The notes under the pieces are model-generated. The model did no database searches. It saw only the letters and a list, made by a program, of their open reading frames with translations, and was not told where the DNA came from. Below are positions 1-64,000 of a DNA stretch of 64,000 bases, piece by piece. This DNA is from Escherichia phage AV126. Positions within the stretch are counted from its first letter, which is position 1, and every line of letters begins with the position of its first letter. The translations under genes were made by a program, and so were the position numbers. The stretch lies in the sequence record OR352956.1; one strand, given 5' to 3'.

Positions 1-165
1 AGAGGAAACAAAATGAATACATCTAATCGCGCAGAAAAAATTCAATCTTCCAAGATCCGCAAGGCCTGGAACGAGGAAGTGATCCGCAAAGGCGACAAGC
101 GTAATAAAACAAAGCGCGGGAAGAGTGACAAATATAATTGGATGGATTTAGAGGATTAACATAAC

Positions 166-195
166 AAGGGCGCACCAAGCGCCCTTTCTTTTTAC
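166..195 (+). terminator. rho-independent terminator (GGGCGCACCAAGCGCCC hairpin plus T-run)
   Basis: GC hairpin followed by TTTCTTTTT directly upstream of next gene. Confidence 0.6.
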
Positions 196-214
196 ATGTA
201 GAGGATAAACAAAA

Positions 215-400
215 ATGACTTTAAACGAGCTTAAAACAGCGTACAGCGCAACATTAAAAATAGCCGTGCGTTACCGTGACGAATACGGTTTTATTGCGCA
301 GGGCGTGATCCTGGGCTTTTCTGACGATGGTTTGATCTATGTTGATGCACATTATAACAAGGTTAAACCGGAAAACGTTATTAGCATAAAATATCTTTAA
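215..400 (+). CDS. hypothetical protein (61 aa)
   Basis: ORF with GAGGA SD-like motif upstream; flanked by terminator and next promoter. Confidence 0.5.
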   Translation: MTLNELKTAYSATLKIAVRYRDEYGFIAQGVILGFSDDGLIYVDAHYNKVKPENVISIKYL

Positions 401-485
401 AAACGGTTGACACCATAACCGGACCTGTTAAACTGTATTACATCAGGCGGGGAATAGTTCCCCACCATACAAAAAGGTAAATATT

Positions 486-692
486 ATGATCACCGCAAAA
501 CAAGAAAAAATCATTATCGACGTTGCAGCCGTTGCCGCTATCGCTATTATTGGATCTTATTATGATACCCGTTTCCCGTCGGCTATGCATGAGGTCGCCG
601 CCGTTGCATCAGTTGGCGTACTGTTTTACGTTGGTAAACGCTATTTATCACCAATGATTAACAAGCTGACACCGTGGAAAAATAAAGGTTGA
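486..692 (+). CDS. hypothetical small hydrophobic protein (68 aa)
   Basis: ORF preceded by promoter-like TTGACA and leader hairpin; hydrophobic N-terminal half. Confidence 0.5.
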   Translation: MITAKQEKIIIDVAAVAAIAIIGSYYDTRFPSAMHEVAAVASVGVLFYVGKRYLSPMINKLTPWKNKG

Positions 693-763
693 TCCTGTTT
701 TACATTGTGTTATAGTTATCGTGTAGGGCGGCAATGGTGCCGCGCCCCTTTGAGGATGCAATC

Positions 764-1048
764 ATGAGTAAAGCTAACACCGTGCTAATGTTTTCCCTGA
801 TTAATGATCTCGCTTACTTGTCCAACATGACGCAGGAGGGTAACACATTAACGGCAACATTCACCAATAAGCTTGACCGAGTGATCATCGTCTCACTGAA
901 AACAGTTAGTAAAGGCTTTTACTCGTTAGCTTATCATTGTATCACTGACACCGACGAGACAAGCCAGGACTATAGCGCCCCTTTCCCTGAATCAATGGCA
1001 CGGGAGATCATCGCCGCCGTTGTAAATGATGGTTTGTTTACTGCATAA
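764..1048 (+). CDS. hypothetical protein
   Basis: ORF 734..1048 trimmed to internal ATG at 764, which lies after the leader hairpin and a GAGGA motif. Confidence 0.45.
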   Translation: MSKANTVLMFSLINDLAYLSNMTQEGNTLTATFTNKLDRVIIVSLKTVSKGFYSLAYHCITDTDETSQDYSAPFPESMAREIIAAVVNDGLFTA

Positions 1049-1145
1049 ATAATTTAGAAAAAGGCTTGCAATCATTTTGAGATAGTGTATATTTAATTCA
1101 TAGGGCGGCGGGAATAGTTCCCAAAGCAAACGAGAGGATTACACG

Positions 1146-1265
1146 ATGAGCAAGTACACAGTAGAATACACGGTAGAGAATCCGGCAGTATCCGAAGGTA
1201 AAAAGATGACATTTGCCATCAGTATAATCGCTTTCGTTGTCACTATCTTATCAATCATCTTATAA
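1146..1265 (+). CDS. hypothetical small membrane peptide (39 aa)
   Basis: short ORF with GAGAGGA SD-like motif and hydrophobic C-terminus; below the ORF-track size cutoff. Confidence 0.35.
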   Translation: MSKYTVEYTVENPAVSEGKKMTFAISIIAFVVTILSIIL

Positions 1266-1275
1266 GGTACACACC

Positions 1276-1437
1276 ATGAAAATAGCAGACATTATCAAAG
1301 AGATCGCCCTTGCCACTGGTATCGAGATCGAGGAAGTGATCGCGCTCAATCTTACAGAAAACGATTTGCGCAACTATGAAGCGGAAAGCGTGAAAGCAAG
1401 TGGCGCGGTCCTGGCATATAATCCGGCTAACAAATAG
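1276..1437 (+). CDS. hypothetical protein
   Basis: ORF 1237..1437 trimmed to first ATG (the track start is TTG). Confidence 0.4.
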   Translation: MKIADIIKEIALATGIEIEEVIALNLTENDLRNYEAESVKASGAVLAYNPANK

Positions 1438-1438
1438 T

Positions 1439-1466
1439 TTGACAAGCTGAATCAACCTGATAAGAT
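1439..1466 (+). promoter_or_regulatory. sigma70-like promoter (TTGACA - 16 nt - TAAGAT)
   Basis: consensus -35 and near-consensus -10 upstream of leader hairpin and gene 1518. Confidence 0.55.
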
Positions 1467-1517
1467 GTATGACATAGGGGCGACAAGCGCCCCGCCTAAC
1501 AGAAGAGAGAAAAAATC

Positions 1518-1796
1518 ATGACCATCACCAAATTATCTACCGAAGAGATCACCAACATTCTGACTACTAATCTGCAAGATTGGAAGCGTGAAGCCGATTT
1601 GCAAGCGGTTTGCAAGCTGAATGTAGAGTTAACAGAAAGCGACATTGACGCCATTATTAACCCTGATTTCTATGATGCTATTCATGATGATTCTATTATC
1701 CTTGAAACACTATTAGATAATACTTGGATCAATCCCGATTTGGCAGCTTATGACCGTAGCGCCTTTATCACTATCCACAATATCTATAACCGTTAA
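1518..1796 (+). CDS. hypothetical protein (92 aa)
   Basis: ORF with AGAGAGA SD-like motif; own promoter and leader hairpin. Confidence 0.55.
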   Translation: MTITKLSTEEITNILTTNLQDWKREADLQAVCKLNVELTESDIDAIINPDFYDAIHDDSIILETLLDNTWINPDLAAYDRSAFITIHNIYNR

Positions 1797-1918
1797 GGGG
1801 CGTAGCATGAATCCGAGAGATATGCAATCATGGAAAGGGTGCGACGATCTAAGCGCCTTGCGCAATAAGTCAAGCCGTAACCTTAGACGGTTGGAAGCAA
1901 AGAAAAAGAAAAAATAGT

Positions 1919-1946
1919 TTGACAAGTCGGCTTAGTCTGGTAATAT
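1919..1946 (+). promoter_or_regulatory. sigma70-like promoter (TTGACA - 16 nt - TAATAT)
   Basis: consensus -35/-10 followed by GTAGGGCGGCAATGGTGCCGC leader hairpin. Confidence 0.55.
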
Positions 1947-1995
1947 GTATCTTGTAGGGCGGCAATGGTGCCGCTCACAAGAAGAGAGAAAAATC

Positions 1996-2280
1996 ATGGA
2001 AATCACAAAAAGCCTAACTAATTATGCAGCACGTCGCGGATTATGTTTAACCGTTGAAAACTTAGGGAAAGAAGACTTTTTGTGTTTTTGGGAGCTTGAA
2101 AATGATTGCGAGTGGATGTTTTCCTATTCTATCTGCGAAGATCAAAACGGTTGTTTGTTAACCTGGCGCGGTAATATCTATTTACCGGAAGAAATTAAAG
2201 AAGAGTTACCAGGTACAATCATGACAGAGAGACAGCTTAAGGAAGTGATCAATTTTGTAGGGCAAAACATTAAAAAATAA
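1996..2280 (+). CDS. hypothetical protein
   Basis: ORF 1945..2280 trimmed to ATG at 1996 after leader hairpin and SD-like motif. Confidence 0.5.
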   Translation: MEITKSLTNYAARRGLCLTVENLGKEDFLCFWELENDCEWMFSYSICEDQNGCLLTWRGNIYLPEEIKEELPGTIMTERQLKEVINFVGQNIKK

Positions 2281-2281
2281 T

Positions 2282-2310
2282 TTGACAGCACGCAAACAAC
2301 GTAGTAAAGT
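2282..2310 (+). promoter_or_regulatory. sigma70-like promoter (TTGACA - 17 nt - TAAAGT)
   Basis: consensus -35, 17 nt spacer, -10-like hexamer, followed by leader hairpin. Confidence 0.55.
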
Positions 2311-2365
2311 TTACCACATAGGGCGGCGGAATGGTCCACCGCTCACAACAGAAGAGAAACAAATC

Positions 2366-2536
2366 ATGATCCCGACTATGTTTTATGTATCGCGCAAAGG
2401 TCACAATATTTTTTGGTCTGAAGATTTAAATGAAGCCATGACGTTTGCCCGTGATCGTGTTGCTATCGGTGGCGTTAACATCACCGTAACCGATGAAAAT
2501 GGCATTGAATACTATAACGGCGACGATGAAGAGTAA
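2366..2536 (+). CDS. hypothetical protein
   Basis: ORF 2282..2536 trimmed to ATG at 2366 downstream of promoter, hairpin and SD-like motif. Confidence 0.5.
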   Translation: MIPTMFYVSRKGHNIFWSEDLNEAMTFARDRVAIGGVNITVTDENGIEYYNGDDEE

Positions 2537-2602
2537 TTAATAAGGCGGGGAATACTTCCCGCCACGCAGTGAATTTTCCGTTTGGGAAGTAAAAAATAAA
2601 TC

Positions 2603-2630
2603 TTGACGATAATTTGTTATCTGATAGAAT
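2603..2630 (+). promoter_or_regulatory. sigma70-like promoter (TTGACG - 16 nt - TAGAAT)
   Basis: near-consensus hexamers followed by leader hairpin. Confidence 0.5.
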
Positions 2631-2682
2631 GTATTTCGTAGGGCGGGGCAATAAGGCAACGCCCATTAATGAGGGTAGAATC

Positions 2683-2787
2683 ATGTTAGAGAAAATTTTC
2701 ACGGTTGCAGTAGTTGGCCTGGCGTTATCGGTTGGAGTGGTTGCAACTATGGCTAATATGATCCTATCTTCCCACGGTATCGGCTAA
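2683..2787 (+). CDS. hypothetical hydrophobic peptide (34 aa)
   Basis: short ORF with GAGGG SD-like motif directly after promoter and hairpin. Confidence 0.3.
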   Translation: MLEKIFTVAVVGLALSVGVVATMANMILSSHGIG

Positions 2788-2797
2788 GGTGAAACAA

Positions 2798-3013
2798 ATG
2801 ATCACGAATAAGACAGGTAAAACGGAATTTTTACGCGGCTTGCAAGTTGGTAAACCTGAGATCTGGCATTGTACTAAATCCGCGCATAATGAAATGAAAG
2901 ATTTTACCGCTACTTTACAACGTGTTAAAATATCTATCACACAGAAAAAAGCCTTGTTAGTAGTAGAAAACGAGATCCCGCAAACTATTATTATTGTCGA
3001 GCGTACAGCATGA
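2798..3013 (+). CDS. hypothetical protein
   Basis: ORF 2789..3013 (GTG) trimmed to ATG at 2798; AAGGTG SD-like motif. Confidence 0.45.
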   Translation: MITNKTGKTEFLRGLQVGKPEIWHCTKSAHNEMKDFTATLQRVKISITQKKALLVVENEIPQTIIIVERTA

Positions 3014-3396
3014 AAACAGAAATCATTATTGAAATCATCAACGGTTATAAAGAAGCCTTTATTTTTGCTGAATCAGCAAGGGATCATGAAGGTAATTTTA
3101 TTGAAAACTTAGACGATTATGATTTTTCTCCTAGCGCGGACGAACGGATCGCCCAGGATGTAACAGCCTTTATTAATGCTAATCTTGCCGCTATCTCTGA
3201 GGCAATGAGCGACGGCGCAACAGCCAACCAGATCGGGAATGATTTACATTTTACCCGTAACGGTCACGGCGTAGGCTTTTGGGATCGCCCTGAAATATAC
3301 ACCACTAACACGGCGAACCGCCTAACCAATGCAGCTAAGTTTATGCCGAACGTGTCGGCTTACATTGGTGAAGATAATTTGATTTATATTGAATAA
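3010..3396 (+). CDS. hypothetical acidic protein (128 aa)
   Basis: ORF whose ATG overlaps the upstream stop (ATGA coupling). Confidence 0.55.
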   Translation: MKTEIIIEIINGYKEAFIFAESARDHEGNFIENLDDYDFSPSADERIAQDVTAFINANLAAISEAMSDGATANQIGNDLHFTRNGHGVGFWDRPEIYTTNTANRLTNAAKFMPNVSAYIGEDNLIYIE

Positions 3397-3402
3397 AAAG
3401 TA

Positions 3403-3430
3403 TTGACACAGATCGCCAGTGTGCTAATAT
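3403..3430 (+). promoter_or_regulatory. sigma70-like promoter (TTGACA - 16 nt - TAATAT)
   Basis: consensus hexamers followed by leader hairpin GGGCGGCAATGGTGCCGCC. Confidence 0.55.
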
Positions 3431-3477
3431 TTACCACGTAGGGCGGCAATGGTGCCGCCGATAATGAGGAAAGTAAA

Positions 3478-3777
3478 ATGGAAACTATCGCTATTGTTAC
3501 CGTAGAAAAACTGGTTGTTGGTGATGTATTCGCGTTAATGGTGCCTAACAGCAGCAAGCTGGGCGCTTATGAAGTAATGGATCATAAAAATGAATCATTT
3601 GGCGACGGTTGCACAATGGCGGTAAAATCTTTAAAGGATGGAATCATCCGCCAGGCTAACTGGCACAAAGGGAATCAAGTCGGTTTAATATCAGCTAATT
3701 TCTTGCCAGAAGAGCAAACGTTAGACCAACTATCAGGCGGTAAGACGTTAGCCGAACTACTGGAAACAGCGATCTAA
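3478..3777 (+). CDS. hypothetical protein (99 aa)
   Basis: ORF with SD-like motif after promoter and leader hairpin. Confidence 0.55.
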   Translation: METIAIVTVEKLVVGDVFALMVPNSSKLGAYEVMDHKNESFGDGCTMAVKSLKDGIIRQANWHKGNQVGLISANFLPEEQTLDQLSGGKTLAELLETAI

Positions 3778-3821
3778 TCAACAAAGGGGCGGCAACGCCC
3801 CACATCAGAAAGGAAAAGATT

Positions 3822-4058
3822 ATGAGTATTGCAACAGTATTAAACGCCGTTAAAACCGCTGAATCATCCGGCTTGCATGTTGAGCTTATAGATCAACCAG
3901 GTGGCGATCTCCTTGTCCAGGTTTACCCGCCGAAAGTAGGGGATGATTATTATTGGGCTTATTCTGATACGTTCGAACAAGTAGACACGAAAGCGATCAC
4001 GGCTTTTATTTTAAAAGCTATTGAAGAAAATAACTTTCATCATAACATCAATCAATAA
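3822..4058 (+). CDS. hypothetical protein (78 aa)
   Basis: ORF with AGGAAA SD-like motif; preceded by GGGGCGGCAACGCCCC hairpin. Confidence 0.5.
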   Translation: MSIATVLNAVKTAESSGLHVELIDQPGGDLLVQVYPPKVGDDYYWAYSDTFEQVDTKAITAFILKAIEENNFHHNINQ

Positions 4059-4112
4059 ACCATAAGCGGGGCGGTAACGCCCCATTAAACGCAATAGGAA
4101 GAGGATAGACGC

Positions 4113-4403
4113 ATGAAAAAGATGATCGCAGTAGTTGCCCTGGTTGTTGGTATTAACGCGCCTGTACTGGCTAATGAGTTGCCAGAATCCATCACGCTAA
4201 CCGATATCAACGCAATAAACCGGATCGGCGTTAATTATCGCCTATGCCTTGCCGCTAAAACTTTCCAGGACGGCACGACAGAATACCACGGATTCGAGGG
4301 TATCCGCTGCGGTGAGCTTGCACGCGACCTTAAGGAAGATCCAGACCTTGAGGCCATACCGATGACCGTAAACGGTAAAGCTTACGTAAACCGCCAACAA
4401 TGA
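4113..4403 (+). CDS. hypothetical secreted protein (N-terminal signal peptide)
   Basis: MKKMIAVVALVVGINAPVLA hydrophobic leader with Ala-x-Ala-like cleavage context. Confidence 0.5.
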   Translation: MKKMIAVVALVVGINAPVLANELPESITLTDINAINRIGVNYRLCLAAKTFQDGTTEYHGFEGIRCGELARDLKEDPDLEAIPMTVNGKAYVNRQQ

Positions 4404-4534
4404 GAAAGATAATCATCACAATGGGGATCGTAGTAGCAACGCTGGCGCTTATCCCCTTCATGGTTGAACATGTGCTGATCAGTGTTGTCCTTGTAGTCAG
4501 TGACCTATTGGAAACGGTTGGCAACTGGTTTTAA
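4400..4534 (+). CDS. hypothetical small membrane peptide (44 aa)
   Basis: short hydrophobic ORF, ATGA-coupled to the upstream gene. Confidence 0.35.
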   Translation: MRKIIITMGIVVATLALIPFMVEHVLISVVLVVSDLLETVGNWF

Positions 4535-4787
4535 GATAAATAAACAGGGCTTGTTTTTGTCCTGTTTTTTGTTATACTTATTGAACGGGCGGCACTTGGG
4601 AGCAGGTGAAGATAATCACCGGAAGATCCCGCTATATATCGATAGCTAATACCTATCAAACAACAAAACATCAAAGAGATAAACTATCAAATCTTTACAA
4701 TCCTACCTATTGACACCGGATCACGCTTACATTATTATTTATCACGTAGGGCGAGCAATACAGCAAGCCCACAAAGAGGAAAAGAAG

Positions 4788-5156
4788 ATGAGCAAATCAG
4801 CAATTAAAGCAGTTGAAAAAGCGCAAGAAGTGATCGCAACGTCAACCACTGGCGCAAAGGTTAATCTCGTTGGTTATCTGACAGATGAAGCTATCCGTAA
4901 AAATTGGCGTAATGCTGATTTACTGGCTTGCTTATTGATTAATAGTGTCGCTAATGCTTTCCAGTGTGAAACAGCCGAGAGCCTGGAGGAAAACTTGTTT
5001 GATAATATGGATCAAGCCATTGAAACCTATATACAATCAAACCTGGATAGCTGGAACAGTAAGACATGGCCTGACAGCTTACGCGATACAACTGATCAAC
5101 TGATCCGCCTTGCCCTGATGGTTGAACGCGATAACGTTCACAACCGCACAAAGTAA
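4788..5156 (+). CDS. hypothetical protein
   Basis: ORF 4710..5156 trimmed to ATG at 4788 after promoter, hairpin and AGAGGA motif. Confidence 0.5.
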   Translation: MSKSAIKAVEKAQEVIATSTTGAKVNLVGYLTDEAIRKNWRNADLLACLLINSVANAFQCETAESLEENLFDNMDQAIETYIQSNLDSWNSKTWPDSLRDTTDQLIRLALMVERDNVHNRTK

Positions 5157-5296
5157 GATTATACAAGGGGCGCACTAAGCGCCCTTTAACGTAAAGAAAT
5201 GTAAATAATGCGCTATCCCCTATTGACAGGGGATCGGCGTTATATTATATTTAACTCACTGGCAGCAAACAACGAAACGAAACAAAGGACAACACC

Positions 5297-5716
5297 ATGA
5301 ACATTAAATCAAATAATCCAGCTTACTCCTTCGATAACGCTTTTTGTCACGGTAGCGCCGCCAAAGGCTTCGAAATCGATGGTAAATTGGTTATCGTGAA
5401 CGTTGACGGGGAAGAGGTTGCAGTGTATCCGGTAAACGATGTTAAAAGCCGTTTACAATGCCGCATGGATGTTACCGCATATCAGCTTGATCCGGTCCGT
5501 GTAGTTGCCCTGGTATTAGAGGAAGAGATCAAAGCAATGCATCACAGTAATAAGTTTATTGGTGACGCGCAGGATAATATGAACGTTTGCCGCCATAAAG
5601 TTAATGAAGCATTGAAAGAATATGGTTTTAAGGATCTGATGATCAAACGTGATGAAAAATTCCGCTTTCGTAATGACCTGGCAAACCGGATCTACTCAAT
5701 CTATGAAGCGTTATAA
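5297..5716 (+). CDS. hypothetical protein (139 aa)
   Basis: ORF with AAGGA SD-like motif; followed by terminator. Confidence 0.55.
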   Translation: MNIKSNNPAYSFDNAFCHGSAAKGFEIDGKLVIVNVDGEEVAVYPVNDVKSRLQCRMDVTAYQLDPVRVVALVLEEEIKAMHHSNKFIGDAQDNMNVCRHKVNEALKEYGFKDLMIKRDEKFRFRNDLANRIYSIYEAL

Positions 5717-5730
5717 TCGACAACAAAACA

Positions 5731-5759
5731 AGGGGCGCACCAAGCGCCCTTTCTTTTTG
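5731..5759 (+). terminator. rho-independent terminator (same hairpin as at 166-195)
   Basis: GGGGCGCACCAAGCGCCC hairpin plus TTTCTTTTT. Confidence 0.6.
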
Positions 5760-6299
5760 CCTGAACAATGTTGATAGCTTTCGCCTATGAAAAACCGACA
5801 CAGAACAAAACTGAATAAATCGCGGTATCGAGCTAATCAACCATCAAACGAATAACCATACATCCCAGGGCAACAGGCTGTTAGAGAGCTATTTAGAGCG
5901 GTTAAAATCGATCTACAACCAACAACAAACCATCAAAAACACCCTTTTACCTCCTTTCTAGTGCAATGATAACCATTATCATCTACCCATGATTATCTAT
6001 GCAATATAAGCGCATAATTATAATGTTGATAATAGTTCGCAACAACTAACCAACAAACAACATAAAACAATAAGCAAACTAATCATAATCAAAGGAATAA
6101 TAGCAAGATGATTGATAACGACAAACAATCAAACCATGATGAATACTAAGCAAGATAACGATAACACGACAAAACAACCAACTAACGAACAATAACAAAC
6201 GAAACCATTAAAAGATCAACTATTAGCAAAATAGTGTCTATTGCCATAATAGTGACTGAATGAAATCATTACAAAACGAATCATTCCAAGGATCATCAT

Positions 6300-6460
6300 T
6301 AGCACGCTACGCCGGACACGTAGCGAGCTAATAATAAGCCAACTACACCCCAACAATCATAACCATCGGTGACGGTTATTTCTTGTTACTGCGTAGCTTG
6401 CAATAATTGCAAGCGTAATGACGCTTACACTTATTGCGCTGGCTTATTATTAGCATTATA
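6300..6460. repeat. nested inverted-repeat cluster in non-coding region
   Basis: 15-bp inverted repeat GCTAATAATAAGCCA (6327-6341) / TGGCTTATTATTAGC (6440-6454) enclosing palindrome CTTGCAATAATTGCAAG and hairpin CGCTACG-CCGGACA-CGTAGCG. Confidence 0.6.
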
Positions 6461-7275
6461 TGTAATTACCAAGATCATAACATTAGCGCAATAACAATAA
6501 TCATTACAATAATTACATAAGGAAACAATTAGCATAGCAATAATTATGGGGGCAATGGGAGGATGATTATCATCATTCCGATACATTGCACACTATGCAC
6601 ATAATAAGATAAAAAGCAATAATCTTGGGGGCGAAATGTTACCGCCACAGGCGGGAATGTTGAGCATCTTCTCTTAAACGTAAATAAAATCAGAAAATTC
6701 TTGATTTATTTTAGTTTTTATGTTAATAAACGTTTAAATAATAATCATTCTCATATAAATAATAGTCTGCTTGTCATGAGCGGGATTAGTTGACATTGTT
6801 CCGTCATATGATGAAGTTGCCAAGCCATTGATAAATAAGTGTTTGTGTGATTTATAATCAAGTGGCCCACCTTGTCGCTACGTTGGCATGAGCCTTGCAT
6901 AAGTCATTGAATACGAATGATAATTATTCTCATTCGCATGATATTTGGGAATTGTCGCTGCGTGGACCTGACGGCCCGAAAATTCGCGTTAAGCACTTCT
7001 TACGTATGCGCCATGATTTTTGCCATATCATATTGATTCTATTAGATATTCTTGCCATGATTGCCATGAAACAGGGTGTCCCGAAATAATCTCTCCCCGT
7101 AGATATTTTGGGTTACTTTTTATACAAGAGTGGGGTGTCAAAAATAATCGGTATATATGGGATAATTGATAGGAATCCCCTATGATAATTCGATTGTAAT
7201 TCCCTAAGATTGATCGTATGATGTTGGTGATTGATGATTGCCATGAAAGATGGCTAACGATGAGAGGAGATTATC

Positions 7276-7644
7276 ATGCAAGAGAGTAAAAATATTCCGT
7301 TGAGCAGTGCAGCATTGATTCAATTCTACAAAGCATGGATGGCTGATCACTACAGCATGGATCGCACGGAGAATGGACTGTGTTTATGTATTCATCATTT
7401 TGTGCGATCTCATCTTATGAAAGATGTGGAGAATCCCCGATGGTATGCCGACATAATAGATAGCTTGTTGTTTGAGATGCGTGCTCAGTTCAAAGACGCT
7501 GGCATTGATACGTGCGCACCCTTCAACACTGGATATGCGGATTACTTGATTGAAGTGGAAGATAAAATGTGTCACCTGAATCCACTTCGCATTCAGTGGG
7601 TGAAAGATCGCATTGAAGATGCAAATAATGCTTGCATTGAATAA
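7276..7644 (+). CDS. hypothetical protein, paralog family A (copy 1 of 5)
   Basis: GAGAGGAGA SD; shares the GLC...YPF...WVKDR pattern with the ORFs at 10714, 14040, 17338 and 18643. Confidence 0.6.
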   Translation: MQESKNIPLSSAALIQFYKAWMADHYSMDRTENGLCLCIHHFVRSHLMKDVENPRWYADIIDSLLFEMRAQFKDAGIDTCAPFNTGYADYLIEVEDKMCHLNPLRIQWVKDRIEDANNACIE

Positions 7645-7714
7645 AAATGTCTGTATGATGTTTGTATAAGATATGCAATACCGCGCATAACAAACAGCTA
7701 ATGAGGAGATTGGA

Positions 7715-7945
7715 ATGCATAGCATGAAACGCATGAAAATTCGTATTGAGAATGATGGTGGTTATAAAGGATTGGCACATGCAAAATTTCCACTTGTGCT
7801 GGAAGCTACGGTGGAATACAGTGGGCTTGCTCATGTGCGATTCTCGAAGATGATGGAAGTGCAGGAATGGTTTTGGGACGAGATAGATGCACGAGAAGGA
7901 GAAGATTATGTTTTCTTTCCTCACGAATATGAAATTATCTATTAA
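7715..7945 (+). CDS. hypothetical protein, paralog family B (copy 1 of 2)
   Basis: GAGGAG SD; shares EWF...GEDYVFF motif with the ORF at 11424. Confidence 0.55.
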   Translation: MHSMKRMKIRIENDGGYKGLAHAKFPLVLEATVEYSGLAHVRFSKMMEVQEWFWDEIDAREGEDYVFFPHEYEIIY

Positions 7946-7957
7946 GGGTTGTGTGCA

Positions 7958-8197
7958 ATGATCACACCACAACAGAATGAAGCAGCAATGGATCTTCTTG
8001 ATAGTTTGTATTTCGATAATTGGTACTCTGAATGTGAATGGATGAATGTGCAAACTCTGAAAGAGAAGACAAAAGCGTTGATTACAGTAGATCAATTTCT
8101 TGCAGAGACGGAAAGAATGAATTATGATATGGCATCTCGCGCACGACGCGTTTCCATTTTCAATAAAATGTTAGCATTATGGGGAGGTAGAAAATGA
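7958..8197 (+). CDS. hypothetical protein
   Basis: ORF 7949..8197 (TTG) trimmed to ATG at 7958. Confidence 0.45.
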   Translation: MITPQQNEAAMDLLDSLYFDNWYSECEWMNVQTLKEKTKALITVDQFLAETERMNYDMASRARRVSIFNKMLALWGGRK

Positions 8198-8655
8198 GAC
8201 AACCATCTATACTGGAAGCGCATGTGCAGTGTGTTGTAGATTATGTCAAAGAACACTCAAGTTTATTAAATGTAACCTGTGCAGTGCAAAATGATGTAGG
8301 TATTGTCTGTGTGCAACATATCTTATCTGAAACTCGTTATGAAGTGTTTCGTGCCACGTTGTTTGGATGTGATCGGGTGCATGTAAACTTCCTGGACTCC
8401 AATTATCGTTATGCTTTAGAAAATATTGATGACTATCTTCCTTGCTCTCCGACAGGATATGTAATGGTAACAGCAAACGAAGTAACACCGAGCAACAGTG
8501 AACGGGAAGCTTTGTTACGGAAGAAAATACGCCAACTGCAAGTGTTGAATGAAATGCAAGAAGAGATTGAAAAAGAACTAAAAGAAGATTTTGGTATACT
8601 TCCAAAAGACGCTTTGAAATGGTATGATGAACTAGGAGGAGAAAGTTATGAATAA
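8194..8655 (+). CDS. hypothetical protein (153 aa)
   Basis: GGGGAGG SD; ATGA overlap with upstream gene. Confidence 0.55.
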   Translation: MRQPSILEAHVQCVVDYVKEHSSLLNVTCAVQNDVGIVCVQHILSETRYEVFRATLFGCDRVHVNFLDSNYRYALENIDDYLPCSPTGYVMVTANEVTPSNSEREALLRKKIRQLQVLNEMQEEIEKELKEDFGILPKDALKWYDELGGESYE

Positions 8656-8842
8656 AGGAACCACTGTATATTTAGTGACTAAGAACACCCCATGTTGGAA
8701 TCAGTGCACAACGACTCCATATAAAATCTGTGCAACACTGGAACTAGCACAACGTGCAGAAGCAGAAGTTGACGCTATGCATTACAGTTATGGGGAGATC
8801 ATTCCTTTCACTCTGGAACAAGAAGGAGCATACAATGTTTAA
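8648..8842 (+). CDS. hypothetical protein (64 aa)
   Basis: GGAGGAG SD; start overlaps upstream stop. Confidence 0.5.
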   Translation: MNKGTTVYLVTKNTPCWNQCTTTPYKICATLELAQRAEAEVDAMHYSYGEIIPFTLEQEGAYNV

Positions 8843-9293
8843 AGAAGGCCATGTCTACCGTTTCCAGGATGAGGATTATATGCGACTGTATTCTACCTTT
8901 GATAAAGGTATTGCGACTATCATTGGAGAGAATTTTTTCGAGGTGTTGAGCACTGATACGAATGGTAATATCTTGTCAATGGTTGTAATAGGTATGAGAG
9001 ATGGTATTATCACTGCTGGTGATGGGGATCGTTACATAATCAATTCTGCTCATATAGATTATTTTGTTGACGGTGGTGTTCGTGGTGGTCGTGGAAAACC
9101 CCAAGAAGAACCTGTTGATACAACAAAAGAAGAGTGGTATGTTGTAATGACTGATGACACATGTATTTCTGGATTTGAAAGTTATGAAGAAGCTTTGAAA
9201 GAAGCAGCAGAGCATAAAATGGCTAATCCTACAGAAGAGGTTGAAGTTTATAAACGTTTGGTTGTTGCTACCATCGGCGTATCTTTTGTTTAA
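8835..9293 (+). CDS. hypothetical protein
   Basis: ORF 8754..9293 trimmed to ATG at 8835 with AAGGAG SD. Confidence 0.5.
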   Translation: MFKEGHVYRFQDEDYMRLYSTFDKGIATIIGENFFEVLSTDTNGNILSMVVIGMRDGIITAGDGDRYIINSAHIDYFVDGGVRGGRGKPQEEPVDTTKEEWYVVMTDDTCISGFESYEEALKEAAEHKMANPTEEVEVYKRLVVATIGVSFV

Positions 9294-9305
9294 AAGGAGA
9301 ATGTT

Positions 9306-9743
9306 ATGTTTAAAGTTAATGCTGTTTACTGTTTCAAAAGTAAAGCTGCATGTGAAGCTTTCTCTATGATCTCTGATGAAAATTTCAAAATGGCAGCTTT
9401 GATTGAAGGGTCTTGTTTCCGCGTCGAAGATGTTAGTGAATCAGGGTCTGTTTGCTCATTGACTTTATTGGACAGCGGGGATATTATTGAAGCTGGACAG
9501 TATCCGTTCAGAAGTTGGGAGATATTGTTAGCTCGCGGAGAGCGTAACTTTTTTATGTGCGTGTCTGCGGGGGAAGTTGTGAAAGAAACTAAGGATGTTT
9601 CTGTTTACAATTCTGAATTTATAAGTTATAGTGAGTATCAACATCTGGAAGGCATTGTTGGTCACTTGTTATCTCTGATTGACATTGAATGTGACTTGCC
9701 TGAATCATTGAAAGAAGAGTTGAAAGCATTAGATCTGTTATAA
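9306..9743 (+). CDS. hypothetical protein (145 aa)
   Basis: AAGGAGA SD upstream. Confidence 0.55.
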   Translation: MFKVNAVYCFKSKAACEAFSMISDENFKMAALIEGSCFRVEDVSESGSVCSLTLLDSGDIIEAGQYPFRSWEILLARGERNFFMCVSAGEVVKETKDVSVYNSEFISYSEYQHLEGIVGHLLSLIDIECDLPESLKEELKALDLL

Positions 9744-9770
9744 TGTTTCGCACAACGAAAGGAGAATAAG

Positions 9771-10070
9771 ATGAATCTGACCGAACAGTTACGCCGTATT
9801 GCAAAAGAAGCTTCCTTCAACTTCCCTGTTGAAGAAGTGATCGAGACATGTTTTGCTGAAGCACGAGCGGGAAACTCTTCAAGAAATTTCACGCCATCTG
9901 ATTTTGGTCTGGATAACTCCCCTACCCACCCAGGGGAGATCTACAATCAGGTGAAGTGGATGGATGAAGCAGTAGCAATTCTTCGTGAGCGTGGGCTTAT
10001 TGTTTATAAAGAAATGGATCTGAACGGGGCATACGAGTGGATCACTATTGATTGGTCGGAGGTGAAATAA
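9771..10070 (+). CDS. hypothetical protein (99 aa)
   Basis: AAGGAGA SD upstream. Confidence 0.55.
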   Translation: MNLTEQLRRIAKEASFNFPVEEVIETCFAEARAGNSSRNFTPSDFGLDNSPTHPGEIYNQVKWMDEAVAILRERGLIVYKEMDLNGAYEWITIDWSEVK

Positions 10071-10279
10071 TGGTTACTATCACATTGACAGTTACACAAG
10101 AGCAAGCAGAAGAATTACGTGATGCACTGGCATATATGGGACGCGCTTATTATATGCCTCATAAATCTCAAGATGTTTTTGCTACAGCCGTTGAGAAAGC
10201 TTTAAACAAATACCGAGAAACTCATGCCGTTCCTAAAGTATCAGCAGAAGAGTTTGGCACTTGGCACGAAGTTCACTGA
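10070..10279 (+). CDS. hypothetical protein
   Basis: ORF 10052..10279 trimmed to ATG at 10070 (GGAGGTG SD, TAATG overlap). Confidence 0.5.
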   Translation: MVTITLTVTQEQAEELRDALAYMGRAYYMPHKSQDVFATAVEKALNKYRETHAVPKVSAEEFGTWHEVH

Positions 10280-10289
10280 GGAGGTTTCG

Positions 10290-10523
10290 ATGAAAGGTAA
10301 CAAGATGAAAGTTAGTCAAGTGCCGAGCGCATACACTTTGTGGCTTGCGCGAGCGTTACACCAGACGATCAAAAACCCTAAGAAGCCAATGAAGAGCGGG
10401 AAGAAGTTTATGTCTAAGGGCAAAACAACCTTTGGCTTCACTCGTATGTCTGTTAAGATGAAAAGACTGGGATACAAGCCAAACTACGCTCGTTACCCTT
10501 CCGAATACAACTGGTTTGACTAA
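10290..10523 (+). CDS. hypothetical basic protein
   Basis: ORF 10224..10523 trimmed to ATG at 10290 with GAGGAGG SD; Lys/Arg-rich. Confidence 0.5.
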   Translation: MKGNKMKVSQVPSAYTLWLARALHQTIKNPKKPMKSGKKFMSKGKTTFGFTRMSVKMKRLGYKPNYARYPSEYNWFD

Positions 10524-10536
10524 AAGGAGAAAGATT

Positions 10537-10713
10537 ATGGCTACTTTTCAACAATTGAAAGATGTTTCACGTTTAGTAAGAAAAATCCGAGAAGCAGACG
10601 CTGCTGTGCGGAATGCACTAACACCAGCAGAGCGTGAAGATCTTGAAGAGGAGGTGAAAACAGCCGAGAATGCTTTTGCTGCGTATCTTTCAACACTGTA
10701 CACAGGAGGTTAA
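10537..10713 (+). CDS. hypothetical protein
   Basis: ORF 10516..10713 trimmed to ATG at 10537 with AAGGAGA SD. Confidence 0.45.
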   Translation: MATFQQLKDVSRLVRKIREADAAVRNALTPAEREDLEEEVKTAENAFAAYLSTLYTGG

Positions 10714-11028
10714 ATGTCAGAAGAACTTAAAGAATTTTATCAGGCATATCATAACTGGCTGTTAGCTGGTGCTCCAGATAATAATCCTTTCTGGCATGAT
10801 AAAGGGTTATGTAGTTGCCTCTATCTTTGGTCTGGTGGTTATGATGACCTAAATTATGAAATGCAAATGCAATTCCGCGAAGCAGGTTTGTCTGAAGAAT
10901 ACCCGTTTGATGATGGGGATTGGTTTAAATATGATTTTGCACAAAGAAACGGGCTGCTACATTTAAATGCTGCCCGTATAAAATGGGTAAAAGATCATGC
11001 TACACAGGAGGATGTGCAATGCCTATAG
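10714..11028 (+). CDS. hypothetical protein, paralog family A (copy 2 of 5)
   Basis: AGGAGG SD; conserved GLC...YPF...WVKD pattern. Confidence 0.6.
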   Translation: MSEELKEFYQAYHNWLLAGAPDNNPFWHDKGLCSCLYLWSGGYDDLNYEMQMQFREAGLSEEYPFDDGDWFKYDFAQRNGLLHLNAARIKWVKDHATQEDVQCL

Positions 11029-11219
11029 TGTTTGTTTTCTTGGCAATTGTTATGGTTGTTCTTTTCGCCGCATGGCTTTGGGATTTTGACCCAGGAGCCG
11101 CGCAGCAAAGAGCTACAGACTTGAAAGAACAATGTATTGTGCTCAAACATGAACGAAATGCGGAGAAATTTCTTGACCTGGAGTGTGATCGCCTTGTAAG
11201 ATACAAGCAAGATAAATAA
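11019..11219 (+). CDS. hypothetical membrane protein
   Basis: ORF 10983..11219 trimmed to ATG at 11019 (AGGAGGA SD); hydrophobic N-terminal helix. Confidence 0.45.
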   Translation: MPIVFVFLAIVMVVLFAAWLWDFDPGAAQQRATDLKEQCIVLKHERNAEKFLDLECDRLVRYKQDK

Positions 11220-11233
11220 CTTTTAGGTGCAAA

Positions 11234-11422
11234 ATGGTAATTGAGATTAAACTTGAATATGCTGGGGCTGTTGCCTTGATCGCACAAATGCTTGGAGCAA
11301 AGATTGAAGAAGTGTATATCAACGCCTGGAGCGTAGAGATTGATGTTCCTATGGACAACATTGCTAATCGCTTGCTGGTGGCAGAGTGTGAACGCACCAA
11401 CATAATCTACAAAGGAGCATAA
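11234..11422 (+). CDS. hypothetical protein (62 aa)
   Basis: ORF in operon context. Confidence 0.45.
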   Translation: MVIEIKLEYAGAVALIAQMLGAKIEEVYINAWSVEIDVPMDNIANRLLVAECERTNIIYKGA

Positions 11423-11423
11423 T

Positions 11424-11645
11424 ATGAAAATTAGAGTTTGTGATGTATTGGGTTATGTTGGTTTTGAGAATGTTCAGATTCCTTTTGTTGTTGAAGCACA
11501 TCTTGTTAGTGAGGATATGACAACATTCTTTGTTACGATAGAAGAAATGTCCAAAGTTGAGGGATGGGAGTGGTTTGAAGAAGATGTTTGGGAAGGTTGT
11601 GATTACGTATTCTTCTCTGACGAAGTGAATGTTCTTGCGGAGTAG
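11424..11645 (+). CDS. hypothetical protein, paralog family B (copy 2 of 2)
   Basis: AAGGAG SD; EGWEWFEEDVWEGCDYVFF motif matches the ORF at 7715. Confidence 0.55.
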   Translation: MKIRVCDVLGYVGFENVQIPFVVEAHLVSEDMTTFFVTIEEMSKVEGWEWFEEDVWEGCDYVFFSDEVNVLAE

Positions 11646-11647
11646 GT

Positions 11648-11854
11648 ATGTCTTGTTTTACAAAAGCAGTGTCCATATGTAAGAAACAGTATGAAAGTGA
11701 TTACGGAATATTTAATATTCCAGTAGATCATACAGTGTATTGTTCATGTGGTGGCAGAATGAAGAAAACAGTGATTTATGCGGATAATGGAGATGAACTT
11801 GTTCCAGTTATGGTTTGCAAAGCTTGTCATTCTGTTAAAACATTAAAAGCGTAA
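11648..11854 (+). CDS. hypothetical zinc-ribbon-like protein (68 aa)
   Basis: Cys pairs CSCGG ... CKACH. Confidence 0.45.
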   Translation: MSCFTKAVSICKKQYESDYGIFNIPVDHTVYCSCGGRMKKTVIYADNGDELVPVMVCKACHSVKTLKA

Positions 11855-11950
11855 GGAGTCGGGACACCCGACGATTGGAGCTAAAAATTTTGCGTACAAC
11901 CCTTTCCGCCCAACAGGGGGCGCATCGGGTAAACAAAGAGGAGAGTTTAT

Positions 11951-12349
11951 ATGAAAAAGATTATCGTAGGTTTATTGTTACTCATTGCATCTCTTGGAAC
12001 AGCAAATGCATCTCAAGTTTATGAGTGTGTATCAGACGTAGTTGTTAAAAATCTGAAAGGTGAAGTGATTTCTGGCCCTAAGAAAATGGCTTCTGTTGTC
12101 ATTAATAAAGACAACTCCTTTATCCTTAAAAATTCGGGTGGTGCTTTGATGAGCGGTATTCTTCAAAACACAGGAGGAAAGAGTAAAGATGGAAGTTCTA
12201 TGTACGGTTCACAGCAGTTTATTGGCACTACCGAAGTTGTGATGATGCGCACAGAGTATCGAGATACTTTAGCTTGGTTTGCATTTCTAAAAAATGATAA
12301 AACAATAACGAATGTTCTTACTCTAGAAGCTGATTGTACGCAACGATAA
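11951..12349 (+). CDS. hypothetical secreted protein (signal peptide)
   Basis: MKKIIVGLLLLIASLGTANA leader; AGAGGAGAG SD. Confidence 0.55.
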   Translation: MKKIIVGLLLLIASLGTANASQVYECVSDVVVKNLKGEVISGPKKMASVVINKDNSFILKNSGGALMSGILQNTGGKSKDGSSMYGSQQFIGTTEVVMMRTEYRDTLAWFAFLKNDKTITNVLTLEADCTQR

Positions 12350-12358
12350 GGGGGATTT

Positions 12359-12805
12359 ATGACTAAAGTGAGGCATTACGCTGTAAACTGCAACGATGCT
12401 TGGCGTTTGTGTCCTGATGATCCTACAGAAGGGACATTTGTAAGATATGAGGATTATAAAGAGTTATCGGATGCTGTGATCGCATTGTTAACTGATATCC
12501 GTTCACGTTATCCAGGACAAGATTTCACTTGCCCTCACATCAAACTTCTTGCTTGTCTGGTAGAAGGTGAGAAAGAAGTGGAAGATGGCTTCAAGCGTGT
12601 AGAGTATCAAGGTGAAACTTTAGATGTTCCTGAGTTTGTTAATTATATTGCAACAGATTCGAGTGGCGAGCGTTATGGCTACAGCCATAAGCCAGAGATT
12701 CCTGATTGGATTCCCGCTTGGAGATATTCCGTTAGTACCGGAGACTATATCTTCCTTGGTGTAGGTAGTAGTAAGGATTGGCGTTTCTCTTTGACAGAGG
12801 TTTAA
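12359..12805 (+). CDS. hypothetical protein (148 aa)
   Basis: ORF in operon context. Confidence 0.5.
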   Translation: MTKVRHYAVNCNDAWRLCPDDPTEGTFVRYEDYKELSDAVIALLTDIRSRYPGQDFTCPHIKLLACLVEGEKEVEDGFKRVEYQGETLDVPEFVNYIATDSSGERYGYSHKPEIPDWIPAWRYSVSTGDYIFLGVGSSKDWRFSLTEV

Positions 12806-12809
12806 TAAT

Positions 12810-13073
12810 ATGGAAGAAACATTACCAGCAGCATATCGTTTGAATGATGAGCGTATTTGGGAGTGGACCGACGTTTCTTGTTTTTACCCTGAAATAGTTC
12901 AGTATTGGCGAGCGAAAGGGTGTATTGTGGTTATCAACCCTTGTGGACCAGTGGATGAAGATTGCTTGTATCTCGATGGAAAGTGGCACAGTTATTGTCG
13001 CTGGCCTTTTGAGTGGATGTGTAAAGAAGATCTCCCAGAGGGTTGGGAGTATCCAAAAGCAAATAGGAGATAA
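12810..13073 (+). CDS. hypothetical Cys/Trp-rich protein (87 aa)
   Basis: ORF in operon context. Confidence 0.5.
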   Translation: MEETLPAAYRLNDERIWEWTDVSCFYPEIVQYWRAKGCIVVINPCGPVDEDCLYLDGKWHSYCRWPFEWMCKEDLPEGWEYPKANRR

Positions 13074-13074
13074 T

Positions 13075-13437
13075 ATGTCTAAAGATTTTGTTGAAGTGTT
13101 TGTCAAAGATGAAGAAACTGGTTTAGGCACGGGTTTCATTTGTGAAGAAACTTTTAAACGTGAACAAGAAAAAGCTATCCTTATGCGAAACTATGATCAT
13201 GCATTAGAACAATGGAAAAATGCAGAACAAAAATGCAAAAACCTTTATGCAGAAAATAGAAAACTACAAGATCAAATGGAGTTGTTAGCTATCAGTTTAC
13301 GATCTCTCATTTTGGCTGTAGAAGACGGTTTTAAAAATCCAGATGGTTTTCCTGTGAGCGATATTGAACATGATTTGTATCTTGCTCGTGGTGCTTACTT
13401 TTATGTTAAACAGAAGTCTGTAGAAGGAGAGAAGTGA
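13075..13437 (+). CDS. hypothetical protein
   Basis: ORF 12925..13437 trimmed to ATG at 13075 with AGGAGA SD. Confidence 0.5.
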   Translation: MSKDFVEVFVKDEETGLGTGFICEETFKREQEKAILMRNYDHALEQWKNAEQKCKNLYAENRKLQDQMELLAISLRSLILAVEDGFKNPDGFPVSDIEHDLYLARGAYFYVKQKSVEGEK

Positions 13438-13634
13438 TGGAAGAAAAACTGGAACGTATTATCGAGTTAGCCATGTCTATTGGCTACGACGATTGTTTTC
13501 TCCAAACTATTGGAGAAACACAGAACGATTACGACTCTTGGGTGAAAGAGTTGGAAGAACTCAAAACTTCCTTGATTGCTGACTTTGCTGAAGCAGAGGA
13601 TAGAGCGGATCGTTACAACTATCTGTGTCGATAA
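13434..13634 (+). CDS. hypothetical protein (66 aa)
   Basis: ATGA-coupled to upstream gene. Confidence 0.5.
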   Translation: MMEEKLERIIELAMSIGYDDCFLQTIGETQNDYDSWVKELEELKTSLIADFAEAEDRADRYNYLCR

Positions 13635-13695
13635 ACCTTGACATTTCTTTTATGTATGGTATACATACATTATCAACACAGATAAGGAGAGAAAA

Positions 13696-14040
13696 ATGAT
13701 TAAACTTTTATGTGCAGAGTCTTCTGTCGAGTTCCTTAAAGAGGGTAAGCAGTATCTAGCTTCCCAAGTTATAGATAATCCAGGTTTGTTTTATATTACA
13801 GACGAAGAAGGGGATACCCTGTGTATCTCTTTGATTATGGATTGTGGTCGGTTTCATGTAATTGAGGATGACACTATTCGTCTCTTTGAGGTTTCCTACA
13901 CAAAAGACAATGGTCCTGTCCGTAAATATCAAATTCCCGCAAAATCCGCCTTTAACGCATGTGTACGATTAGGTCAAATCTACGGGGACGATAAAGATTG
14001 TCGTGAAGACGTGTTTATCAATGTGATCGAGGTAAAATAA
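13696..14040 (+). CDS. hypothetical protein (114 aa)
   Basis: AAGGAGAG SD; TTGACA promoter-like motif upstream at 13638. Confidence 0.55.
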   Translation: MIKLLCAESSVEFLKEGKQYLASQVIDNPGLFYITDEEGDTLCISLIMDCGRFHVIEDDTIRLFEVSYTKDNGPVRKYQIPAKSAFNACVRLGQIYGDDKDCREDVFINVIEVK

Positions 14041-14366
14041 TGAAAACAAGTAAAGATTTGATGGAGTTTTATAAAATTTATCTAGCATGGATTGATGTTG
14101 GTGCTCCTGATGGTAAACCTTTTCGGCGGGATTGTGGTTTGTGTGCCAACTTGTTCGATTATGTGCACAGAGGTAATTACAACCCCATTATAACAACCTT
14201 ATCAGATGAAATGCACGCACAGTTTTACCATAAAAGGTTGAATCAAGGACTCCCTTTCAATGAGAACTACGATGCATATGTCTTAGAGTCAGATGCAGAT
14301 GCCTGTCACCTGAACGTGGACAGAATTAATTGGGTAAGAGATCGTATTGCAGAGGAGGATGAATAA
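14040..14366 (+). CDS. hypothetical protein, paralog family A (copy 3 of 5)
   Basis: conserved GLC...LPF...H.N.DRI.WV.DR pattern. Confidence 0.6.
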   Translation: MKTSKDLMEFYKIYLAWIDVGAPDGKPFRRDCGLCANLFDYVHRGNYNPIITTLSDEMHAQFYHKRLNQGLPFNENYDAYVLESDADACHLNVDRINWVRDRIAEEDE

Positions 14367-14593
14367 TGTCGGATTATAACTGGTATGAACTTGAAGCTGT
14401 TTGTCAGTTTTATGATTCAATAGTTCTGCGTGATCCAATCTGTCAAGAATTGAGTCGCCGTGCAAGTGCATTGGCAATCCGTGTTAAAATAAATGGTTGG
14501 AACCCAGACTTGGAAAAAGAGTTGGAATTTCTCTTAGAAACAACACGTGTCTTCCACAAAGTGTTCCCTGAATGGTTCGAGATGGAAGAATGA
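14366..14593 (+). CDS. hypothetical protein (75 aa)
   Basis: GGAGGA SD; coupled start. Confidence 0.5.
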   Translation: MSDYNWYELEAVCQFYDSIVLRDPICQELSRRASALAIRVKINGWNPDLEKELEFLLETTRVFHKVFPEWFEMEE

Positions 14594-14811
14594 TCATGTG
14601 GATTGTACGTCTTAAATATGATGGCCCTGATCCTTGGGTGCATAACGTTTGCGGTTGTGATTCCGAACAAGCAGCACATAAAGCAGGAAGAGCAGTAAGT
14701 GCCTTCTATAATGACAAACCTCTTTGTTTAGAAATGGCAGGTGTGGTTTGTATGAGTATGTTCGAATACTACTCTTATGAAATCAAAGAACACCAAGGGG
14801 AATGGAAATAA
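14590..14811 (+). CDS. hypothetical protein
   Basis: ORF 14572..14811; start placed at ATG 14590, but 14572 is also possible. Confidence 0.4.
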   Translation: MIMWIVRLKYDGPDPWVHNVCGCDSEQAAHKAGRAVSAFYNDKPLCLEMAGVVCMSMFEYYSYEIKEHQGEWK

Positions 14812-14815
14812 ATCG

Positions 14816-14844
14816 TTGACAGAAGGATCTGTCTTTGTCATAAT
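14816..14844 (+). promoter_or_regulatory. sigma70-like promoter (TTGACA - 17 nt - CATAAT)
   Basis: consensus -35 with 17 nt spacer upstream of gene 14874. Confidence 0.55.
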
Positions 14845-14873
14845 CATCTCATCGAAACAAAGAGGAGAAAATC

Positions 14874-15287
14874 ATGAAAAAGTTTATTTGCACCCGTTCC
14901 ACTAACAGTGATATCCTTGTAGGTAAGGTTATCAAAGGAGAACTCTTCCATGCAAATGGTAAGAAATATATCCTGCTGAAAGATTCTTTCAACGGGGAAT
15001 ATCCGCGCTGCACTTTCTTCAATTACAACACTCCATTTGCTTTAGAAGGAGATGCTTGGGAATGGGCTGAACTCAATCCTTGTTGTGAGGAAGAAGAATC
15101 TATGTTCTTAGGTTTAAACGTTTACCGTGTAGATTACACCATGTGCGGAGCGGAACATTCTGTTCGCGTAGAAGCCGAATCCAAACTACAAGCACCTTTC
15201 AAGGCGGGGTTGACTTTGGGTCATTGTTTGGCAAACATTGAAGATGTTGTGATCCAAAGAGTTGTTTTAGAGAAAGAGGCTATTTGA
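14874..15287 (+). CDS. hypothetical protein (137 aa)
   Basis: AGAGGAGA SD; own promoter. Confidence 0.55.
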   Translation: MKKFICTRSTNSDILVGKVIKGELFHANGKKYILLKDSFNGEYPRCTFFNYNTPFALEGDAWEWAELNPCCEEEESMFLGLNVYRVDYTMCGAEHSVRVEAESKLQAPFKAGLTLGHCLANIEDVVIQRVVLEKEAI

Positions 15288-15340
15288 TAGAAGACGGTGC
15301 AATATTTAAAATATAAAAATTAACCACAAAGGAGATAGAT

Positions 15341-15640
15341 ATGCAAGTTGAAGACCTGATCAACATTCTGAATAAAGCCAAAGAGAAAGGGGCTATTAAG
15401 GACTGGAAACGTGAAACAAGTGAAGACCTATCTCACTGTTGCCGAGAATTTTACATCGAAGGTATTGCTGACGATCATTATATTATCGAATGGTATATCA
15501 ACTTAATGACTCTTAAGCACGGTTCGTTTGAGGTTTGGTTTGATGACATTGATGTAAATGGTTTTCATCCTGGCTATAAAATTGCTATGCAGTTATCTTA
15601 TCGTAGAGAAGTTGTAGCACATTTGGGTTTACATAACTAA
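15341..15640 (+). CDS. hypothetical protein (99 aa)
   Basis: AAGGAGA SD. Confidence 0.55.
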   Translation: MQVEDLINILNKAKEKGAIKDWKRETSEDLSHCCREFYIEGIADDHYIIEWYINLMTLKHGSFEVWFDDIDVNGFHPGYKIAMQLSYRREVVAHLGLHN

Positions 15641-15650
15641 GGAGAAAAGA

Positions 15651-15974
15651 ATGCAAGCAGTTGTTAACGAAGCTATTATGAACTTATCCTTCTTGTTAGC
15701 TGGTTTAGGAGGTGTTCTCATAGGTTTGGCTCTTATCTGGTGTATTCGTCGATTAATCGGGTACCGACAAAAAGGTGTTTCATGTTTTGTATCTTACAAT
15801 TTTACAACTGCTTACAGCAATGAGGTTGGATCTGGTAATGCTCAAGCATTTTTACCAACATATCCTCCTACAGTAGAAGATATTCGAAACTTGGAAGTAG
15901 AACTTATGGGACTAGGTGATAACTATACATCTCTAGTTATTCAAAATATTTTTCGACTAAAACAGGAGGCGTGA
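15651..15974 (+). CDS. hypothetical membrane protein (107 aa)
   Basis: AAGGAGA SD; N-terminal transmembrane segment. Confidence 0.5.
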   Translation: MQAVVNEAIMNLSFLLAGLGGVLIGLALIWCIRRLIGYRQKGVSCFVSYNFTTAYSNEVGSGNAQAFLPTYPPTVEDIRNLEVELMGLGDNYTSLVIQNIFRLKQEA

Positions 15975-16187
15975 ATGAAGGTACATTACCCTCATCCCTT
16001 TGATCCTAAAAACAAAGCCGTAATTCTTCGTCAGTGGCAACGGGTTTGCCGTACTAAATGTCCAATCAATAGCCCACACAATGTAGACAAGGACTATCTT
16101 GGGACATTTATTGAATACACTTACATAGACAAAAACAAGCGTAAACAACATGTCGAGGAATACTGCTTAAGAGTAGAATGGCTGTAA
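15975..16187 (+). CDS. hypothetical protein (70 aa)
   Basis: AGGAGG SD. Confidence 0.5.
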   Translation: MKVHYPHPFDPKNKAVILRQWQRVCRTKCPINSPHNVDKDYLGTFIEYTYIDKNKRKQHVEEYCLRVEWL

Positions 16188-16199
16188 ATAATAAATACC

Positions 16200-16228
16200 T
16201 TGACAAGTGTTTATTCGTTTTGTAAAGT
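16200..16228 (+). promoter_or_regulatory. sigma70-like promoter (TTGACA - 17 nt - TAAAGT) upstream of the recombinase gene
   Basis: consensus -35, 17 nt spacer; partial palindrome AATAAATAC / GTGTTTATT flanks the -35. Confidence 0.5.
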
Positions 16229-16257
16229 GAGAATACAGCAATGGTTTAGGAGTGGTT

Positions 16258-16929
16258 ATGAAAAAGTTTGTTGTTTACAGTCGTCTTTCTAAACAGAAAA
16301 AAGGTGAGGCACAATATGGTATGGAGAGCCAAGAGAATGATATCCGTTACTTCTTAGACTCTGTGCCTGATGCGGAAGTTATTGGTCAATTTTCTGAATA
16401 CTATTCGGGTAAGGGTGATTGGAAGCAACGTAAGGAACTGGTTAAAGCGGTTGAAATGTGTAAAGCTACCGGAGCAACTTTATTGGTAGCTAAAGTTGAC
16501 CGCTTGGGTCGTAACAACGCCTCCGTAGCAACTCTTCTAGAAATGATCGATGTTAAGATAGCCATCATGCCAGACGCAGATAAAATGGTTATACAGCTTC
16601 TGTCTGTTCTGGCTGAACAAGAAGTTAGAGGTATTGCTGATCGTATTAAAAAGGGTCTTGCTGTAGCAAAAAGCAAAGGTGTTTTATTAGGCAGTGCTAA
16701 TCCTAAAACTGCCGCTGCACGTAGAAAAGGAAAAATGGAATACAACTCTGTTAAAGCAGACGCTTTTGCAGAGACATTCCGTGAACGCTTGGAGATCCTT
16801 AGAGATTTAAATACACCTTACAAAACTATTGCTGAAAAATTCAATAGTAAGAAAATAGCAACAGCACGTGGTGGTAAATGGGATGCTAAAACTGTTTCTC
16901 GTTTGTGTGCCAGACTGAACATTAAATAG
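16258..16929 (+). CDS. serine recombinase (resolvase/invertase family)
   Basis: N-terminal catalytic YSRLS serine motif, LLVAKVDRLGRN resolvase signature, C-terminal HTH-like tail; AGGAGTGG SD. Confidence 0.7.
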   Translation: MKKFVVYSRLSKQKKGEAQYGMESQENDIRYFLDSVPDAEVIGQFSEYYSGKGDWKQRKELVKAVEMCKATGATLLVAKVDRLGRNNASVATLLEMIDVKIAIMPDADKMVIQLLSVLAEQEVRGIADRIKKGLAVAKSKGVLLGSANPKTAAARRKGKMEYNSVKADAFAETFRERLEILRDLNTPYKTIAEKFNSKKIATARGGKWDAKTVSRLCARLNIK

Positions 16930-16937
16930 GAGAGGAT

Positions 16938-17360
16938 ATGAAACAAGAAAATGAATCTGTAGATCACTTAATCATGCTGTCAGCCCTTTTTGCCGGATGG
17001 AACGTATTTTTTGAAAATTTGTTCAATTCTGCTACAGATGGTTCCGATTTTATGCGCCAGTTTAAACGACGAACTGTTGAGGACTATGCTTTCTATTCAG
17101 GTCGGATTGAAAAAGGTTACGAAGATACAAATACAACACTCACCATTAAAGTTTTAGATGTGATGTTTAGTGTTATAGATGCTATCGACGAAAGTCTTCC
17201 GATCCTAGACAATTGTAATACGAAAGCCTATGTTTACAAAATAGCTCGTGCTTATGTGTCTGCAAACAGTTGTCTTCTTTCCGCCCAGATTGCCGTGAAC
17301 AATCTTGCCAACTTGTTCGATGAAGGAGAAACTTTTTATGACAATCGATTTGAAGTGTAA
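16938..17360 (+). CDS. hypothetical protein (140 aa)
   Basis: AGGAGAGGA SD. Confidence 0.5.
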   Translation: MKQENESVDHLIMLSALFAGWNVFFENLFNSATDGSDFMRQFKRRTVEDYAFYSGRIEKGYEDTNTTLTIKVLDVMFSVIDAIDESLPILDNCNTKAYVYKIARAYVSANSCLLSAQIAVNNLANLFDEGETFYDNRFEV

Positions 17361-17703
17361 GAGGATTCTTTTAGATTTCTATAATAATTGGTTAGAACAC
17401 CTCCGTCTCTTTCCAAGAGAAAGTGGTTACGCTGATGTTGGCTTATGCCGAGGTCTACGTATGTATATAAGTGATGAATTTCGGGCCGAGCATTCTTTAG
17501 CATATTCTGTTTATGGTATGCAATTAGCCAGTTTTGAAAACGCTGGCTTAGATACAACTTTCCCATTTAACACAGCAAAATCTTTTGAGCAAGAGTGTAA
17601 GGAAAAACGTTGCATGTTTAATGAAAAACGTGTACAGTGGGTTAAGGATCGAGTTAAACAACTGGAACAAGAGTTGGATTTCTTCTATGATGAGGCAGAA
17701 TAA
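17338..17703 (+). CDS. hypothetical protein, paralog family A (copy 4 of 5)
   Basis: ORF 17305..17703 trimmed to ATG at 17338 (GAAGGAGA SD); conserved GLC...FPF...WVKDR pattern. Confidence 0.55.
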   Translation: MTIDLKCKRILLDFYNNWLEHLRLFPRESGYADVGLCRGLRMYISDEFRAEHSLAYSVYGMQLASFENAGLDTTFPFNTAKSFEQECKEKRCMFNEKRVQWVKDRVKQLEQELDFFYDEAE

Positions 17704-17975
17704 TGGATAGACAAACCTTAAAAACAATGGCAGATGCCACTAATTCCCCGTACTTTGAAAAAGTAAGTAAATTGGTAGCTCAAGCCGCAGAGGAAGGATA
17801 TTATAACATAAACATCCACAACCCAAGTCTTATACTAGAAATGCCAAGTGATAAGAAGATACAAGAGAGTATCTGTGAAGGTATTGTTAGTTACTGGCGC
17901 GAGCGTGGGTGTGGTGCAAACATGGCTTTAGACAGTGCAAACATTGTAAGATATATAAATATTTCTTGGGGGTGA
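17703..17975 (+). CDS. hypothetical protein (90 aa)
   Basis: coupled start. Confidence 0.5.
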   Translation: MDRQTLKTMADATNSPYFEKVSKLVAQAAEEGYYNINIHNPSLILEMPSDKKIQESICEGIVSYWRERGCGANMALDSANIVRYINISWG

Positions 17976-17979
17976 TTTT

Positions 17980-18591
17980 ATGATTCAATGCACTCATATC
18001 CAAATTACTTGGAGAGATGAACTTTACCATTTGGGACAATTTACTGTAGGGGAAACATACCCTATCATTAAACATAATCCTAACATCGCAAACTTTGACA
18101 GGATGGTTCTTGTTGAGGACGATCTAGGTCAAACTTATTCTTTAGATCTAAAATATCCGTTTTCTTACGGCTACGATTGGATCGTTACTTTTGAAGACGT
18201 GGAGGAAAATAAAACAATGAACGAAAAAAATTCTTGGTATTATCGTTGTGAACTGCCACCAGTAGGTGAAAAGGTTATCTTTGTCCCTGATTTGGAAAGA
18301 TATTCTTGGGACAGTTCTTATTCTGTTCCTAAAGAAGGCACCGAAGTTGAAGTTATTGCACATCGCACAACTTCGCATGGTAACGATGTAGCAGTTGTTT
18401 TCTGGGATGATGAAGGCGCTGCTTGTGCAGGTGGCTTTGTTGCAGGTAATTTTGAACCCCTGCCAGATCCTTTGAAGGAGGCAATTTTAGGCGTAGCTTC
18501 TTTTGGACTCTCTTACACATCTGCACAAGAGATCGTAGAAGGTATTTTAAACGGTACCGTTCCAAACGAAATTTTTAAACAGATTAAATAA
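17980..18591 (+). CDS. hypothetical protein (203 aa)
   Basis: GGGGGTGA SD. Confidence 0.55.
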   Translation: MIQCTHIQITWRDELYHLGQFTVGETYPIIKHNPNIANFDRMVLVEDDLGQTYSLDLKYPFSYGYDWIVTFEDVEENKTMNEKNSWYYRCELPPVGEKVIFVPDLERYSWDSSYSVPKEGTEVEVIAHRTTSHGNDVAVVFWDDEGAACAGGFVAGNFEPLPDPLKEAILGVASFGLSYTSAQEIVEGILNGTVPNEIFKQIK

Positions 18592-18597
18592 TAGTTG

Positions 18598-18625
18598 CAC
18601 CCCGTTCTGCGGGGTGTTATTGTAT
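18598..18625 (+). terminator. putative intrinsic terminator (CACCCCG-TTCT-GCGGGGTG hairpin)
   Basis: GC hairpin followed by T-rich tract. Confidence 0.45.
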
Positions 18626-18642
18626 ATGTAAAGGAGGCGCTA

Positions 18643-18981
18643 ATGTATTACACTGAAGACTACATATTGTATAACTTTTTTAAAGGTTGGTTGAAATGGG
18701 CGGAACAAGCTCCTGTCGGAGATTGTGTTTTTCCTTGGGATTCTCGTCAAGGCTTGTGTCGTTGTTTGGAAGATTGGCTTATAACCACAAACTACAATTC
18801 AGAAACTAAGAAATCTACATCAAACAGATTAAAAATGTTATTTGAAGAAGATGGTTTAGATCCAATTTATCCTTTCGGTGCTGAAAGCTTCCACAATGGT
18901 CTTTTTCTTGGCACTCAACATTATGACAAAGATCGCGTAGATTGGGTAAAAGAAAAGGTAGCACAGTATGAATGGGGCTAA
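18643..18981 (+). CDS. hypothetical protein, paralog family A (copy 5 of 5)
   Basis: ORF 18595..18981 trimmed to ATG at 18643 (AAGGAGG SD); conserved GLC...YPF...WVKEK pattern. Confidence 0.55.
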   Translation: MYYTEDYILYNFFKGWLKWAEQAPVGDCVFPWDSRQGLCRCLEDWLITTNYNSETKKSTSNRLKMLFEEDGLDPIYPFGAESFHNGLFLGTQHYDKDRVDWVKEKVAQYEWG

Positions 18982-19171
18982 GACTTATCATCGTTGGTTA
19001 GAAAGTTATATTAAGAAATGTGAACTTGGTGTTCCAGGTTATACTTACGACACGGACGAGATTCTTGATGAGATGGAAGTTTGGTTTAAAGAGCCTCGTG
19101 AACTATTGTCAAATATTCTAATGGCTTGGGATGGTACAGCACAAAGCATCGGAGGAGGTAGAAATGAGTAA
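18968..19171 (+). CDS. hypothetical protein (67 aa)
   Basis: ORF in operon context. Confidence 0.45.
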   Translation: MNGAKTYHRWLESYIKKCELGVPGYTYDTDEILDEMEVWFKEPRELLSNILMAWDGTAQSIGGGRNE

Positions 19172-19315
19172 GAAATTGTTTAATATTCGTGAGAACCGTG
19201 ATGGATCGTTCTCTGTAGTTAATGAGTTTAACGTTTCGGTTGGGACTTTTATTACTAAACGTCAAGCAGAACAAGTAAGAGATACTTTAAACAAGTAAGT
19301 TTTTAAGGGGGACTT

Positions 19316-19735
19316 ATGTTAGGTAAGATCAAAGCTTTTTTCAAACGTATTATTGAAGGAAGTCCAACAGAAGGTGCATTAGGAAGATCTCTAACAGGAG
19401 AACCACTTTCCATAATTTCTATCAGTCGGTATGGTGGATATTCAATTCGACAAACACCTTTAGGTATAGAAGGTAGTATGCTTTCTTGGACAATATCTCA
19501 AGTTGGTGATAACAGACTTGCAGCTATAGCGTTACTTCGTGGGGAGTATGACCACTGTTTATCAGCATCTTGTAAAAAGCACCTCATAGAGCACATTAGA
19601 GACAGAGTAGAAAGAGAAGGCGGATACTTCTTCGAAACTAAGAGAAACGAACAAGGAACTCTTGACTTCACTAAGGTTTACTGGGACAATCATACTCGTC
19701 AAACTGTTGAACAACTTCTGGAGGAAAGATGTTAA
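19316..19735 (+). CDS. hypothetical protein (139 aa)
   Basis: AAGGGGGA SD. Confidence 0.55.
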   Translation: MLGKIKAFFKRIIEGSPTEGALGRSLTGEPLSIISISRYGGYSIRQTPLGIEGSMLSWTISQVGDNRLAAIALLRGEYDHCLSASCKKHLIEHIRDRVEREGGYFFETKRNEQGTLDFTKVYWDNHTRQTVEQLLEERC

Positions 19736-19938
19736 AAGCTTTTGCTATATACTCTACTGTAGGATTCTTTTATTGGATTATAGTTATTGTCGGATGTTGG
19801 TTAGGTTCTTGTGTTGTGATGGGAGAATGGTTAACATACAATGTATTCGAATGGGATGTAGTTTGTAGATCATTACTTGTTATATGGACTGCTATTGTTT
19901 GTTGGATAACTGTTAGTCTAACATTAGATCTATATTGA
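19729..19938 (+). CDS. hypothetical membrane protein (69 aa, two predicted TM helices)
   Basis: hydrophobic, Trp/Cys-rich sequence. Confidence 0.45.
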   Translation: MLKAFAIYSTVGFFYWIIVIVGCWLGSCVVMGEWLTYNVFEWDVVCRSLLVIWTAIVCWITVSLTLDLY

Positions 19939-20231
19939 TTAATAGATGGTAGATAGATGATCATAGTTTATCTACCTTCACTTACGTTTCATACCTCACT
20001 ATCGTGAGTAACATGAAACATTATTATATAGAAATCTACTACTCGCTATCGCTCGTAAACATATGTTTAGGGTACCATACTTTTTTGAAAAAGTCAATGG
20101 TGACTCACCTATCAATTATCTGTTTAAGATAAGTCTTACCTATCAATCTAACTCTTAACTAGTATTGCACCTATAGTAAGACTATTCCTATAGTTATTAA
20201 CCCTCTTCTTCTGTAGAATGTAATTAGATCC

Positions 20232-20261
20232 TTGACAAACTCACAAAACTTGTGTTACATT
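20232..20261 (+). promoter_or_regulatory. sigma70-like promoter (TTGACA - 17 nt - TTACAT)
   Basis: consensus -35 upstream of gene 20299 after a ~360 bp intergenic gap. Confidence 0.5.
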
Positions 20262-20298
20262 GTGTCTCACAGGTGAATAATACCGAACAGGAGGAAGA

Positions 20299-20514
20299 AT
20301 GAGTTCCAATTTTCTATACAAAGCAAAAGATTCACGAGATGGAGAGAACCATTGGTGGTTGATCACAGAAGATGGTGTTATCATCCTACCGTGGGACGGA
20401 GAGACGAAAGTTCAAATATTAGAGAAAGTAAAAGGTGTTAGTTTTAATGTTAGTCATGATATAACAACTTTCAAAGCTTTTGCTATGAATCCTAATCTTG
20501 TTGCTGAATGGTAA
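20299..20514 (+). CDS. hypothetical protein, tandem paralog 1
   Basis: GGAGGAAGA SD; C-terminus NLVAEW matches the next gene. Confidence 0.55.
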   Translation: MSSNFLYKAKDSRDGENHWWLITEDGVIILPWDGETKVQILEKVKGVSFNVSHDITTFKAFAMNPNLVAEW

Positions 20515-20527
20515 TCCAGGAGAAAAT

Positions 20528-20746
20528 ATGACTAAAATGTATGCAGCCGTTGATAAGCTGGATGGGTCTGATTCTGTTTTTATTTTGAATAAAATGGGTG
20601 TCTTAGTTTATGCCCGAACTTCTCAAAACATAGAACACCAAGTGGAAGCAGCACAAATTTTAGAGCAAATAACCCCTCCATACCTATACTCAAATGTTGA
20701 GCGTTTTAACGATGCACTTGGTTTGACGTTAATAGCGGAATGGTAG
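20528..20746 (+). CDS. hypothetical protein, tandem paralog 2
   Basis: ORF 20498..20746 trimmed to ATG at 20528 (AGGAGAA SD); C-terminus LTLIAEW. Confidence 0.5.
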   Translation: MTKMYAAVDKLDGSDSVFILNKMGVLVYARTSQNIEHQVEAAQILEQITPPYLYSNVERFNDALGLTLIAEW

Positions 20747-20748
20747 TA

Positions 20749-20946
20749 ATGGCGAAAATGTTGGAAATTGATAATGTCGTAACAATCACTACGTCCATAC
20801 CTTGTCCTCCTATGCCTTGCCCCTATTGTGGTGGTGCAGGATATGTTATGGCGGACGTAGGTCAAATTTACGAGTGCAACCCGTGCAAAACCACAGGTTA
20901 TATCCAAATAGAATCAGAGGAGAAACACTATGAGCCAAAACGCTAA
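20749..20946 (+). CDS. zinc-finger mini-protein (DnaJ-type CxxCxGxG motif)
   Basis: CPYCGGAGY and CNPCKTTGY repeats. Confidence 0.5.
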   Translation: MAKMLEIDNVVTITTSIPCPPMPCPYCGGAGYVMADVGQIYECNPCKTTGYIQIESEEKHYEPKR

Positions 20947-21379
20947 AGAAAAAGAAGTAATCACGGTAATCCGTCAGATGGAAGGTGCCGAAAACAATGC
21001 TTTTGTTACTAAGATTCTTCTTAATATCTTTGAAGATGTTATTTTAAACAACCCTGGTCATAAAGATTATCAGTATGATGTTATGATGGGTGCTTTGCTT
21101 GAGATTAACAAAAACACTTTTGCTGAATATGAGCAACACATGCTTTTACCAGAGGAAGATCAGGATTATTTGTTATCTGGTGCTTTAAGTGCACAAGAAA
21201 ATTTCTACCACGTTCTTAATATGGCTTATGCAGATGAACTTGCTGTTTCCCTTGAAGAGCGTATTCAAATGGTTCGTGATGTGATGAATGAACAAATCCA
21301 AGAAGTTGAAGACTTGGTAGCAGAACCTTTAGCAGAAATTCGTGCAGCTATTGAAAAACAAAAAGGAACTCAATCATGA
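20930..21379 (+). CDS. hypothetical acidic protein (149 aa)
   Basis: ORF in operon context. Confidence 0.55.
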   Translation: MSQNAKEKEVITVIRQMEGAENNAFVTKILLNIFEDVILNNPGHKDYQYDVMMGALLEINKNTFAEYEQHMLLPEEDQDYLLSGALSAQENFYHVLNMAYADELAVSLEERIQMVRDVMNEQIQEVEDLVAEPLAEIRAAIEKQKGTQS

Positions 21380-21539
21380 TGCAAGTAGGTGATGTGGTTT
21401 GCCTTAAAGGTGCAAACAAACAAATGACAGTAATAGAAAGTTATGGTGAATCTTGTAAAGTAACTTGGTTCGATGAAAACGGGGAATTGCAACACGCCAT
21501 ATTCGATCAAAAAGCTTTGAGGAAGGTTGAAGAAAAAGA

Positions 21540-21803
21540 ATGAGCCATCCGTCAATATTTTTCTGTTTTGTAGATCTTGAAAACGAGTCTTTAATCGTTG
21601 ATAGTGAGGGTTACTTCACTTATTGGGAATCCGAGCACGAAACTATAAGTGTAGTGAAAGAAATTATGCAAACCAATCCAAGCCTACCAGCGCATAAGTA
21701 CGGTATTGCAAAAGTGTTTGTTACTAAAACAGAGTACACAAAAGAGCGAAGCACTTTGTACCATAATATTGAAGTGATTCACTATTTCAAAGATGTTATT
21801 TAG
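21540..21803 (+). CDS. hypothetical protein (87 aa)
   Basis: ORF in operon context. Confidence 0.5.
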   Translation: MSHPSIFFCFVDLENESLIVDSEGYFTYWESEHETISVVKEIMQTNPSLPAHKYGIAKVFVTKTEYTKERSTLYHNIEVIHYFKDVI

Positions 21804-21811
21804 GAGGTTAT

Positions 21812-22420
21812 ATGGAAGAGAAGATTTGGGATGGTAAAGATCCTTTAGAAGTTGGACACGTAGCGCGTGTCAAAAAATCTACTACAGGTCCTGGTTTTTC
21901 TGGTTTGTATCATATACCAGAAGAAGGTCAGCACGTTACAATTTTGGCTCGTGACAAACAAAACGGAGCAACGCCTGTGTGGATTGTTCGTTGGTATGAC
22001 AAAGATCTTAACATTTGCTTGTCACCTATTATGGCTCATTTGCTGGAAGCCCCTTGCTCTGAAGAAGCTCTAATTTTTGTTTCGGCTTTTCAGAAAGCCA
22101 CAGGTTTAACATTAGATGCAAAAGATGTGCAAAAAGCATTTGACATTATTCAGGAAGACAACGATACTACATCTAACGACGAACTGGTTGAAGTTACAAT
22201 CTTATCTTCAGCAGATATCCGAGAGATTGATAATTGTGATTTTCCAATCACATTTAAAATGTCGCAGAAAGACATGCAGTCATCTGGAAGTTGTTTTGGT
22301 ATACCTCGTTGGTTTTTTGATTCTATCAAAAATTCTACTACAGAGGGATCAGACTATGATCAAGATGACGTGCTTTGGTTCTTAAAAAACCGAGAGATTG
22401 TTCTCTCACCACTTAAATAA
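21812..22420 (+). CDS. hypothetical protein (202 aa)
   Basis: GGAGG SD. Confidence 0.55.
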   Translation: MEEKIWDGKDPLEVGHVARVKKSTTGPGFSGLYHIPEEGQHVTILARDKQNGATPVWIVRWYDKDLNICLSPIMAHLLEAPCSEEALIFVSAFQKATGLTLDAKDVQKAFDIIQEDNDTTSNDELVEVTILSSADIREIDNCDFPITFKMSQKDMQSSGSCFGIPRWFFDSIKNSTTEGSDYDQDDVLWFLKNREIVLSPLK

Positions 22421-22583
22421 GGAGAAATAATGGTTTCATTTATCGTAGGTGTAGTTGTAGGCTATCTTATTAACAAATATCAAGACGTTATCACGGCAAA
22501 AGTAAAAGACATTTTAGACTCATCTAAATAATCTATCAAAGCTGCATCTTCAATAGGTGCAGCCTTTTAAAAGGAGATATGGC

Positions 22584-22757
22584 ATGACTAAACGCACTGA
22601 TTTTAAATGTATGCATTGTGGGAAATCTTTTGGGGATCATCAAGCTCGCACATTCAACTGTCCACGTAAAGGTCGCGGAAATTTTAAAGGTTTTAATCCC
22701 GCACATGTTTATTCTCCAGATTACGATAAGCCAGAAGAAGAAAAATTTGTTATTTAA
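22584..22757 (+). CDS. hypothetical zinc-ribbon protein
   Basis: ORF 22557..22757 trimmed to ATG at 22584 (AAGGAGA SD); CMHCGK ... FNCPRKG motifs. Confidence 0.45.
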   Translation: MTKRTDFKCMHCGKSFGDHQARTFNCPRKGRGNFKGFNPAHVYSPDYDKPEEEKFVI

Positions 22758-22769
22758 TAAGGAGGTCAT

Positions 22770-23051
22770 ATGGAACTCGTTCAAGAATTGTATAATGCTT
22801 TAGGAGCAAAAGGAAAGGATTGGCCCGAACATGCGCTTATCGCTATAAGAGACTCCGATGGTGAGATTAAGTTCTCTAGTGTAAGTAAAGAACACATCGT
22901 AGAAAATGAGTTTGGTATTTACATGCGTGGAACTTATTGCTTATTCAACACCAGAATGGTAGAAGCCCCTGTTATTGAGTGTGGAACAAAAGATTGCCCC
23001 ACAATCGTAACAAAATCTGAATATGAGAAGTTTTTCTACGCTAAAGCTTGA
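22770..23051 (+). CDS. hypothetical protein (93 aa)
   Basis: AAGGAGG SD. Confidence 0.55.
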   Translation: MELVQELYNALGAKGKDWPEHALIAIRDSDGEIKFSSVSKEHIVENEFGIYMRGTYCLFNTRMVEAPVIECGTKDCPTIVTKSEYEKFFYAKA

Positions 23052-23094
23052 CACAGAAACAATACTATAGGATAGTGATTCTATCGTAGCAATA

Positions 23095-23118
23095 GAACCC
23101 GCTTCGGCGGGTTTTTTC
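23095..23118 (+). terminator. rho-independent terminator (AACCCGCTTCGGCGGGTT plus T-run)
   Basis: GC hairpin with TTCG loop followed by TTTTTT. Confidence 0.65.
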
Positions 23119-23142
23119 ATATCTGTAGCAATAGGAGGTCGT

Positions 23143-23373
23143 GTGTTAAATAAAATCGAAGAAGGTTGTATGGCATTTTTGGTAGATAACCCGTTTCCGT
23201 TTATGGTTAAGATCCATGTAGGAGAGTATTTAGGTAATGACGAATGGGATTGTAGTATCAATAGCGAAATGCACTACTACCAACCAACAATACTTAAGAC
23301 GGATCAAATGGCGCGTATCACAGTAGAGGATGAATTGATCATTGAGTTATACGAGAGAGCACTGCACAAGTAA
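23143..23373 (+). CDS. hypothetical protein (76 aa)
   Basis: AGGAGG SD; possible GTG start. Confidence 0.4.
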   Translation: MLNKIEEGCMAFLVDNPFPFMVKIHVGEYLGNDEWDCSINSEMHYYQPTILKTDQMARITVEDELIIELYERALHK

Positions 23374-23413
23374 GCTAGAACCCACCTAAATCGAACAGAG
23401 ACGCTCTAAAATA

Positions 23414-23448
23414 GAAAAGGCACCCACTTGGGTGCCTTTGTTTTATTC
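23414..23448. terminator. bidirectional terminator at the convergence of plus and minus gene blocks
   Basis: AAAGGCACCCACTTGGGTGCCTTT hairpin with T-tracts on both strands. Confidence 0.6.
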
Positions 23449-23715
23449 TTCGTTAGATTGCGTTTCAGATGCGTTAAATTCGGTTTCAGTACAACTTGCT
23501 AGGTAACTTATATTTTGCATCACTACAACTACAGGTGTTTGAAGTTTATCTTCTAGCCCCGCAGCCACTTGAGCCAAGGCATTATCAATATTTGATTTCC
23601 TAACACCTGTTCCATGTCCTGTTGCCAAGTAAAGATTACCTTCCCCTTTTTGTGTAGCATTAGCAAAGTAGTAAACGTAATGTGCAAGGTAGTAATCACG
23701 GATTTCTTCAGTCAT
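23443..23715 (-). CDS. hypothetical protein (90 aa)
   Basis: ORF at end of minus-strand block. Confidence 0.45.
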   Translation of the reverse strand: MTEEIRDYYLAHYVYYFANATQKGEGNLYLATGHGTGVRKSNIDNALAQVAAGLEDKLQTPVVVVMQNISYLASCTETEFNASETQSNEE

Positions 23716-23758
23716 TTTATTCTCCTGATAAGAAAGGGGCCGAAGCCCCTTGAGTGGT

Positions 23759-24559
23759 TTATTTGTTTAAATGGTCTTCAACCATTTTGATAAAGCCTTC
23801 ATCACTGAAGACTGTTCCTGCTTTCTCTCGGTAGACAAGCACTCCACGTTCTTCGTAGAGAGTTTGTTCTACAAAATTCAAACCTGGGTTAACTACTACC
23901 ATCTTAACCCCAATATTCAGGGCAGGGAAGAGTTCCCAGTTGAAGTTGATTACTTGGTTAGAGCAGCCTACAACGATAACCATATCTTGTGATGTTAGTT
24001 GATCCAGTTTGTGATACATGTCTGTGTAGAGTGGTGCATTCTCACCAAAAAACACCACATTAGGCTTCACATATTTGTAATCGTCTACATCAATAGCTGC
24101 GTAACCCACATCTTTGATAATTTTGTTATCAACAACAACTTCTGGCAAGAAGCCATGAACGTGCAATATTTCTTCTCTATCGATTCCAGCGCGTTCTAAT
24201 AGATCGTCAACGTTAGTAGTAATGTTAATAATCCTTTCTGCACCGTATTTTTCGAACCATTCTCCAATCTGAAGATGTGCTGGATTCGGGTCAACTTTCT
24301 CTAATTCCACGCGACGTTTATTGTAGAAGTCGTGAGTTTTACGGTAGAGGTTATATCCTTCCACATCTAAGCCACCCATAGCATCAGGAATACCCTGTTC
24401 TTGCTGATAACCGTCACGGAAGTTGAAAATGTCACAGACTTCTGTTAAATCGTATTCATCCCATAATGCCTTTCCAGAATCTGTTTCTGTGCGAAATGTT
24501 TGGATTCCGCTGTCAGCACTTAGTCCCGCACCACTAATAAAATATACACGTCTTGGCAT
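23759..24559 (-). CDS. Sir2-like NAD-binding protein (no zinc-ribbon cysteines)
   Basis: GAGLSADSGI Rossmann motif, sirtuin-like NITTNVDDLLERAG, HG and VVFFGE motifs; no CxxC pairs. Confidence 0.55.
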   Translation of the reverse strand: MPRRVYFISGAGLSADSGIQTFRTETDSGKALWDEYDLTEVCDIFNFRDGYQQEQGIPDAMGGLDVEGYNLYRKTHDFYNKRRVELEKVDPNPAHLQIGEWFEKYGAERIINITTNVDDLLERAGIDREEILHVHGFLPEVVVDNKIIKDVGYAAIDVDDYKYVKPNVVFFGENAPLYTDMYHKLDQLTSQDMVIVVGCSNQVINFNWELFPALNIGVKMVVVNPGLNFVEQTLYEERGVLVYREKAGTVFSDEGFIKMVEDHLNK

Positions 24560-25032
24560 TATTCGTCCTCCTCAAATGGATCATAAGAATCATATTCGTA
24601 AGTATCATCTTCTGAAAATTCTACTTCGAAATAAATATCAAACTCTGCAAACAGACGTAGGATGTTAGACATGCTATAATAATTATCGTAGGCAGATTCA
24701 GCTTCATAGTAAACATAAAGCAAATGGTTAGCCTTATCATCTTCCAAATATTTCCCGTCTGCATACGCATAGTCTGCATATGCTTTACCTGCATCTTCTA
24801 CAAGAGAACGATCAAGCAGAGTAGGAAATGGTTTCTCTTTTTCTTTTAGTTTGCTCACCAACCAATGTGCAATATCATTCCATTCTGCATCCATACCACT
24901 AAAGCAACTTGCTTCTTCTCCAAAAGAAGCTTCTCCTAAATCGCCACTAATACGAACAACATTAGATGAATTATAGCCACACGTTTCACAATCAGAGTAA
25001 CTATTATGCACATTGACATTTACTTGAAACAT
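24559..25032 (-). CDS. hypothetical acidic protein (157 aa)
   Basis: start overlaps upstream stop. Confidence 0.5.
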   Translation of the reverse strand: MFQVNVNVHNSYSDCETCGYNSSNVVRISGDLGEASFGEEASCFSGMDAEWNDIAHWLVSKLKEKEKPFPTLLDRSLVEDAGKAYADYAYADGKYLEDDKANHLLYVYYEAESAYDNYYSMSNILRLFAEFDIYFEVEFSEDDTYEYDSYDPFEEDE

Positions 25033-25090
25033 ATTCCCTCCTATAAAAGAAAAGCCCCCTGAAACAGGAGGCTTTGTTCAGATGTTGGCA

Positions 25091-25744
25091 CTATACCAGA
25101 CTTTGTAGGTATTTGTCAAGGGCTTCTTGATCACCTTGGCAAACATAGCAACGGAAGTCTTGAGCCGAAGGTTGTTTATTTTCATCCCAATCCCAATAAA
25201 CGTTACCTTTATAACGTGAACCAGGGAACTCAAAAGAGGCTGTATGTGTAATGTACCCTGGGCCACCAGTGAAATCACAGAATGAAAATTGAGGGTATGC
25301 CGCCTTTACTGCCTCAATAAACCAAGCTTTACGATCTAAGGCTTCATTGATGCTATATGCATGTCTCTCCATTTCTTCCCAAGTTTTCCAGACGCTTCTC
25401 TCATCAGGAGAGAAGACAAGCCATTCTGGAAGGTAGAGAGTGTCATAGTAATCATCATATTCGATCTCGGATGCGCACGAAGCTGACTCCTCCAACTTTG
25501 AGTAGTCAAAAGCGGAATATACCCACCAACCATCTTCCAGCAAGGCTTTGATAGGGACAAAACCTTTATCTGCATATTGATCAAATTGTTTGACACGGTG
25601 GCTTGTGCAGTCTTCAAACTCACATTCTAAACGATATGCACCTTTTCGACGAGCCTCAAGACCGTGTGTACTGAAAATAACAACACTTCCTTCACCATCA
25701 TTACGATCTACTTGATAAGCAACTACTGGTTTTGAATTTGACAT
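25091..25744 (-). CDS. hypothetical protein (217 aa)
   Basis: coupled to the MTase-like gene. Confidence 0.5.
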   Translation of the reverse strand: MSNSKPVVAYQVDRNDGEGSVVIFSTHGLEARRKGAYRLECEFEDCTSHRVKQFDQYADKGFVPIKALLEDGWWVYSAFDYSKLEESASCASEIEYDDYYDTLYLPEWLVFSPDERSVWKTWEEMERHAYSINEALDRKAWFIEAVKAAYPQFSFCDFTGGPGYITHTASFEFPGSRYKGNVYWDWDENKQPSAQDFRCYVCQGDQEALDKYLQSLV

Positions 25745-26427
25745 TATTTCTCCTTATCTAGAAGATTGTTAGACAAAAACACTGCACGAGCAAAACCACG
25801 TGCGGTTAGTGATCTAAGTTGTTTTGTTTTTGCACTGGCTCCGCCTAAGCTTTTCCAACCCCAGAAGCAGCCTATATGATCTACTGGTTTCTTCACTGGT
25901 TGAACAAAACCATTGCCGTGCCAAATACAAGTTTTCTTTGTATACCCATCACGGGTAGGCATTTTAGGATGAAAGCTTCCTTCCTCTTCAAACAAATACC
26001 CACCATACTCATAAGGATCAAAGTAAAAATCGGGTTTACGCCATAAGGTTGAAAGTTTACCTACTGGGTTTTCAATCATCCAAGGAACATTATATTTGTT
26101 ACCCAAAGCTTCCACTACACGAATATTAGCTAAAGCTTCGTCTAATTCCTCTGTGCTGCGTTCGTGTTTGCTACCACTACCTGCTAACATAGTGCAAGGT
26201 GGAAATCCAAAAATAATATCGGGTTTAGGTATTCCATGATCTTCAGGGTTGAATGTAGAATCTATCCAAGCATTCACATAGGTTATGTTTGGGTGTTCCA
26301 TCCTAACCTCGTATTTACCGTGGTCCCCTTCATCAGCGTTTACACAAAAACACTTGTGACCTGCTTCGGCATAACGTAACACCATGATCCCAGATCCGTC
26401 AAACATAGACAAAACTGTTTTACTCAT
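25744..26427 (-). CDS. DNA cytosine-5 methyltransferase-like protein (divergent, short)
   Basis: motif I-like FDGSGI, motif IV-like GFPPCT (PCQ position), motif VI-like ENPVG; start trimmed to ATG at 26427 with GGAGGG SD. Confidence 0.5.
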   Translation of the reverse strand: MSKTVLSMFDGSGIMVLRYAEAGHKCFCVNADEGDHGKYEVRMEHPNITYVNAWIDSTFNPEDHGIPKPDIIFGFPPCTMLAGSGSKHERSTEELDEALANIRVVEALGNKYNVPWMIENPVGKLSTLWRKPDFYFDPYEYGGYLFEEEGSFHPKMPTRDGYTKKTCIWHGNGFVQPVKKPVDHIGCFWGWKSLGGASAKTKQLRSLTARGFARAVFLSNNLLDKEK

Positions 26428-26833
26428 TACCCCTCCATTCAAGACAAGCCATAACTTTACGCCAATCACTTTCTGTAAGAAAAATCTCGTTTGCTTTCTT
26501 CCACAAATCTAGATCGTGAAGGGTTGGAATACGATATGTTAGTTCACAGAATCTATGTTCTTCTTCTGTAATATAACCAAAATGCAAAGCCACATCGTGA
26601 AACCAACACCAACCATGCATCTCTCGAACAACATGATCATGTTGAGACATTGTTTTATGACGTAAACCTAACCAACAAGGAACAGATACTTTAGTAGTCT
26701 TTAATCTGTGATCAACAGTATTAGAGTATTCAATAATAGCTATCAATTTCAATCGTGCTTTTTCTAAATCCTCATGCGGCACTTTGAAATAACTTTCTGA
26801 AAGATATCCACACATATTAATAACCTCCTTCAA
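26420..26833 (-). CDS. hypothetical protein (137 aa)
   Basis: coupled within operon. Confidence 0.5.
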   Translation of the reverse strand: MKEVINMCGYLSESYFKVPHEDLEKARLKLIAIIEYSNTVDHRLKTTKVSVPCWLGLRHKTMSQHDHVVREMHGWCWFHDVALHFGYITEEEHRFCELTYRIPTLHDLDLWKKANEIFLTESDWRKVMACLEWRGNE

Positions 26834-27758
26834 AAGGCTTAACTACATGTTGATTAGCTTTAAAACGTTCAACATAGTCGTTTTCACCCATGTTTTCATA
26901 TAGCTTAGTAACAACATAAAAGTTCTCCCAAGCATATTCCCTAAACCAACCACTAGTGATAGATGTGCAAACTTTAGATAAAGCCATCATAAAACTTTGC
27001 TTAGGGGTTGGACCTCCGATCTCTTCACCGAAAGGAATTTGTGAACGTTCCAAAGCCAAAACACACGCTTCTTCATAAACACCTAACAGGCGCACATGTT
27101 TTGGTTGAGCAAAAAACTTTTCTTTGCTGGTCATAACTTCACTTCCATCTTTCATATAAGATTTATATGCTGGAGCATCCATTACTGCGATTGCTTCATG
27201 AATAGAGTCATGATCATAAACATACGGAACCTCATCACCTTTAAAGAAGTCTTTACTTCTCACGTTTAAGTTTGGATGAGAGTAAGTATATGTTTCTTTC
27301 TCACGCAACTCATAAATACTCTTAAGATTTTCTGGGATCTTTGCGCCTAGTGATCGCATGAAATGAATATCTTTCATAGTTTTAAAGAAGTAAGGACTAT
27401 CCTTTTTAAAACGATGACTCATTTTAAGAAGGTAGAGCACATCTAAAGGAGCAACAACGTGTCCAGCGTAAGTTCGACGAATATCATCACAGTCTTCACA
27501 ATAACTAATCAAAGCTTCTGTGCTATTTCCTTGAGAAGCAATATCGTATTCCAAATGTGCACCCGCTATCATTTTGACATGGCCCTTGTTCCCTTTACGC
27601 TCTACAAGTTCAACAAACTCATCTTGAGAGAACATTTTTGATAATTCTTCCCACTCTTGTTCTGTACAGAGATAATCTAAATCTACACAAGGGCGATACA
27701 AGTCTTTTCCCATGTCCATAGCATGAATTTGTAATGCACGGCTACCAATTAACACCAT
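26817..27758 (-). CDS. hypothetical protein, possible Pol-beta-fold nucleotidyltransferase
   Basis: N-terminal IGSRAL ... DLDYL resembles the GS-x(n)-DxD nucleotidyltransferase signature; AGAGGAGAA SD. Confidence 0.35.
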   Translation of the reverse strand: MVLIGSRALQIHAMDMGKDLYRPCVDLDYLCTEQEWEELSKMFSQDEFVELVERKGNKGHVKMIAGAHLEYDIASQGNSTEALISYCEDCDDIRRTYAGHVVAPLDVLYLLKMSHRFKKDSPYFFKTMKDIHFMRSLGAKIPENLKSIYELREKETYTYSHPNLNVRSKDFFKGDEVPYVYDHDSIHEAIAVMDAPAYKSYMKDGSEVMTSKEKFFAQPKHVRLLGVYEEACVLALERSQIPFGEEIGGPTPKQSFMMALSKVCTSITSGWFREYAWENFYVVTKLYENMGENDYVERFKANQHVVKPFEGGY

Positions 27759-27788
27759 AATATTTCTCCTCTATTGGTTGATAGGTTA

Positions 27789-27817
27789 AGTTTATCAAGC
27801 TTCCAGATTTCTGTCAA
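27789..27817 (-). promoter_or_regulatory. sigma70-like promoter (TTGACA - 17 nt - TAAACT) for the 27758..25091 operon
   Basis: on minus strand: terminator hairpin, then TTGACAGAAATCTGGAAGCTTGATAAACT, then SD and ATG. Confidence 0.55.
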
Positions 27818-27848
27818 TAAAAAACCCGCCGAAGCGGGTTATTATTTA

Positions 27849-28121
27849 CTAACACATTGAGGAAGAAGAGATCCAAACACCTCTTGTGGTTAAACCATTT
27901 TCATCCAACTCTACACCATAATCTTCACAAATGAAATCAATATAGTGATCTGCGGCTGGCGTTCCTGTAGGGTAATAAGTTTCTCCGTTGCCGTAGTCAC
28001 CTATCCAAGCTTGTTCCTGAAACTGTTCACAAAGTTCTTCGATTTCCTTACGAAACTTTCTTTGTGCTTGTTCCATCTCTTTAACTTTCTTTTTTATCAG
28101 CAGTTCGCCTTCAGACTCCAC
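27849..28121 (-). CDS. small acidic protein, C-terminal W-x-SSS-x-C family (copy 1)
   Basis: ends GVWISSSSMC. Confidence 0.5.
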   Translation of the reverse strand: MESEGELLIKKKVKEMEQAQRKFRKEIEELCEQFQEQAWIGDYGNGETYYPTGTPAADHYIDFICEDYGVELDENGLTTRGVWISSSSMC

Positions 28122-28130
28122 AATCTCTCC

Positions 28131-28391
28131 TTAACAGCTACTACTGTGCCAAACGCCTTGAGAATTAACGACGAAACCATCATCACCTTCACCATAACAA
28201 GAAGAGGATTGCCAATCTTCAAAACAGATTGCGTTATCTTCTAAACTAAGACCAAAACCAGCATCTTCAGCTTCTTTTGTAAGTTCGTCCACTAAAGCCA
28301 TAATAGCTTGGGCTTTTTCAGTTAATTCTTCAACATTACGATCACTCATTAGTATTTCTCCTCCGGTTGGAAAACTGAACGACAAGCCCAC
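28131..28391 (-). CDS. small acidic protein, C-terminal W-x-SSS-C family (copy 2)
   Basis: ends QGVWHSSSC. Confidence 0.5.
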   Translation of the reverse strand: MGLSFSFPTGGEILMSDRNVEELTEKAQAIMALVDELTKEAEDAGFGLSLEDNAICFEDWQSSSCYGEGDDGFVVNSQGVWHSSSC

Positions 28392-28663
28392 ATACTAGCT
28401 TCTTTTAAATGTTTAATAGCACAACGGATTTGATCAATACGCTCGTATGCAACATCTAATTCTTTTTCTGTGCCGTCAAAAGACCCATGATATGCTTCAC
28501 AATACTCTTCCTCTAAAGCTTTGAAGATTAAACCTAAACGCTCTTCTGCATCTTTAATAGCGTTAACCTTGCCAATCTTATCGTCGGTATGCGCCTTATA
28601 ACCTTTGATATCTTCGATTCCCACTTTACCTCCTATTAACAACTTAAAGAAGATGGATGCCAA
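28349..28663 (-). CDS. hypothetical protein (start uncertain)
   Basis: ORF overlaps neighbour by 43 nt. Confidence 0.4.
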   Translation of the reverse strand: MASIFFKLLIGGKVGIEDIKGYKAHTDDKIGKVNAIKDAEERLGLIFKALEEEYCEAYHGSFDGTEKELDVAYERIDQIRCAIKHLKEASMWACRSVFQPEEKY

Positions 28664-28833
28664 TTTGTCCCAGTATTCTCATTTTCATCTTCTGGATCAT
28701 AATAACCACCCATCCCATATTCAGGGGAGAAATGGAAACCTTCTCCAGTCTCGTCTGCTAACTGCTCTGCTTCCGCTAAAGCATCATAAGCTGCTTTTAC
28801 GGCTTCTTCTACTGTTTTAAACTTGGTCGTCAT
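28636..28833 (-). CDS. small acidic protein, C-terminal W-x-SS-x-C family (copy 3)
   Basis: ends TNWHPSSLSC. Confidence 0.5.
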   Translation of the reverse strand: MTTKFKTVEEAVKAAYDALAEAEQLADETGEGFHFSPEYGMGGYYDPEDENENTGTNWHPSSLSC

Positions 28834-29107
28834 AAAATTTCTCCTCTCCTAAAGACATGGTGACATGAAATGCACGATATGTAAATTCGTTGTCCGTTGT
28901 ATTTGAATAAAACTCAAATTGAACAACACCGTCTTGAGAAGACAAATACATGCCAATTTGAACTGTACCTTCTGGTACTAGGTAAGCATACTCTGGGCGT
29001 AGTGTTACATTGTAAAAATAAAGTTCACCAACACCCATTTCATCCCAAGCTTCCCAAGCGGTAACGAAGTTACTTTCAAAACTTGTTACTGATCCGAACT
29101 CTGCCAT
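28817..29107 (-). CDS. hypothetical protein (96 aa)
   Basis: ORF in operon. Confidence 0.5.
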   Translation of the reverse strand: MAEFGSVTSFESNFVTAWEAWDEMGVGELYFYNVTLRPEYAYLVPEGTVQIGMYLSSQDGVVQFEFYSNTTDNEFTYRAFHVTMSLGEEKFYDDQV

Positions 29108-29598
29108 AAAACCTCCTCAATTTTGTAGTTTGACTCCATCTCCAACACATTTCCACGAACGTCTCTCCGAAGAAAGGCATAAGCTTTATTAGGTATTGTA
29201 GACTCATATTTAACCATATCTGGCACAGCAAAAGATACTACTACTCCTTCTGGGCTTCTGTCAAGAGCCTTATTAATATTTCTAAGGATATCGTTAGCCA
29301 AGATTTCTGCCAATTCTCCAAGAACAGTTTCGGTTATATCTTTATACCCCATTAAATATTTGTTAATATCTTTCATCTCTGCATTGTTCAGAGTATAGTC
29401 TAAAGGATAGAAATTCAAAGCGGAGTCACTTTTATGTGTCCACATGAAATGTACCCGATCCGAGCAGAATCGTAACCCTCTACGAAGAATGTCTTCTACA
29501 ACAGGGAGAATTTCTTTTGTCACATCATTAACCATGTTGTAATCTAAGATTTCTGCCAAGTTTGTTCTTTGTTCACCACGTTTACGTTTAGGAATCAC
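29086..29598 (-). CDS. hypothetical protein (170 aa)
   Basis: ORF in operon. Confidence 0.5.
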   Translation of the reverse strand: MIPKRKRGEQRTNLAEILDYNMVNDVTKEILPVVEDILRRGLRFCSDRVHFMWTHKSDSALNFYPLDYTLNNAEMKDINKYLMGYKDITETVLGELAEILANDILRNINKALDRSPEGVVVSFAVPDMVKYESTIPNKAYAFLRRDVRGNVLEMESNYKIEEVLWQSSDQ

Positions 29599-30169
29599 TT
29601 GTTATTGCCCTCATTACCAAAGGTCGTAGAAAATCATAAATCTCTTGTTTTGTTTTCCCACGAATGTTTAAACAAGGAACATTATTTGCTTTAGCTATCT
29701 TCCAAGCCGTAGCTGTTCCGCCTTTTGCATCTCCGTGTTTATCAGTATCGGCACAAGCCAACAAGAAACATGATGGAGCAGGATTCTCCAAATCTTTACC
29801 TAACACCTGATGCACATTACGTTGGTGCAATTTTCTAGCGCCCTGCTTAAGCTTTTCATAAGCTGGGTGAACATCTTTGATCCATTGCACAGAGATAGCA
29901 TAGTTCATTGTATCTGGTTTTGCAAGAACAATAACATCACCTGGAATCTGATTACCTTTGAAATTTTCCCAAGGTACATAAATCTCCTTGTTAGTAGGAT
30001 TTTCAGACTCTTGGACACCTGTTTCAAAAGCAGAATCACTACCCTCTGCCTTCCCAGACCTTAATTTAAACCCAAGGTTTGAAAGCCATTTCCCTATGCC
30101 TACCATCAAAGCCCACTCTTCTTCAGATATGTCTCTACTTCCAACTCCCGTATAGAACAGTTCTGCCAT
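29588..30169 (-). CDS. DprA/SLOG-like Rossmann-fold protein (tentative)
   Basis: GVGSRD and SGKAEGSDSAFETG motifs resemble the DprA/Smf nucleotide-binding core; start trimmed to internal ATG. Confidence 0.35.
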   Translation of the reverse strand: MAELFYTGVGSRDISEEEWALMVGIGKWLSNLGFKLRSGKAEGSDSAFETGVQESENPTNKEIYVPWENFKGNQIPGDVIVLAKPDTMNYAISVQWIKDVHPAYEKLKQGARKLHQRNVHQVLGKDLENPAPSCFLLACADTDKHGDAKGGTATAWKIAKANNVPCLNIRGKTKQEIYDFLRPLVMRAITSDS

Positions 30170-30176
30170 AATCACC

Positions 30177-30485
30177 TCAACAAGTAATTTCAAAAGGTGT
30201 ATAGGGTTCCGTATTTCTCATGATCCAAGGACTGCTAGGATTGCTCGGATCATAAGGACCAAAAGGTTTTATGGTAGGTTGTGTCTCTTTCTTCTGAATC
30301 TCTTCAAAAATACGACGAAGTTCAGAATATTCTTGATCCACCATAAGATTCGGTGCATCTGATTCTACAGCTTGCAGGTTATCTTCCTTAAAAATAATCT
30401 CTCGAACAAGATTAACATCTTCTGTTTCTAAGATAACTTCTTTACGGATATTACCTACACTTTGAATAATTGTAATCTTATACAT
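30177..30485 (-). CDS. hypothetical protein (102 aa)
   Basis: ORF in operon. Confidence 0.5.
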   Translation of the reverse strand: MYKITIIQSVGNIRKEVILETEDVNLVREIIFKEDNLQAVESDAPNLMVDQEYSELRRIFEEIQKKETQPTIKPFGPYDPSNPSSPWIMRNTEPYTPFEITC

Positions 30486-31228
30486 TAATCCTCCTCAAGA
30501 GTTGAATAAAATTGAAGACCACCGTCCATATCGAAATAAGCAAATGTTAAGTTATTATTGAACACAGATCCAGTATCCATATAAACACGATTCGCATTGA
30601 TAATAGGTGTTTTTACATAAGAGTGTCCATGAAACACATAGTCCACACCCATCACAACAGGAAGTTTCATTCCCTCTTTAGCACAGTCCACCATATCTCT
30701 GTCCCACATAAGTGCTTCAGCAAAACGGTTTTCCTGTGTTTTTGTCATCTTCAAAGTGTATTCTGGAATATCTGTTACAGGGAGATATTCCAAAGAAGAT
30801 GGATACCCACCATGAATAAACGCAAGTTTCATGCCTCTGTAGTTAACAATGAGAACAACAGGTAAATCTTCTGTCATCATTGCTAAGGCTGTAGCTCCTT
30901 CTTCACCACATTCTTCAAGGACTGTATATCCTCCATTTTGATACCAACACTCGAAGTAGCTACGATCTCCTTCCAGCATACCTTTAATCATCATGTCTTC
31001 ATGATTTCCACGAATAGCATAGCGGTTGTGTTTACGAGTAAATTCTAAAACACAACGAAAGTTTTGCTTTCCACGGTCAGTAAGATCTCCTAAAGATACA
31101 ACTACATCTGTATCTCGGATACCTAACTTTGCCTTTCCTTTTTCATACAAATTATAACAACCGTGTAGATCTCCAATTATAAAAAGATCTTGATCGCTTT
31201 TAACAGTAATTTCTCTATGTATGATCAC
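30485..31228 (-). CDS. serine/threonine protein phosphatase (PPP/calcineurin-like family)
   Basis: GDLHG, GDLTDRG and GNHE metallophosphatase motifs in canonical order. Confidence 0.75.
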   Translation of the reverse strand: MIIHREITVKSDQDLFIIGDLHGCYNLYEKGKAKLGIRDTDVVVSLGDLTDRGKQNFRCVLEFTRKHNRYAIRGNHEDMMIKGMLEGDRSYFECWYQNGGYTVLEECGEEGATALAMMTEDLPVVLIVNYRGMKLAFIHGGYPSSLEYLPVTDIPEYTLKMTKTQENRFAEALMWDRDMVDCAKEGMKLPVVMGVDYVFHGHSYVKTPIINANRVYMDTGSVFNNNLTFAYFDMDGGLQFYSTLEED

Positions 31229-31554
31229 TTATCCTCCTCAAAATCTAAGAAAATAAAAATATTCACCTTTCCTTCAATCTCTTGTTCTAAAACAAGATCG
31301 GCAAATTCTGCATAAGCTTTCTCTTCAACTTTTTCAATATGCTCTGCGGCATCTTTAAAAGGTGTATCCCCATCCACCTTTACTAATAAGAAAAGAGATC
31401 GCATTTCGACGCTTTTACTGTTACGAGGAAGGAAATCTACAGCTTCAACAATTCTCCAACCCAAATAGCCAGGAGTTTTATGAATCTCCCCTAAATGCTT
31501 TTCTAAGATTTTACGACCCTCGTCGATAAGGGCTTGTTCTGTAGTAATTTCCAT
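31225..31554 (-). CDS. hypothetical protein (109 aa)
   Basis: coupled ORF. Confidence 0.5.
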   Translation of the reverse strand: MEITTEQALIDEGRKILEKHLGEIHKTPGYLGWRIVEAVDFLPRNSKSVEMRSLFLLVKVDGDTPFKDAAEHIEKVEEKAYAEFADLVLEQEIEGKVNIFIFLDFEEDK

Positions 31555-31564
31555 TCCTTCCTCC

Positions 31565-32155
31565 TCAAATTATTAACGAAACCGCATGACTAAATTTTGG
31601 TTCAGATATAACCTCTGCTACAGTCACATATGTATCGTGCAGCCAAAAAGATTCTACTCTACAAACACAAATACCGTTGATAATGAAATCTACACAGGCT
31701 TTATTATTTTCGCACACTTGTTGACTATAAACAACCCCTAAAGAGTCATAAAGTGATCTAACTGTTGCTACCATTTCATCTGTTTCATCTTCGTGCGAAA
31801 CAAAGAAAACGAATACAGACAAGTTGTTAGCGAAAGTACTGCTATTCTCTACTTCAACCGACTTACAAGGTAAAAAGGAGTAATATTTACCGTTAGGTAT
31901 CAATTTCGCCTCAACCTGGTTAAGTATGCTTTGAGATGGTTTTGTTACATAAAAAAGATTTTCTGTTGGGTTTTCAACATTACTCCTTACTATGCAACGA
32001 GTGGGGTTCGAAGGATCAAAAACATGATCAAAATCGACACACACAGGTAGGTTAACAACTTTAAACTTTTTGCTAAGAATGCTTACTGCTGTAAAAATCA
32101 AACCAGCATTTATTTTGCCAGTGAAAGTTGAACGCATAACTACTCCTCGGATCAT
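31565..32155 (-). CDS. hypothetical protein (196 aa)
   Basis: ORF in operon. Confidence 0.5.
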   Translation of the reverse strand: MIRGVVMRSTFTGKINAGLIFTAVSILSKKFKVVNLPVCVDFDHVFDPSNPTRCIVRSNVENPTENLFYVTKPSQSILNQVEAKLIPNGKYYSFLPCKSVEVENSSTFANNLSVFVFFVSHEDETDEMVATVRSLYDSLGVVYSQQVCENNKACVDFIINGICVCRVESFWLHDTYVTVAEVISEPKFSHAVSLII

Positions 32156-32346
32156 TCTACCAAAGAGAATTCCGCCTCTTCCAGGTAGATTACAGACCTT
32201 GTTGCATGATATTTAACGCTCCAGAAATTACCTTCGCGCCGTAAAAGTATCTCATTCACATCAAGATTGCTTAGAAAAACCATATAACTTAAAGCTTGTT
32301 GACGCGTTGAGAATTGTTTCTCTAAAAGTTCTTCTCCGCTCTGCAT
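32152..32346 (-). CDS. hypothetical protein (64 aa)
   Basis: coupled ORF. Confidence 0.45.
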   Translation of the reverse strand: MQSGEELLEKQFSTRQQALSYMVFLSNLDVNEILLRREGNFWSVKYHATRSVIYLEEAEFSLVE

Positions 32347-32392
32347 AATCCCTCCTTAAAAATACTCCCTCCGAGAAGGGAGTATAAGTATA

Positions 32393-32596
32393 TCACGTAG
32401 TTGTTATGTTGCCTTCTTGGATACTAGAATCCACTTCTGCAAACATATCTTCTGCACTGTAATTATTTCCAGTCCAGCGTGATAAAAGGATAGCACCAAT
32501 CTCTTTTGCATGAGATTCAGACTCCGCATAAACGTTAGTCCCAGTGTCACCTTTCTTCTTTTCATGTGCATAAATGCAGTAATAATTGTAAGCCAT
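32393..32596 (-). CDS. hypothetical protein (67 aa)
   Basis: ORF in operon. Confidence 0.45.
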   Translation of the reverse strand: MAYNYYCIYAHEKKKGDTGTNVYAESESHAKEIGAILLSRWTGNNYSAEDMFAEVDSSIQEGNITTT

Positions 32597-32832
32597 TAGT
32601 CTTCCCAGTCATTGTCCTCGGTAGAGTGAACCAAAGCTCGCACGATACCACCGTAATCTACTGCCTGATTTGCAGCATGTTCGGCATAAACTTCAATGGC
32701 TTTTTTGAAGAAAAGAGCAGTAGCTGCTTCAATATTATCCATTTCGCCGTCTACATCAGTAGAAAGTGAAAGGTTGAGGCTTTCATCTACTTCATCAAAA
32801 TCAATAGCCACTGTCATAATTAGTTTACCCAT
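32596..32832 (-). CDS. hypothetical acidic protein (78 aa)
   Basis: coupled ORF. Confidence 0.45.
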   Translation of the reverse strand: MGKLIMTVAIDFDEVDESLNLSLSTDVDGEMDNIEAATALFFKKAIEVYAEHAANQAVDYGGIVRALVHSTEDNDWED

Positions 32833-32844
32833 AGTTCACACTCC

Positions 32845-33354
32845 TTAAACAAAATAAAATGGTTGAGAGAGGCCCAAACGATTCTTTGGGTCGTATACAT
32901 ACCAAGCGTATGCTGTCTTATCTGTTCCACCTGCAACAAACGAAGGCCGTTCTGAAAGAACTATAAGGTTTGTCGGTGGATTCTTTTGATGGAACTCTCG
33001 TCGTTTCTTTGACTCCAAGAAGCCCAACCGAAGAAGATAAATACAAACATCCGCCTCTTTTAAGCTCTTTTCCAAGAACTCCATTGCTAACTTAAATGGA
33101 GGGTTTGTGATTATAATGTCGGGACGATTTTCCCACTCGTGACTAAAATAATCCTTACCTTCTTCAAGTTCACAATATTCTGAACCTTCAGGAAAATGGC
33201 GATAAATCGCTTCAGCTTCACCTCTGCAAGGTTCTGCAAAAACCCAACCTTCTTCCTTTAGATTTTTGAAATCTATAACACTAAACAAACTGTTGATTGC
33301 TTTTTGCGGTGTCGGATAATAATCGCTCGTTGGGCGATCATAATCTAATGCCAT
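32845..33354 (-). CDS. DNA N6-adenine methyltransferase (small phage Dam-like)
   Basis: YYPTP motif and IIITNPPF (DPPY-type) catalytic motif. Confidence 0.6.
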   Translation of the reverse strand: MALDYDRPTSDYYPTPQKAINSLFSVIDFKNLKEEGWVFAEPCRGEAEAIYRHFPEGSEYCELEEGKDYFSHEWENRPDIIITNPPFKLAMEFLEKSLKEADVCIYLLRLGFLESKKRREFHQKNPPTNLIVLSERPSFVAGGTDKTAYAWYVYDPKNRLGLSQPFYFV

Positions 33355-33772
33355 CTAAAATCTCCTCTTTTGTAATATTATCCAACTCTTTAAAGGATGA
33401 AATCTCGTTTAATAATCCTATTTGATCAGCCTCTAGAGGATAAGTGTTTTTATCTGTTTTTCTAGACAGAATATCTTCAACAAACTTATCAATAGCCAAA
33501 GAAGAATCATAAAATTTTAAAAGTTGGTAATCCATAGGAGATATTTTGTCATCTCTTAGAAATATTTCTAACATGTTTTCAGGAGTATCGTGGTTTAGTT
33601 TATGTTCACCAAAAATATTAACTTCGTAAACATCTTTGCCAAACCAACGTTTTTTCTTTTCAACAGTATAGGTTTTTGCCACCAGACCATCTAAACAGTT
33701 TCTTGCCCTCTTACATGTTTGACGGTAAGAGTGGATAGCGCCTTCAACAAACTTAGCAGGAACTTGTAACAT
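33338..33772 (-). CDS. hypothetical protein (144 aa)
   Basis: ORF in operon. Confidence 0.5.
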   Translation of the reverse strand: MLQVPAKFVEGAIHSYRQTCKRARNCLDGLVAKTYTVEKKKRWFGKDVYEVNIFGEHKLNHDTPENMLEIFLRDDKISPMDYQLLKFYDSSLAIDKFVEDILSRKTDKNTYPLEADQIGLLNEISSFKELDNITKEEILDGIRL

Positions 33773-33817
33773 TATTAATCTCCTATGTTTAAGAAATGCC
33801 CCCGAAGGGGCAGTTTG

Positions 33818-34510
33818 TTAAATAGCGGTTCCTTCGAAATCCGCCACATTTACGAGATTAATATTTTCAGATTTAGAAGTCAAGTTGTTTTCTGCAACAG
33901 ATTTTTCTTCAGTATCCGCCTCGTTACCTGCCACGTTACGAGGTTCTTCTTCACCGTAGGGATTACCGAATTTCAAAAGATTGATCAATTCTTCTTTGGA
34001 GAAGTTTTCTAAATCATCGTCTGTTAATTCAATAATCTCATCTTGTTCTTCAACAAATGTTTCACCACCAGAAAAAGCATCTCGCTTTTTAGCTACTTCC
34101 ATAGCCTGTTCTGGTGTTGCCCCTGCATCAAGAGCAGCTAAAGCAAAGTCTGACCCGCTTCCTACCGCATAATATTCTTCATCAATCGGATATGCACGTG
34201 TTGGGTTGTTACCTTCGTGCAGGAAAATACGTCCGTCAGGATGAACAACAAGTGCAATAAACTCTTCATCTTCTTTATCTGGATCAGAGTGAATCATCAA
34301 ACCAGGGACAGCATCACGTGCTGCTTCGCACTGTAGGTTTTGTTCAAACCATTGAAAGAAAGAAAGCACGGAGGTCAGACGACCAGCACCACCTACAAGG
34401 TAATCTCCAATTTTTCGGACCTTTTTGAAATTAATAGAATCTACACGTCCGCCAAAAGTTACCTTACCATCACTCAAAATCTTATTCTTGGTTGCAATAA
34501 TTGTCGTCAC
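33818..34510 (-). CDS. HslV-like N-terminal-threonine peptidase with acidic C-terminal extension
   Basis: MTTIIATKN start (Thr directly after Met), GGAG and AVGSGSDFALAAL blocks align with HslV; about 50 extra acidic residues at the C-terminus. Confidence 0.6.
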   Translation of the reverse strand: MTTIIATKNKILSDGKVTFGGRVDSINFKKVRKIGDYLVGGAGRLTSVLSFFQWFEQNLQCEAARDAVPGLMIHSDPDKEDEEFIALVVHPDGRIFLHEGNNPTRAYPIDEEYYAVGSGSDFALAALDAGATPEQAMEVAKKRDAFSGGETFVEEQDEIIELTDDDLENFSKEELINLLKFGNPYGEEEPRNVAGNEADTEEKSVAENNLTSKSENINLVNVADFEGTAI

Positions 34511-35013
34511 TATTCTTCCTCCTCTGTTAATGTTTTAAGAACCGCTTTCCCGCCATTCACATATTTGCAGATGTATTCTATCGCACGTAGTGTCTCTTTG
34601 TCAACAAAAATTTGATCAGACGTTGCGAGCGGGTTATTAAGAAGATCACTGCAATCACGAACAAGCAGTGCTTTCTTATTAAACAAATTACTTAAGAACA
34701 GTAACTTCGCCTCTTCTTCTGTTATGTGCAGAAGGCTAGGATCGGAGCCAGCTATTCCTATTATACAATCAAACAAGCTTTCTTTACTATCAGAAAGTTC
34801 TTGAAAATGGTTTAAAAGCCAATCTTCTCCTAGACACCAACATTTAAACATTTCCAGTTTATCTCGGAGGGTCATATTCTCTAAAGTAAGAGCAATCTCT
34901 TTTTCAATATGGTTTACACAAATTTGACGAAATTCGTTAGGTTTTACGAGTCCCGTTTGATAGCACTCATCTATACCGCTTCTTCCGATAGCTATTGTTG
35001 CTACACCCATCAA
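34510..35013 (-). CDS. hypothetical protein (167 aa)
   Basis: coupled ORF. Confidence 0.5.
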   Translation of the reverse strand: MMGVATIAIGRSGIDECYQTGLVKPNEFRQICVNHIEKEIALTLENMTLRDKLEMFKCWCLGEDWLLNHFQELSDSKESLFDCIIGIAGSDPSLLHITEEEAKLLFLSNLFNKKALLVRDCSDLLNNPLATSDQIFVDKETLRAIEYICKYVNGGKAVLKTLTEEEE

Positions 35014-35045
35014 TCCTCCTTATAAATGGCTTCCCTGCCACGTTA

Positions 35046-35804
35046 TTAAATAAACACTTCAGTAATCAGTTTAGACAAACGTCCACGTTTATTATCGTCC
35101 GTTGTCAGTTCAACATATCCAATAAAATCTACAATTGGCTCACGAACACCTTCTTCATTTTCTGGATATAAAAGTTCCAAAATTTGATGCAGACCATTGC
35201 TACGTTTTTTAATTGCATATGTCTGGCGAACATCACCTAATACAATAACATGCGTATTAATACCTGCACGTTCAATAAGAAGTTTAAGTGTTTCTGTTGA
35301 CATAAGTTGTGCTTCGTCAATAATGACAATTGTATTATCCAGGGTAGCTCCCAACAAATAGTTAGGAATATTCAATTCGATCTTACCTGATCCAATATCG
35401 TTTTCCAATTTGTTGGCTGTCATGAATTGCTGGAAAATACGTTTTGTAGATTCATAGTGTGCTGCTAGTTTATCTGTTTTATCCCCAGACAAGAAACCAA
35501 TCTGGTCATCTCCGACTTCAGTAGGGTTTTTGATAAAAAGTAGTTTACGGAAGTCTCCTGAACGAAGCATCTGCAAAGCTTTCCATAAAGCAACAGAGGT
35601 TTTACCAGTCCCTGCCGGAGCATTTACAACAGTCAGATCATTCCAAATCATGCTTTGAACAATCTTATTTTGGTCCCCTTCAGGCATAAATTCATCTAAA
35701 CGGTAATCGTCATTACCTACCGCTTTTGCTGCATAACGGCTTTCAATCTTTGCTGAATTAGCCAGTTTCTGCCGTTGTGTTTTAGCTGCGGTTTTATTTC
35801 CCAT
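35046..35804 (-). CDS. phoH: PhoH-like ATPase
   Basis: Walker A GTGKTSVAL and Walker B IIDEAQ; start trimmed to ATG at 35804 with AAGGAG SD. Confidence 0.8.
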   Translation of the reverse strand: MGNKTAAKTQRQKLANSAKIESRYAAKAVGNDDYRLDEFMPEGDQNKIVQSMIWNDLTVVNAPAGTGKTSVALWKALQMLRSGDFRKLLFIKNPTEVGDDQIGFLSGDKTDKLAAHYESTKRIFQQFMTANKLENDIGSGKIELNIPNYLLGATLDNTIVIIDEAQLMSTETLKLLIERAGINTHVIVLGDVRQTYAIKKRSNGLHQILELLYPENEEGVREPIVDFIGYVELTTDDNKRGRLSKLITEVFI

Positions 35805-35841
35805 AGTAGCACTCCTTTTAGAAGGGGCCGAAGCCCCTTTA

Positions 35842-36342
35842 TTAGTTGTAAGCATCTAAAGTTCCAGAAGTCAGAACTTTAATTACTCGTTCAGCACGGT
35901 TTGGCGTCTGGCTATACCATCGGCTTTTACGCATGTTTTTACCTGCTTGAGTATAATATGCATTGCTGATTAAAGTCAAGCTATTTTGAAACCCTTCAGC
36001 ACCTTTTAACCCCAACTGGAAAACCATGTTGATTATTCCCAATTTACGAGTATCACTCACCTTATCATAGATTGGTGATAAGATAGCACTGTTTTTTATG
36101 TCTCTCTTCACTTTTGCAACATCGTCAGCAAAGATTTGACGGGCTTCTTTTTCTGTGATAACTCCATTGGTCTTACGACCAAGGAGATTATCTAAGATTT
36201 GAATAGCCTTTGCTTTATCTTTTATTTTAGTCAGAAGGTGTCCTATGCCGACTGTCCAATAACCAAGATGGTCTTGATAAACAGTAAGCTTCAGTCCTTC
36301 ATCGACTCGTAGCATATCAAACTCATCTACTACTTTAGCCAT
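35842..36342 (-). CDS. T4-type lysozyme (glycoside hydrolase family 24 endolysin)
   Basis: near-collinear match to the T4 lysozyme sequence, including EGLKLTVYQD, YWTVGIGHLL and WYSQTPNRAERVI. Confidence 0.9.
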   Translation of the reverse strand: MAKVVDEFDMLRVDEGLKLTVYQDHLGYWTVGIGHLLTKIKDKAKAIQILDNLLGRKTNGVITEKEARQIFADDVAKVKRDIKNSAILSPIYDKVSDTRKLGIINMVFQLGLKGAEGFQNSLTLISNAYYTQAGKNMRKSRWYSQTPNRAERVIKVLTSGTLDAYN

Positions 36343-36504
36343 TTACTTCCTATTCGTCGTCTCCTACTCCGTGATCCAACTCGTTAAACAATAGATGTTC
36401 TGGAGAAGTTTCACGTTTTGGTTTCGTTTTCTTTATGTTGGACTTCAGCTCATTTGCCAAAGCACGAGAAAAGATCTTACGTTTCTGTTTACTTTTCATA
36501 ATTG

Positions 36505-36765
36505 TTACTCCGCAATTTGAGCCATGAGATCACGCAGTTCGGTAAAACCGCCTACGTATGTTACCTCCCCGTTCACTTCAGACAGAATTTGTGGAAATGT
36601 GCGTGGAGGAACTCCGGTAAGATCAACAACTGTTTTAGTCATTGATTCTAAATCGTAGTCTTGGTCAAGACTTAAATATTCAAACTGTTTATTGCGCATG
36701 GTTAATAGTTGTTTTGACATTTCACAAAATTGACAGTTAGGTTTACCAAAAATTACAAATTCCAT
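36505..36765 (-). CDS. glutaredoxin/NrdH-like redoxin
   Basis: CQFC active-site motif in an 86 aa thioredoxin-fold-sized protein next to RNR genes. Confidence 0.7.
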   Translation of the reverse strand: MEFVIFGKPNCQFCEMSKQLLTMRNKQFEYLSLDQDYDLESMTKTVVDLTGVPPRTFPQILSEVNGEVTYVGGFTELRDLMAQIAE

Positions 36766-37607
36766 TACCTCTCCTTATTAAGTAATACTGCTAAAGACTG
36801 TTCAATACCTTTATTTAAATCTGATTTTGTAAGATAGTGACTGGTTACTAGTTGTGACTTCACCGGACGTGCTGCTGGAGCATTATAGGTTGAAGCTGAT
36901 ACCGCCGATATCTTAACAGGTTCTGGCATCTGTGTCAAGATCTTTTCCGCAAACTCCGCCCAAGAAATAAGATGGCTTCCTGCAAAATGGTAAGTCTTAA
37001 CAGATCTTGACCAACCTGTTTTTAATACTTCAAAAATAGCTTCTGCTAAATCTGGGGCATATGTTGGACAAGAGAACTGATCAGCAACAATAATAAAATC
37101 ACGTTGTCCATCATTATAGCGAGACAACATGGTTTTTAGAAAGTTATTTCCAAATTCGCTATATACCGAGGCTGTTCGAATAATATATGCATTTGGGTTA
37201 ACTCCTCGCACCATTTTTTCACCAAGTTCTTTCGTATACCCATAATTGTTTATTGGGTTAGGTGTAGTATCTTCAAAAATAGGATGAGAATAATTAAAAA
37301 TATAGTCTGTAGAAATATGCACAAAATCAATTTTAAGTTTGCTGCACACTGCCGCAATATTTGCAGGTCCATACGCATTAACAGCCAAAGCAGTAGCAAA
37401 TTCATGTTCTGCTTTATCTACCGCCGTATAAGCGGCGCAATTAATAACACCATCTACATAATCTTCAACAATAGCGTTTCGCACAGCTTCAAAATTTGTA
37501 ATATCTACACGTTCTTTAGGATAAATTAAAGATACATTTGCAGGGGCAACTTTACGTAAAGCTTGTCCCAGTTGTCCATTACCACCCAATACCAAATATG
37601 TTAGCAT
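36765..37607 (-). CDS. rmlD: dTDP-4-dehydrorhamnose reductase
   Basis: N-terminal LVLGGNGQLGQAL Rossmann motif; size and position within rml cluster. Confidence 0.8.
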   Translation of the reverse strand: MLTYLVLGGNGQLGQALRKVAPANVSLIYPKERVDITNFEAVRNAIVEDYVDGVINCAAYTAVDKAEHEFATALAVNAYGPANIAAVCSKLKIDFVHISTDYIFNYSHPIFEDTTPNPINNYGYTKELGEKMVRGVNPNAYIIRTASVYSEFGNNFLKTMLSRYNDGQRDFIIVADQFSCPTYAPDLAEAIFEVLKTGWSRSVKTYHFAGSHLISWAEFAEKILTQMPEPVKISAVSASTYNAPAARPVKSQLVTSHYLTKSDLNKGIEQSLAVLLNKER

Positions 37608-38167
37608 ACACCCTCGCTACGTAACTGTTGAAAAGATTTAGCCATTGCATCTTTTGTTGATAGGATAGGTTTAAAACCTTCATCAAAAATCATATCGAAG
37701 CCCCAATCGATCCCTATATCAGGATCATCCCAACGTAAACTTTGTTCACTAGAAGAGTCGTATGGAGTTGTGCATTTGTATTCAAAGATAGCATCCATAC
37801 TCAAAACTATAAAACCATGTGCCAAACCAGGTGGAAGCCAAAACTGCGTATGGTGTCGTGCACGAAGAACAACACCGTCCCAAGCACCGTAAGTAGGACT
37901 ATCTTTACGTAAGTCTACAGCGAAATCCAATACTTCACCACTTACACAACGAACAAGCTTACCTTGCGGATTATTTGTTTGAAAGTGCATTCCTCGCAAA
38001 ACACCGAAGTTTGATTTAGACATGTTATCTTGAACGAAAGTTTGTCTACCAATAATATCTTCGTATTTTTGTTCATTATATGTTTCTAAAAAGAAACCAC
38101 GGTCATCTTTATAAACGTCTGGTTTGATAATTACCGCACCTTCAATTTTTGTCTTTTCTACTTTCAT
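37601..38167 (-). CDS. rmlC: dTDP-4-dehydrorhamnose 3,5-epimerase
   Basis: cupin-fold epimerase signature (DDRGFF..E, RGMHFQ); start trimmed to ATG at 38167, ATGA-coupled to rmlA. Confidence 0.8.
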
Positions 38168-39042
38168 TTTCTCTCCGCTAATTTGAGTAGGTATTGCCCG
38201 TACTCTGTTTTCTTCAGTGAGTTTCCATGATATACCAAAGTCTCTAAAGAAATCCACCCTTTTTTGAAAGCAATTTCTTCCAGGCACGCAATCTTCAACC
38301 CTTGACGGTTCTCAATAGTCTGCACGAATTGACCAGCTTCCATCAGACTGGCGTGTGTTCCTGTGTCAAGCCAAGTAAATCCTCGTCCGAGAACTTCCAC
38401 TTGTAACTTCCTGTCTTCGAGGTAGCTGCGATTGATATCTGTGATCTCCAGTTCTCCCCGCGCGGAAGGGGTTACTTCTAATGCACGTTCAACAACAGAG
38501 TTATCATAGAAATACAAACCTGTGACAGCATAATCTGATTTAGGATTTTCAGGTTTCTCTTCAATAGAAATAGCTTGACGATTACTCCCAAATTCAACCA
38601 CACCGAATCGTTCAGGATCTTTCACCAAATACCCGAAGATACAAGCTCCGCCACAAACATCTACCATCTCACTGGCGTTAATCAGTAGTTTACCAAAGCT
38701 TTGTCCGAAGAATAGGTTGTCACCTAAAATAAGAGCAACAGAGTCTTCTCCGATAAAATCTTTACCGATGATGAAAGCGTCCGCAAGACCTCGTGGCTCG
38801 GATTGGATTGCGTAAGTGAGTTTTATCCCAAACATAGACCCATCTCCGAGAAGATACTCAAAGTCTTCCTGATCGCCTGGTGTGGTGATGATTAAGATAT
38901 CCTTAATGTCAGCCAACATCAATACCGATAAAGGGTAGTAGATCATGGGTTTGTCATACACAGGGAGCAATTGCTTGCTCACACTGCGTGTTACCGGATG
39001 AAGGCGGGTTCCACTTCCTCCCGCCAAAATAATACCTTTCAT
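38164..39042 (-). CDS. rmlA: glucose-1-phosphate thymidylyltransferase
   Basis: [14 protein letters not shown] nucleotidyltransferase motif; start trimmed to ATG at 39042 with AAGGAGGG SD. Confidence 0.85.
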
Positions 39043-39050
39043 AGCCCTCC

Positions 39051-40043
39051 TTAAATCTTCCCACTCCACCATTGAGGGTTGTTTAAGTACCATTCAATCG
39101 TTGAGTAGAGATCTTGTTCAAATGTAGAGTTTGCACTCCAACCCAGTTCAGACTCTATTTTAGAAGGATTGATTTCATAACGCAAGTCATGTCCTTTACG
39201 ATCTTCAACAAAAGTTATCAAGTTGGAAGAAGGGTAGGTTCCTGCTTCTGGATGTACAGCATCCATGTAGTCACAAACCATATAGATGATCTCCATATTG
39301 GTTTTGGGATTACGTGTTCCAACATTATACGTTTGACCTGGTTCTCCACCTGTTGCCACTTGAAGAATAGCTCGCGCATGATCCTCAACAAAAAGCCAGT
39401 CTCGCACCTGATCGCCTTTACCATACACCGGAATCTCTTTATTCGTCAAGATACTTGTGATGATTTTTGGGATCAGCTTTTCTGGATGTTGATAAGGTCC
39501 AAAGTTATTGGAGCAGTTGGTTATCACAACAGGTAAACCGTAGGTACGGTACCAAGCTTTCACAAGATGGTCAGATGCTGCCTTAGACGCACTGTACGGG
39601 CTTGAAGGGGCATAAGCTGTCTCTTCGGTAAAGGGAACGCCAGAGTCTGCCATATCGCCGTACACTTCGTCTGTGGAGACGTGTACGAACATCTTCAGTT
39701 TATTTTTTGGGAGGAGCCTTGCAGCTTCCAATAAATTGTATGTGCCAATAATATTGGAGTCGATGAAAACTCGTGGATTCTTGATAGAATTATCCACATG
39801 ACTCTCTGCCGCTAAGTGAATGATGAAATCGGGATTGCACTCTACTACTAAACTTTTGACCTGGGTTTCGTTTGCCAAATCTGTTATGCTTAGTTTAACG
39901 TGAGTGATATCGCCTACATTCTCAATATCTGCTGCATAGCCCATCTTATCAACGACAAAAACTTCGTTATTGGGATCTTGACAAAGAGAGCGCACCACGG
40001 CACTCCCAATAAAACCAAGACCACCTGTTACCAGATAGCGCAT
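39051..40043 (-). CDS. rmlB: dTDP-glucose 4,6-dehydratase
   Basis: [13 protein letters not shown] Rossmann motif, YSASKAASD catalytic YxxxK context. Confidence 0.85.
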
Positions 40044-40052
40044 CAGTTCTCC

Positions 40053-40379
40053 TTACCAGACATGTTGAGAAATAATAGTTTCCGTTTTAATGTTATATTT
40101 TTCAAGTAGCTTTGCATAGGCTTCTTTTGCATTCTCATTCAATTGCTCAAGATCTACAGCTATGCTTCCTTCTCCGCCTTCTAAATCAAGGCCATATATG
40201 CAATAAGACTCATCCGCATCGTAGAAAGGAGAGATGCGGCTTAAGTCAAGACCTTCTTGTAAGAACCAGTTAAAATCTCCGTCAAATTCTTCTTCAATTC
40301 TAGGATCTTCTCCTACAGCCTCTTCCCACTTATTAAAAGGTGCACCCTGTAACATACGCCATTCGATATCAATACCCAT
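40053..40379 (-). CDS. hypothetical acidic protein (108 aa)
   Basis: ORF in operon. Confidence 0.5.
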   Translation of the reverse strand: MGIDIEWRMLQGAPFNKWEEAVGEDPRIEEEFDGDFNWFLQEGLDLSRISPFYDADESYCIYGLDLEGGEGSIAVDLEQLNENAKEAYAKLLEKYNIKTETIISQHVW

Positions 40380-40522
40380 TTTTCATCTCCTCCTCTTCTT
40401 GAGCAGCTTTAATAATTGCTTCATAAATATCGTAAGCAATGCCTCCACAACATCTAGCTTCGAAAGCTATTGCTTCTGCAATGTGATCTGTTAATTCTCG
40501 TGGAATGCGAACATACTCTTTT

Positions 40523-40675
40523 TCACTCTCCATCTTCTACCTCCAACCCTTCTTTTTCAAAGACTACTACTCGTCCCTCACCATGACAATTCAGGCAAGG
40601 AAATGTTACCATAATTTCCACTTCCATCTGTCCCGTCCCACCGCACACAGGACAAAAAATAAGTTTTTCAGCCAC
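40523..40675 (-). CDS. hypothetical zinc-ribbon mini-protein (50 aa, GTG start)
   Basis: CPVCGG ... CLNCHG; AGGAGGA SD; below the ORF-track cutoff. Confidence 0.35.
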   Translation of the reverse strand: MAEKLIFCPVCGGTGQMEVEIMVTFPCLNCHGEGRVVVFEKEGLEVEDGE

Positions 40676-40884
40676 TATTCCTCCTTAATTATTTCAAATT
40701 TGGCAACACCATTTACAATAATATGACCACAAGACATAACTCCTAGCCAAGGATCGCCGTTTTTCTTCAGGCGTTTACCGAATACATCACAAAAACCATT
40801 CTTCATTTCAGAGGCTTCATAAGAAGCCCCTTTATCAAAAACGTCTTTGAATGTGTCGATTATACCAACACATTTCAAAATCAT
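40675..40884 (-). CDS. hypothetical protein (69 aa)
   Basis: coupled to nrdB. Confidence 0.45.
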   Translation of the reverse strand: MILKCVGIIDTFKDVFDKGASYEASEMKNGFCDVFGKRLKKNGDPWLGVMSCGHIIVNGVAKFEIIKEE

Positions 40885-41969
40885 TCGAAGTCAAGCTCCT
40901 CATCATCAGAGAGATCTTTGTTAGCTGAATTCAATTTGTAATTAGTTAACTGAATCTCTTGGGCTGCTGACTGAATCAAATCAGGATTCAACCATTTTTC
41001 CATCCAAGCTAAAGGACTGTGTTTAGGTGCTTTAAACTTGGCTTTCATTTTCAATCGACGATAAATAGGAGCAGCATTGAAATAAACCCACTGTTTAGAC
41101 AATTCGGCGTTAAGACCTACAATAAAACGACCTTCACTAAACAGGTAGTCACACCACTGTTCCTCTTGTTCAACAACAGTGTCGAGGATCAAAGTCAACT
41201 CTTCAATATTGTCTTCGTAAATTTTACGCCAAATTGGGTCATGCATCAATGCATCAATTACAGCATAATCCATCTTAACATGCAAGATTTCATCTAGCAT
41301 AATTTTCTGGATCAGTTTACAAGCTCCAACAAACAGTTGTTGTTCTGCCATAGCAAAAGTAGCAGAGAAGGAAGATATAAACTGGATACCTTCTAACCCA
41401 ATCAGGGCTACCATCCCTTTAAGAATCAGCAATCGAAGTTCATCGTTAGCTTCAATCAATCCTAGAGCATACTTATGACCAGCTTCTTCCAACTGACCCA
41501 TGATATCAGCAATGATACCCATACGATTGAAAATTTTATCATTAACCATAATCTGATTGATGACTTCAATTGGATCTGGAGTACATTGACGGATTATTTC
41601 AGAATACGTTAACGCATGGAGAACTTCCATTTCACTCTGCTTCATCATCATAGCACAGGCTTCATTGTTACTCAAGAATGGAGAGAACAAAGTGATGATT
41701 GATTTTGCAAGAGAATCATTTTCCCATTGGAACGATAAGTTTTTAATCATAACATCATAGTTGTTTTTAGAACAAGCTACGAAATCTTTACGTGTCTGAT
41801 CTAGATTAACTTCGTTTTCATCCCAATCTTGTGCTTTTTGAAGTTTGTAGAGTTTGTGCATTTCTGGATAAGTTACGTTAACAGAATCAAAGATCCCTAA
41901 TTGCTCCCCCAAAAATACTGGATATTTTCCTGTTTTGTAAACTTCATTGTGTAAATTAATTGCTGCCAT
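40881..41969 (-). CDS. nrdB: ribonucleotide reductase small subunit (class Ia beta)
   Basis: di-iron ligand motifs EGIQFISSF and DEILH; size ~360 aa. Confidence 0.85.
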   Translation of the reverse strand: MAAINLHNEVYKTGKYPVFLGEQLGIFDSVNVTYPEMHKLYKLQKAQDWDENEVNLDQTRKDFVACSKNNYDVMIKNLSFQWENDSLAKSIITLFSPFLSNNEACAMMMKQSEMEVLHALTYSEIIRQCTPDPIEVINQIMVNDKIFNRMGIIADIMGQLEEAGHKYALGLIEANDELRLLILKGMVALIGLEGIQFISSFSATFAMAEQQLFVGACKLIQKIMLDEILHVKMDYAVIDALMHDPIWRKIYEDNIEELTLILDTVVEQEEQWCDYLFSEGRFIVGLNAELSKQWVYFNAAPIYRRLKMKAKFKAPKHSPLAWMEKWLNPDLIQSAAQEIQLTNYKLNSANKDLSDDEELDFE

Positions 41970-42012
41970 TTAAAATTCTCCTCAATAAAAGGGGGCCGAA
42001 GCCCCTTTATAT

Positions 42013-42669
42013 TTAGCCTCGAAATACTGTTTTTGTTTCCGCCAGGTGCCAATAGAAATCAGCTTTGTTTACAAGAGTGTTGTACACCTCTGGATAAAAA
42101 TGTTCTTCCTCTTTGTAACGATCTGCTGTTTCCCTGATTGACTTAGCTTTATCCTTTAGCCAAGCGAAGTGTGCCTCTTCCTCTGTAGAGAAGTAGCCTA
42201 AATGCTTTCCTTTACTCCCAGAAGCTTTGGCATAAATCTTACCATCTTTCCTAACATGTGCTCCTAGTAAGTATTTTCTTTCATACCTCTTAGCATAACT
42301 TAAGAGTGTATTTATATAAGGAGGAACAAACCTACAATATTCAGGACAATAAACAGTATTTCCTTCAAGAACAAGATCTTTATCTAAAACAAAGCCTTCC
42401 ACATTGTGTTCTTGATACTAGTTATCAAAGTTTGAAAAGGTGAACCAAGCATCACACACAGTAACATCTTTATAACCTGGTCTAATGTTTTCCATACGAT
42501 ATGCACGATTAAACATGCCTTTCCAAGCTGCATAGGAAGGGTCTATGAATGTATTAACCCTTTTCCCATTGATAACACCACCTTCCCACAATCTACGTTC
42601 AACATCCACAATCAAGGGGATTTCTCCCCTCTCTGTGAGAACGGTAACTTTACGTTTACCCTTCTTCAT
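42013..42669 (-). pseudogene. homing-endonuclease-like gene (AP2-domain type) interrupted by an in-frame TAG
   Basis: ORFs 42418..42669 and 42013..42402 are in the same frame, separated by an amber codon at 42418-42420; C-terminal part has an AP2-like HLGYFSTEEEAHFAW motif. Confidence 0.45.
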
Positions 42670-42680
42670 CTGTTCTCCTA

Positions 42681-44924
42681 CTACATTTTACAGGCACTAC
42701 ACCCTTCGTCTTCAGAATCTTCTTGTGCTAAAGAATCTGCTGATTTTGTTCTACTGTTAAGGTAATACAATGACTTACCACCCAGTCTAGCAAAATTCAG
42801 AATAAACTGCATCTCAGCTTTCACTGATAAACGTCCACCTACCAATTTAGAATAATCTAGCCAAGAATCACAAGAAATTCCTTGGTCCGTAAACTTGGTA
42901 AAGATACCATACATTTCTGCAAGATCTTTAGCCGGAGTGTCCCAGGCAGACTGGTAGAACATTTTCAGTTTTTCATAATCTGGAACAATAAATAATACGC
43001 TACCTTTCTGACTTTGTTTATACATAATAGTATCACGAACAGGGTACAGAGAGTTAGTAGTATTGCTTACCAAACTGCTGGACTCATTAGGTGCAATAGC
43101 AGCCAAGACACTGTTACGGATACCACCTTGTTCAATGATTTCAGCACGTAAGCCTTCCCAGTCCATTTTAAGATCAAAATTACCGATACTATCTACTGTT
43201 TTAGCATAAGTGTCAATTGGTAGCCAACCTTGAGGCCATTTGGTCTTATCGATCCATTCTGCATTACCTTTTTCCTTAGCCAGACGCAGAGAGGCTTTTG
43301 CCAACCAAAAGTAATGACGTTCTGCAAGTTCATGCATTAATTTTTTAGCATAAGCATCTGAATAATTTACAAAATTACTTGCCAAATAATGCGCTAAGTT
43401 TGTAATACCTACACCAATAGATCTACGTGCTTTAGCAGTTATTTCGTTATGTTTAAATGGATAATCCATTGTTTCAATAACGTTGTCAATTGTCAATACA
43501 GTGTAGTATGCAACATCCTCATATTCTTCAGGTAAGACACGACCAGCGACAATAGAAGATAAGAAGCATAAAGCCAATTCTTGATCTTCTGTATTCTCAC
43601 CAGTAAAGAGATCCGGCATACTGTGGAAAGCTTTAGTTGGTAAGAAGATCTCTTGACACAGGTTTGATTGATACACCGTATCCAGGAAAGGTGTATGGTT
43701 GTTAACGTTGTCAGCAAAGAACATGTAAATACGTCCTGTTTCTGCACGTTGAACAATAATCTCTGTCAGAAGATCACGAGCCTTAACAAATTTTTTCTTA
43801 ATGCGACGACGGCTTACTTTGTCATAAACTGCATCAAACTCTTCTTCACTTTTATACAAGGCTTCATAAAGTTCAGGAGCATCATCACAACTAACTAACA
43901 TCCAGTCTTCGTTTTTTGCTGCTCGACGCAAGAACGAACGGTTAACAACAATAGAATAATCTAGTTTGTCTACTCGTTTATCTATAGGTGTTGTTGGATT
44001 CTTCAGTCGAATCAGATCGTCGAAGTCTGGTTCAAGTATGGTAAAGGTAACTGTAGCACTACCTCCACGGCTTGCTTGCTTCGAAGCTCCAACACTATCT
44101 TCCATCCATTTCAGATATGGAAGAAGACCACCATGAATAATACGATTATTCTTAACACCTTGACCTGTGGCACGAGTTTGAAGATTAACACCAATACCTG
44201 CGTTATTCAACGTATACTCATGAGCTAAGTAATTAGCAATGGCTAAAGACTCTGCCGTATCGTCTGCACGGAACAAACAACAAGACGCACTTCCTTTGAT
44301 TGGAGTTCGTAGAGTTGTCAGATACGGCGATGGCAGATTAATCTTGAGATCGCTAACATAAGTATAAAGTTTTTTAATATCTTCTATACGGCGTTCTTTT
44401 GGTTGGATCTCCATAACCTTCATTGCGATACCAATGAAAAGAAACTGTGGAGACTCATGCACCACATCGTTTACTGCATCTCGAATAAGATATTTATCTA
44501 CCATCTGACGTAAAACAGAATAACCATAAGTTAGATTTTTATTATGCTTTACAATCTTACCGATTTCTTTGATCTCTTCATCAGTATAATCCATTTTAGC
44601 CCAATGTCCACGTTCTACCATATCATGATAAAAGGTATTCAGTGAAGGGATACTGTGGTATCCCCCATGAGCCTGTTTGTAAATCATACCCAGAAGAAGT
44701 CTTCCTGCCATATCACTGTAAGCTTGTGTTTTCTTGTCAATACACGCTGCAATCATTGCTTTATGCAGATCACGTGTAGACACACCGTCATAACACCGCT
44801 TCACAGCTTCTAATTCAATTTCAGACCAGTTTAGTTTACCTGCTGCAAATTCAGACCACTTGCGAAGTTTTTCTGGATTAAACTCCTCTGTCTTACCATT
44901 AGATTTAGTTACAAAACGAATCAA
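42681..44924 (-). CDS. nrdA: ribonucleotide reductase large subunit (class Ia alpha)
   Basis: N-terminal ATP-cone, ~750 aa, adjacent to nrdB. Confidence 0.9.
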   Translation of the reverse strand: MIRFVTKSNGKTEEFNPEKLRKWSEFAAGKLNWSEIELEAVKRCYDGVSTRDLHKAMIAACIDKKTQAYSDMAGRLLLGMIYKQAHGGYHSIPSLNTFYHDMVERGHWAKMDYTDEEIKEIGKIVKHNKNLTYGYSVLRQMVDKYLIRDAVNDVVHESPQFLFIGIAMKVMEIQPKERRIEDIKKLYTYVSDLKINLPSPYLTTLRTPIKGSASCCLFRADDTAESLAIANYLAHEYTLNNAGIGVNLQTRATGQGVKNNRIIHGGLLPYLKWMEDSVGASKQASRGGSATVTFTILEPDFDDLIRLKNPTTPIDKRVDKLDYSIVVNRSFLRRAAKNEDWMLVSCDDAPELYEALYKSEEEFDAVYDKVSRRRIKKKFVKARDLLTEIIVQRAETGRIYMFFADNVNNHTPFLDTVYQSNLCQEIFLPTKAFHSMPDLFTGENTEDQELALCFLSSIVAGRVLPEEYEDVAYYTVLTIDNVIETMDYPFKHNEITAKARRSIGVGITNLAHYLASNFVNYSDAYAKKLMHELAERHYFWLAKASLRLAKEKGNAEWIDKTKWPQGWLPIDTYAKTVDSIGNFDLKMDWEGLRAEIIEQGGIRNSVLAAIAPNESSSLVSNTTNSLYPVRDTIMYKQSQKGSVLFIVPDYEKLKMFYQSAWDTPAKDLAEMYGIFTKFTDQGISCDSWLDYSKLVGGRLSVKAEMQFILNFARLGGKSLYYLNSRTKSADSLAQEDSEDEGCSACKM

Positions 44925-44940
44925 CTTCTCCTCCCTATTA

Positions 44941-45195
44941 TTAATGCATATTCAAAACATCTACATCATAACCGAACTTCATTTCATTAAAAAGTCCATT
45001 AGCATATAGAAAACCTTCAAAATGAGTTATGTCATCAAACCCTTTTGCTTTTGCTCGACGGTCTGCTTCTTGTCTTTTAGGAGATAAACGTTTTGAAGTG
45101 TCTAGAATTACAGTTACATTACAACCAACAGTTTCATCAAAATAGACTTCGATTTCACAGCCTTCATATTTATTATCAGTCATTGTCCCTCTCAT
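44941..45195 (-). CDS. hypothetical protein (84 aa)
   Basis: ORF in operon. Confidence 0.45.
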   Translation of the reverse strand: MRGTMTDNKYEGCEIEVYFDETVGCNVTVILDTSKRLSPKRQEADRRAKAKGFDDITHFEGFLYANGLFNEMKFGYDVDVLNMH

Positions 45196-45635
45196 TGATT
45201 AGTATCATCTGCTTTCGCAGGATCATAAGAGTTACCGAAATCATCCATCTTAATATGTGACGCACCCCAACCTGTAAATTCTTCATCACCAAAATGAAAA
45301 ATATCATTTTCTTGATAGATTCGTTTAAAACCACAATTAGGTGAAACAGGGAAAGTGAAAAGCGTTGTATTTGCAAACACTACTCGCTTATCGTTATTGC
45401 TTCGGATATTCACATTACGCTCAACAGAATAGTGTGAATCTTCAGCCATACCCAGCATTACAAGCGACGCTCTAATAACAGCATTTTGTTTCTCGTGTGG
45501 GATATTGCCATTGTGTTTATTTGATTCTAGTTTCCAGATAGGGGTAGACATTACAGTAGACATGCTTACGGTAGCCCAAGTTGTAGTATTTACTAATGAC
45601 ATATTTTCTCCTTCATTTTGAATGGGAGGACTCAC
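45192..45635 (-). CDS. hypothetical protein (start uncertain)
   Basis: coupled ORF. Confidence 0.45.
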   Translation of the reverse strand: MSPPIQNEGENMSLVNTTTWATVSMSTVMSTPIWKLESNKHNGNIPHEKQNAVIRASLVMLGMAEDSHYSVERNVNIRSNNDKRVVFANTTLFTFPVSPNCGFKRIYQENDIFHFGDEEFTGWGASHIKMDDFGNSYDPAKADDTNQ

Positions 45636-45700
45636 CTCCTCCCAGTATTGTGCTATATTATACTAAAACTAATACTAAAGTCAATAGCTATTTAAACAGA

Positions 45701-46693
45701 TCACCATTTAGTATGATTTGTTAAAAGTTGACGATGTTGAATCCAGCCTTTGAAATTTCCAGACCACAAACAACATTTACGATCCATATGTGTAATACCT
45801 TCTTCCCAAGTAGTAGGGAATGGGGGCATATTAACACCACCTTTTTGTTGTTTTAATCCTGACAAATCCATTTCTTTCATTGGAGTTGCTTGATGTTCAA
45901 ACGGAGAAGCATGGACTTTACGTCCAGTCAGCAAACGCCCGTAGATATCCAAAGCTTTATCTTTGGTTGCATTTAAACGACGATAGCTAACCTGTGCACA
46001 ACACGAAGCTGAAATAGCTTTGGCTTCTTCCAAAGTAAGCACAACGACTTCTCCAGATTCATCTTGAACGTAGTATCCACCAAAAACAAAATGATCGTCA
46101 CCTTCTGTGCCAATAGTATCATAGAAATGGTCTACATAAGGTGTGTGCCATTGCCCTGGTTTCAGCACTTCTGGTGTAGATCCTTCATACTCTTTGTGCA
46201 TCTCTTTAGCCAAAGCTTCGATAGTAGGATCGGCTTCTTTGTCATCACGTAGCCACCAGAAATTTTCATATTCTGTTGCTGTCAGAACTGTTTTAATTCG
46301 TTGGAAAGGTTCCAGAAGACGGTTTGCAACTTGTTTGTGGTACCCTGCCAAAGAGAATTCTTCTGCAAAACGTGCTGCACTAAGCGCGGCAAGATCCCAC
46401 CACTCTTGAGCAGTATAACCTGCATCAATAAGAGCGTCATGATCAACACCTTTATCCTGCATACCAGGTTGGTTAGCCCCAAAACGATAAGGACGAGCAG
46501 GTTGATTTCGCACCATTTCAATCAGTGTTTTAACAGGTATAGCACGGCTAGAAGCAGCATTACGACTGAACATGCGGTGAGTCATCAATTCTGAATGAAT
46601 AATACGTGGATATTCTAGTTCAAAAGTTACAATCTCTTTTCCGTCTTCAGTGATGGAATGCGCAATAATACTAGCCGAAATCTGTTTTGTCAT
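45701..46693 (-). CDS. thyX: flavin-dependent thymidylate synthase
   Basis: ThyX signature RHRxxSxxxxSxR present as THRMFSRNAASSRA. Confidence 0.85.
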   Translation of the reverse strand: MTKQISASIIAHSITEDGKEIVTFELEYPRIIHSELMTHRMFSRNAASSRAIPVKTLIEMVRNQPARPYRFGANQPGMQDKGVDHDALIDAGYTAQEWWDLAALSAARFAEEFSLAGYHKQVANRLLEPFQRIKTVLTATEYENFWWLRDDKEADPTIEALAKEMHKEYEGSTPEVLKPGQWHTPYVDHFYDTIGTEGDDHFVFGGYYVQDESGEVVVLTLEEAKAISASCCAQVSYRRLNATKDKALDIYGRLLTGRKVHASPFEHQATPMKEMDLSGLKQQKGGVNMPPFPTTWEEGITHMDRKCCLWSGNFKGWIQHRQLLTNHTKW

Positions 46694-46702
46694 TTTTTCT
46701 CC

Positions 46703-47311
46703 TTAGTTTTTAAAATTGTTCAAAGTGTTAAAAACGTCCAAACATGTTAGCCACTGATCTTCTAAACCTGTGATCACAACATTTGGTTTTTTCTTTAGTT
46801 CTTCTAGATGGTTATCTTTATAAGGTGTATTAAAATATATTTTAACCACTTCATCTGGAAAATATAGTAGGTTATCAGCCCTGTCATCTATTGCTATATC
46901 ACAAGGCAATAAATATTTTTCTTTTGTAGCAAAAAAGCCGTTACCAGATCCTTTGCTAAAATCAATCGTATCTAATGTTCTTAAAACATGTTTATGTTTA
47001 GAACTTAAGTGACCACCTTTTGTAACACTTGCGATCAAAAGATTACTACCTTTTCTTGAAACATATTTTAAGAAATCCGGCATACCTGTAACAAAACCCA
47101 TTGTATCATAGAGATGAGGATTATCCAGAAATCCGTAAGGATCTATATTGAACTCCTCCCTGAAACCAGGGAAGTAGTTGGTAAGATCGTAGTCTGCATT
47201 TTTTGTGAATGTGTCTATCTTAACACCAAGTCCACTAATCTTATTCAACCATTCTAACCAAGCAACATCTAATGGAGCCACAACTAAATCCCAATCACAT
47301 ACTATCTGCAT
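46703..47311 (-). CDS. HAD-superfamily hydrolase, possible 5'-deoxyribonucleotidase
   Basis: N-terminal CDWDLVV (DxDxV HAD motif I). Confidence 0.4.
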   Translation of the reverse strand: MQIVCDWDLVVAPLDVAWLEWLNKISGLGVKIDTFTKNADYDLTNYFPGFREEFNIDPYGFLDNPHLYDTMGFVTGMPDFLKYVSRKGSNLLIASVTKGGHLSSKHKHVLRTLDTIDFSKGSGNGFFATKEKYLLPCDIAIDDRADNLLYFPDEVVKIYFNTPYKDNHLEELKKKPNVVITGLEDQWLTCLDVFNTLNNFKN

Positions 47312-47347
47312 AAAACCTCCTCTCTCTTTTAGTATAGTTATCTTATA

Positions 47348-47923
47348 CTAACTTTCAATTTCCTGCAATAGGATTTTGACTATTTGTTTACGGCGTTTTG
47401 CTACTGTGCTTTCAGGTTCTATTTTACGCTTCTTCAGCCATGCTTTATCTTTCTTAGCTCTGCACAAAGCTATCGCTTCTTTTTCAGCTTTCGCTTCTTC
47501 AAAAGATATACCTTGTTTATCTGCATAAGCAAGAATAGAGTTGCACAATTTACAAACCATGCGCAAATCTTCTTCTTTCACATAGATTAAACGGAAAACA
47601 AAAAGAGGAATATCATCAAAACATTGAAGTTGTTTTGCTGCGTGAATATGATCCACTTGGAAGTCTTTCATTCCTCCTCTATGTCCACATATTTCGCACT
47701 CACAATTCCAAACTTGTTTTGGTTTTCCAGTTTTCTTGTCTATCATTACATTGCCGTCTTTATCTACGCGATCAACTTTAAAACGCCTTGCATTGATAAC
47801 CTTAATTTTATTAGGGTGTCTCATCCATGCTTTTCTAAAGCATCCCCTAAGATAAGTATAAAATTCAGCTTGTGTTTTCCAGGGTGTTCCTTCACCCCAC
47901 ATTATTTTTGGTTCACCTGCCAA
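47348..47923 (-). CDS. HNH endonuclease
   Basis: CECEICGH ... DFQVDHIH ... CKLCN HNH motif. Confidence 0.65.
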   Translation of the reverse strand: MAGEPKIMWGEGTPWKTQAEFYTYLRGCFRKAWMRHPNKIKVINARRFKVDRVDKDGNVMIDKKTGKPKQVWNCECEICGHRGGMKDFQVDHIHAAKQLQCFDDIPLFVFRLIYVKEEDLRMVCKLCNSILAYADKQGISFEEAKAEKEAIALCRAKKDKAWLKKRKIEPESTVAKRRKQIVKILLQEIES

Positions 47924-48146
47924 TATTGCTCACCTTTTTAGCTGTATATTCCCCTGGTGGGATATTATGTTTAAAAAACAAAAGGCGGTCTAACCCCGCC
48001 TTGCACATTGTTTCTGGAATAGTCAAAGTTAGTAAAAGTTTATCACCTTTGCGGTTGAATATTTTATAAACTTCTCCTGCTCCATATTGTTTAGTATTAC
48101 TCGCCACTAATACGTTCCTTAAGTTGTTTAATAGCTTCGATTGCAT
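47913..48146 (-). CDS. hypothetical protein (77 aa)
   Basis: ORF in operon. Confidence 0.45.
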   Translation of the reverse strand: MQSKLLNNLRNVLVASNTKQYGAGEVYKIFNRKGDKLLLTLTIPETMCKAGLDRLLFFKHNIPPGEYTAKKVSNIGR

Positions 48147-48492
48147 CTACATAAGAAGAGTTATACATGTGTTTCAGTGCCACTCGGATTAAAGGATCTT
48201 TTGTGAAGAAATCAATAAGAAGCATAGCTTGATCATGTTTAGCTGCACTAGTCATAGATGGATAATTTTCACGAACCATATACGTGTTATTTTGCATAAG
48301 GGTTCTTTCTAGTTCAATACAATGAATAGCTTTATCTAGGTTAATCTGACGTTCACCTTTAATACGTGTTGCATATTTTGCCAATTTGCAAAAACAAGGT
48401 GTGCCACCAACCAAATAAGCTAGTTCAATAGGTTGCATTGCCATTTTTGTGTAGTGATCACCGTCAACCTGATTATCAAAAGCATTAGACAT
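48097..48492 (-). CDS. hypothetical protein (131 aa)
   Basis: ORF in operon. Confidence 0.45.
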   Translation of the reverse strand: MSNAFDNQVDGDHYTKMAMQPIELAYLVGGTPCFCKLAKYATRIKGERQINLDKAIHCIELERTLMQNNTYMVRENYPSMTSAAKHDQAMLLIDFFTKDPLIRVALKHMYNSSYVDAIEAIKQLKERISGE

Positions 48493-48748
48493 AATTTTCC
48501 TCCTGAATTCCTACTGCGCCTTCTTCTGGGTAGTCTGTATAATAAGCTACCCTACCTTGATAGATAACATCACCATCATTATTGTAGATTGCTGTATCTT
48601 CTTGAATTGTTATTTCAACATCAAGTAAATCTGGGTCTTTCTCGATGGTATAGTTCAAACCTAACATTTCAAACAGTTCGAAAATTTCGTTACCTGTTAA
48701 TGTAATGCTCATATTTCCTCCTTTTATTGTGGTTAGCAGAGTATACAC
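48485..48748 (-). CDS. hypothetical protein (87 aa)
   Basis: coupled ORF. Confidence 0.45.
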   Translation of the reverse strand: MYTLLTTIKGGNMSITLTGNEIFELFEMLGLNYTIEKDPDLLDVEITIQEDTAIYNNDGDVIYQGRVAYYTDYPEEGAVGIQEENYV

Positions 48749-48798
48749 TAATATAAAATTTTTGTCAATAAAAAAGGGAGCAATAAGCTCCCTGATTA

Positions 48799-49758
48799 TT
48801 AGATTCCAATGATAGTTGCTGCTCGTTTATCCTTGGATCTGGTGTTTGCTCTACTACGTGACAAACCGCCGCAAGATTCACAACGAATGATATCGAAAGA
48901 ACTTACCGCAGTGTGGTATTGTTTACCAGTAACAACGTGAACGTGATCACTGCCACAACGAGAACAACGGACCTTCTCATCTGGATAATAAGCGGATAAG
49001 TTAGGATGTTGTGGAATCCACGGAAGGATTTTCATATACAAATCACGGAGTGAAACAACATCACCATCATTGTAAATCTGCATACGTTCAAAAGCATCAC
49101 GATCACCTTCACAACATGCTTTCCATAAAGGGAAACCCTCGTTATCCAGTTTTTCACTTTCTGTTTCGAAATATGCTCCCATTTCTTTAAGGGAGTTGGA
49201 AGGAAGTGCAAATTGTTTCTTAGCCGCCTTCAATGTATCAACAACTACATAGTTAGAAGGAGGAGCCATATCGTGATATGCAAAGCGTTGGTTAATGTAT
49301 GCACGGTCAAACTTATATCCGTTGTGTGCCACAACTACATCTGCCTCATTTAGAAGGTTCCAAAGATCTTGGCAAAGCTCCCAATCATCTGTATGATCAA
49401 TGTCAAAAAGAGGATAAGAAGACAAGTTCTTACCTTCCACTTCACCAGTATACAGGTCAGCAGAAGAGTAAGATAACAAATAACCCCTACGAATTACTTG
49501 ATCTGGAGAAATGAAGGCTTTGAATCGACGGAAAGTATATGCAATCTCTGGTGCAGTTTCAACATCAATAATTTTAATAACTGGTTGTTTCTTTTTAACT
49601 GGCTCTTGTTTACTTGCTCCGAATCGTGCAAGGAAATCGTTCACTGTGCTTTTTCTTGTTGGACTACCTAAAACAATTGCTGCAATATTGCGAGAAGACA
49701 TACCCTCTGCACTCATACTAAGGATATCTGCTTTCTGCTCTTCTGTTAATCTGCTCAC
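48799..49758 (-). CDS. DnaQ-like (DEDD) 3'-5' exonuclease with N-terminal HTH region
   Basis: IKIIDVETAPE (Exo I DxE) and VVAHNGYKFDRAY (Exo II) motifs; two C-terminal CxxC pairs. Confidence 0.5.
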   Translation of the reverse strand: MSRLTEEQKADILSMSAEGMSSRNIAAIVLGSPTRKSTVNDFLARFGASKQEPVKKKQPVIKIIDVETAPEIAYTFRRFKAFISPDQVIRRGYLLSYSSADLYTGEVEGKNLSSYPLFDIDHTDDWELCQDLWNLLNEADVVVAHNGYKFDRAYINQRFAYHDMAPPSNYVVVDTLKAAKKQFALPSNSLKEMGAYFETESEKLDNEGFPLWKACCEGDRDAFERMQIYNDGDVVSLRDLYMKILPWIPQHPNLSAYYPDEKVRCSRCGSDHVHVVTGKQYHTAVSSFDIIRCESCGGLSRSRANTRSKDKRAATIIGI

Positions 49759-50873
49759 TCTTCCTCCTGTTGTGAGATGTATGACTGAAGCATACTCTCA
49801 AATGTTGTATCGTCGTTATCCCAGCGTTTCATGTATACCAACTGGAAAATTGTTTCTATCCATTCATCTGTTGTCATATGGACTTCTTCTCCATCCCAAG
49901 AAGTAAAATTAACACCATCTGGGAACCATGAGTAGTAAGTATCTTTAACTGTTTGGAAAAGCTCTGCTTGAGTTTTACAAGCTGAAAGAAGATTAAAACA
50001 AGTAATATCTCCAAACTTAATATCAAAATCTTGATAAGGTCGGATACTATCTGTTTTATCTCCCATTAGCATCTGATATGCTAACCAGTAACTGCCCCAA
50101 CCTTTAACTTCTTTCTTTTTACCTTTATCTACGACCCATATGTCGCCAATAGATTCATCAATAAGAATTATATCTGGGTTTTTAAAGACTCCATCTTCTT
50201 TGTAGAAATTAAAAAGGATACTAGGAGTATGTAAACTATCTTTATCTATAGACACTACGATATAAGAAAATTTACCCGTCCTTTTATAATCTTTATAACC
50301 CTGGAAACCATATTTCTCCAACTCATCGTCAGCCTCTATTACAGTAACAACATCACCATTGTGGAACTCCACAAGATAATCTTTGGTTTCTGAAAGCTGA
50401 AGTGGTTTGATATCTAACCGTTCAGATTTATATTCTACGGGCATTTTGAAGGCGTGTCTGAAAGTTTTTCCTACGCCAATAACTCCGCAATATTTTTCTA
50501 AACGTAGATGTTTTAGAATGCCTAAGACTTTTGTTTTAGCTGCTTGGAAGGTGTGTCCGATATCTTCTGGTGGGTATTGCTTATCAATGATTTCGAACTC
50601 TTCCTTTGTGAAGGGACGTTTGTTTTTGGAGGCTCTTTCTGCATTTGTATCTCCTAGCCAACCTCCAATTTTAGTCTTACTTTTACCCCAAAACTCTGTC
50701 TTATTTTTAAATTCCTTTTGAGCACCTGAAGGGATGTGCTTCGCAATGATTGTTCTTTTCTCTAATGCAGACGCTGCTTGGAAAGCGATCTGATCATAAT
50801 CAATTGCAGCTATTGTTTCTTCGTTGACATATAAATGAAGATCTTCAGGTTTAATTAAAATATAACCGCTAAT
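49755..50873 (-). CDS. T4 RNase H-like 5'-3' exonuclease / flap endonuclease (non-canonical start)
   Basis: blocks IAAIDYDQIAF, EYKSER, VIEADDEL, YIVVSIDKD and MGDKTDSI align in order with T4 RNase H; reading frame is open back to 50885 with no in-frame ATG/GTG/TTG upstream of 50444; start placed at ATT after a GGGGGA motif. Confidence 0.55.
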   Translation of the reverse strand: MSGYILIKPEDLHLYVNEETIAAIDYDQIAFQAASALEKRTIIAKHIPSGAQKEFKNKTEFWGKSKTKIGGWLGDTNAERASKNKRPFTKEEFEIIDKQYPPEDIGHTFQAAKTKVLGILKHLRLEKYCGVIGVGKTFRHAFKMPVEYKSERLDIKPLQLSETKDYLVEFHNGDVVTVIEADDELEKYGFQGYKDYKRTGKFSYIVVSIDKDSLHTPSILFNFYKEDGVFKNPDIILIDESIGDIWVVDKGKKKEVKGWGSYWLAYQMLMGDKTDSIRPYQDFDIKFGDITCFNLLSACKTQAELFQTVKDTYYSWFPDGVNFTSWDGEEVHMTTDEWIETIFQLVYMKRWDNDDTTFESMLQSYISQQEEE

Positions 50874-50885
50874 ATTTCCCCCTAG

Positions 50886-51095
50886 TTATTCATCGTCATC
50901 CTCTGTTGAGAATGTTTTAGTATACGGACATTGACGACTTTTCGGGATTGCTATAACTTCATCTTGGTTAGCGTTAGAATAGTAGCAATATTTTGTGTTG
51001 CCATTAACTTCAGAATCAGACAAGATTAAAGTAATTTGACCTGCTGCTACTGTGAAACTAAAAGCTAAAAGAACGACTGTCAGAATCTTTTTCAT
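50886..51095 (-). CDS. small secreted protein (signal peptide, two Cys)
   Basis: MKKILTVVLLAFSFTVAAGQ leader; acidic C-terminus. Confidence 0.5.
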   Translation of the reverse strand: MKKILTVVLLAFSFTVAAGQITLILSDSEVNGNTKYCYYSNANQDEVIAIPKSRQCPYTKTFSTEDDDE

Positions 51096-51167
51096 AACGC
51101 CTCCTAAAAAGCCTACCTCATTAAGTAGGTAGGCATAATATCATAACTAATCCCGCAAGTCAAGAAT

Positions 51168-52046
51168 TTATTTAAGGATTGTTGCTTTGGTTAAATCTTC
51201 CATCAGACCTCGAATCTCATTGAAGCACAGAAGGACTGAAGCTTCAATACTACCTTCTTCGTCTGCAAAATATTTCGGAAAACGTAGTTTAGAAAGCTTA
51301 AACTCTTTATCCACTACAAAATCTACAACACCATCGTATTCAAGACCGATTGCAACCACATCTTTACCATCTTCTTTTAGTTCGACAGCTTTAGATTCGT
51401 ATAGAGATTCTTTACTCCAAACAACAACGCCCTCGCTATCCTCCATTTTAATATAATTTCCGAGAGTAATACGATCTGCTTCGTGATTCTCCAGCAATTC
51501 ACCAAAACCTTTTACAATAGCTTCTTCGTGCACACTAAAACCTACCGAAGGGAAAGTCCCAAGAACGGAACGGAGGAAAGAAGTAATCTCTTCTGCAACC
51601 TTTTTACTTCCATTAAGAACATAAAGAAGATTCGTAGTTTTATCCAAGACAACATAGTTAAAGAAATCTTCAGGTTCTGTTTCAGGCAATAGTGCAAATT
51701 CAATATCTTCCTTCATTGCTTTGACTACTTCTTTATCGACATAAAACTCTTTACCTTCGCTCTCCATGTCCTGACGCATTTCTTCTAGACGTTCATTCAA
51801 AATACGTTTAACTTTCTTTTTATCTACCTTCTTCACAGATTGACCTACATTAAGCAGTTCAAGATCTGAAAACTCTTTTACAAATTTAGAGTCATCTTCG
51901 AAACGAACAAGACCGATAGTGTGTGACTGGGAGCCTTCTGCTGTTACAAATTCCAGAGGAATATCTGTAATGCTGTTAATGGATGCTACAGAAGCATTGT
52001 CACCAACAACCATAGGCAGAGCGAATTTAAAAGATTTTACAAACAT
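51168..52046 (-). CDS. rdgC: RdgC-like recombination-associated protein
   Basis: N-terminal MFVKSFKF and internal FLRSVLGTFPSVGFS resemble RdgC; ~290 aa. Confidence 0.5.
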   Translation of the reverse strand: MFVKSFKFALPMVVGDNASVASINSITDIPLEFVTAEGSQSHTIGLVRFEDDSKFVKEFSDLELLNVGQSVKKVDKKKVKRILNERLEEMRQDMESEGKEFYVDKEVVKAMKEDIEFALLPETEPEDFFNYVVLDKTTNLLYVLNGSKKVAEEITSFLRSVLGTFPSVGFSVHEEAIVKGFGELLENHEADRITLGNYIKMEDSEGVVVWSKESLYESKAVELKEDGKDVVAIGLEYDGVVDFVVDKEFKLSKLRFPKYFADEEGSIEASVLLCFNEIRGLMEDLTKATILK

Positions 52047-52102
52047 GTTTCCTCCTATTTAATACATCTCACATTACCGCCCGTAAAGGGCGGCTTACAA
52101 CA

Positions 52103-52828
52103 TTACTTGTTAATAATACCTGCAATGTTAGGTTTAATGAAACCTGACCACTTCATGATCTTACCTTTATCATCAAAGAACACATACACTTTCTGTTTTT
52201 CATTATAAACAGCATGAACACCAGTGTATGCCCCTTCTGGACGATTGGCATTTCGTTCTTCAATTGCAGCGCATTCTTGTGCAATGGCTGAATCAATATC
52301 TGAAGTTTTCCAAGTTTTCAGCAACTGTTGTTTAGTTGGATACTTGGAATCATTACTTTTCAATACCTCTTTAATAACTTTCTTTTCTGGATATTTTGAA
52401 CGGATTAGAGTGTCACGAGACATACGCATAATACCAGCAGCCATTAGCGCCATTTGAACTGGCTCTGTAAATGTTTGTTCCAAAGCATCAAAATCAGTAT
52501 ACACAGTTGGAGTAAAAACATCGCCTACAGCATAGTCCAAGAAATTCATCGTATGTTCTTCACCAAAGAACATGTAAGTCAGATAACTGGATACTACAAA
52601 AATATCCGCTGCTGCATCCAAGAGTTCTACATGATCGTTTACTTTCGCGGCTGTTTCATACTCTTTAAGCTCTTCACGAACGAACCCGATTTGGGACATA
52701 AATAACTCTTGAGTGAATTCAGGTTGTTCACCACCTCGTGCTTTGGCATTCCAATCAATTACGTGCTTTGCTGCATTTTTGAAAAATTCAGTATCGAATT
52801 TAATATCTTTAAAAAAATTCTCGATCAT
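52103..52828 (-). CDS. hypothetical protein, possible MazG-like NTP pyrophosphohydrolase
   Basis: EELKEYE ... ELLDAAADI resembles the MazG ExxE...E..D motif. Confidence 0.35.
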   Translation of the reverse strand: MIENFFKDIKFDTEFFKNAAKHVIDWNAKARGGEQPEFTQELFMSQIGFVREELKEYETAAKVNDHVELLDAAADIFVVSSYLTYMFFGEEHTMNFLDYAVGDVFTPTVYTDFDALEQTFTEPVQMALMAAGIMRMSRDTLIRSKYPEKKVIKEVLKSNDSKYPTKQQLLKTWKTSDIDSAIAQECAAIEERNANRPEGAYTGVHAVYNEKQKVYVFFDDKGKIMKWSGFIKPNIAGIINK

Positions 52829-52837
52829 TATAACTCC

Positions 52838-53098
52838 TTATTTAAAATAGCTTTCTAGAAAGTTGCTAATATTTACTACAGTCTCACCCATGTAAATTCC
52901 TGCGAAACCGAAAACAAGCATACGTGGAATATTGAAATACCATTTATCCGCCGGAAAAGATGCCAGAATTACAATAGCAATTGCTATCAACATCATAAGA
53001 ATTGTTGCTAAAATTATCATAAAAATGCCTCCAGGTATTTTGCACAATAATAAGCTAAGAAACAAGAAACTACCGCATACCCAACTCCAGACATACAT
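52838..53098 (-). CDS. hypothetical membrane protein (86 aa)
   Basis: two to three predicted TM helices. Confidence 0.45.
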   Translation of the reverse strand: MYVWSWVCGSFLFLSLLLCKIPGGIFMIILATILMMLIAIAIVILASFPADKWYFNIPRMLVFGFAGIYMGETVVNISNFLESYFK

Positions 53099-53211
53099 GA
53101 ATCAATCGCAACACATATGGTTCTTTTCTTTGAATTCTTAGGAAAGTTTTCCGAAGCATTCATACAATAAAAAGAAAGCACACTGAAAACGATTAAAATG
53201 GCTAAGAACAT
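53017..53211 (-). CDS. hypothetical membrane protein (64 aa, overlaps neighbour out of frame)
   Basis: hydrophobic ORF; 80 nt overlap makes one of the two starts doubtful. Confidence 0.35.
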   Translation of the reverse strand: MFLAILIVFSVLSFYCMNASENFPKNSKKRTICVAIDSCMSGVGYAVVSCFLAYYCAKYLEAFL

Positions 53212-53220
53212 TTTTCCTCC

Positions 53221-54348
53221 TTACTCTGCTGGTTCCCAAGTGCCTGGGATCATTTCTCGAATACGAACACCAACAGGTTTTGTTGGAATACCTTCATCTG
53301 AAAATTCTTCATACTCTATTTCAACGAACTGATTAATCAAGGTAGAAGCATTCTCTGCTTTACGATAATTGATAGTCTCATGAGCATCTTTACGCATTAA
53401 GAATTCGACTACTTTACCATTTTCCATCTCACCTGTCAACACTCCATCGCCATTTTTATCGCTTTTTGAATTTGTTACTTTAACTTCAAGGGTATGGCGA
53501 GGCTTACGTTTAATAACATCATAAGAACGTTTATCAAATTCGTAAACTCCGTGAGCATTACGATATACTACACCTTCAGCTTTCTCAAGTAAAGCTTTTT
53601 CATAGAAAGCATTAAACTGTTCTTGGTTTTCAATATACTCTGTATGAACTACACAAATAAGCTCGTCAAGACCATAATCTTCAACTACGGCCTTAAGAGC
53701 AGCAAGAGCATCAACACGTTTTTCAAACGGTAGACCTGGAACTGGAATATCGTATACGTAATAATTCAGCAAAGGTGTATTTGCATTATGCTTCTTCCAA
53801 GCACTGTTAATTTGTTGCAGACTAAGGACGCCTAACCCAGCAAACACTTCACCATCAAGAGGATGACCAACAACTTCACTAATAAAGTTTGGAATACCTT
53901 TCCAATGAGGTGGCAGGTTATACACTTCCCCAGCTTTTGATAAACACTCCCCTTTCATGTTAATCATAGAACGTAACCCGTTCAGTTTGTATTGTGCATA
54001 ACCAGGGAACACAACCTTTTCAGGATAATCTTTATAATCCTGGCATTTCATTGGTGTGGAAGGAACATGGTTTTCAGCTTCTTCTTTTGTTTTATAATAG
54101 CCATTCTTTAACTGTTTTGTCCATTTGGCAAAAGCTTCAAGTTCAGCTTGTTCTTCCGGTGTTGTTTCATTGGAACGACCAATGTTTTTTGCTTCTGCTG
54201 TATAAGATTTTTCTGTGATTTTTCCACCTACCCTTCCATGAGCTACAGTAACAACTGCACCATCTGTATACACTGTCCACTGTTTAAGTTTTCCTTTTGA
54301 ATCTTTACCATACAGCGTTTGATTTGTTTGTTGCATTAGTCCTCCCAT
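53221..54348 (-). CDS. ATP-dependent DNA ligase-like nucleotidyltransferase
   Basis: motif I KLNGLR (Asn at the usual Asp position), motif III HPLDGEVF, motif IV EGVVYR, motif V DVIKRKP in canonical order. Confidence 0.6.
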   Translation of the reverse strand: MGGLMQQTNQTLYGKDSKGKLKQWTVYTDGAVVTVAHGRVGGKITEKSYTAEAKNIGRSNETTPEEQAELEAFAKWTKQLKNGYYKTKEEAENHVPSTPMKCQDYKDYPEKVVFPGYAQYKLNGLRSMINMKGECLSKAGEVYNLPPHWKGIPNFISEVVGHPLDGEVFAGLGVLSLQQINSAWKKHNANTPLLNYYVYDIPVPGLPFEKRVDALAALKAVVEDYGLDELICVVHTEYIENQEQFNAFYEKALLEKAEGVVYRNAHGVYEFDKRSYDVIKRKPRHTLEVKVTNSKSDKNGDGVLTGEMENGKVVEFLMRKDAHETINYRKAENASTLINQFVEIEYEEFSDEGIPTKPVGVRIREMIPGTWEPAE

Positions 54349-54557
54349 TTAAAAACTGAAATTTTCAATCTGTTACACACTTCATCCAAATCCGCGTCGA
54401 GTAACGTTGTAGATGTTGCCAACATATAATCAATGCTTGTGAAACCTTGCCCTTTGGCATAGTCAAGCATATCTTCATACATATCTTCAAGATCACCGTC
54501 ATCAAAAGTAGCTAGAAAATCCTCGTCCCCGCTACGAACATAAAATGCAGTACTCAT
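54336..54557 (-). CDS. hypothetical acidic protein (73 aa)
   Basis: coupled ORF. Confidence 0.45.
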   Translation of the reverse strand: MSTAFYVRSGDEDFLATFDDGDLEDMYEDMLDYAKGQGFTSIDYMLATSTTLLDADLDEVCNRLKISVFKWED

Positions 54558-54745
54558 TCATCTTCATCCCAAGATTCAAAAGCACAACAATCATCGGTTT
54601 CTATAATACCAACACGTCCGCAGGTATTGCAAGTGATTTTATCCCCGTAGAATAAATAATTTTTATCACCCTCTGTGTTTACAGTTATGTCATTACTACC
54701 ACAAGGGCAAGTCAGCCAACCAACAACAACGATATCTTTTTTCAT
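54554..54745 (-). CDS. zinc-ribbon mini-protein (63 aa)
   Basis: CPCG ... CNTCG Cys pairs. Confidence 0.5.
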   Translation of the reverse strand: MKKDIVVVGWLTCPCGSNDITVNTEGDKNYLFYGDKITCNTCGRVGIIETDDCCAFESWDEDE

Positions 54746-54754
54746 AATCCCTCC

Positions 54755-55081
54755 TTAAGCGTTCAGTTCGTTGTTGAGTTCGTAAATCTCTTCTTGAAGA
54801 GCATCAATCTCTTCCTCCAAACGGGAGATCTCTTCTTTTAGATATACCATTTCGGATTCTTTCTCTTCTAATTCATTTTCAAATTTTACTTTATTAGCCT
54901 CATTTTCATAATGCAGTTCAGCGTAATCATCACGCATTTGTTCAATAAGATGAATCAGAGACAAGATATAATTGTCTCCCGTTTCATCACGCCACTCTTC
55001 ACCGTGACGGAGAACGGTAATTCGTCCAGTGTCTTCATCTAAAATTGTCTCATATTTACGATCATCTATATAAATCTGCAT
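54755..55081 (-). CDS. hypothetical coiled-coil protein (108 aa)
   Basis: Glu/Leu heptad-rich C-terminus. Confidence 0.5.
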   Translation of the reverse strand: MQIYIDDRKYETILDEDTGRITVLRHGEEWRDETGDNYILSLIHLIEQMRDDYAELHYENEANKVKFENELEEKESEMVYLKEEISRLEEEIDALQEEIYELNNELNA

Positions 55082-55089
55082 TGTTCCTC

Positions 55090-55635
55090 CTATAAAATAA
55101 TTTTATGATGGTCTACAGTGATAACTTCTCGTTTTTCCATCATTTCGATAATTTCATCAAAATGCAGGATCTTACCGTGTGCATCCCAACCCACATCTAA
55201 CATTTTACCATAAGCTTCATCAGGGAAAGATCCGTGGGAATGCCCGTGTAGCATGATTGATCCACGACCTTGTTTATTCCAGGAGGCCATAGGGTAATGA
55301 CTTAAGACGAAGAACAGCTTCTGATATTTCACTTCGTCATAATACACCACTTCACCATACTCTGCAAGCACTTCTCGGTGTTTGCTGTAGTCATGGTTCC
55401 CAACACAGTAGGTGATATCTCCTTGGAGACGGGAAGCAATTTTACGGGTATCTTCTTCAGTTCCGAAACAGAAGTCGCCCAAATGCCACATCTTAACACC
55501 AGGAGTAGTAGCACATTTGTTCCATGCTTCGATCAAGGCTTCTGTCATGTGGTCCATATCTTCCCACGGACGATATTCAGGAGCAAACTCTCGAATACGT
55601 TTATGCATAAAATGCAAATCGCTTGTAATAAACAT
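55090..55635 (-). CDS. metallophosphoesterase
   Basis: SDLHF, GDF, GNHD and GHSH calcineurin-like motifs. Confidence 0.6.
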   Translation of the reverse strand: MFITSDLHFMHKRIREFAPEYRPWEDMDHMTEALIEAWNKCATTPGVKMWHLGDFCFGTEEDTRKIASRLQGDITYCVGNHDYSKHREVLAEYGEVVYYDEVKYQKLFFVLSHYPMASWNKQGRGSIMLHGHSHGSFPDEAYGKMLDVGWDAHGKILHFDEIIEMMEKREVITVDHHKIIL

Positions 55636-55991
55636 TAGTATAATCCCTCGCTAAATAATTCATGGTCGTGACCATTACGCTCATGGTCGATCTGGTCAGC
55701 ATTTTCCGCGATGATGTAAGCATCCGCACGACTCCACCAATTGTAATACTGATCGATAAAGCCTTGATTGTTTGGAAGACAATGCACTTTATCAAGAACA
55801 CCTGCTTCTTTCAACACGTTTAACTGTGCATATAGTACAGGATTTGCATGTCGAACACAAGGAATAATTAACTCTTCACCATTATTCAAAATATACTTAT
55901 TTGCAGCACAGACGATAACACGTTGCGCATAATGACCCTCACCCATCCAGGTAAGAGGTTGGTAACAAATATTGTTTTCAATACTACTCAT
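55635..55991 (-). CDS. hypothetical protein (118 aa)
   Basis: coupled ORF. Confidence 0.5.
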   Translation of the reverse strand: MSSIENNICYQPLTWMGEGHYAQRVIVCAANKYILNNGEELIIPCVRHANPVLYAQLNVLKEAGVLDKVHCLPNNQGFIDQYYNWWSRADAYIIAENADQIDHERNGHDHELFSEGLY

Positions 55992-56150
55992 TGTTTCCTA
56001 ATCCTCCTCTCTTAAGTTATCCTCGAAAAAACTAGTGTCTGGAAGTAAAAGATCATTACTTGTGTCGGGCCAATCCTCTTCTTCTCGGTAGATAAAGTAA
56101 CCTTCGTCCTCTTCTTGTTCCGACCAAACCGAATGATGCATGTTCTCTCC

Positions 56151-56495
56151 TTAGTAGTGCACACGAATCATTTTAATACCATAACGCAGCATGGATTCTT
56201 TTGCAAGCATGAATTTATCCCCAGCGGCGGGATTAGAAGTATGCACGAAAATGGTGGGTGAACCAAAGCAAGGTTTACCAAACGCCAGAAGTTCTTCCAG
56301 GTACAGGAAAACATCATACCCATCTTGGTCTGACTCCATACCTAAATCATTGTCAAAAGACCACTCGGTTACTCTTCGATACAGTTTAGCAGGATCGTTG
56401 AGAAAGGCCATAGCTTCTTGTGACGTTTTAAACCAAATCGCATCCTCCTGTCCATAGTCGGCTGGGTTCCGCATATCATCTATCCAAACTTTCAT
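56151..56495 (-). CDS. hypothetical protein (114 aa)
   Basis: ORF in operon. Confidence 0.5.
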   Translation of the reverse strand: MKVWIDDMRNPADYGQEDAIWFKTSQEAMAFLNDPAKLYRRVTEWSFDNDLGMESDQDGYDVFLYLEELLAFGKPCFGSPTIFVHTSNPAAGDKFMLAKESMLRYGIKMIRVHY

Positions 56496-56505
56496 ATAAC
56501 CTCCT

Positions 56506-56976
56506 TTAAGCTGGCATGATTAAAAAAGAACTTTCCACTTCAAAATGCCAATCATCAACAAGCCCTGATTCCCAATCCTTCTCTTCATGGAAAGAGCAAA
56601 TCCAACGGTACATACCTGGCGGTGTATTCTCAACATCTTCTGGCAACCCATAATCCAAAGCTGTCTTACCGTTCTCTGTAAAACCAGGATGGAGATTAGG
56701 AGCCTTCAGTACAGAAACCATACCTCCAACATCCACAGCTACGATCCACTCTGTCATGTATGGGCTGTCATATTGAGGCTCATCAGAACCTACCTCAACA
56801 GCCTCTGTGCGTAAGATGATAATAGCCTGCTCTGTGATTGGGGCTTTGACAATATAACCGTGGTCCTCAAAAAGATCGATAACCTCGAACTCATCGCCGT
56901 TTTCGACACCATAACTCTTATTCAAAGAGATAAACTTCGGGTTATCATCGTAAGCTTTAGTTACTTTAATTCTCAT
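56506..56976 (-). CDS. hypothetical protein (156 aa)
   Basis: ORF in operon. Confidence 0.5.
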   Translation of the reverse strand: MRIKVTKAYDDNPKFISLNKSYGVENGDEFEVIDLFEDHGYIVKAPITEQAIIILRTEAVEVGSDEPQYDSPYMTEWIVAVDVGGMVSVLKAPNLHPGFTENGKTALDYGLPEDVENTPPGMYRWICSFHEEKDWESGLVDDWHFEVESSFLIMPA

Positions 56977-57197
56977 TTTTCCTCCTTCACTTTAACCTCA
57001 AATTCTACAGGATTACCCTCAATGTAAAAACACTGATACTCTGCCTTATCATCATCATCACGAGGCCAAGTTACCAAGGAGTTATAGCAATCTTCTGGTG
57101 CTTTGAAGATGGTTTTAGTCTCCACAGTAACATTCCCATTAAGTGTTGCCAATACCACCCACCCAGCTACATGGATCATAGTGCCTCCACTTTCCAC
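56973..57197 (-). CDS. hypothetical protein (74 aa)
   Basis: coupled ORF. Confidence 0.45.
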   Translation of the reverse strand: MESGGTMIHVAGWVVLATLNGNVTVETKTIFKAPEDCYNSLVTWPRDDDDKAEYQCFYIEGNPVEFEVKVKEEK

Positions 57198-57358
57198 GTT
57201 TTACCATTATCAACCAAGGTTTTTGCTACAGCATACTCCTTCCCATTAATAATGAAATAATAAACTATAAAAGATTTTCCGATTGTTACTGTCTTAGTAA
57301 CCTCTACACGTTTAACACCTTGCATGTATTTCGCCTTACCGGAATAAAGTAAAATCAT
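57176..57358 (-). CDS. hypothetical protein (60 aa)
   Basis: ORF in operon. Confidence 0.4.
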   Translation of the reverse strand: MILLYSGKAKYMQGVKRVEVTKTVTIGKSFIVYYFIINGKEYAVAKTLVDNGKTWKVEAL

Positions 57359-57636
57359 TTTGCATTCCTCTTATTGTTGATAACATCCATAGTAGTATAT
57401 GGTTTATTAGTGCCATGATACTCCAGAATCATTGGAGAGCCTTCTTGCACTACTTCAAAAATACCATAAACAGAACTTTCAGCAAATACCATTTGCTTCG
57501 TGCCTTCATCGTTTACAACGAGAGAAAACTTCTTGCCTGTCCCGTTGAGGATCTCGTATTTCTTGCCAGCAGTGAATAATCCAGAGTACCACTCATTATC
57601 TGTTGCTTTTACACACTTCAGGAAAGTCTTGATCAT
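57355..57636 (-). CDS. hypothetical protein (93 aa)
   Basis: coupled ORF. Confidence 0.45.
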   Translation of the reverse strand: MIKTFLKCVKATDNEWYSGLFTAGKKYEILNGTGKKFSLVVNDEGTKQMVFAESSVYGIFEVVQEGSPMILEYHGTNKPYTTMDVINNKRNAK

Positions 57637-57986
57637 TTCTTTTTGCTCCTCTTTTTAGATTTCTCATACAAACCTAACACAGCCGCTTCTTTTGCACAAG
57701 TAGGAACTGAAGTCATTCCTCTTCTTTTTGCTTCTGGTAGTTGCAAAGTCCATATTCCCCACCAATAAATTTGGTCTGCCGTGAGTGGTTCAGCCATTGG
57801 ATCTGCCTCCTGCTCCTCAAGACGTTGCAACGCTTCTTCAATCTTCTCGATTGGTGTGTCAAAGACGAATGCCTCCGTATCAAATTTATCTTTCTTAGGA
57901 ACTGATTTAGCTACTTTGAGAACCTCGTTTTTCGGTTTCTTAGTAACGTTCTTTGGCTTTGATAACTTCTTCGGTGTTTTCGCCAC
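57633..57986 (-). CDS. hypothetical basic protein (Lys-rich termini)
   Basis: KKPK-rich N- and C-termini suggest nucleic-acid binding. Confidence 0.45.
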   Translation of the reverse strand: MAKTPKKLSKPKNVTKKPKNEVLKVAKSVPKKDKFDTEAFVFDTPIEKIEEALQRLEEQEADPMAEPLTADQIYWWGIWTLQLPEAKRRGMTSVPTCAKEAAVLGLYEKSKKRSKKK

Positions 57987-58179
57987 TTACTACCTCCATA
58001 CGATCTAAAAAGTCATTCACAAATCTCCAGTAACGTTGACCTGTTCTAAGATCTTCATAGATAACCACAGGATCAAACACTTTAGATATTCCGGCAGGTT
58101 TTGGAAATTCCACTACTGTATATAAACCACCTTTTGCTACACAAGAATAGGTTACGCCTGTAATTGGATAGTTGCTCAT
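57940..58179 (-). CDS. hypothetical protein (79 aa)
   Basis: ORF in operon. Confidence 0.4.
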   Translation of the reverse strand: MSNYPITGVTYSCVAKGGLYTVVEFPKPAGISKVFDPVVIYEDLRTGQRYWRFVNDFLDRMEVVSGENTEEVIKAKERY

Positions 58180-58370
58180 TTCTTTACGTACTCCATGATT
58201 GGGGTATGGTCGCCAGTAAGCGTAACACGGCTGTAGGACACATCTTGTGTCTTCAATGTATCAATCCACTCTAAGAAGTGTTCTTTCGCTTCTGTGTAGT
58301 TCTGTGTGCCTTTAACAACGTGTATACCATCTAGGGTTACACGAAATACCATTTGAATAACGTCTTTCAT
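58176..58370 (-). CDS. hypothetical protein (64 aa)
   Basis: coupled ORF. Confidence 0.4.
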   Translation of the reverse strand: MKDVIQMVFRVTLDGIHVVKGTQNYTEAKEHFLEWIDTLKTQDVSYSRVTLTGDHTPIMEYVKK

Positions 58371-58466
58371 TTCTTACCTCCTTTGTTGTCAAAGTAGCTT
58401 ACCAGAACATCGTGAACCACACACATGGCAAAAATCAGAACAATTGTTGCCAGGATTGGGTTCTCA

Positions 58467-58790
58467 CTAATTAGTGCTATCATCTTTAACCACCTCCAAT
58501 TGCCTTTCGAGTTTGACTCTGTTTGAGAACTGATAATGACACAACTTACATTGCATGTCAACAATCTGATCGTGATTTAACCCTACAATTTTAACTTCCT
58601 TTGCACCATCCCACTCCAAATACTCAAAGCCATCCAAATGATTACTCTTGTCCAACAGGAATGCTATCTGCTGCCATTCAATCTGAATATCATTTAAATG
58701 ATATGCTGCACAGAAGATATCCTCATAGTAAAAGACGATCATTGTCATTGCTTCGTCTAGTACAACTACCTCTTGTCTTGTAAATCTCAC
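58467..58790 (-). CDS. hypothetical protein (107 aa, GTG start), first gene of the minus-strand block
   Basis: AGGAGG SD upstream of GTG. Confidence 0.45.
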   Translation of the reverse strand: MRFTRQEVVVLDEAMTMIVFYYEDIFCAAYHLNDIQIEWQQIAFLLDKSNHLDGFEYLEWDGAKEVKIVGLNHDQIVDMQCKLCHYQFSNRVKLERQLEVVKDDSTN

Positions 58791-59039
58791 TCTAGCCTCC
58801 TAAACGCGTCTCTGACGCACTTTTTATATATAAGATGATAAATCACCTTACCTAGTAAGTAAACTTGCTCTACGAGCCTCTTATGAAGCTTGTGTTATAG
58901 GCTATACTATTGCTACCTGTTTAAGCAAGGTTTTGCACACAGAAAATAATTTTTAATAAAACTCTTGACTTTTGTGTTCGAAGTATGCTACCCTAGAAAT
59001 CTATTAACGAGCGCAGCGAGTTAAGGTTTTAGGTTGTTG

Positions 59040-59230
59040 ATGTAGTACTCTGTACTCAAGTACTGTACTCCGTACTAGATTAATAATTATTAAATATTAA
59101 TAATAAATAATTATTAGATCTAACGAACAGGTACAGTGTATCAGAACTGGTACGTACAGATCAACTTCTATCAATTAAAAATAAAATAATAAATTATTAT
59201 AAATAATACTTGATCTATAGATCAGTATGA
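59040..59230. repeat. GTACT-repeat and palindrome cluster in divergent intergenic region (candidate origin or control region)
   Basis: five GTACT units within 59044-59078; perfect palindromes TTAATAATTATTAA (59080-59093) and TGATCTATAGATCA (59211-59224). Confidence 0.55.
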
Positions 59231-59270
59231 AGTACAGTACGTAACATCTTAACAAGAATGGAGGTGTACA

Positions 59271-59456
59271 ATGATTAGTGAGAATCCGTGCAAATGGCAT
59301 CATGTGCCTATTAAAGATTGTATGTCTTGTAATCCACGTTCTATTTATAACATTGCATCTTATGATGATGACAATGTGTTAGACGATGATGAAGGCTGGG
59401 AGGATTTAGATTGGACTGATTATGAAACCAAAAAGGATAAAATTATTCCTAGTTGA
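59271..59456 (+). CDS. hypothetical acidic protein (61 aa)
   Basis: GGAGGTG SD. Confidence 0.45.
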   Translation: MISENPCKWHHVPIKDCMSCNPRSIYNIASYDDDNVLDDDEGWEDLDWTDYETKKDKIIPS

Positions 59457-59493
59457 CTTAAGATATCCTTCGTGCTAAACTAGAAGTGAGGAG

Positions 59494-59745
59494 ATGCCGA
59501 TCACTCCCCATTTGGGGTTCGAAGGATATATGCAAAATAGTTTTTATTTTAGGTGCCGTGCTTGTAATAGGCATTTGACAAACCACTCCAGACGTGATAA
59601 AAATGGAGTCATCAAGGAATCAGACCTCTGTTCTATTTGCACAGGTTTGGCTTTTGATGATAGTCCCGAAAGGGTTTATCAGCATCAATGTATAACAGAC
59701 GTTCTCGTGTCAAACTTGGTAGAGGACGAACAACTAACAGATTAG
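59494..59745 (+). CDS. hypothetical zinc-ribbon protein (83 aa)
   Basis: CRACNRH ... CSICTG Cys pairs. Confidence 0.45.
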   Translation: MPITPHLGFEGYMQNSFYFRCRACNRHLTNHSRRDKNGVIKESDLCSICTGLAFDDSPERVYQHQCITDVLVSNLVEDEQLTD

Positions 59746-59753
59746 GAGGAACA

Positions 59754-60002
59754 ATGTCTCTATTAGAAAAACACGTGTTTGAAGATGGTAACGGCAATGC
59801 AGTTTTTCTTTTCCATCCAGAAAAATACACATCTGAAAACAATGGTACAACTTCTATTGTAATCACTAAAGATGTTAAAGTTATTGATTTCTTGGCTCTG
59901 ATGCGAGAGATGGATCTTGAAATTAATACTTTTAACGCAGAAGCTTTGGTTGTTGCTCTTCTGGAAAAGAAAGATAGTGAAGAAGTAGCAGAATATGCTT
60001 AA
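59754..60002 (+). CDS. hypothetical protein
   Basis: ORF 59688..60002 trimmed to ATG at 59754 with AGGAGGA SD. Confidence 0.45.
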   Translation: MSLLEKHVFEDGNGNAVFLFHPEKYTSENNGTTSIVITKDVKVIDFLALMREMDLEINTFNAEALVVALLEKKDSEEVAEYA

Positions 60003-60248
60003 ATAACTATTGACAAACGTATCCTTCATATGTTAGGATACGTTCATCAAGTGTGGTAACAGGGTCGTTGACTTTTGTTAAGAGGGGCTTGCACTGCGGT
60101 AGTGTTAGAGACTACTTCTTCAGAGGTTAGCTACCAAAGAGGAAAAGGAATAGTCTCGGCTCAAGAACTTTTACGCTGAAAGTTGGGCTTGGTCTTAGAG
60201 AATGTAGCGGTTCTCTACAATCGTCAGCGTCTCTGTTACCACATTTAT

Positions 60249-60323
60249 GGCCCTGTAGCTCAATGGGAGAGCTGTCGGCTCATAACCGATAGGTAGCTGG
60301 ATCGAAACCAGCCAGGGCCACCA
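60249..60323 (+). tRNA. tRNA with CAT anticodon (Met or lysidine-Ile2 type)
   Basis: cloverleaf folded by eye: acceptor GGCCCTG/CAGGGCC, anticodon loop CTCATAA, T-arm GCTGG-ATCGAAA-CCAGC, CCA encoded. Confidence 0.7.
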
Positions 60324-60325
60324 AC

Positions 60326-60400
60326 GTCTTTATGGTGTAATGGATAGCACAGGAGTCTTCTAAACTCTTAGTCAAGGTTCGATTCCTTGTAAAGACACCA
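60326..60400 (+). tRNA. tRNA-Arg (TCT)
   Basis: acceptor GTCTTTA/TAAAGAC, anticodon loop CTTCTAA, T-loop TTCGATT, CCA encoded. Confidence 0.7.
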
Positions 60401-60645
60401 GAACATTTTAACATGAATTAGCTCAAGTGATTTGAACCCACTACTGATCATGGTGGCAGAGAATGAGGCAAGTATGTCAGACATTATAAACAAAGGCCAC
60501 GGTTATATTAGAAGACATAAATGCTCGAAGAGCACCGTTCGTGGAGAACGGGGGTTGGTGGAGTCACCATTCATGGTAAAATGTTTTAAAAAACTATTGA
60601 CAACAAACATTATTTTATGTTAGATTATAAGTATGGAAGGGCAAA

Positions 60646-60727
60646 TCGACGTGGCGACGAAAACGGTCTTGAAAACCGCCGAGCTTGAAAGAGCCTTGGG
60701 AGTTCGACTCTCCCTCCTTCAGCCAGA
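60646..60727 (+). tRNA. tRNA-like element, possibly degenerate tRNA-Ser (TGA)
   Basis: canonical T-arm GGGAG-TTCGACT-CTCCC and candidate anticodon loop CTTGAAA, but imperfect acceptor and D arms; promoter-like TTGACA at 60597. Confidence 0.3.
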
Positions 60728-60729
60728 TT

Positions 60730-60815
60730 AGGTAGATTGGTGAAATGGTAGCCACGACAGTTTGCTAAACTGTAGTCGGAAACGGCGTGTAGGTTCGAGT
60801 CCTACATCTACCGCC
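60730..60815 (+). tRNA. tRNA-Ser (GCT)
   Basis: acceptor GGTAGAT/ATCTACC, anticodon loop TTGCTAA, long variable arm, G discriminator, CCA encoded. Confidence 0.7.
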
Positions 60816-60946
60816 AAGTTCTTTTTAATGTAGCTTACTTTAGCAGAGTAAATCTTCGGCAAGTGGCGGTAACCACTTTACCGATAACTCATAGTTAGTG
60901 GTGCGAACACTGGCTATTTTAAAAAGAATTTAAATATTAGTATTTA

Positions 60947-61034
60947 GGTGAGTTAATTCCGTAGGGGTAGCGGGGCAGACTGTAAATCTGTTATCATTGC
61001 GATTCGGGTGGTTCGACTCCATCACTCACCACCA
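60947..61034 (+). tRNA. tRNA-Tyr (GTA)
   Basis: acceptor GGTGAGT/ACTCACC, anticodon loop CTGTAAA, long variable arm, T-loop TTCGACT. Confidence 0.7.
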
Positions 61035-61040
61035 AATTAA

Positions 61041-61126
61041 GATGAGTTGGCTGAATGGTTTAAGCGGCGGACTGTTAATCCGTGTTCGAAAGAACAATAT
61101 AGGTTCGAATCCTATACTCATCGCCA
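61041..61126 (+). tRNA. type-II (long variable arm) tRNA with GTT (Asn) anticodon
   Basis: perfect acceptor GATGAGT/ACTCATC, Ser-like D arm, anticodon arm GCGGA-CTGTTAA-TCCGT, variable hairpin GTTC-GAAA-GAAC, T-arm ATAGG-TTCGAAT-CCTAT, G discriminator. Confidence 0.55.
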
Positions 61127-61133
61127 GAATTAT

Positions 61134-61211
61134 GGACTTGTAGAGTTAAGGTAAACCCCCCAGTCGCCAATAGGCTTCTGGAATTGCAGGTATCGAATCC
61201 TGCCGAGTCCC
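61134..61211 (+). ncRNA. tRNA-like element, unresolved
   Basis: 7-bp acceptor-like pairing GGACTTG/CGAGTCC and T-arm-like GCAGG...CCTGC but no canonical anticodon arm found by eye. Confidence 0.25.
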
Positions 61212-61217
61212 AGCATT

Positions 61218-61292
61218 GCTCCTATAGTATAATGGCTATTACAACGGTTTTGTAATCCGTGGATCTCTGTTCGATTCAGTGTGGGAGCACCA
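61218..61292 (+). tRNA. tRNA-Thr (TGT)
   Basis: acceptor GCTCCTA/TGGGAGC, anticodon loop TTTGTAA (one mismatch in anticodon stem), CCA encoded. Confidence 0.55.
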
Positions 61293-61565
61293 ACACAACA
61301 TTAAGAGCACTGTGATTGATCGTCGTATCCTGTGCACAAGGTCTGCTCGAAAGACAGTGTTCTTAGTATTGTGTTGATCACAAAAAGAGTCACCCGAAAC
61401 TTGACCGGAGTAGGGTTGGATGGGGAAAAATGAGAAGCGGCTCTCCCATTGACAGCAACGAAGAATAATATTTGACTTTGGTTTTGTATTATTTTAAGTT
61501 AGCTTACCGAACGTAGGGCTAGTCACCCAACGGGATACTCGTCACTGTCCCAATCAATAAAAGTC

Positions 61566-61595
61566 TTGACAACAAATAGTAAAATGTAGTATAGT
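61566..61595 (+). promoter_or_regulatory. sigma70-like promoter (TTGACA - 18 nt - TATAGT) driving the downstream tRNA group
   Basis: consensus -35 and near-consensus -10 about 11 nt upstream of tRNA-Gly. Confidence 0.6.
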
Positions 61596-61606
61596 AAATA
61601 TATAGG

Positions 61607-61680
61607 GCGTTCTTGGTGTAGCGGTAGCATTCCGTCCTTCCAAGTCGGCGGCACGAGTTCGATCCTCGTAGAACGCTCCA
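61607..61680 (+). tRNA. tRNA-Gly (TCC)
   Basis: acceptor GCGTTCT/AGAACGC, anticodon loop CTTCCAA, U discriminator, CCA encoded. Confidence 0.65.
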
Positions 61681-61778
61681 AATTATTTAATAAAGGGTTG
61701 CCAGAAAACTTTCTCTTTTACTCATGGTTTTCTCCTTCTCTCACACTTCTTCTGGTTGCCCTTCATTAAATGATTTAT

Positions 61779-61854
61779 TGGTTTGTAGTGTAGTCCGGTA
61801 GCACACGACACTTTGACTGTCGTAGGTTTGGTTCAAATCCAGACAGACCAGCCA
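61779..61854 (+). tRNA. tRNA-Gln (TTG)
   Basis: acceptor TGGTTTG/CAGACCA with U1-A72, anticodon stem CGACA/TGTCG, loop CTTTGAC, G discriminator. Confidence 0.7.
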
Positions 61855-61859
61855 TATAA

Positions 61860-61936
61860 CGGAATTTAGCTCAGTTTGGTAGAGCATACGCTTTGGGAGC
61901 GTAGGGTCGCAGGTTCGAATCCTGCAATTCCGACCA
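61860..61936 (+). tRNA. tRNA-Pro (TGG)
   Basis: acceptor CGGAATT/AATTCCG, D arm GCTC-AGTTTGGTA-GAGC, anticodon loop TTTGGGA, T-loop TTCGAAT. Confidence 0.75.
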
Positions 61937-61942
61937 ATTTAA

Positions 61943-62016
61943 TGTTTCGTAGTTCAATGGTAGAACCCACGACTGATAATCGTGAGACACAAGTTCGATT
62001 CTTGTCGAAACAACCA
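61943..62016 (+). tRNA. tRNA-Ile (GAT)
   Basis: acceptor TGTTTCG/CGAAACA, anticodon stem CACGA/TCGTG, loop CTGATAA, T-loop TTCGATT. Confidence 0.75.
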
Positions 62017-62018
62017 GT

Positions 62019-62091
62019 TTCCCGTTAGACTTACAGGATAAGAGTTCCACAGCTTATTGTGATGCTGGTTCGAATCCAGCACGGGATACCC
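62019..62091 (+). ncRNA. tRNA-like element, anticodon unresolved
   Basis: canonical T-arm GCTGG-TTCGAAT-CCAGC and acceptor-like TTCCCGT/ACGGGAT, but D and anticodon arms could not be folded by eye. Confidence 0.3.
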
Positions 62092-62094
62092 AAT

Positions 62095-62174
62095 AGCGGG
62101 ATAGAGGAGTCTGGTCGTCCTCGCCAGTTTCATATGCTGGAGATCATCGGTTCGAATCCGATTCCCGCCTCCAA
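62095..62174 (+). tRNA. tRNA-Met (CAT), 1:72 mismatch
   Basis: acceptor AGCGGGA/TCCCGCC with unpaired A1/C72, anticodon stem CCAGT/GCTGG, loop TTCATAT, T-loop TTCGAAT. Confidence 0.6.
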
Positions 62175-62288
62175 ATATCGCTTGCCAGCGGTATCTTTGA
62201 AGACCTTGCCTGGTTCCTTCTAAGATGGAGGGGTGCGACTCCTTAACGCACAATTATAATAAAGCATTTCAACTTAACAGTATTTATT

Positions 62289-62313
62289 AGCCTCCTTATT
62301 GGAGGCTTTTTGC
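62289..62313 (+). terminator. rho-independent terminator closing the tRNA cluster
   Basis: AGCCTCC-TTAT-TGGAGGCT hairpin plus TTTTTG. Confidence 0.65.
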
Positions 62314-62330
62314 TATCTATTGAATAAAAC

Positions 62331-62360
62331 TTGACTTATTATTTTTTATATGTTAAGATA
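62331..62360 (+). promoter_or_regulatory. sigma70-like promoter (TTGACT - 18 nt - TAAGAT)
   Basis: -35/-10-like hexamers upstream of gene 62381. Confidence 0.5.
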
Positions 62361-62380
62361 AAGTTTAGGAGGATTTTATT

Positions 62381-62677
62381 ATGCCTAAACTAAAACGTGG
62401 TCGTGGAAGACCAACAGCCGAAATGCAACAGATTTACGCAATGGATGCGGCGCAAGCAAGTGTAAAAGAATTATTTGCAGAGCATTATTTAGAAGCTATG
62501 CGGTATATTGTTGAACTTGTTAATGATAAGGATGCAGCAAAACCTCTCCGCTTCCAAGCAGCTAAAGCTATTAAAGAGCAAGTAGAAGAATGGTTAGAAG
62601 AACATTATGAAGCTATGGAAGAAGAAACTCCTGCCGTGCAGAATACAGATGACGTTCCTAAAAAGATCGTAATCTAA
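62381..62677 (+). CDS. hypothetical DNA-binding protein (AT-hook-like KRGRGRP)
   Basis: AGGAGGA SD; N-terminal KLKRGRGRPT motif; acidic C-terminal half. Confidence 0.5.
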   Translation: MPKLKRGRGRPTAEMQQIYAMDAAQASVKELFAEHYLEAMRYIVELVNDKDAAKPLRFQAAKAIKEQVEEWLEEHYEAMEEETPAVQNTDDVPKKIVI

Positions 62678-62724
62678 TCCCTCTCCTCTCTTGGGGCTTT
62701 GCCCCTCCTCCTTGTTATTTTTAA

Positions 62725-62757
62725 CACCCCTCTCCGAAAGGTTAGGGGCTTTTTTAT
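62725..62757 (+). terminator. putative intrinsic terminator
   Basis: CCCCTCTCCGAAAGGTTAGGGG hairpin followed by CTTTTTTATTTT. Confidence 0.5.
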
Positions 62758-62816
62758 TTTAATGCTTGCAATTGTATATCCTTTTGTGATAAGATCAGAT
62801 ATGAGGAGGATAAAAT

Positions 62817-62987
62817 ATGCGCAATTTTGTAGTTAAAAATGATTTTAACCGTTCTTCTTATCATAAAGATAAAAAGAATGATTACACACGGGCTTGGAAC
62901 TTGGAGGAAGAACTTTATGATGACAGAGAAGACGTGGGAAGAGATCCTAGCGGAGGCTCAACCAATGGAAGTGAAGAAGATAGTTAA
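62817..62987 (+). CDS. hypothetical small protein (56 aa)
   Basis: strong GAGGAGGA SD 7 nt upstream of ATG; overlaps track ORF 62839..63054 in another frame. Confidence 0.35.
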   Translation: MRNFVVKNDFNRSSYHKDKKNDYTRAWNLEEELYDDREDVGRDPSGGSTNGSEEDS

Positions 62988-63037
62988 TAATGCCCCTTCT
63001 CTTCCTAAAATAAAATTTTATGAGGAAGCAGAAGATA

Positions 63038-63430
63038 ATGAATCTAAAGACTAAAACTGTATTAGGTTTTGTTTTAATTGTTGTTCTTATTCTTACCGGA
63101 ATGTTTGCTTATAACAAGATACGTGAGTCTGGCTACAAAGATGGTGTTGCCTATCAAACGCAATTATATCAAGCAGCCCAAGCAAAAGCAAAACAGGATT
63201 TTGATGTTCTTCAAAAAAGAGCCGATGAAGAAAGAGCATTATTAAATACCCAAATAAACAACTTGTCTAAAAACAATGCACAATTAAAAGCAGATTTAGA
63301 GAAGAAGAAACAAACGATCAATGAGGATACAACGAATTATGCAAAAACTAATTCTGGCAGTATGTCTTGCTTTGCCCCTAATGATGACGGGTTGTTCATC
63401 ATCAACAAAAGTTTCCCCAGTTCTTATTGA
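63038..63430 (+). CDS. inner-membrane spanin (i-spanin, Rz-like)
   Basis: N-terminal TM helix VLGFVLIVVLILTGMF followed by coiled-coil-like Gln/Lys-rich domain; overlaps the o-spanin-like gene. Confidence 0.55.
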   Translation: MNLKTKTVLGFVLIVVLILTGMFAYNKIRESGYKDGVAYQTQLYQAAQAKAKQDFDVLQKRADEERALLNTQINNLSKNNAQLKADLEKKKQTINEDTTNYAKTNSGSMSCFAPNDDGLFIINKSFPSSY

Positions 63431-63665
63431 TGAGTGTAAGGCTGTAGCCATAGAAAAGGTTAAAGGTCCAGATTCAGACTTGATGGATAAAGTATCGACA
63501 CCTGTGCCATACACTAAAAATCAAATTGCAAAAGGGGTCAGTAGATCTGAAGTTGTTAACAATCAAACTCAAAACAACGCTCTTTGGGAGCAAGATAGAC
63601 GAAAGGTTTTAGGTTTACAAACATATATTAAAACACTGCAAGAAAAAGGTATTATTGCTGAATAA
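63339..63665 (+). CDS. outer-membrane lipoprotein spanin (o-spanin, Rz1-like)
   Basis: signal peptide with lipobox-like LMMTGC; starts inside the i-spanin gene in a different frame. Confidence 0.55.
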   Translation: MQKLILAVCLALPLMMTGCSSSTKVSPVLIDECKAVAIEKVKGPDSDLMDKVSTPVPYTKNQIAKGVSRSEVVNNQTQNNALWEQDRRKVLGLQTYIKTLQEKGIIAE

Positions 63666-63674
63666 GGAGGGAAT

Positions 63675-64000
63675 GTGGCAAAGAAAAAGGCAGCAGGTAG
63701 TTTAGCTGGAGTAGATATTGAAGTAAAGGCTCAACCAGGTAAACAGACTCTTGCAATGGATTTAATGCCAGAAGTTATGATTTATGGTGGTGCCGCTGGG
63801 TGTGTTTCTGCCGAAACAGAATATCTTACAAAAGATGGTTGGAGACAGATTAGTGAATATTCAGGAGAGGATATTTACCAATACAACCCTAAGAATAAGC
63901 GTTTAGAATTGGTAACACCTTATTTTGTAGAATACGATTTAAATGGAGATAACCTATACAGAATAACAAATGGTGTAGGATTGTTCCAAGAACTTAGTAT
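63675..64000 (+). CDS. P-loop protein, 5' fragment, with intein-like block after GGAAG (truncated by window end)
   Basis: AAGGAGGG SD then GTG; MIYGGAAG immediately followed by CVSAETEYLTKDGW, which resembles an intein N-terminal splice block. Confidence 0.4.
   Translation, partial: MAKKKAAGSLAGVDIEVKAQPGKQTLAMDLMPEVMIYGGAAGCVSAETEYLTKDGWRQISEYSGEDIYQYNPKNKRLELVTPYFVEYDLNGDNLYRITNGVGLFQELS

What the first reader, a model, noticed from the sequence alone, without database searches (positions are those of the whole stretch)
440..4770. Conserved GC-rich 5'-leader hairpin family downstream of every promoter in the left 5.8 kb
At least ten genes in 1-5.8 kb are each preceded by a TTGACA/-10 promoter and then by a GTAGGGCGG...CCGCCC-type hairpin a few nucleotides downstream (e.g. 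725-745, 1957-1974, 2322-2343, 2640-2662, 3439-3457, 3785-3800, 4071-4086, 4744-4766). Three copies share the identical GGGCGGCAATGGTGCCGC core. A recurring leader structure like this could be an mRNA-stabilising 5' stem-loop, a processing site, or the binding site of a phage regulator, and it marks this block as a distinct regulatory class.
Basis: seen in the sequence. Interest (0 to 1): 0.5.

Follow-up and report, generated by a model that had tools for sequence, protein, structure and literature searches.

The report
Early-promoter plus leader-hairpin cassettes
The left 5 kb of this phAPEC8-like coliphage carries a repeated expression cassette (host-type promoter followed by a G/C-rich hairpin at the predicted start of the mRNA) that probably stabilises early messages and also serves as a crossover point for swapping small genes; it is real, but a variant of known things.

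Summary
The window is a Phapecoctavirus (phAPEC8-like E. coli myovirus). Nine near-consensus sigma-70 promoters in 0.4-4.8 kb are each followed, 3-4 nt (10 nt in one decayed copy) after the predicted start, by a G-rich/C-rich hairpin. The claim "every promoter" fails: promoter 5223 has no hairpin, and hairpins 3786 and 4068 (plus 2544) have no promoter.

The family is far beyond chance. It is confined to the early small-gene block and recurs in four genera of two subfamilies. It has 32 distinct stems whose two arms match copy by copy. Identical orthologous genes carry different, still self-complementary, hairpin tops.

The hairpins lack U-tracts, so they are not terminators, and they match no Rfam family. 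GenBank records call them either "PHIRE promoters" or "terminators".

Gene gains and losses between relatives have crossovers inside the cassette. This matches the logic of the PeSL cassettes of T4-type phages, except that here the stem-loop lies in the transcribed leader.

Best reading: a modular early-expression cassette whose 5'-terminal stem-loop protects mRNA from 5'-end-dependent decay (inferred), and which doubles as recombination homology (shown by comparison). It is a new variant of a known kind, of moderate interest.

The parts
407..466 (+). Cassette 1: -35 at 407-412, -10 at 429-434, predicted +1 at 442, hairpin 446-466 (GGCGGGGAAUAGUUCCCCACC). It heads gene 486-692.
   Evidence: (z -4.27)
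689..747 (+). Cassette 2: weaker -35 TTGATC at 689-694, -10 at 711-716, predicted +1 at 723, hairpin 726-747 containing the 18-mer core. It heads gene 764-1048.
   Evidence: (z -1.07, weak against GC-rich shuffles)
1066..1122 (+). Cassette 3, decayed: -35 TTGCAA, -10 at 1088-1093. AUAGGGCGGCGG is kept but its 3' partner is lost. Only the short hairpin 1110-1122 remains, 10 nt from the predicted +1. It heads gene 1146-1265.
   Evidence: (z -1.26)
1439..1493 (+). Cassette 4: -35 at 1439-1444, -10 at 1461-1466, predicted +1 at 1474, hairpin 1477-1493 (GGGGCGACAAGCGCCCC). It heads gene 1518-1796.
   Evidence: (z -3.16)
1919..1976 (+). Cassette 5: -35 at 1919-1924, -10 at 1941-1946, predicted +1 at 1954, hairpin 1957-1976 (GGGCGGCAAUGGUGCCGCUC, with one G.U pair). 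It heads gene 1996-2280.
   Evidence: (z -4.29)
2282..2344 (+). Cassette 6: -35 at 2282-2287, -10 at 2305-2310, predicted +1 at 2318, hairpin 2321-2344. It heads gene 2366-2536. The hairpin top differs in three relatives that encode a 98-100% identical protein.
   Evidence: (z -3.66)
2603..2664 (+). Cassette 7: -35 TTGACG at 2603-2608, -10 at 2625-2630, predicted +1 at 2638, hairpin 2641-2664. It heads gene 2683-2787. phAPEC8 has lost this promoter but kept the hairpin.
   Evidence: (z -4.04)
3403..3459 (+). Cassette 8: -35 at 3403-3408, -10 at 3425-3430, predicted +1 at 3438, hairpin 3442-3459 (18-mer core). It heads gene 3478-3777. Bases 3424-3458 are the crossover zone of a one-gene indel seen against dw-ec, SKA64 and KKP_3264.
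   Evidence: (z -2.84)
4710..4770 (+). Cassette 9: -35 at 4710-4715, -10 at 4733-4738, predicted +1 at 4746, interrupted hairpin 4749-4770. It heads gene 4788-5156. Bases 4732-4753 are the crossover zone of a one-gene indel: the window has promoter A joined to hairpin B of ESCO25.
   Evidence: (z -4.87)
5223..5296 (+). Strong promoter (11/12) with an unstructured A/C-rich leader, heading gene 5297-5716. It is the in-block exception without a hairpin.
   Evidence: MFE 0, z +0.9
2544..2563 (+). Promoterless intergenic hairpin GGCGGGGAAUACUUCCCGCC, directly after the stop codon of gene 2366-2536. It is the junction of several indels.
   Evidence: (z -3.55)
3786..3801 (+). Promoterless intercistronic hairpin GGGGCG-GCAA-CGCCCC (GNRA loop), 20 nt before start codon 3822. 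No U-tract follows.
   Evidence: (z -5.39)
4068..4083 (+). Promoterless intercistronic hairpin GGGGCG-GUAA-CGCCCC (GNRA loop) before gene 4113-4403. It recombined with hairpin 3786 in phage KKP_3264, deleting gene 3822-4058.
   Evidence: (z -2.89)
166..196 (+). Canonical intrinsic terminator (GC hairpin plus 6 T in the next 10 nt), listed for contrast with the leader hairpins. Similar terminators lie at 4542-4577 and 5730-5762.

Best explanation
**What it is.** The element is a modular early-expression cassette of about 100 nt, read left to right as follows:
- an A-rich UP-like stretch;
- a near-consensus -35;
- a 16-17 nt spacer, usually with TGn;
- the -10;
- a 7-8 nt A/T-rich discriminator ending in a pyrimidine;
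- a purine start followed by UA;
- a G-run/loop/C-run hairpin of 17-24 nt;
- an A-rich unstructured spacer of 16-24 nt that contains the Shine-Dalgarno sequence;
- the ATG.

**How it most likely works.**
- Host sigma-70 RNA polymerase transcribes each small early gene from its own cassette immediately after infection.
- The hairpin is therefore the 5'-terminal stem-loop of the mRNA.
[quoted passage not shown] That should hinder RppH and the 5'-end sensor of RNase E, and so lengthen the life of the early messages.
- Promoterless copies between cistrons would do the same for processed downstream fragments, or block 3' exonucleases for the upstream cistron.

**Second role.** Because the cassette is repeated about 20-25 times in tandem orientation, it also provides homology for recombination. 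That recombination inserts, deletes and swaps single genes while always regenerating a functional chimeric cassette.

**Shown here:**
- the anatomy;
- restriction to the early block;
- conservation of pairing with varied sequence;
- absence of U-tracts;
- crossovers inside the cassette.

**Inferred, not shown:**
- the transcription start;
- action at the RNA level;
- the stabilising effect.
For: - **Position.** The hairpin starts 3-4 nt after the predicted +1 in 8 of 9 window copies. The -1/+1 pair is Y/R in 9 of 9. TSS-to-ATG is 40-48 nt and hairpin-end-to-ATG is 16-24 nt. Across 52 cassettes in six phages, the modal first paired nucleotide is +4.
- **Specificity.** In four Stephanstirmvirinae early blocks, 44 of 68 strong promoters carry a hairpin of -9 kcal/mol or better in the first 40 nt. 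Elsewhere the count is 6 of 99 (Fisher p = 1.4e-16).
- **Hairpins without a T tail.** GC hairpins lacking a T tail occur only in the left block of the window. GC hairpins elsewhere are mostly A-run/T-run terminators.
- **Structure rather than sequence.** There are 32 distinct hairpins. Pair counts are G-C 152, A-U 53, C-G 40, G.U 13 and U-A 1.
- **Matched arms.** Native 5' and 3' arm pairs fold at -12.8 kcal/mol. Arms swapped between copies give -9.1 +/- 0.45, and 0 of 2000 permutations reach the native value.
- **Orthologous comparison.** The same orthologous intergenic region is 95% identical across four phages. It differs almost only in the hairpin top: CGGAAUGGUCCA, GAAAUGGUUUC or CAAUAGUG, each self-complementary.
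- **Wider conservation.** The same layout, with other stems, occurs in Justusliebigvirus, Vequintavirus and Seunavirus.
- **Not terminators.** The 10 nt after the leader hairpins contain 0-4 T. The phage's real terminators have 6.
- **Recombination.** Eleven distinct indel events were found against nine relatives, and 15 of 22 ends lie in cassettes or hairpins. Crossovers fall in shared motifs of 22, 35, 19 and 7 nt.
- **Precedent.** RNase E cleaves RNAs with an accessible 5'-P end far faster than RNAs with a base-paired 5' end (review PMC3997798). That review's reference list cites Emory 1992 and Bouvet & Belasco 1992 (titles); their findings that 5'-terminal stem-loops stabilise E. coli mRNAs are quoted here from my own knowledge.
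Against: - No transcription-start, half-life or structure-probing data exist for this phage group in the literature searched. The +1 is only predicted, and a shift of 2 nt upstream would give 5-6 unpaired nt.
- Three unpaired nucleotides is at the margin of what RppH can use (my recollection for E. coli RppH; one search gives this figure for the B. subtilis enzyme).
- The 5' arm (RUAGGGCGG) is much more conserved than the 3' arm, and changes occur mainly in the 3' arm. This suggests an additional sequence-specific constraint that a pure structural role does not explain.
- All five 1x1 mismatches are C.A. These would be G.U on the antisense strand, so the strand evidence (13 G.U against 5 C.A) is only moderate.
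- Several in-block promoters lack the hairpin: 5223 in the window, 4 of 19 in ESCO25, and about half in alia and KKP_3264. The hairpin is therefore dispensable.
- Conservation of pairing could partly reflect copying of whole hairpins between cassettes by gene conversion, rather than independent compensatory mutation.
Confidence: 0.5

Rival explanations
1. Transcription-level role. The G-rich initial transcribed sequence (+4 to +9, GGGCGG) and the nascent hairpin help RNA polymerase leave very strong, escape-limited consensus promoters. A strong early RNA:DNA hybrid would reduce abortive release. A hairpin forming behind the polymerase would block backtracking or promoter-proximal sigma-dependent pausing.
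For: - The 5' arm RUAGGGCGG is far more conserved than the 3' arm, and the element is anchored to the -10 at fixed distance.
- The promoters combine a UP-like A-tract, a consensus -35 and often an extended -10, the kind expected to be escape-limited (expectation from my own knowledge).
- In alia and KKP_3264 one cassette keeps GUAGGGC but has no hairpin.
Against: - Promoterless copies of the hairpin (2544, 3786, 4068) cannot act on initiation.
- In Vequintavirinae the 5' sequence differs (AAGGCGGG, AAGGGGCA, ACGGGGAG) while the hairpin persists.
- The arm-matching result shows that pairing itself is maintained.
Confidence: 0.13
2. Recognition site for a dedicated factor. A phage or host protein binds the RUAGGGCGG hairpin, either in the RNA or in the DNA as an operator overlapping +1. 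Candidates are an early-mRNA-specific endoribonuclease, a translational or transcriptional repressor, or an antiterminator. Binding would switch the whole early class off or on together.
For: - A class-specific motif is shared by most early leaders and is absent from later promoters.
- The 5' arm sequence is conserved and an AAU is frequent at the 5' side of the loop.
- An inverted repeat overlapping +1 to +25 is a classic operator position (my own knowledge).
Against: - The apical stem and loop vary freely, including at orthologous positions. Stems are entirely different in Vequintavirinae. This fits poorly with a sequence-specific dimeric DNA binder.
- No candidate regulator was identified. 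The one annotated 'transcriptional regulator' in the block (SKA64) is absent from the window.
- Not every early promoter has the element.
Confidence: 0.12
3. PeSL-type terminator, attenuator or insulator. The stem-loops stop or damp read-through from upstream cassettes, so that each small gene is expressed mainly from its own promoter. This was shown for the stem-loops of PeSLs in RB49 and phi1.
For: - The same intergenic setting, the same Gn-loop-Cn composition and the same association with ORFan blocks as PeSLs, whose stem-loop reduced lacZ expression like a strong terminator.
- ASO2A annotators' software called these hairpins rho-independent terminators.
- The promoterless intercistronic copies sit just after stop codons.
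Against: - The hairpin lies downstream of its own promoter, so a terminator there would also abort that promoter's transcripts at about +25.
- There is no U-tract: 0-4 T in the next 10 nt, against 6 at the phage's real terminators.
- In PeSLs the stem-loop lies upstream of or inside the promoter.
Confidence: 0.08
4. No RNA function. The repeats are kept similar only by concerted evolution (gene conversion and unequal crossing-over among tandem cassettes). The hairpin is a passenger, or it matters only as DNA homology or secondary structure that promotes recombination and gene shuffling.
For: - Crossovers fall inside the motif in at least four independent events.
- Orthologous genes carry hairpin tops that are common elsewhere in the same genome, which looks like patch conversion.
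- Identical 18-mers occur in three copies.
Against: - Pure homogenisation does not explain why 32 different variants all remain self-complementary.
- It does not explain why the G-rich arm always comes first on the coding strand.
- It does not explain why the hairpin keeps a fixed distance from the -10 across two subfamilies with different stem sequences.
Confidence: 0.08

Closest known systems
PeSL (promoter-early stem-loop) cassettes of T4-type phages RB49/phi1, T4/PST and KVP40/nt-1 (Arbiol et al. 2010, PMC2839356; Comeau et al. 2014, PMC4122927)
   Same: - A repeated intergenic composite of an AT-rich upstream stretch, a strong sigma-70-like early promoter and a Gn-loop-Cn stem-loop, ending at the Shine-Dalgarno sequence and start codon.
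- Concentration in blocks of small ORFan genes.
- Indels and gene replacements between close relatives with crossovers inside the motif.
- Degraded half-elements (hairpin only, or promoter only) near indels.
   Different: - A different phage lineage (Stephanstirmvirinae and Vequintavirinae, not T4-type), with no detectable sequence relation.
- The stem-loop is downstream of the -10, in the transcribed leader at about +4 to +25. In PeSLs it lies upstream of, between or overlapping the promoter hexamers.
- There is no U-tract, so the terminator role shown for PeSLs is unlikely here.
- Mini-circle formation was not tested.
5'-terminal stabilising stem-loops of E. coli mRNAs (ompA, papA; Emory, Bouvet & Belasco 1992) and the 5' stem-loop of the phage T7 gene 10 leader
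   Same: A stable hairpin within a few nucleotides of the (predicted) 5' end, followed by an unstructured leader and ribosome-binding site. The stem sequence is free to vary as long as it pairs.
   Different: - Those are single, experimentally verified elements.
- Here it is a family of about 9 copies per window and about 20-25 per genome, with a conserved 5' arm (RUAGGGCGG).
- The 5' end is only predicted and no half-life data exist.
Intrinsic (rho-independent) terminators
   Same: A G/C-rich hairpin of 6-10 bp in an intergenic region. Annotation software has called these hairpins terminators.
   Different: No U-tract follows. The hairpins sit directly downstream of a promoter. The same genome uses canonical A-run/hairpin/T-run terminators elsewhere.
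Early sigma-70/UP-element promoters described for Vequintavirinae (rV5: PMC3606486; Certrevirus CB7/CR3: PMC7344957)
   Same: The same promoter type, likewise concentrated in the region of short hypothetical early ORFs.
   Different: A term search of those two papers found promoter descriptions but no mention of a hairpin downstream of the -10 or of cassette-mediated gene exchange.

Membership tests
PeSL cassettes (T4-type phages) | Repeated intergenic motif containing a strong sigma-70-like early promoter with an AT-rich upstream region | tested here: met
   Nine copies in the window and about 18 in ESCO25, with TTGACA-N16/17-TAnnnT and A-rich upstream stretches
PeSL cassettes (T4-type phages) | Adjacent stable stem-loop, typically G-run/loop/C-run | tested here: met
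   32 distinct hairpins, mostly with the G-rich arm first, -9 to -16 kcal/mol
PeSL cassettes (T4-type phages) | Stem-loop placed upstream of or within the promoter, acting as terminator of upstream transcription | tested here: not met
   The hairpin starts 10-12 nt downstream of the -10, at predicted +4. Only 0-4 T occur in the next 10 nt. PeSL positions are given.
PeSL cassettes (T4-type phages) | Concentrated in hyperplastic regions rich in small ORFans | tested here: met
   Confined to the block of small hypothetical genes; none in window 5.8-64 kb
PeSL cassettes (T4-type phages) | Indels and replacements between close relatives with crossovers inside the motif | tested here: met
   Eleven events; 15 of 22 ends lie in cassettes or hairpins; shared junction motifs of 22, 35, 19 and 7 nt
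PeSL cassettes (T4-type phages) | Formation of excised mini-circles | not testable with these tools
   Needs inverse PCR on infected cells or virion DNA
PeSL cassettes (T4-type phages) | Occurs in T4-type myoviruses | tested here: not met
   The window is about 96% identical to Phapecoctavirus (Stephanstirmvirinae) genomes
5'-terminal mRNA-stabilising stem-loop (ompA/papA/T7 g10 type) | Hairpin within fewer than about 5 unpaired nt of the true 5' end | tested here: inconclusive
   3-4 nt in 8 of 9 copies, but measured from a predicted +1 (purine 7-8 nt after the -10, pyrimidine at -1). No experimental TSS is available.
5'-terminal mRNA-stabilising stem-loop (ompA/papA/T7 g10 type) | Structure, not sequence, is what is maintained | tested here: met
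   Arm-swap permutation 0 of 2000; three different self-complementary tops at one orthologous site
5'-terminal mRNA-stabilising stem-loop (ompA/papA/T7 g10 type) | Lengthens mRNA half-life by blocking RppH / RNase E 5'-end-dependent decay | not testable with these tools
   Needs rifampicin chase of wild-type, mutant and compensatory leaders in wild-type, rppH and rne backgrounds
Intrinsic terminator | G/C-rich hairpin immediately followed by a U-tract | tested here: not met
   T count in the next 10 nt is 0, 0, 0, 0, 1, 1, 2, 3 and 4 for the nine leader hairpins, against 6 for terminators 166, 4542 and 5730
Any curated RNA family (Rfam 15) | Covariance-model match | tested here: not met
   Only two chance-level hits (E about 0.9, far below gathering score) in 1-7500
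Phage-specific promoter (as annotated by PHIRE in phAPEC8) | Conserved motif located upstream of the start site and used by a phage-directed polymerase | tested here: not met
   The PHIRE 20-mers (L001 556-575, 937-956, 1787-1806, 3202-3221) correspond to the +1/hairpin segment itself (confirmed for 556-575 and 3202-3221; offsets vary by up to ~6 nt for the other two). They lie downstream of complete sigma-70 promoters. PHIRE only detects repeated 20-mers.
Lambda-type nut site (boxA + boxB) | boxA consensus 5' of a GNRA-like boxB hairpin, plus an N-type antiterminator | not tested
   Considered only. The leader loops are not GNRA-like, and each gene has its own promoter.

The most novel reading that the evidence does not exclude
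The conserved RUAGGGCGG hairpin is not just a passive 5' cap of structure. It would be the address label of a dedicated system: either (a) a phage or host RNA-binding factor or nuclease that recognises all early leaders and times their shut-off or processing together, or (b) a recombination system that acts on the cassettes to excise and capture single-gene mini-circles. Either would make this block a purpose-built gene-shuffling array in a lineage unrelated to T4.
Probability: 0.12. Interest if true: 0.7.

Novelty: new variant of a known kind. Interest (0 to 1): 0.4.

Why it matters
- **Unified reading of the annotation.** The same ~20-nt elements are currently labelled "phage promoter" in one GenBank record and "terminator" in another. 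Some hairpin loops contain an AUG that gene callers use as a false start.
- **PeSL idea extended.** Portable promoter/stem-loop cassettes that drive modular exchange of small early genes would also occur in a second, unrelated group of large coliphages used in phage therapy. Here the stem-loop is in the mRNA leader rather than acting as a terminator.
- **Practical value.** The cassettes mark the immediate-early, host-takeover gene set. [quoted passage not shown] They are compact natural promoter-leader parts that could be tested as expression modules.

Tried and rejected
- **Rfam** scan of 1-7500 at E <= 1: nothing meaningful.
- **Terminator reading:** rejected because there is no U-tract and the hairpin lies downstream of its own promoter.
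- **PHIRE "phage promoter" reading:** rejected on position.
- **The eighth TAGGGCG at 61603:** it overlaps the start of tRNA-Gly downstream of a promoter, so it is not a family member.
- **tRNA-like or RNase P minihelix idea:** prompted by that coincidence; not pursued, as nothing supports it.
- **MAFFT alignment of the hairpins (A1):** not structurally consistent on the 3' side because stem lengths differ. I therefore did not build a covariance model or use the count of structure pairs. I used an alignment-free arm-swap permutation instead.
- **Flanks of the early block:** I tested whether the two ORF-free flanks in ESCO25 are repeats of each other. No similarity was found.
- **Tandem-repeat scan of the 5.7-7.3 kb ORF-free region:** only trivial short repeats.
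- **Literature searches** for transcriptomes or a prior description of leader hairpins in rV5-, phi92- or phAPEC8-like phages: nothing found. The phAPEC8 genome announcement is not held.
- **IMG/VR pattern scan:** clustered multi-copy hits occur only on contigs of about 97-153 kb (~150 kb is the size of these phages). Single promoter + RTAGGGCGG + hairpin hits on other contigs could not be interpreted.
- **Gap in coverage:** I did not scan the remaining ~68 kb of a complete relative genome. "Confined to the early block" rests on the 64-kb window plus 39 kb of ESCO25.

Full report
**Identity of the window.** Bases 1-6000 are 94-97% identical to Phapecoctavirus genomes: phAPEC8, phAPEC8_ev052, ESCO25, Mt1B1_P17 and others. 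These are ~150-kb E. coli myoviruses of the subfamily Stephanstirmvirinae. The region 1-5.76 kb is a block of about 19 small + strand genes, all annotated as hypothetical in relatives. An ORF-free stretch of ~1.3 kb follows it.

**Check of the observation.**
- The promoter scan finds the best sigma-70-type sites of the first 8 kb on the + strand at 407, 1439, 1919, 2282, 2603, 3403, 4710 and 5223 (10-11 of 12 matches). Weaker sites lie at 689 and 1066 (9 of 12).
- Aligned on the hexamers, nine of these ten share a layout. It consists of an A-rich upstream stretch, the -35, a 16-17 nt spacer that often ends in TGn, and the -10. Then come 6-7 A/T-rich bases ending in a pyrimidine, a purine, then UA(G)GGCGG-type sequence and its complement.
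- The hairpins are at 446-466, 726-747, 1110-1122, 1477-1493, 1957-1976, 2321-2344, 2641-2664, 3442-3459 and 4749-4770.
- Seven of the nine fold better than dinucleotide shuffles (z -2.8 to -4.9). Copies 689 and 1066 do not stand out (z about -1.1 and -1.3), and 1066 has visibly lost its 3' arm.
- TAGGGCG occurs 8 times against 2.1 expected, and no shuffle reaches 8. The eighth copy overlaps the start of tRNA-Gly at 61607.
The strong promoter at 5223 has a completely unstructured leader. The hairpins at 3786-3801 and 4068-4083, and another at 2544-2563, have no promoter and sit between cistrons.

**More than chance, and class-specific.**
- I predicted +1 as the purine nearest 7 nt after the -10 and folded the first 40 nt. 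In the window's block, 7 of 8 strong promoters have a hairpin of -9 kcal/mol or better. Elsewhere in the 64 kb, 5 of 49 promoter-like sites do.
- Over the early blocks of the window, ESCO25, alia and KKP_3264 the counts are 44 of 68 against 6 of 99 (p = 1.4e-16).
- The first paired nucleotide is most often +4.
- Perfect GC-rich hairpins occur at 1.7 per kb in the block against 0.29 per kb in the rest. Those outside are mostly ordinary A-run/T-run terminators.

**Anatomy.**
- In the window, -1/+1 is pyrimidine/purine in 9 of 9 copies.
- The predicted 5' overhang is 3-4 nt in 8 of 9 copies.
- TSS-to-ATG is 40-48 nt and hairpin-end-to-ATG is 16-24 nt.
- The 10 nt after the hairpin hold 0-4 T, against 6 T after the phage's real terminators at 166, 4542 and 5730.
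- The element is therefore anchored to the promoter, is transcribed, and is not an intrinsic terminator.
- No Rfam family matches it.

**Relatives.**
- ESCO25 has about 18 promoter-hairpin cassettes in a 9-kb run.
- The layout also occurs in the Justusliebigvirus phages alia and KKP_3264, in Vequintavirus FV3 and in Seunavirus FENT2. In the last two the stems are different: GGCGGGAA...UUCCCGCC, GGGGCAA...UUGCCCC, GGGGAG...CUCCCC and GGCGGGG...CCCCGCC.
- A BLAST search with one cassette finds 145 phage records, essentially all from this group.
- An IMG/VR pattern scan finds clustered copies only on contigs of about 97-153 kb, the ~150-kb ones matching the size of these phages, plus isolated single hits elsewhere.

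**Structure versus sequence.**
- Among 32 distinct hairpins the pairs are G-C 152, A-U 53, C-G 40, G.U 13 and U-A 1. All five single mismatches are C.A.
- Recombining the 5' half of each hairpin with the 3' half of another raises the mean energy from -12.8 to -9.1 +/- 0.45 kcal/mol. None of 2000 permutations reaches the native value. So the arms are matched within each copy.
- The clearest case is the intergenic region before gene 2366-2536. Across the window, ESCO25, alia and KKP_3264 it is 95% identical and the protein is 98-100% identical. The differences are concentrated in the hairpin top: CGGAAUGGUCCA, GAAAUGGUUUC and CAAUAGUG, each self-complementary.
- These tops are common elsewhere in the respective genomes. 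The likely route is therefore patch conversion between cassettes rather than stepwise compensatory mutation. Either way, only paired versions survive.
- The 5' arm (RUAGGGCGG) is clearly more conserved than the 3' arm. This is not explained by structure alone.

**Recombination.**
- I compared the window with nine relatives and found 11 distinct indel or replacement events. Of 22 ends, 15 lie in a cassette or a hairpin.
- Because whole-gene indels must end in intergenic DNA, most of which is cassette, this enrichment is not in itself decisive. The junction sequences are more telling.
- In ESCO25, dw-ec, ECO340P2 and tuntematon an extra gene sits between two cassettes. The window has promoter A joined to hairpin B, with the crossover inside the shared UUAUCACGUAGGGCG (window 4732-4753).
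- A second one-gene indel has its crossover in the identical 35-nt -10-to-hairpin segment (3424-3458).
- KKP_3264 lacks gene 3822-4058 and carries a chimera of the two GNRA hairpins 3786 and 4068.
- In alia against KKP_3264, a replaced module begins exactly at CACGUAGG and ends at the next -35.
- phAPEC8 has lost promoter 2603 but kept its hairpin, which shows how promoterless copies arise.

**Comparison with what is known.**
- The closest described system is the PeSL (promoter-early stem-loop) of T4-type phages. PeSLs are repeated cassettes of an AT-rich stretch, a strong sigma-70 promoter and a Gn-loop-Cn stem-loop. They are concentrated among ORFans and mediate indels, replacements and mini-circles (PMC2839356; PMC4122927).
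- The present cassettes share the composition, the setting and the recombination signature.
- They fail two defining points. The stem-loop lies downstream of the -10, in the leader, whereas in PeSLs it is upstream of or inside the promoter, where it terminates upstream transcription. The phage lineage is also unrelated.
- I therefore treat this as working like a PeSL for genome plasticity, not as a member of that family.
- For the hairpin itself, the nearest functional analogues are the 5'-terminal stem-loops that stabilise ompA and papA mRNAs and the T7 gene 10 leader. That reading rests on Emory 1992 and Bouvet & Belasco 1992, whose titles appear in the reference list of PMC3997798. Their findings and the T7 case are from my own knowledge.
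- Existing annotation is inconsistent. The phAPEC8 record calls four of the hairpins "putative promoter determined with PHIRE". The ASO2A record calls them "rho-independent terminator" directly after its annotated promoters.
- Papers on rV5 and on Certrevirus describe the early sigma-70/UP promoters. A term search of both found no mention of a leader hairpin.

**Mechanism I commit to (confidence about 0.5).**
- Host RNA polymerase starts at the purine before UAGGG.
- The nascent RNA immediately folds into a G/C-rich stem-loop that leaves about 3 nt unpaired.
- This hinders RppH and the 5'-end sensor of RNase E, prolonging the life of immediate-early messages.
- The A-rich spacer keeps the ribosome-binding site open.
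- The whole unit is portable and recombines with its neighbours.
- The rivals are a promoter-escape or anti-pausing role of the G-rich initial transcript (0.13), a binding site for a class-specific regulator or nuclease (0.12), a PeSL-like attenuator (0.08), and a passenger of concerted evolution (0.08).
- The first two rivals would better explain the conserved 5' arm. The promoterless copies and the free variation of the stem argue against them.

**Verdict.**
- The feature is real, statistically solid and conserved.
- The element is best described as a new variant of known kinds: a PeSL-like cassette with the architecture of a 5'-stabiliser leader.
- Interest is moderate.

Noticed in passing
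window 60249-62173: A cluster of 10 tRNA genes (Met, Arg, Ser, Asn, Thr, Gly, Gln, Pro, Ile, Met). A strong promoter at 61566 (TTGACA-18-TATAGT) is followed by AUAUAGG and then tRNA-Gly at 61607. This produces the only TAGGGCG outside the early block.
   Followed up: partly
window 5760-7100: An ORF-free, A-rich stretch of ~1.3 kb (37% A) directly after the early block, with only trivial short repeats. rV5 has a comparable 'non-coding' box. Its function is unknown (origin? packaging site?).
   Followed up: partly
window 734 versus 764; L003 573-887: Many hairpin loops contain AUG (GCAAUGGUGC, GGAAUGGUCC, GAAAUGGUUUC). In ASO2A the gene caller started ASO2A_003 at the loop AUG (window 734), whereas phAPEC8 starts the same gene at 764, behind a proper Shine-Dalgarno sequence. 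This is probably an annotation artefact.
   Followed up: partly
window 3786-3801 and 4068-4083: The two promoterless intercistronic hairpins have the same stem (GGGGCG/CGCCCC) and GNRA tetraloops (GCAA, GUAA). The leader hairpins do not have such loops. This hints at a separate subclass of RNA-level elements.
   Followed up: partly
window 5165-5187: A hairpin with nearly the same stem as terminators 166-186 and 5730-5752, but followed by only TTT and then AACG (1 T in the next 10). It lies between gene 4788-5156 and promoter 5223 and may be a weak or decayed terminator.
   Followed up: no
L002 12270-13545 (ESCO25, upstream of the early block); L005 10778-11045: A second ORF-free region of ~1.3 kb on the other side of the early block contains repeated units of the type ACAAAAGTGAAAGTTGAAAACCAAAATTTAAAGTTTA. 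The alia record annotates 'repeat_region' features in the ORF-free stretch upstream of its own early block (homology to the ESCO25 repeats not checked). It is not similar to the right-hand ORF-free region. Possibly iterons or an origin.
   Followed up: partly
L005 21456 and L006 14908: A cassette that keeps the promoter and CACGUAGGGC but continues with AAAUCAUUUUAAACGG, with no hairpin. It shows that the +1 motif and the hairpin can be uncoupled.
   Followed up: no
L013, L014, L026, L024, L035 (IMG/VR contigs of 9-73 kb): Single occurrences of consensus promoter + RUAGGGCGG + hairpin on contigs of 9-73 kb, a size that does not match ~150-kb phAPEC8-like genomes (their identity was not checked). 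L035 has two adjacent promoter-hairpin units 76 nt apart. It is unclear whether these are chance matches, tRNA starts or the same strategy in other phages.
   Followed up: partly
GenBank JX561091 (L001) versus MZ726793 (L003): The same ~20-nt elements are annotated as 'putative promoter determined with PHIRE' in one record and as 'rho-independent terminator (WebGeSTer)' in another. Both readings conflict with their position just downstream of complete sigma-70 promoters.
   Followed up: yes

What the first reader, a model, noticed from the sequence alone, without database searches (positions are those of the whole stretch)
5760..7275. 1.5 kb non-coding, strand-skewed region with nested inverted repeats separating two compositionally distinct gene blocks
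After the terminator at 5731-5759 there is no convincing ORF until 7276. The first ~550 bp are strongly A+C-rich on the plus strand with CAACAA/AACAAA repeats. 6300-6460 holds a 15-bp inverted repeat pair (6327-6341 / 6440-6454) enclosing the perfect palindrome CTTGCAATAATTGCAAG (6397-6413) and a 7-bp-stem hairpin (6304-6326). 7040-7260 has repeated GATTGCCATGAAA and GATAATT motifs. The block to the left looks GC-richer and promoter-dense by eye; the block to the right is AT-rich and operon-like. This resembles an origin, packaging or injection-control site, or a mosaic junction.
Basis: seen in the sequence. Interest (0 to 1): 0.55.

Follow-up and report, generated by a model that had tools for sequence, protein, structure and literature searches.

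The report
Phage genome-end region with terminal repeat
This gene-free 1.5 kb is where the linear DNA of a phAPEC8-like coliphage begins and ends: it holds the ~329-bp terminal repeat and its two cutting sites, unexpectedly strong binding sites for the host iron regulator Fur, an IHF-type site, and a conserved folded element whose role is still unknown.

Summary
In detail: 5760-7275 has no conserved ORF, is strand-skewed, and holds the stated inverted repeats. The window is a Phapecoctavirus (phAPEC8-like myovirus). The gap is conserved across the subfamily Stephanstirmvirinae, and part of it also in Vequintavirinae. It contains the physical genome ends. The published 328-bp direct terminal repeat (DTR) of phage Schickermooser maps to window 6663-6991, and the 342-bp DTR of BME3 maps to the homologous positions. 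Both DTR boundaries fall in one invariant motif, GTTR^AGCA. So the two "compositionally distinct blocks" are the right and left ends of the virion DNA. New details, not found in the papers I searched: three position-conserved boxes that are true Fur-box sequences (a matrix built from them picks out the E. coli ent/fep Fur operators). Two of these flank a conserved IHF-type site inside the DTR. The nested inverted repeat is a ~160-nt three-way junction with 16 compensatory pairs, and it folds better as the minus strand. No evidence supports a DnaA-type origin, coding potential or internal strong promoters. The most likely role is cis-acting genome maturation (cutting, repeat regeneration, packaging) with host-factor input. 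An RNA or origin role for the folded element is not excluded.

The parts
5730..5759 (.). Rho-independent terminator closing the right-end early gene cluster; it also scores as a terminator on the minus strand
   Evidence: Conserved in all 9 aligned genomes and in Vequintavirinae TH18.
5760..5846 (.). Conserved block A, including the operator-like palindrome TGATAG-N7-CTATGA (5772-5790) and GTATCGAGCTAAT (5825-5837, repeated at 6320-6332)
   Evidence: It is the only part that still matches Vequintavirinae phages by BLAST.
5759..6306 (+). G-poor, A-rich arm (the minus strand is T-rich and C-poor). Sequence is poorly conserved but the composition is conserved in all genera.
5965..5983 (.). Fur box 1 (AATGATAACCATTATCATC, 22.5 bits). 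Its centre lies 207-216 bp after the terminator in every genome examined, including a Vequintavirinae phage.
6296..6458 (-). Structured element, a three-way junction: closing stem 6327-6341/6440-6454, long hairpin with inner stem 6359-6379, hairpin 6400-6416/6421-6437 that competes with the invariant palindrome 6396-6414, plus the adjacent hairpin 6305-6325
   Evidence: 92.9% of cells paired, 16 pairs with compensatory change, 0/500 shuffles. The same architecture appears in independent MFE folds of 5 clades. There are 84 G.U cells on the minus strand versus 1 on the plus strand.
6455..6662 (.). Variable spacer (190-465 bp in relatives) with ATTAGC repeats (6482, 6528) and a GC hairpin (6642-6654) just before the left cut site
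6659..6667 (+). Left boundary motif GTTG^AGCAT; the DTR and the virion left end start at 6663
6663..6991 (.). Direct terminal repeat (one collapsed copy in this window)
   Evidence: The Schickermooser record starts at the equivalent of 6663 and ends at 6991, and its first 329 nt equal its last 329 nt. A 328-bp repeat is published. Eleven phage records start or end at the equivalent of 6663. The BME3 342-bp DTR maps to homologous positions.
6737..6755 (.). Fur box 2 (21.2 bits), centre 84 bp from the DTR left end
6821..6833 (-). IHF-type core TATCAATGGCTTG (WATCAANNNNTTR), near the middle of the DTR
   Evidence: present 157-169 bp from the left end in all 10 genomes. Consensus positions are kept while the four N positions vary.
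6916..6934 (.). Fur box 3 (23.8 bits), centre 61-65 bp from the DTR right end in all genomes
6988..6996 (+). Right boundary motif GTTA^AGCAC; the virion right end is at 6990/6991
6992..7275 (+). Left-end leader of the first operon: best sigma-70-like site TTGCCA-18-AATAAT (7061-7090), TTGCCATGA repeats (7052-7069, 7241-7249), operator-like palindrome TGATAGGAATCCCCTATGA (7167-7185), and an RBS before the ATG at 7276

Best explanation
The region is the terminal (concatemer-junction) region of a Phapecoctavirus genome. SHOWN by comparison with relatives: window 6663-6991 is the short direct terminal repeat (DTR) found at both ends of virion DNA. The part to its left (5760-6662) is the non-coding tip of the genome's right end. 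The part to its right (6992-7275) is the leader of the left-end operon. Both DTR boundaries lie at the same place in one invariant 8-mer, GTTR^AGCA, about 328 bp apart in direct orientation. INFERRED: these are the two sites cut by the packaging nuclease. As in T7-type phages, the single repeat copy in the concatemer must be duplicated before or during cutting. SHOWN at sequence level: the DTR carries two top-scoring Fur boxes on either side of an IHF-type site, with a third Fur box in the right arm, all at fixed distances from the landmarks. INFERRED: host Fur and IHF bind there. An IHF bend between the two Fur-bound sites would fold the repeat and bring its two cut sites together, much as IHF does in lambda cosB. 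Alternatively, Fur could make events at the termini iron-dependent. SHOWN: the nested inverted repeat is a structure-conserved three-way junction that folds better as the minus strand. INFERRED (about 40%): it acts as single-stranded minus-strand DNA, displaced when synthesis runs leftwards through the repeat, and serves as a stop or priming signal for rebuilding the right-end repeat. A minus-strand RNA (about 30%) is the main alternative for this sub-element.
For: Identity of the phage and conservation of the gap. Termini: the Schickermooser record has 329 identical nt at both ends, mapping to 6663-6991, and a 328-bp repeat is published. Eleven records start or end at the equivalent of 6663, and four end or start at about 6990. 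BME3 has a PhageTerm DTR of 342 bp and 342 identical nt at both record ends, starting TGTTG|AGCC and ending CGCGTT|AAGCAC. The distance between the two motifs is 328-331, 341-342 or 343 bp in three clades, matching the published sizes. Fur: a PWM built only from the phage boxes ranks four sites in the fepB-entC, fepD-entS and fepA-fes control regions as the top 4 of 40 kb of E. coli K-12. The window's three boxes score 21-24 bits against 15.6 or less elsewhere in 64 kb. Box positions are conserved to within a few bp in 10 genomes, and box 1 also in a Vequintavirinae phage. IHF core. Structure. AT skew flips at the DTR start. No TTGACA-type promoter lies inside the region, although such promoters are this phage's norm. 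T7-type need for repeat duplication, and a hairpin intermediate: PMC5923468 and PMC4281155. The group has a T7-like Pol A and a gp4-like primase-helicase (rV5 paper).
Against: No read data exist for this phage itself, so the ends are inferred by homology (95-99% identity in the DTR). Some GenBank records may start at 6663 by convention rather than by measurement. Other records break elsewhere in the gap: ESCO13 at 5794, ESCO5 at 6915, REC at 6737. Binding of Fur, IHF or terminase is untested. The strand preference of the folded element is partly a consequence of base composition, and the tested structure was derived from a minus-strand fold (caveat). In the Vequintavirinae analogue there is no strand preference. 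G.T pairs that are invariant are more typical of RNA than of DNA hairpins. The closing stem could instead be an inverted pair of protein-binding iterons, since KP13-26 has three further direct copies.
Confidence: 0.85

Rival explanations
1. The nested inverted repeat plus the skewed arm is a gene for a minus-strand non-coding RNA. It would have a structured 5' domain at 6458-6296 and a G/U-rich tail ending at the bidirectional terminator near 5733. It could act as a regulator, a protein sponge, or a ColE1-RNA-II-like replication primer.
For: Compensatory changes in four helices. G.U pairs occur almost only on the minus strand, several of them invariant. The minus strand is 17-24 kcal/mol more stable in all 14 sequences. 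The terminator also scores on the minus strand. A -10-like hexamer abuts the element in 4 of 7 clades.
Against: No conserved promoter was found. This phage's recognisable promoters are strong TTGACA types, and none lies in the region. A start site set by the adjacent -10-like hexamer would remove half of the closing stem. No Rfam family matches. The loops are 3 nt. No transcript data were found.
Confidence: 0.3
2. The right arm (5760-6662) is the replication origin: iteron-like ATTAGC repeats, inverted repeats, an AT-rich easily melted stretch and host-factor sites. This is not exclusive of the terminus reading.
For: ATTAGC/GCTAAT is enriched 10-fold. There are three direct GGTATTATTAGC copies in KP13-26 and TTATTGTGTC iterons in TH18 at the same place. 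GC content is 32-36%. T7 has secondary origins next to its ends (my own knowledge).
Against: There is no DnaA-box cluster: 1 site, about the number expected by chance. The repeats are irregularly spaced and short. The local skew dip is confined to 600 bp, and the genome-scale skew follows transcription, as also reported for rV5. No initiator gene is recognisable nearby.
Confidence: 0.2
3. The Fur boxes are ordinary operators, so the region is an iron-responsive control region. Fur-Fe would repress weak promoters in the DTR and right arm that drive the left-end operon or a non-coding transcript. Alternatively, the replicating boxes would titrate Fur and de-repress host iron uptake.
For: The box sequences are as good as or better than the native ent/fep operators. 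The conserved TCTTGATTT lies 30 bp upstream of box 2 with a 17-bp spacing to a TA-starting hexamer in all genera. Multicopy Fur boxes are known to titrate Fur in E. coli (the FURTA assay, my own knowledge).
Against: The candidate -10 hexamers are poor (3-4 of 6, no T at the last position), and none of the boxes overlaps a convincing promoter. Fixed distances to the DTR ends and to an IHF site suggest an architectural role rather than a promoter role.
Confidence: 0.3
4. The region encodes small unannotated proteins, as the ETEC-TG and WPEC records annotate.
For: The ETEC-TG record lists 7 minus-strand CDS of 36-69 aa here. Stop-free stretches reach 80 aa.
Against: None of these ORFs is kept across genera. 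Similarity appears in several frames and both strands at once. Indels are not multiples of three. phAPEC8, ESCO13, Schickermooser and most other records annotate nothing here.
Confidence: 0.03
5. T5-like injection-stop or first-step-transfer control site.
Against: The repeat is 0.33 kb, not 10 kb. No pre-early gene block lies inside the repeat. There are no DnaA boxes. Nothing links this family to two-step DNA transfer.
Confidence: 0.04

Closest known systems
Direct terminal repeats of Stephanstirmvirinae (Schickermooser 328 bp, Korf et al. 2019; BME3 342 bp, 2025)
   Same: Homologous sequence at 95-99% identity, with the same boundaries. This window simply carries one collapsed copy.
   Different: The papers give only the length. 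In the papers I read, the boundary motif, host-factor sites and neighbouring structured element are not described. The DTR feature in the BME3 record is misplaced by 73 nt.
T7/T3 concatemer junction (short DTR, pac signals in the right-end arm, repeat duplication with a hairpin intermediate)
   Same: It has a short non-coding DTR with unique cis elements to the left of the repeat. The repeat must be duplicated. The replication proteins are T7-like.
   Different: There is no sequence similarity. This is a myovirus of 150 kb with no phage RNA polymerase, so the role of transcription pausing at the junction cannot be the same. Host Fur/IHF sites are not known at the T7 junction (my own knowledge).
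Lambda cos (cosN-cosB with IHF site I1 between terminase-binding R sites) and P1 pac (IHF site flanked by repeated hexamers)
   Same: An IHF-type site sits between repeated protein-binding boxes, next to the nuclease cut site. This suggests a bent nucleoprotein complex.
   Different: Here the flanking boxes look like host Fur operators rather than terminase sites. There are two cut sites 328 bp apart instead of one staggered nick pair. This is a resemblance in logic only; no binding has been tested.
The 'non-coding' box of phage rV5 (Kropinski et al. 2013)
   Same: It is the homologous locus in the sister subfamily: the same terminator and block A, Fur boxes at the same distance from the terminator, and its own nested inverted repeats.
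   Different: It was left unexplained in that paper. In the locus examined, the iteron and stem sequences are different and GTTRAGCA is absent.
E. coli Fur operators (fepA-fes, fepD-entS, fepB-entC)
   Same: The same 19-bp / 7-1-7 palindrome, and the phage-derived matrix retrieves them.
   Different: They are not placed over a recognisable promoter. They sit in a virulent phage's terminal repeat.
Single-strand initiation (ssi) signals / primosome assembly sites of ssDNA phages and plasmids
   Same: A 100-160-nt multi-hairpin element that works on one strand only. It is placed where a primer would be needed to copy a displaced strand.
   Different: There is no sequence or family relationship, and the function is purely inferred.

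Membership tests
Short direct terminal repeat / physical genome end (DTR-type packaging) | The same sequence is present at both ends of linear virion DNA | tested here: met
   Met in relatives: Schickermooser has 329 identical nt at both record ends and BME3 has 342 nt. The window is 95-99% identical over this stretch.
Short direct terminal repeat / physical genome end (DTR-type packaging) | Sharp read-start peaks and doubled coverage in this phage's own sequencing data | not testable with these tools
   No reads are available. Published PhageTerm or coverage results exist only for relatives.
Short direct terminal repeat / physical genome end (DTR-type packaging) | Defined, conserved cleavage sites at both boundaries | tested here: met
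   GTTR^AGCA is found at both boundaries in all 10 Stephanstirmvirinae genomes examined, with spacing equal to the published DTR sizes. Only 3 copies occur in the 64-kb window. Cleavage itself was not tested.
Fur box (Fur-Fe2+ operator of Enterobacteriaceae) | Match to the 19-bp consensus GATAATGATAATCATTATC / 7-1-7 inverted repeat | tested here: met
   The boxes match 14-15 of 19 consensus positions and 12-13 of 14 in the 7-1-7 form (my count). None is within 3 mismatches of the full 19-mer. A motif search gave 13 hits against 2.6 expected, with the 3 best in the region.
Fur box (Fur-Fe2+ operator of Enterobacteriaceae) | Sequence model is interchangeable with known operators | tested here: met
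   The phage-only PWM ranks the ent/fep operators as the top 4 of 40 kb. The best non-operator hit is 12.0 bits, against 15.8-23.7 bits for the operators.
Fur box (Fur-Fe2+ operator of Enterobacteriaceae) | Bound by Fur; iron-dependent effect | not testable with these tools
   Needs EMSA or footprinting, FURTA, or infection of fur mutants.
IHF binding site | WATCAANNNNTTR core with an A/T-rich 5' flank | tested here: met
   TATCAATGGCTTG at 6833-6821 (minus strand) preceded by TTATTT. There are 8 cores in 64 kb. The core is kept in 10 genomes with variable N4. Binding was not tested.
Structured RNA gene | Secondary structure supported by compensatory substitutions | tested here: met
   16 of 61 pairs show changes on both sides, 92.9% of cells are paired, 0/500 shuffles reach this, and slid controls give 25-53%.
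Structured RNA gene | Own promoter and terminator, or evidence of a transcript | tested here: inconclusive
   A minus-strand terminator is plausible. No conserved promoter was found. No transcriptome paper was found.
Structured RNA gene | Membership of a described RNA family | tested here: not met
   Rfam 15 gives nothing at gathering thresholds and only chance-level hits at E<=10.
Replication origin (DnaA/iteron type) | Cluster of DnaA boxes or regularly spaced iterons next to an AT-rich unwinding element | tested here: not met
   There is 1 DnaA-like box, about the number expected by chance. ATTAGC repeats are enriched but irregularly spaced. An AT-rich stretch is present.
Replication origin (DnaA/iteron type) | Genome-scale skew switch at the site | tested here: not met
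   Cumulative skew turns where gene orientation turns (about 23.5 kb and 58 kb). Only a local dip occurs at 5.8-6.6 kb.
T5-type terminal repeat with injection-stop signal | About 10-kb repeat carrying pre-early genes, with a repeat- and palindrome-rich stop region containing DnaA boxes | tested here: not met
   The repeat is 0.33 kb and gene-free. There is no DnaA-box cluster.
Protein-coding region | An ORF kept open in relatives, with frame-specific conservation | tested here: not met

The most novel reading that the evidence does not exclude
A large group of virulent enterobacterial myoviruses (Stephanstirmvirinae, and partly Vequintavirinae) has built the host iron sensor Fur, together with IHF, into the nucleoprotein complex at its genome termini. 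Cutting or regeneration of the terminal repeat, or the first transcription from the incoming ends, would then depend on the host's iron state. Each replicated genome would also act as a natural Fur-titrating decoy. Next to this complex lies a strand-specific folded element: a new class of cis-acting ssDNA signal or a new non-coding RNA needed to rebuild the right-end repeat.
Probability: 0.3. Interest if true: 0.75.

Novelty: new variant of a known kind. Interest (0 to 1): 0.55.

Why it matters
Short-DTR packaging is understood in mechanistic detail only for T7/T3. For the large rV5/phAPEC8/phi92-like myoviruses, which are widely used in phage-therapy cocktails, only the length of the repeat has been reported, and the "non-coding box" has been left blank since 2013. 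This analysis places the ends to the nucleotide and proposes a cut-site motif (GTTR^AGCA). That motif can be used to orient and annotate more than 100 deposited genomes, many of which are cut arbitrarily inside this region. The analysis also shows that the region is a densely organised, position-conserved set of sites. The conserved, top-scoring Fur boxes in a virulent phage are unexpected. They give a directly testable link between host iron status and phage DNA maturation or early expression. The structured element gives a concrete handle on how the terminal repeat is regenerated.

Tried and rejected
- Rfam scans, at gathering thresholds on the whole window and at E<=10 on the region, found only tRNAs far away and chance-level hits.
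- A sigma-70 promoter scan of 4500-8500 gave 19 hits against 15 +/- 4.4 expected, so there is no enrichment. Inside the gap there is no strong site apart from 7061. I tried to assign promoters to each Fur box, to the conserved TCTTGATTT and to the minus strand upstream of the element. None is conserved across genera.
- DnaA boxes, GATC density and Chi sites show nothing notable.
- The consensus Fur 19-mer with up to 3 mismatches gave no hit. The boxes have 4-5 mismatches, as real operators do, so I switched to a PWM and a reciprocal test.
- A metagenome scan with the 17-base palindrome gave mostly chance hits. Only 4 of more than 100 loci were true relatives. Two IMG/VR scans returned the same 4 contigs.
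- The DTR coordinates annotated in the BME3 record at first suggested a repeat starting at Fur box 2. Comparing the record ends showed that the annotation is shifted by 73 nt and that the record has an internal duplication.
- Record break points at 5794, 6688, 6737 and 6915 were checked. They are arbitrary or assembler overlaps, for example a 55-nt overlap in ECO340P2.
- The motif AAAATAATNGGTATATA was tested as a phage-specific promoter and is not repeated elsewhere.
- PHROGs and Pfam searches of 8 flanking genes all returned unknown function, so no candidate binding protein emerged.
- Literature searches found no paper on this region, on Fur boxes in these phages, or on their transcriptomes.
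Full report
**What the window is.**
Megablast of 5700-7300 finds 75 phage records. Fifty of them cover at least 80% of the query, and nearly all are Escherichia phages of the genus Phapecoctavirus (phAPEC8-like myoviruses of about 150 kb, subfamily Stephanstirmvirinae) at 92-98% identity. In phAPEC8 the homologous stretch lies between gp17 and gp18. It is annotated with nothing except the terminator. ESCO13, Schickermooser and most other records also leave it empty. A few automatic annotations fill it with 36-69-aa minus-strand CDS.

- The terminator (5730-5752 plus T-run) is predicted on both strands.
- There is no ORF of note.
- The first 548 nt are A 0.44, C 0.22, G 0.13, T 0.22 on the + strand, with GC skew down to -0.30 and AT skew up to +0.38.
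- The contrast between a GC-richer left block and an AT-rich right block is weak: 0.42 versus 0.39.

**It is non-coding and conserved as a unit.**
A blastn search at lower stringency finds the region in 138 records. These include Justusliebigvirus (phi92-like) and unclassified Klebsiella Stephanstirmvirinae. An alignment of nine genomes from four clades shows a gap of 1.5-2.0 kb in all. Invariant blocks are separated by variable stretches, and many indels are not multiples of three. Stop-free stretches from different genera match each other in several frames and on both strands at once. That is the signature of nucleotide-level rather than protein-level conservation.

**The genome ends are inside the region.**
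Many GenBank records begin or end within the gap. With 6700-7100 as query, eight phages have record position 38 aligned to window 6700. These include Schickermooser, BI-EHEC, Ro121lw, WPEC4/6 and three SA_NWU phages. Three more (Mt1B1_P17, WPEC1/2) have the mirror arrangement. All therefore start at the equivalent of 6663. Four records end or start at about 6990.

Korf et al. 2019 reported "a terminal repeat of 328 bp" for Schickermooser. Its record starts at window 6663 and ends at 6991, and its first 329 nt are identical to its last 329 nt.

For the Justusliebigvirus BME3, PhageTerm gave a 342-bp DTR. The two ends of that record share 342 identical nt, running from TGTTG|AGCC to CGCGTT|AAGCAC. 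These are the positions homologous to 6663 and 6990. The DTR feature in that record is misplaced by 73 nt, and the record carries an internal duplication.

In all genomes the distance between the two conserved motifs is 328-331 bp (Phapecoctavirus), 341-342 bp (Justusliebigvirus) or 343 bp (Klebsiella phages). These values match the published sizes.

Both boundaries therefore sit at the same position of the same 8-mer: GTTG^AGCA on the left and GTTA^AGCA on the right. The window has only three copies of GTTRAGCAY in 64 kb. The two flanking gene blocks are thus the right end (1-5716) and the left end (7276 onward) of the linear virion DNA. They are adjacent only in a collapsed or concatemeric map. 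That explains why they look like two different blocks.

**Fur boxes.**
Repeat finding revealed three copies of an 18-nt near-palindrome at 5965, 6737 and 6916. A degenerate search gives 13 hits in the window against 2.6 expected, and the three best are these. They fit the 7-1-7 form of the Fur box (TGATAAT-n-ATTATCA) at 12-13 of 14 positions.

As a reciprocal test, I built a weight matrix from ten distinct phage boxes only and scanned E. coli K-12 600,000-640,000. The four best hits (23.7, 16.8, 15.9 and 15.8 bits) all fall in the fepB-entC, fepD-entS and fepA-fes intergenic regions. These are the classical Fur-controlled promoters of the enterobactin cluster (established knowledge). The best hit anywhere else scores 12.0 bits. 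In the window the three boxes score 24.0, 22.5 and 21.3 bits, and the next best is 15.6.

Their positions are conserved to a few base pairs in ten genomes:
- Box 1 is centred 207-216 bp after the terminator.
- Box 2 lies 84-112 bp from the DTR left end.
- Box 3 lies 61-65 bp from the DTR right end.
- A fourth box, 58-67 bp after box 1, is present in all clades except Phapecoctavirus.

The Vequintavirinae phage TH18 has a homologous ORF-free gap. It shares the terminator and block A, and has Fur boxes 216 and 276 bp after the terminator. The rV5 paper shows this region only as a grey box labelled "non-coding". I found no paper mentioning Fur boxes in these phages.

**An IHF-type site.**
One match to WATCAANNNNTTR lies in the region, at 6833-6821 on the minus strand. 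There are 8 such matches in the whole window. It sits 157-169 bp from the DTR left end in all ten genomes. The consensus positions are kept while the four N positions vary (GCCA, CCCC, TAGT, GTCA, ACTA, ACGA).

The DTR thus reads: left end, 85 bp, Fur box, about 80 bp, IHF site, about 100 bp, Fur box, 61 bp, right end. This layout recalls lambda cosB and P1 pac, where IHF bends DNA between repeated protein-binding sites next to the cut (my own knowledge). It suggests a folded complex that brings the two cut sites together. This is inference; no binding has been tested.

**The nested inverted repeat is a conserved fold.**
The piece of the gap that reaches furthest in BLAST is 6298-6455. Fourteen distinct sequences were collected, including three new clades from IMG/VR and metagenomes. 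RNAalifold finds compensatory changes in the first hairpin, the 15-bp closing stem and the inner hairpin. The inner hairpin keeps its stem with almost entirely different sequences in L019, L028 and L098.

The invariant palindrome (6396-6414) can alternatively pair with 6421-6437. The central bases of the two partners change together, AATAATT/ACTTATT to AATTATT/ACTAATT.

Evidence that the minus strand is the folding strand:
- It is 13-24 kcal/mol more stable in all 14 sequences and has more negative z-scores.
- Independent MFE folds from five clades give the same three-way junction plus hairpin.
- On that structure, 92.9% of cells pair, 16 of 61 pairs show changes on both sides, no shuffle out of 500 reaches this, and slid controls fall to 25-53%.
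- Non-Watson-Crick cells are G.U on the minus strand 84 times and on the plus strand once, so the same helices would be only 83.1% paired on the plus strand.

Two caveats apply. The minus strand is G+T-rich anyway, and the tested structure came from a minus-strand fold.

No Rfam family matches. TH18 has an analogous but unrelated nested repeat at the same place, without strand preference.

**RNA or DNA?**
This phage's recognisable promoters are strong TTGACA-N17-TAnnnT sites. None occurs in the gap on either strand. The best candidate is TTGCCA-18-AATAAT at 7061, which probably serves the left-end operon. No minus-strand promoter is conserved upstream of the element. That weakens, but does not remove, the non-coding RNA reading.

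There is an alternative. In T7-type phages the single repeat copy in the concatemer must be duplicated. The models invoke strand-displacement or primase-initiated synthesis, and a hairpin-ended intermediate has been seen. rV5-like phages have T7-like Pol A and gp4-like primase-helicase genes. If synthesis enters from the right DTR boundary and runs leftwards, the displaced strand is the minus strand. A folded signal 200-460 bp to the left of the repeat is then where a stop or a primer would be needed to rebuild the right-end repeat.

The minus strand is T-rich and C-poor from the terminator up to about 6660, and the AT skew flips at the DTR start. This is what repeated single-strandedness with cytosine deamination would produce. 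All of this paragraph's mechanism is inference.

A third reading concerns the closing stem only. It could be an inverted pair of protein-binding iterons. KP13-26 has three more direct GGTATTATTAGC copies, and ATTAGC is 10-fold enriched in the region.

**Origin?**
- DnaA boxes are not enriched.
- The repeats are irregular.
- The genome-scale skew turns where gene orientation turns, as also reported for rV5.

An origin in the right arm is not excluded and would be compatible with the terminus reading. Nothing specific supports it.

**Verdict.**
The finding is real. Its main identity is known in kind and, for close relatives, already published: it is the terminal region with the short DTR. The boundary motif, the Fur-IHF-Fur layout with conservation across subfamilies, and the strand-specific structured element were not described in any paper I found, and all are testable. 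I therefore rate it as a new variant of a known kind, of moderate interest.

Noticed in passing
window 723-743, 1954-1974, 3438-3458 (also GC hairpins upstream of the genes at 486, 1518, 2614, 4113): The exact 21-mer GTAGGGCGGCAATGGTGCCGC occurs three times, against 0 expected. In phAPEC8 it is annotated as a 'PHIRE promoter', but it lies just downstream of the -10 of TTGACA-type promoters. It is therefore more likely a conserved 5' stem-loop of early transcripts than a promoter.
   Followed up: partly
window 4640-4658, 5772-5790, 7167-7185, 27779-27797: The operator-like palindrome TGATAG-N7-CTATCA gives 11 strand-hits against 1.5 expected. At 27779 it overlaps the -10 region of a TTGACA promoter. 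Two copies bracket the non-coding region and are conserved in all genera. This probably marks the site of an unidentified phage regulator.
   Followed up: partly
L011/L012 (BME3, PP239276.1): The 'DTR-L' feature in this GenBank record is shifted 73 nt from the true record end. In addition, the first 415 nt are duplicated internally (99% identity), which suggests an assembly or editing artefact.
   Followed up: yes
L004 4484-4630 (KP13-26) compared with L009 (phi1_175008): The module 'GC hairpin + TGTTGAGC' that precedes the DTR is present three times, 67-69 bp apart, in KP13-26 but once in its close relative. KP13-26 also has three direct GGTATTATTAGC copies after the structured element.
   Followed up: partly
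L142 3440-5330 (Vequintavirinae phage TH18): This is a homologous 1.6-kb ORF-free gap with Fur boxes at the same distances from the terminator. It has a different nested inverted repeat (an 18-20-bp outer stem and a 16-bp GTTAACAATTTTGCAA inner repeat) and repeated TTATTGTGTC units. GTTRAGCA is absent, so the termini of that subfamily may lie elsewhere or use another motif.
   Followed up: partly
window 7276-7644; L001 7022-7724: The first left-end gene belongs to a paralogous family (phrog_2510) that is present as a tandem pair in phAPEC8 (gp18, gp19). The window has a single divergent member, 47-51% identical to both, so copy number and sequence vary right next to the genome end.
   Followed up: partly
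window 4399-4417: The fourth-best Fur-matrix hit (15.4-15.6 bits) overlaps the start codon of a 44-aa ORF (MRKIII...). A similar box over a start codon occurs in phi1_175008. This may be a coding coincidence or a real operator.
   Followed up: no
window 60249-62173: A cluster of 10-11 tRNA genes (Met x2, Arg, Ser, Asn, Thr, Gly, Gln, Pro, Ile), as is usual for this genus.
   Followed up: no
search hits: Records named Campylobacter phage B15/C3, and Pseudomonas and Acinetobacter phages, are about 93% identical to these coliphages over the region. The host labels are probably wrong, or the records are contaminants.
   Followed up: no
window 6220-6254: A tandem pair of 18-nt units (CTATTAGCAAAATAGTGT / CTATTGCCATAATAGTGA), each a small hairpin. 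One unit is missing in phAPEC8 and in phiWec186. Their meaning is unknown.
   Followed up: no
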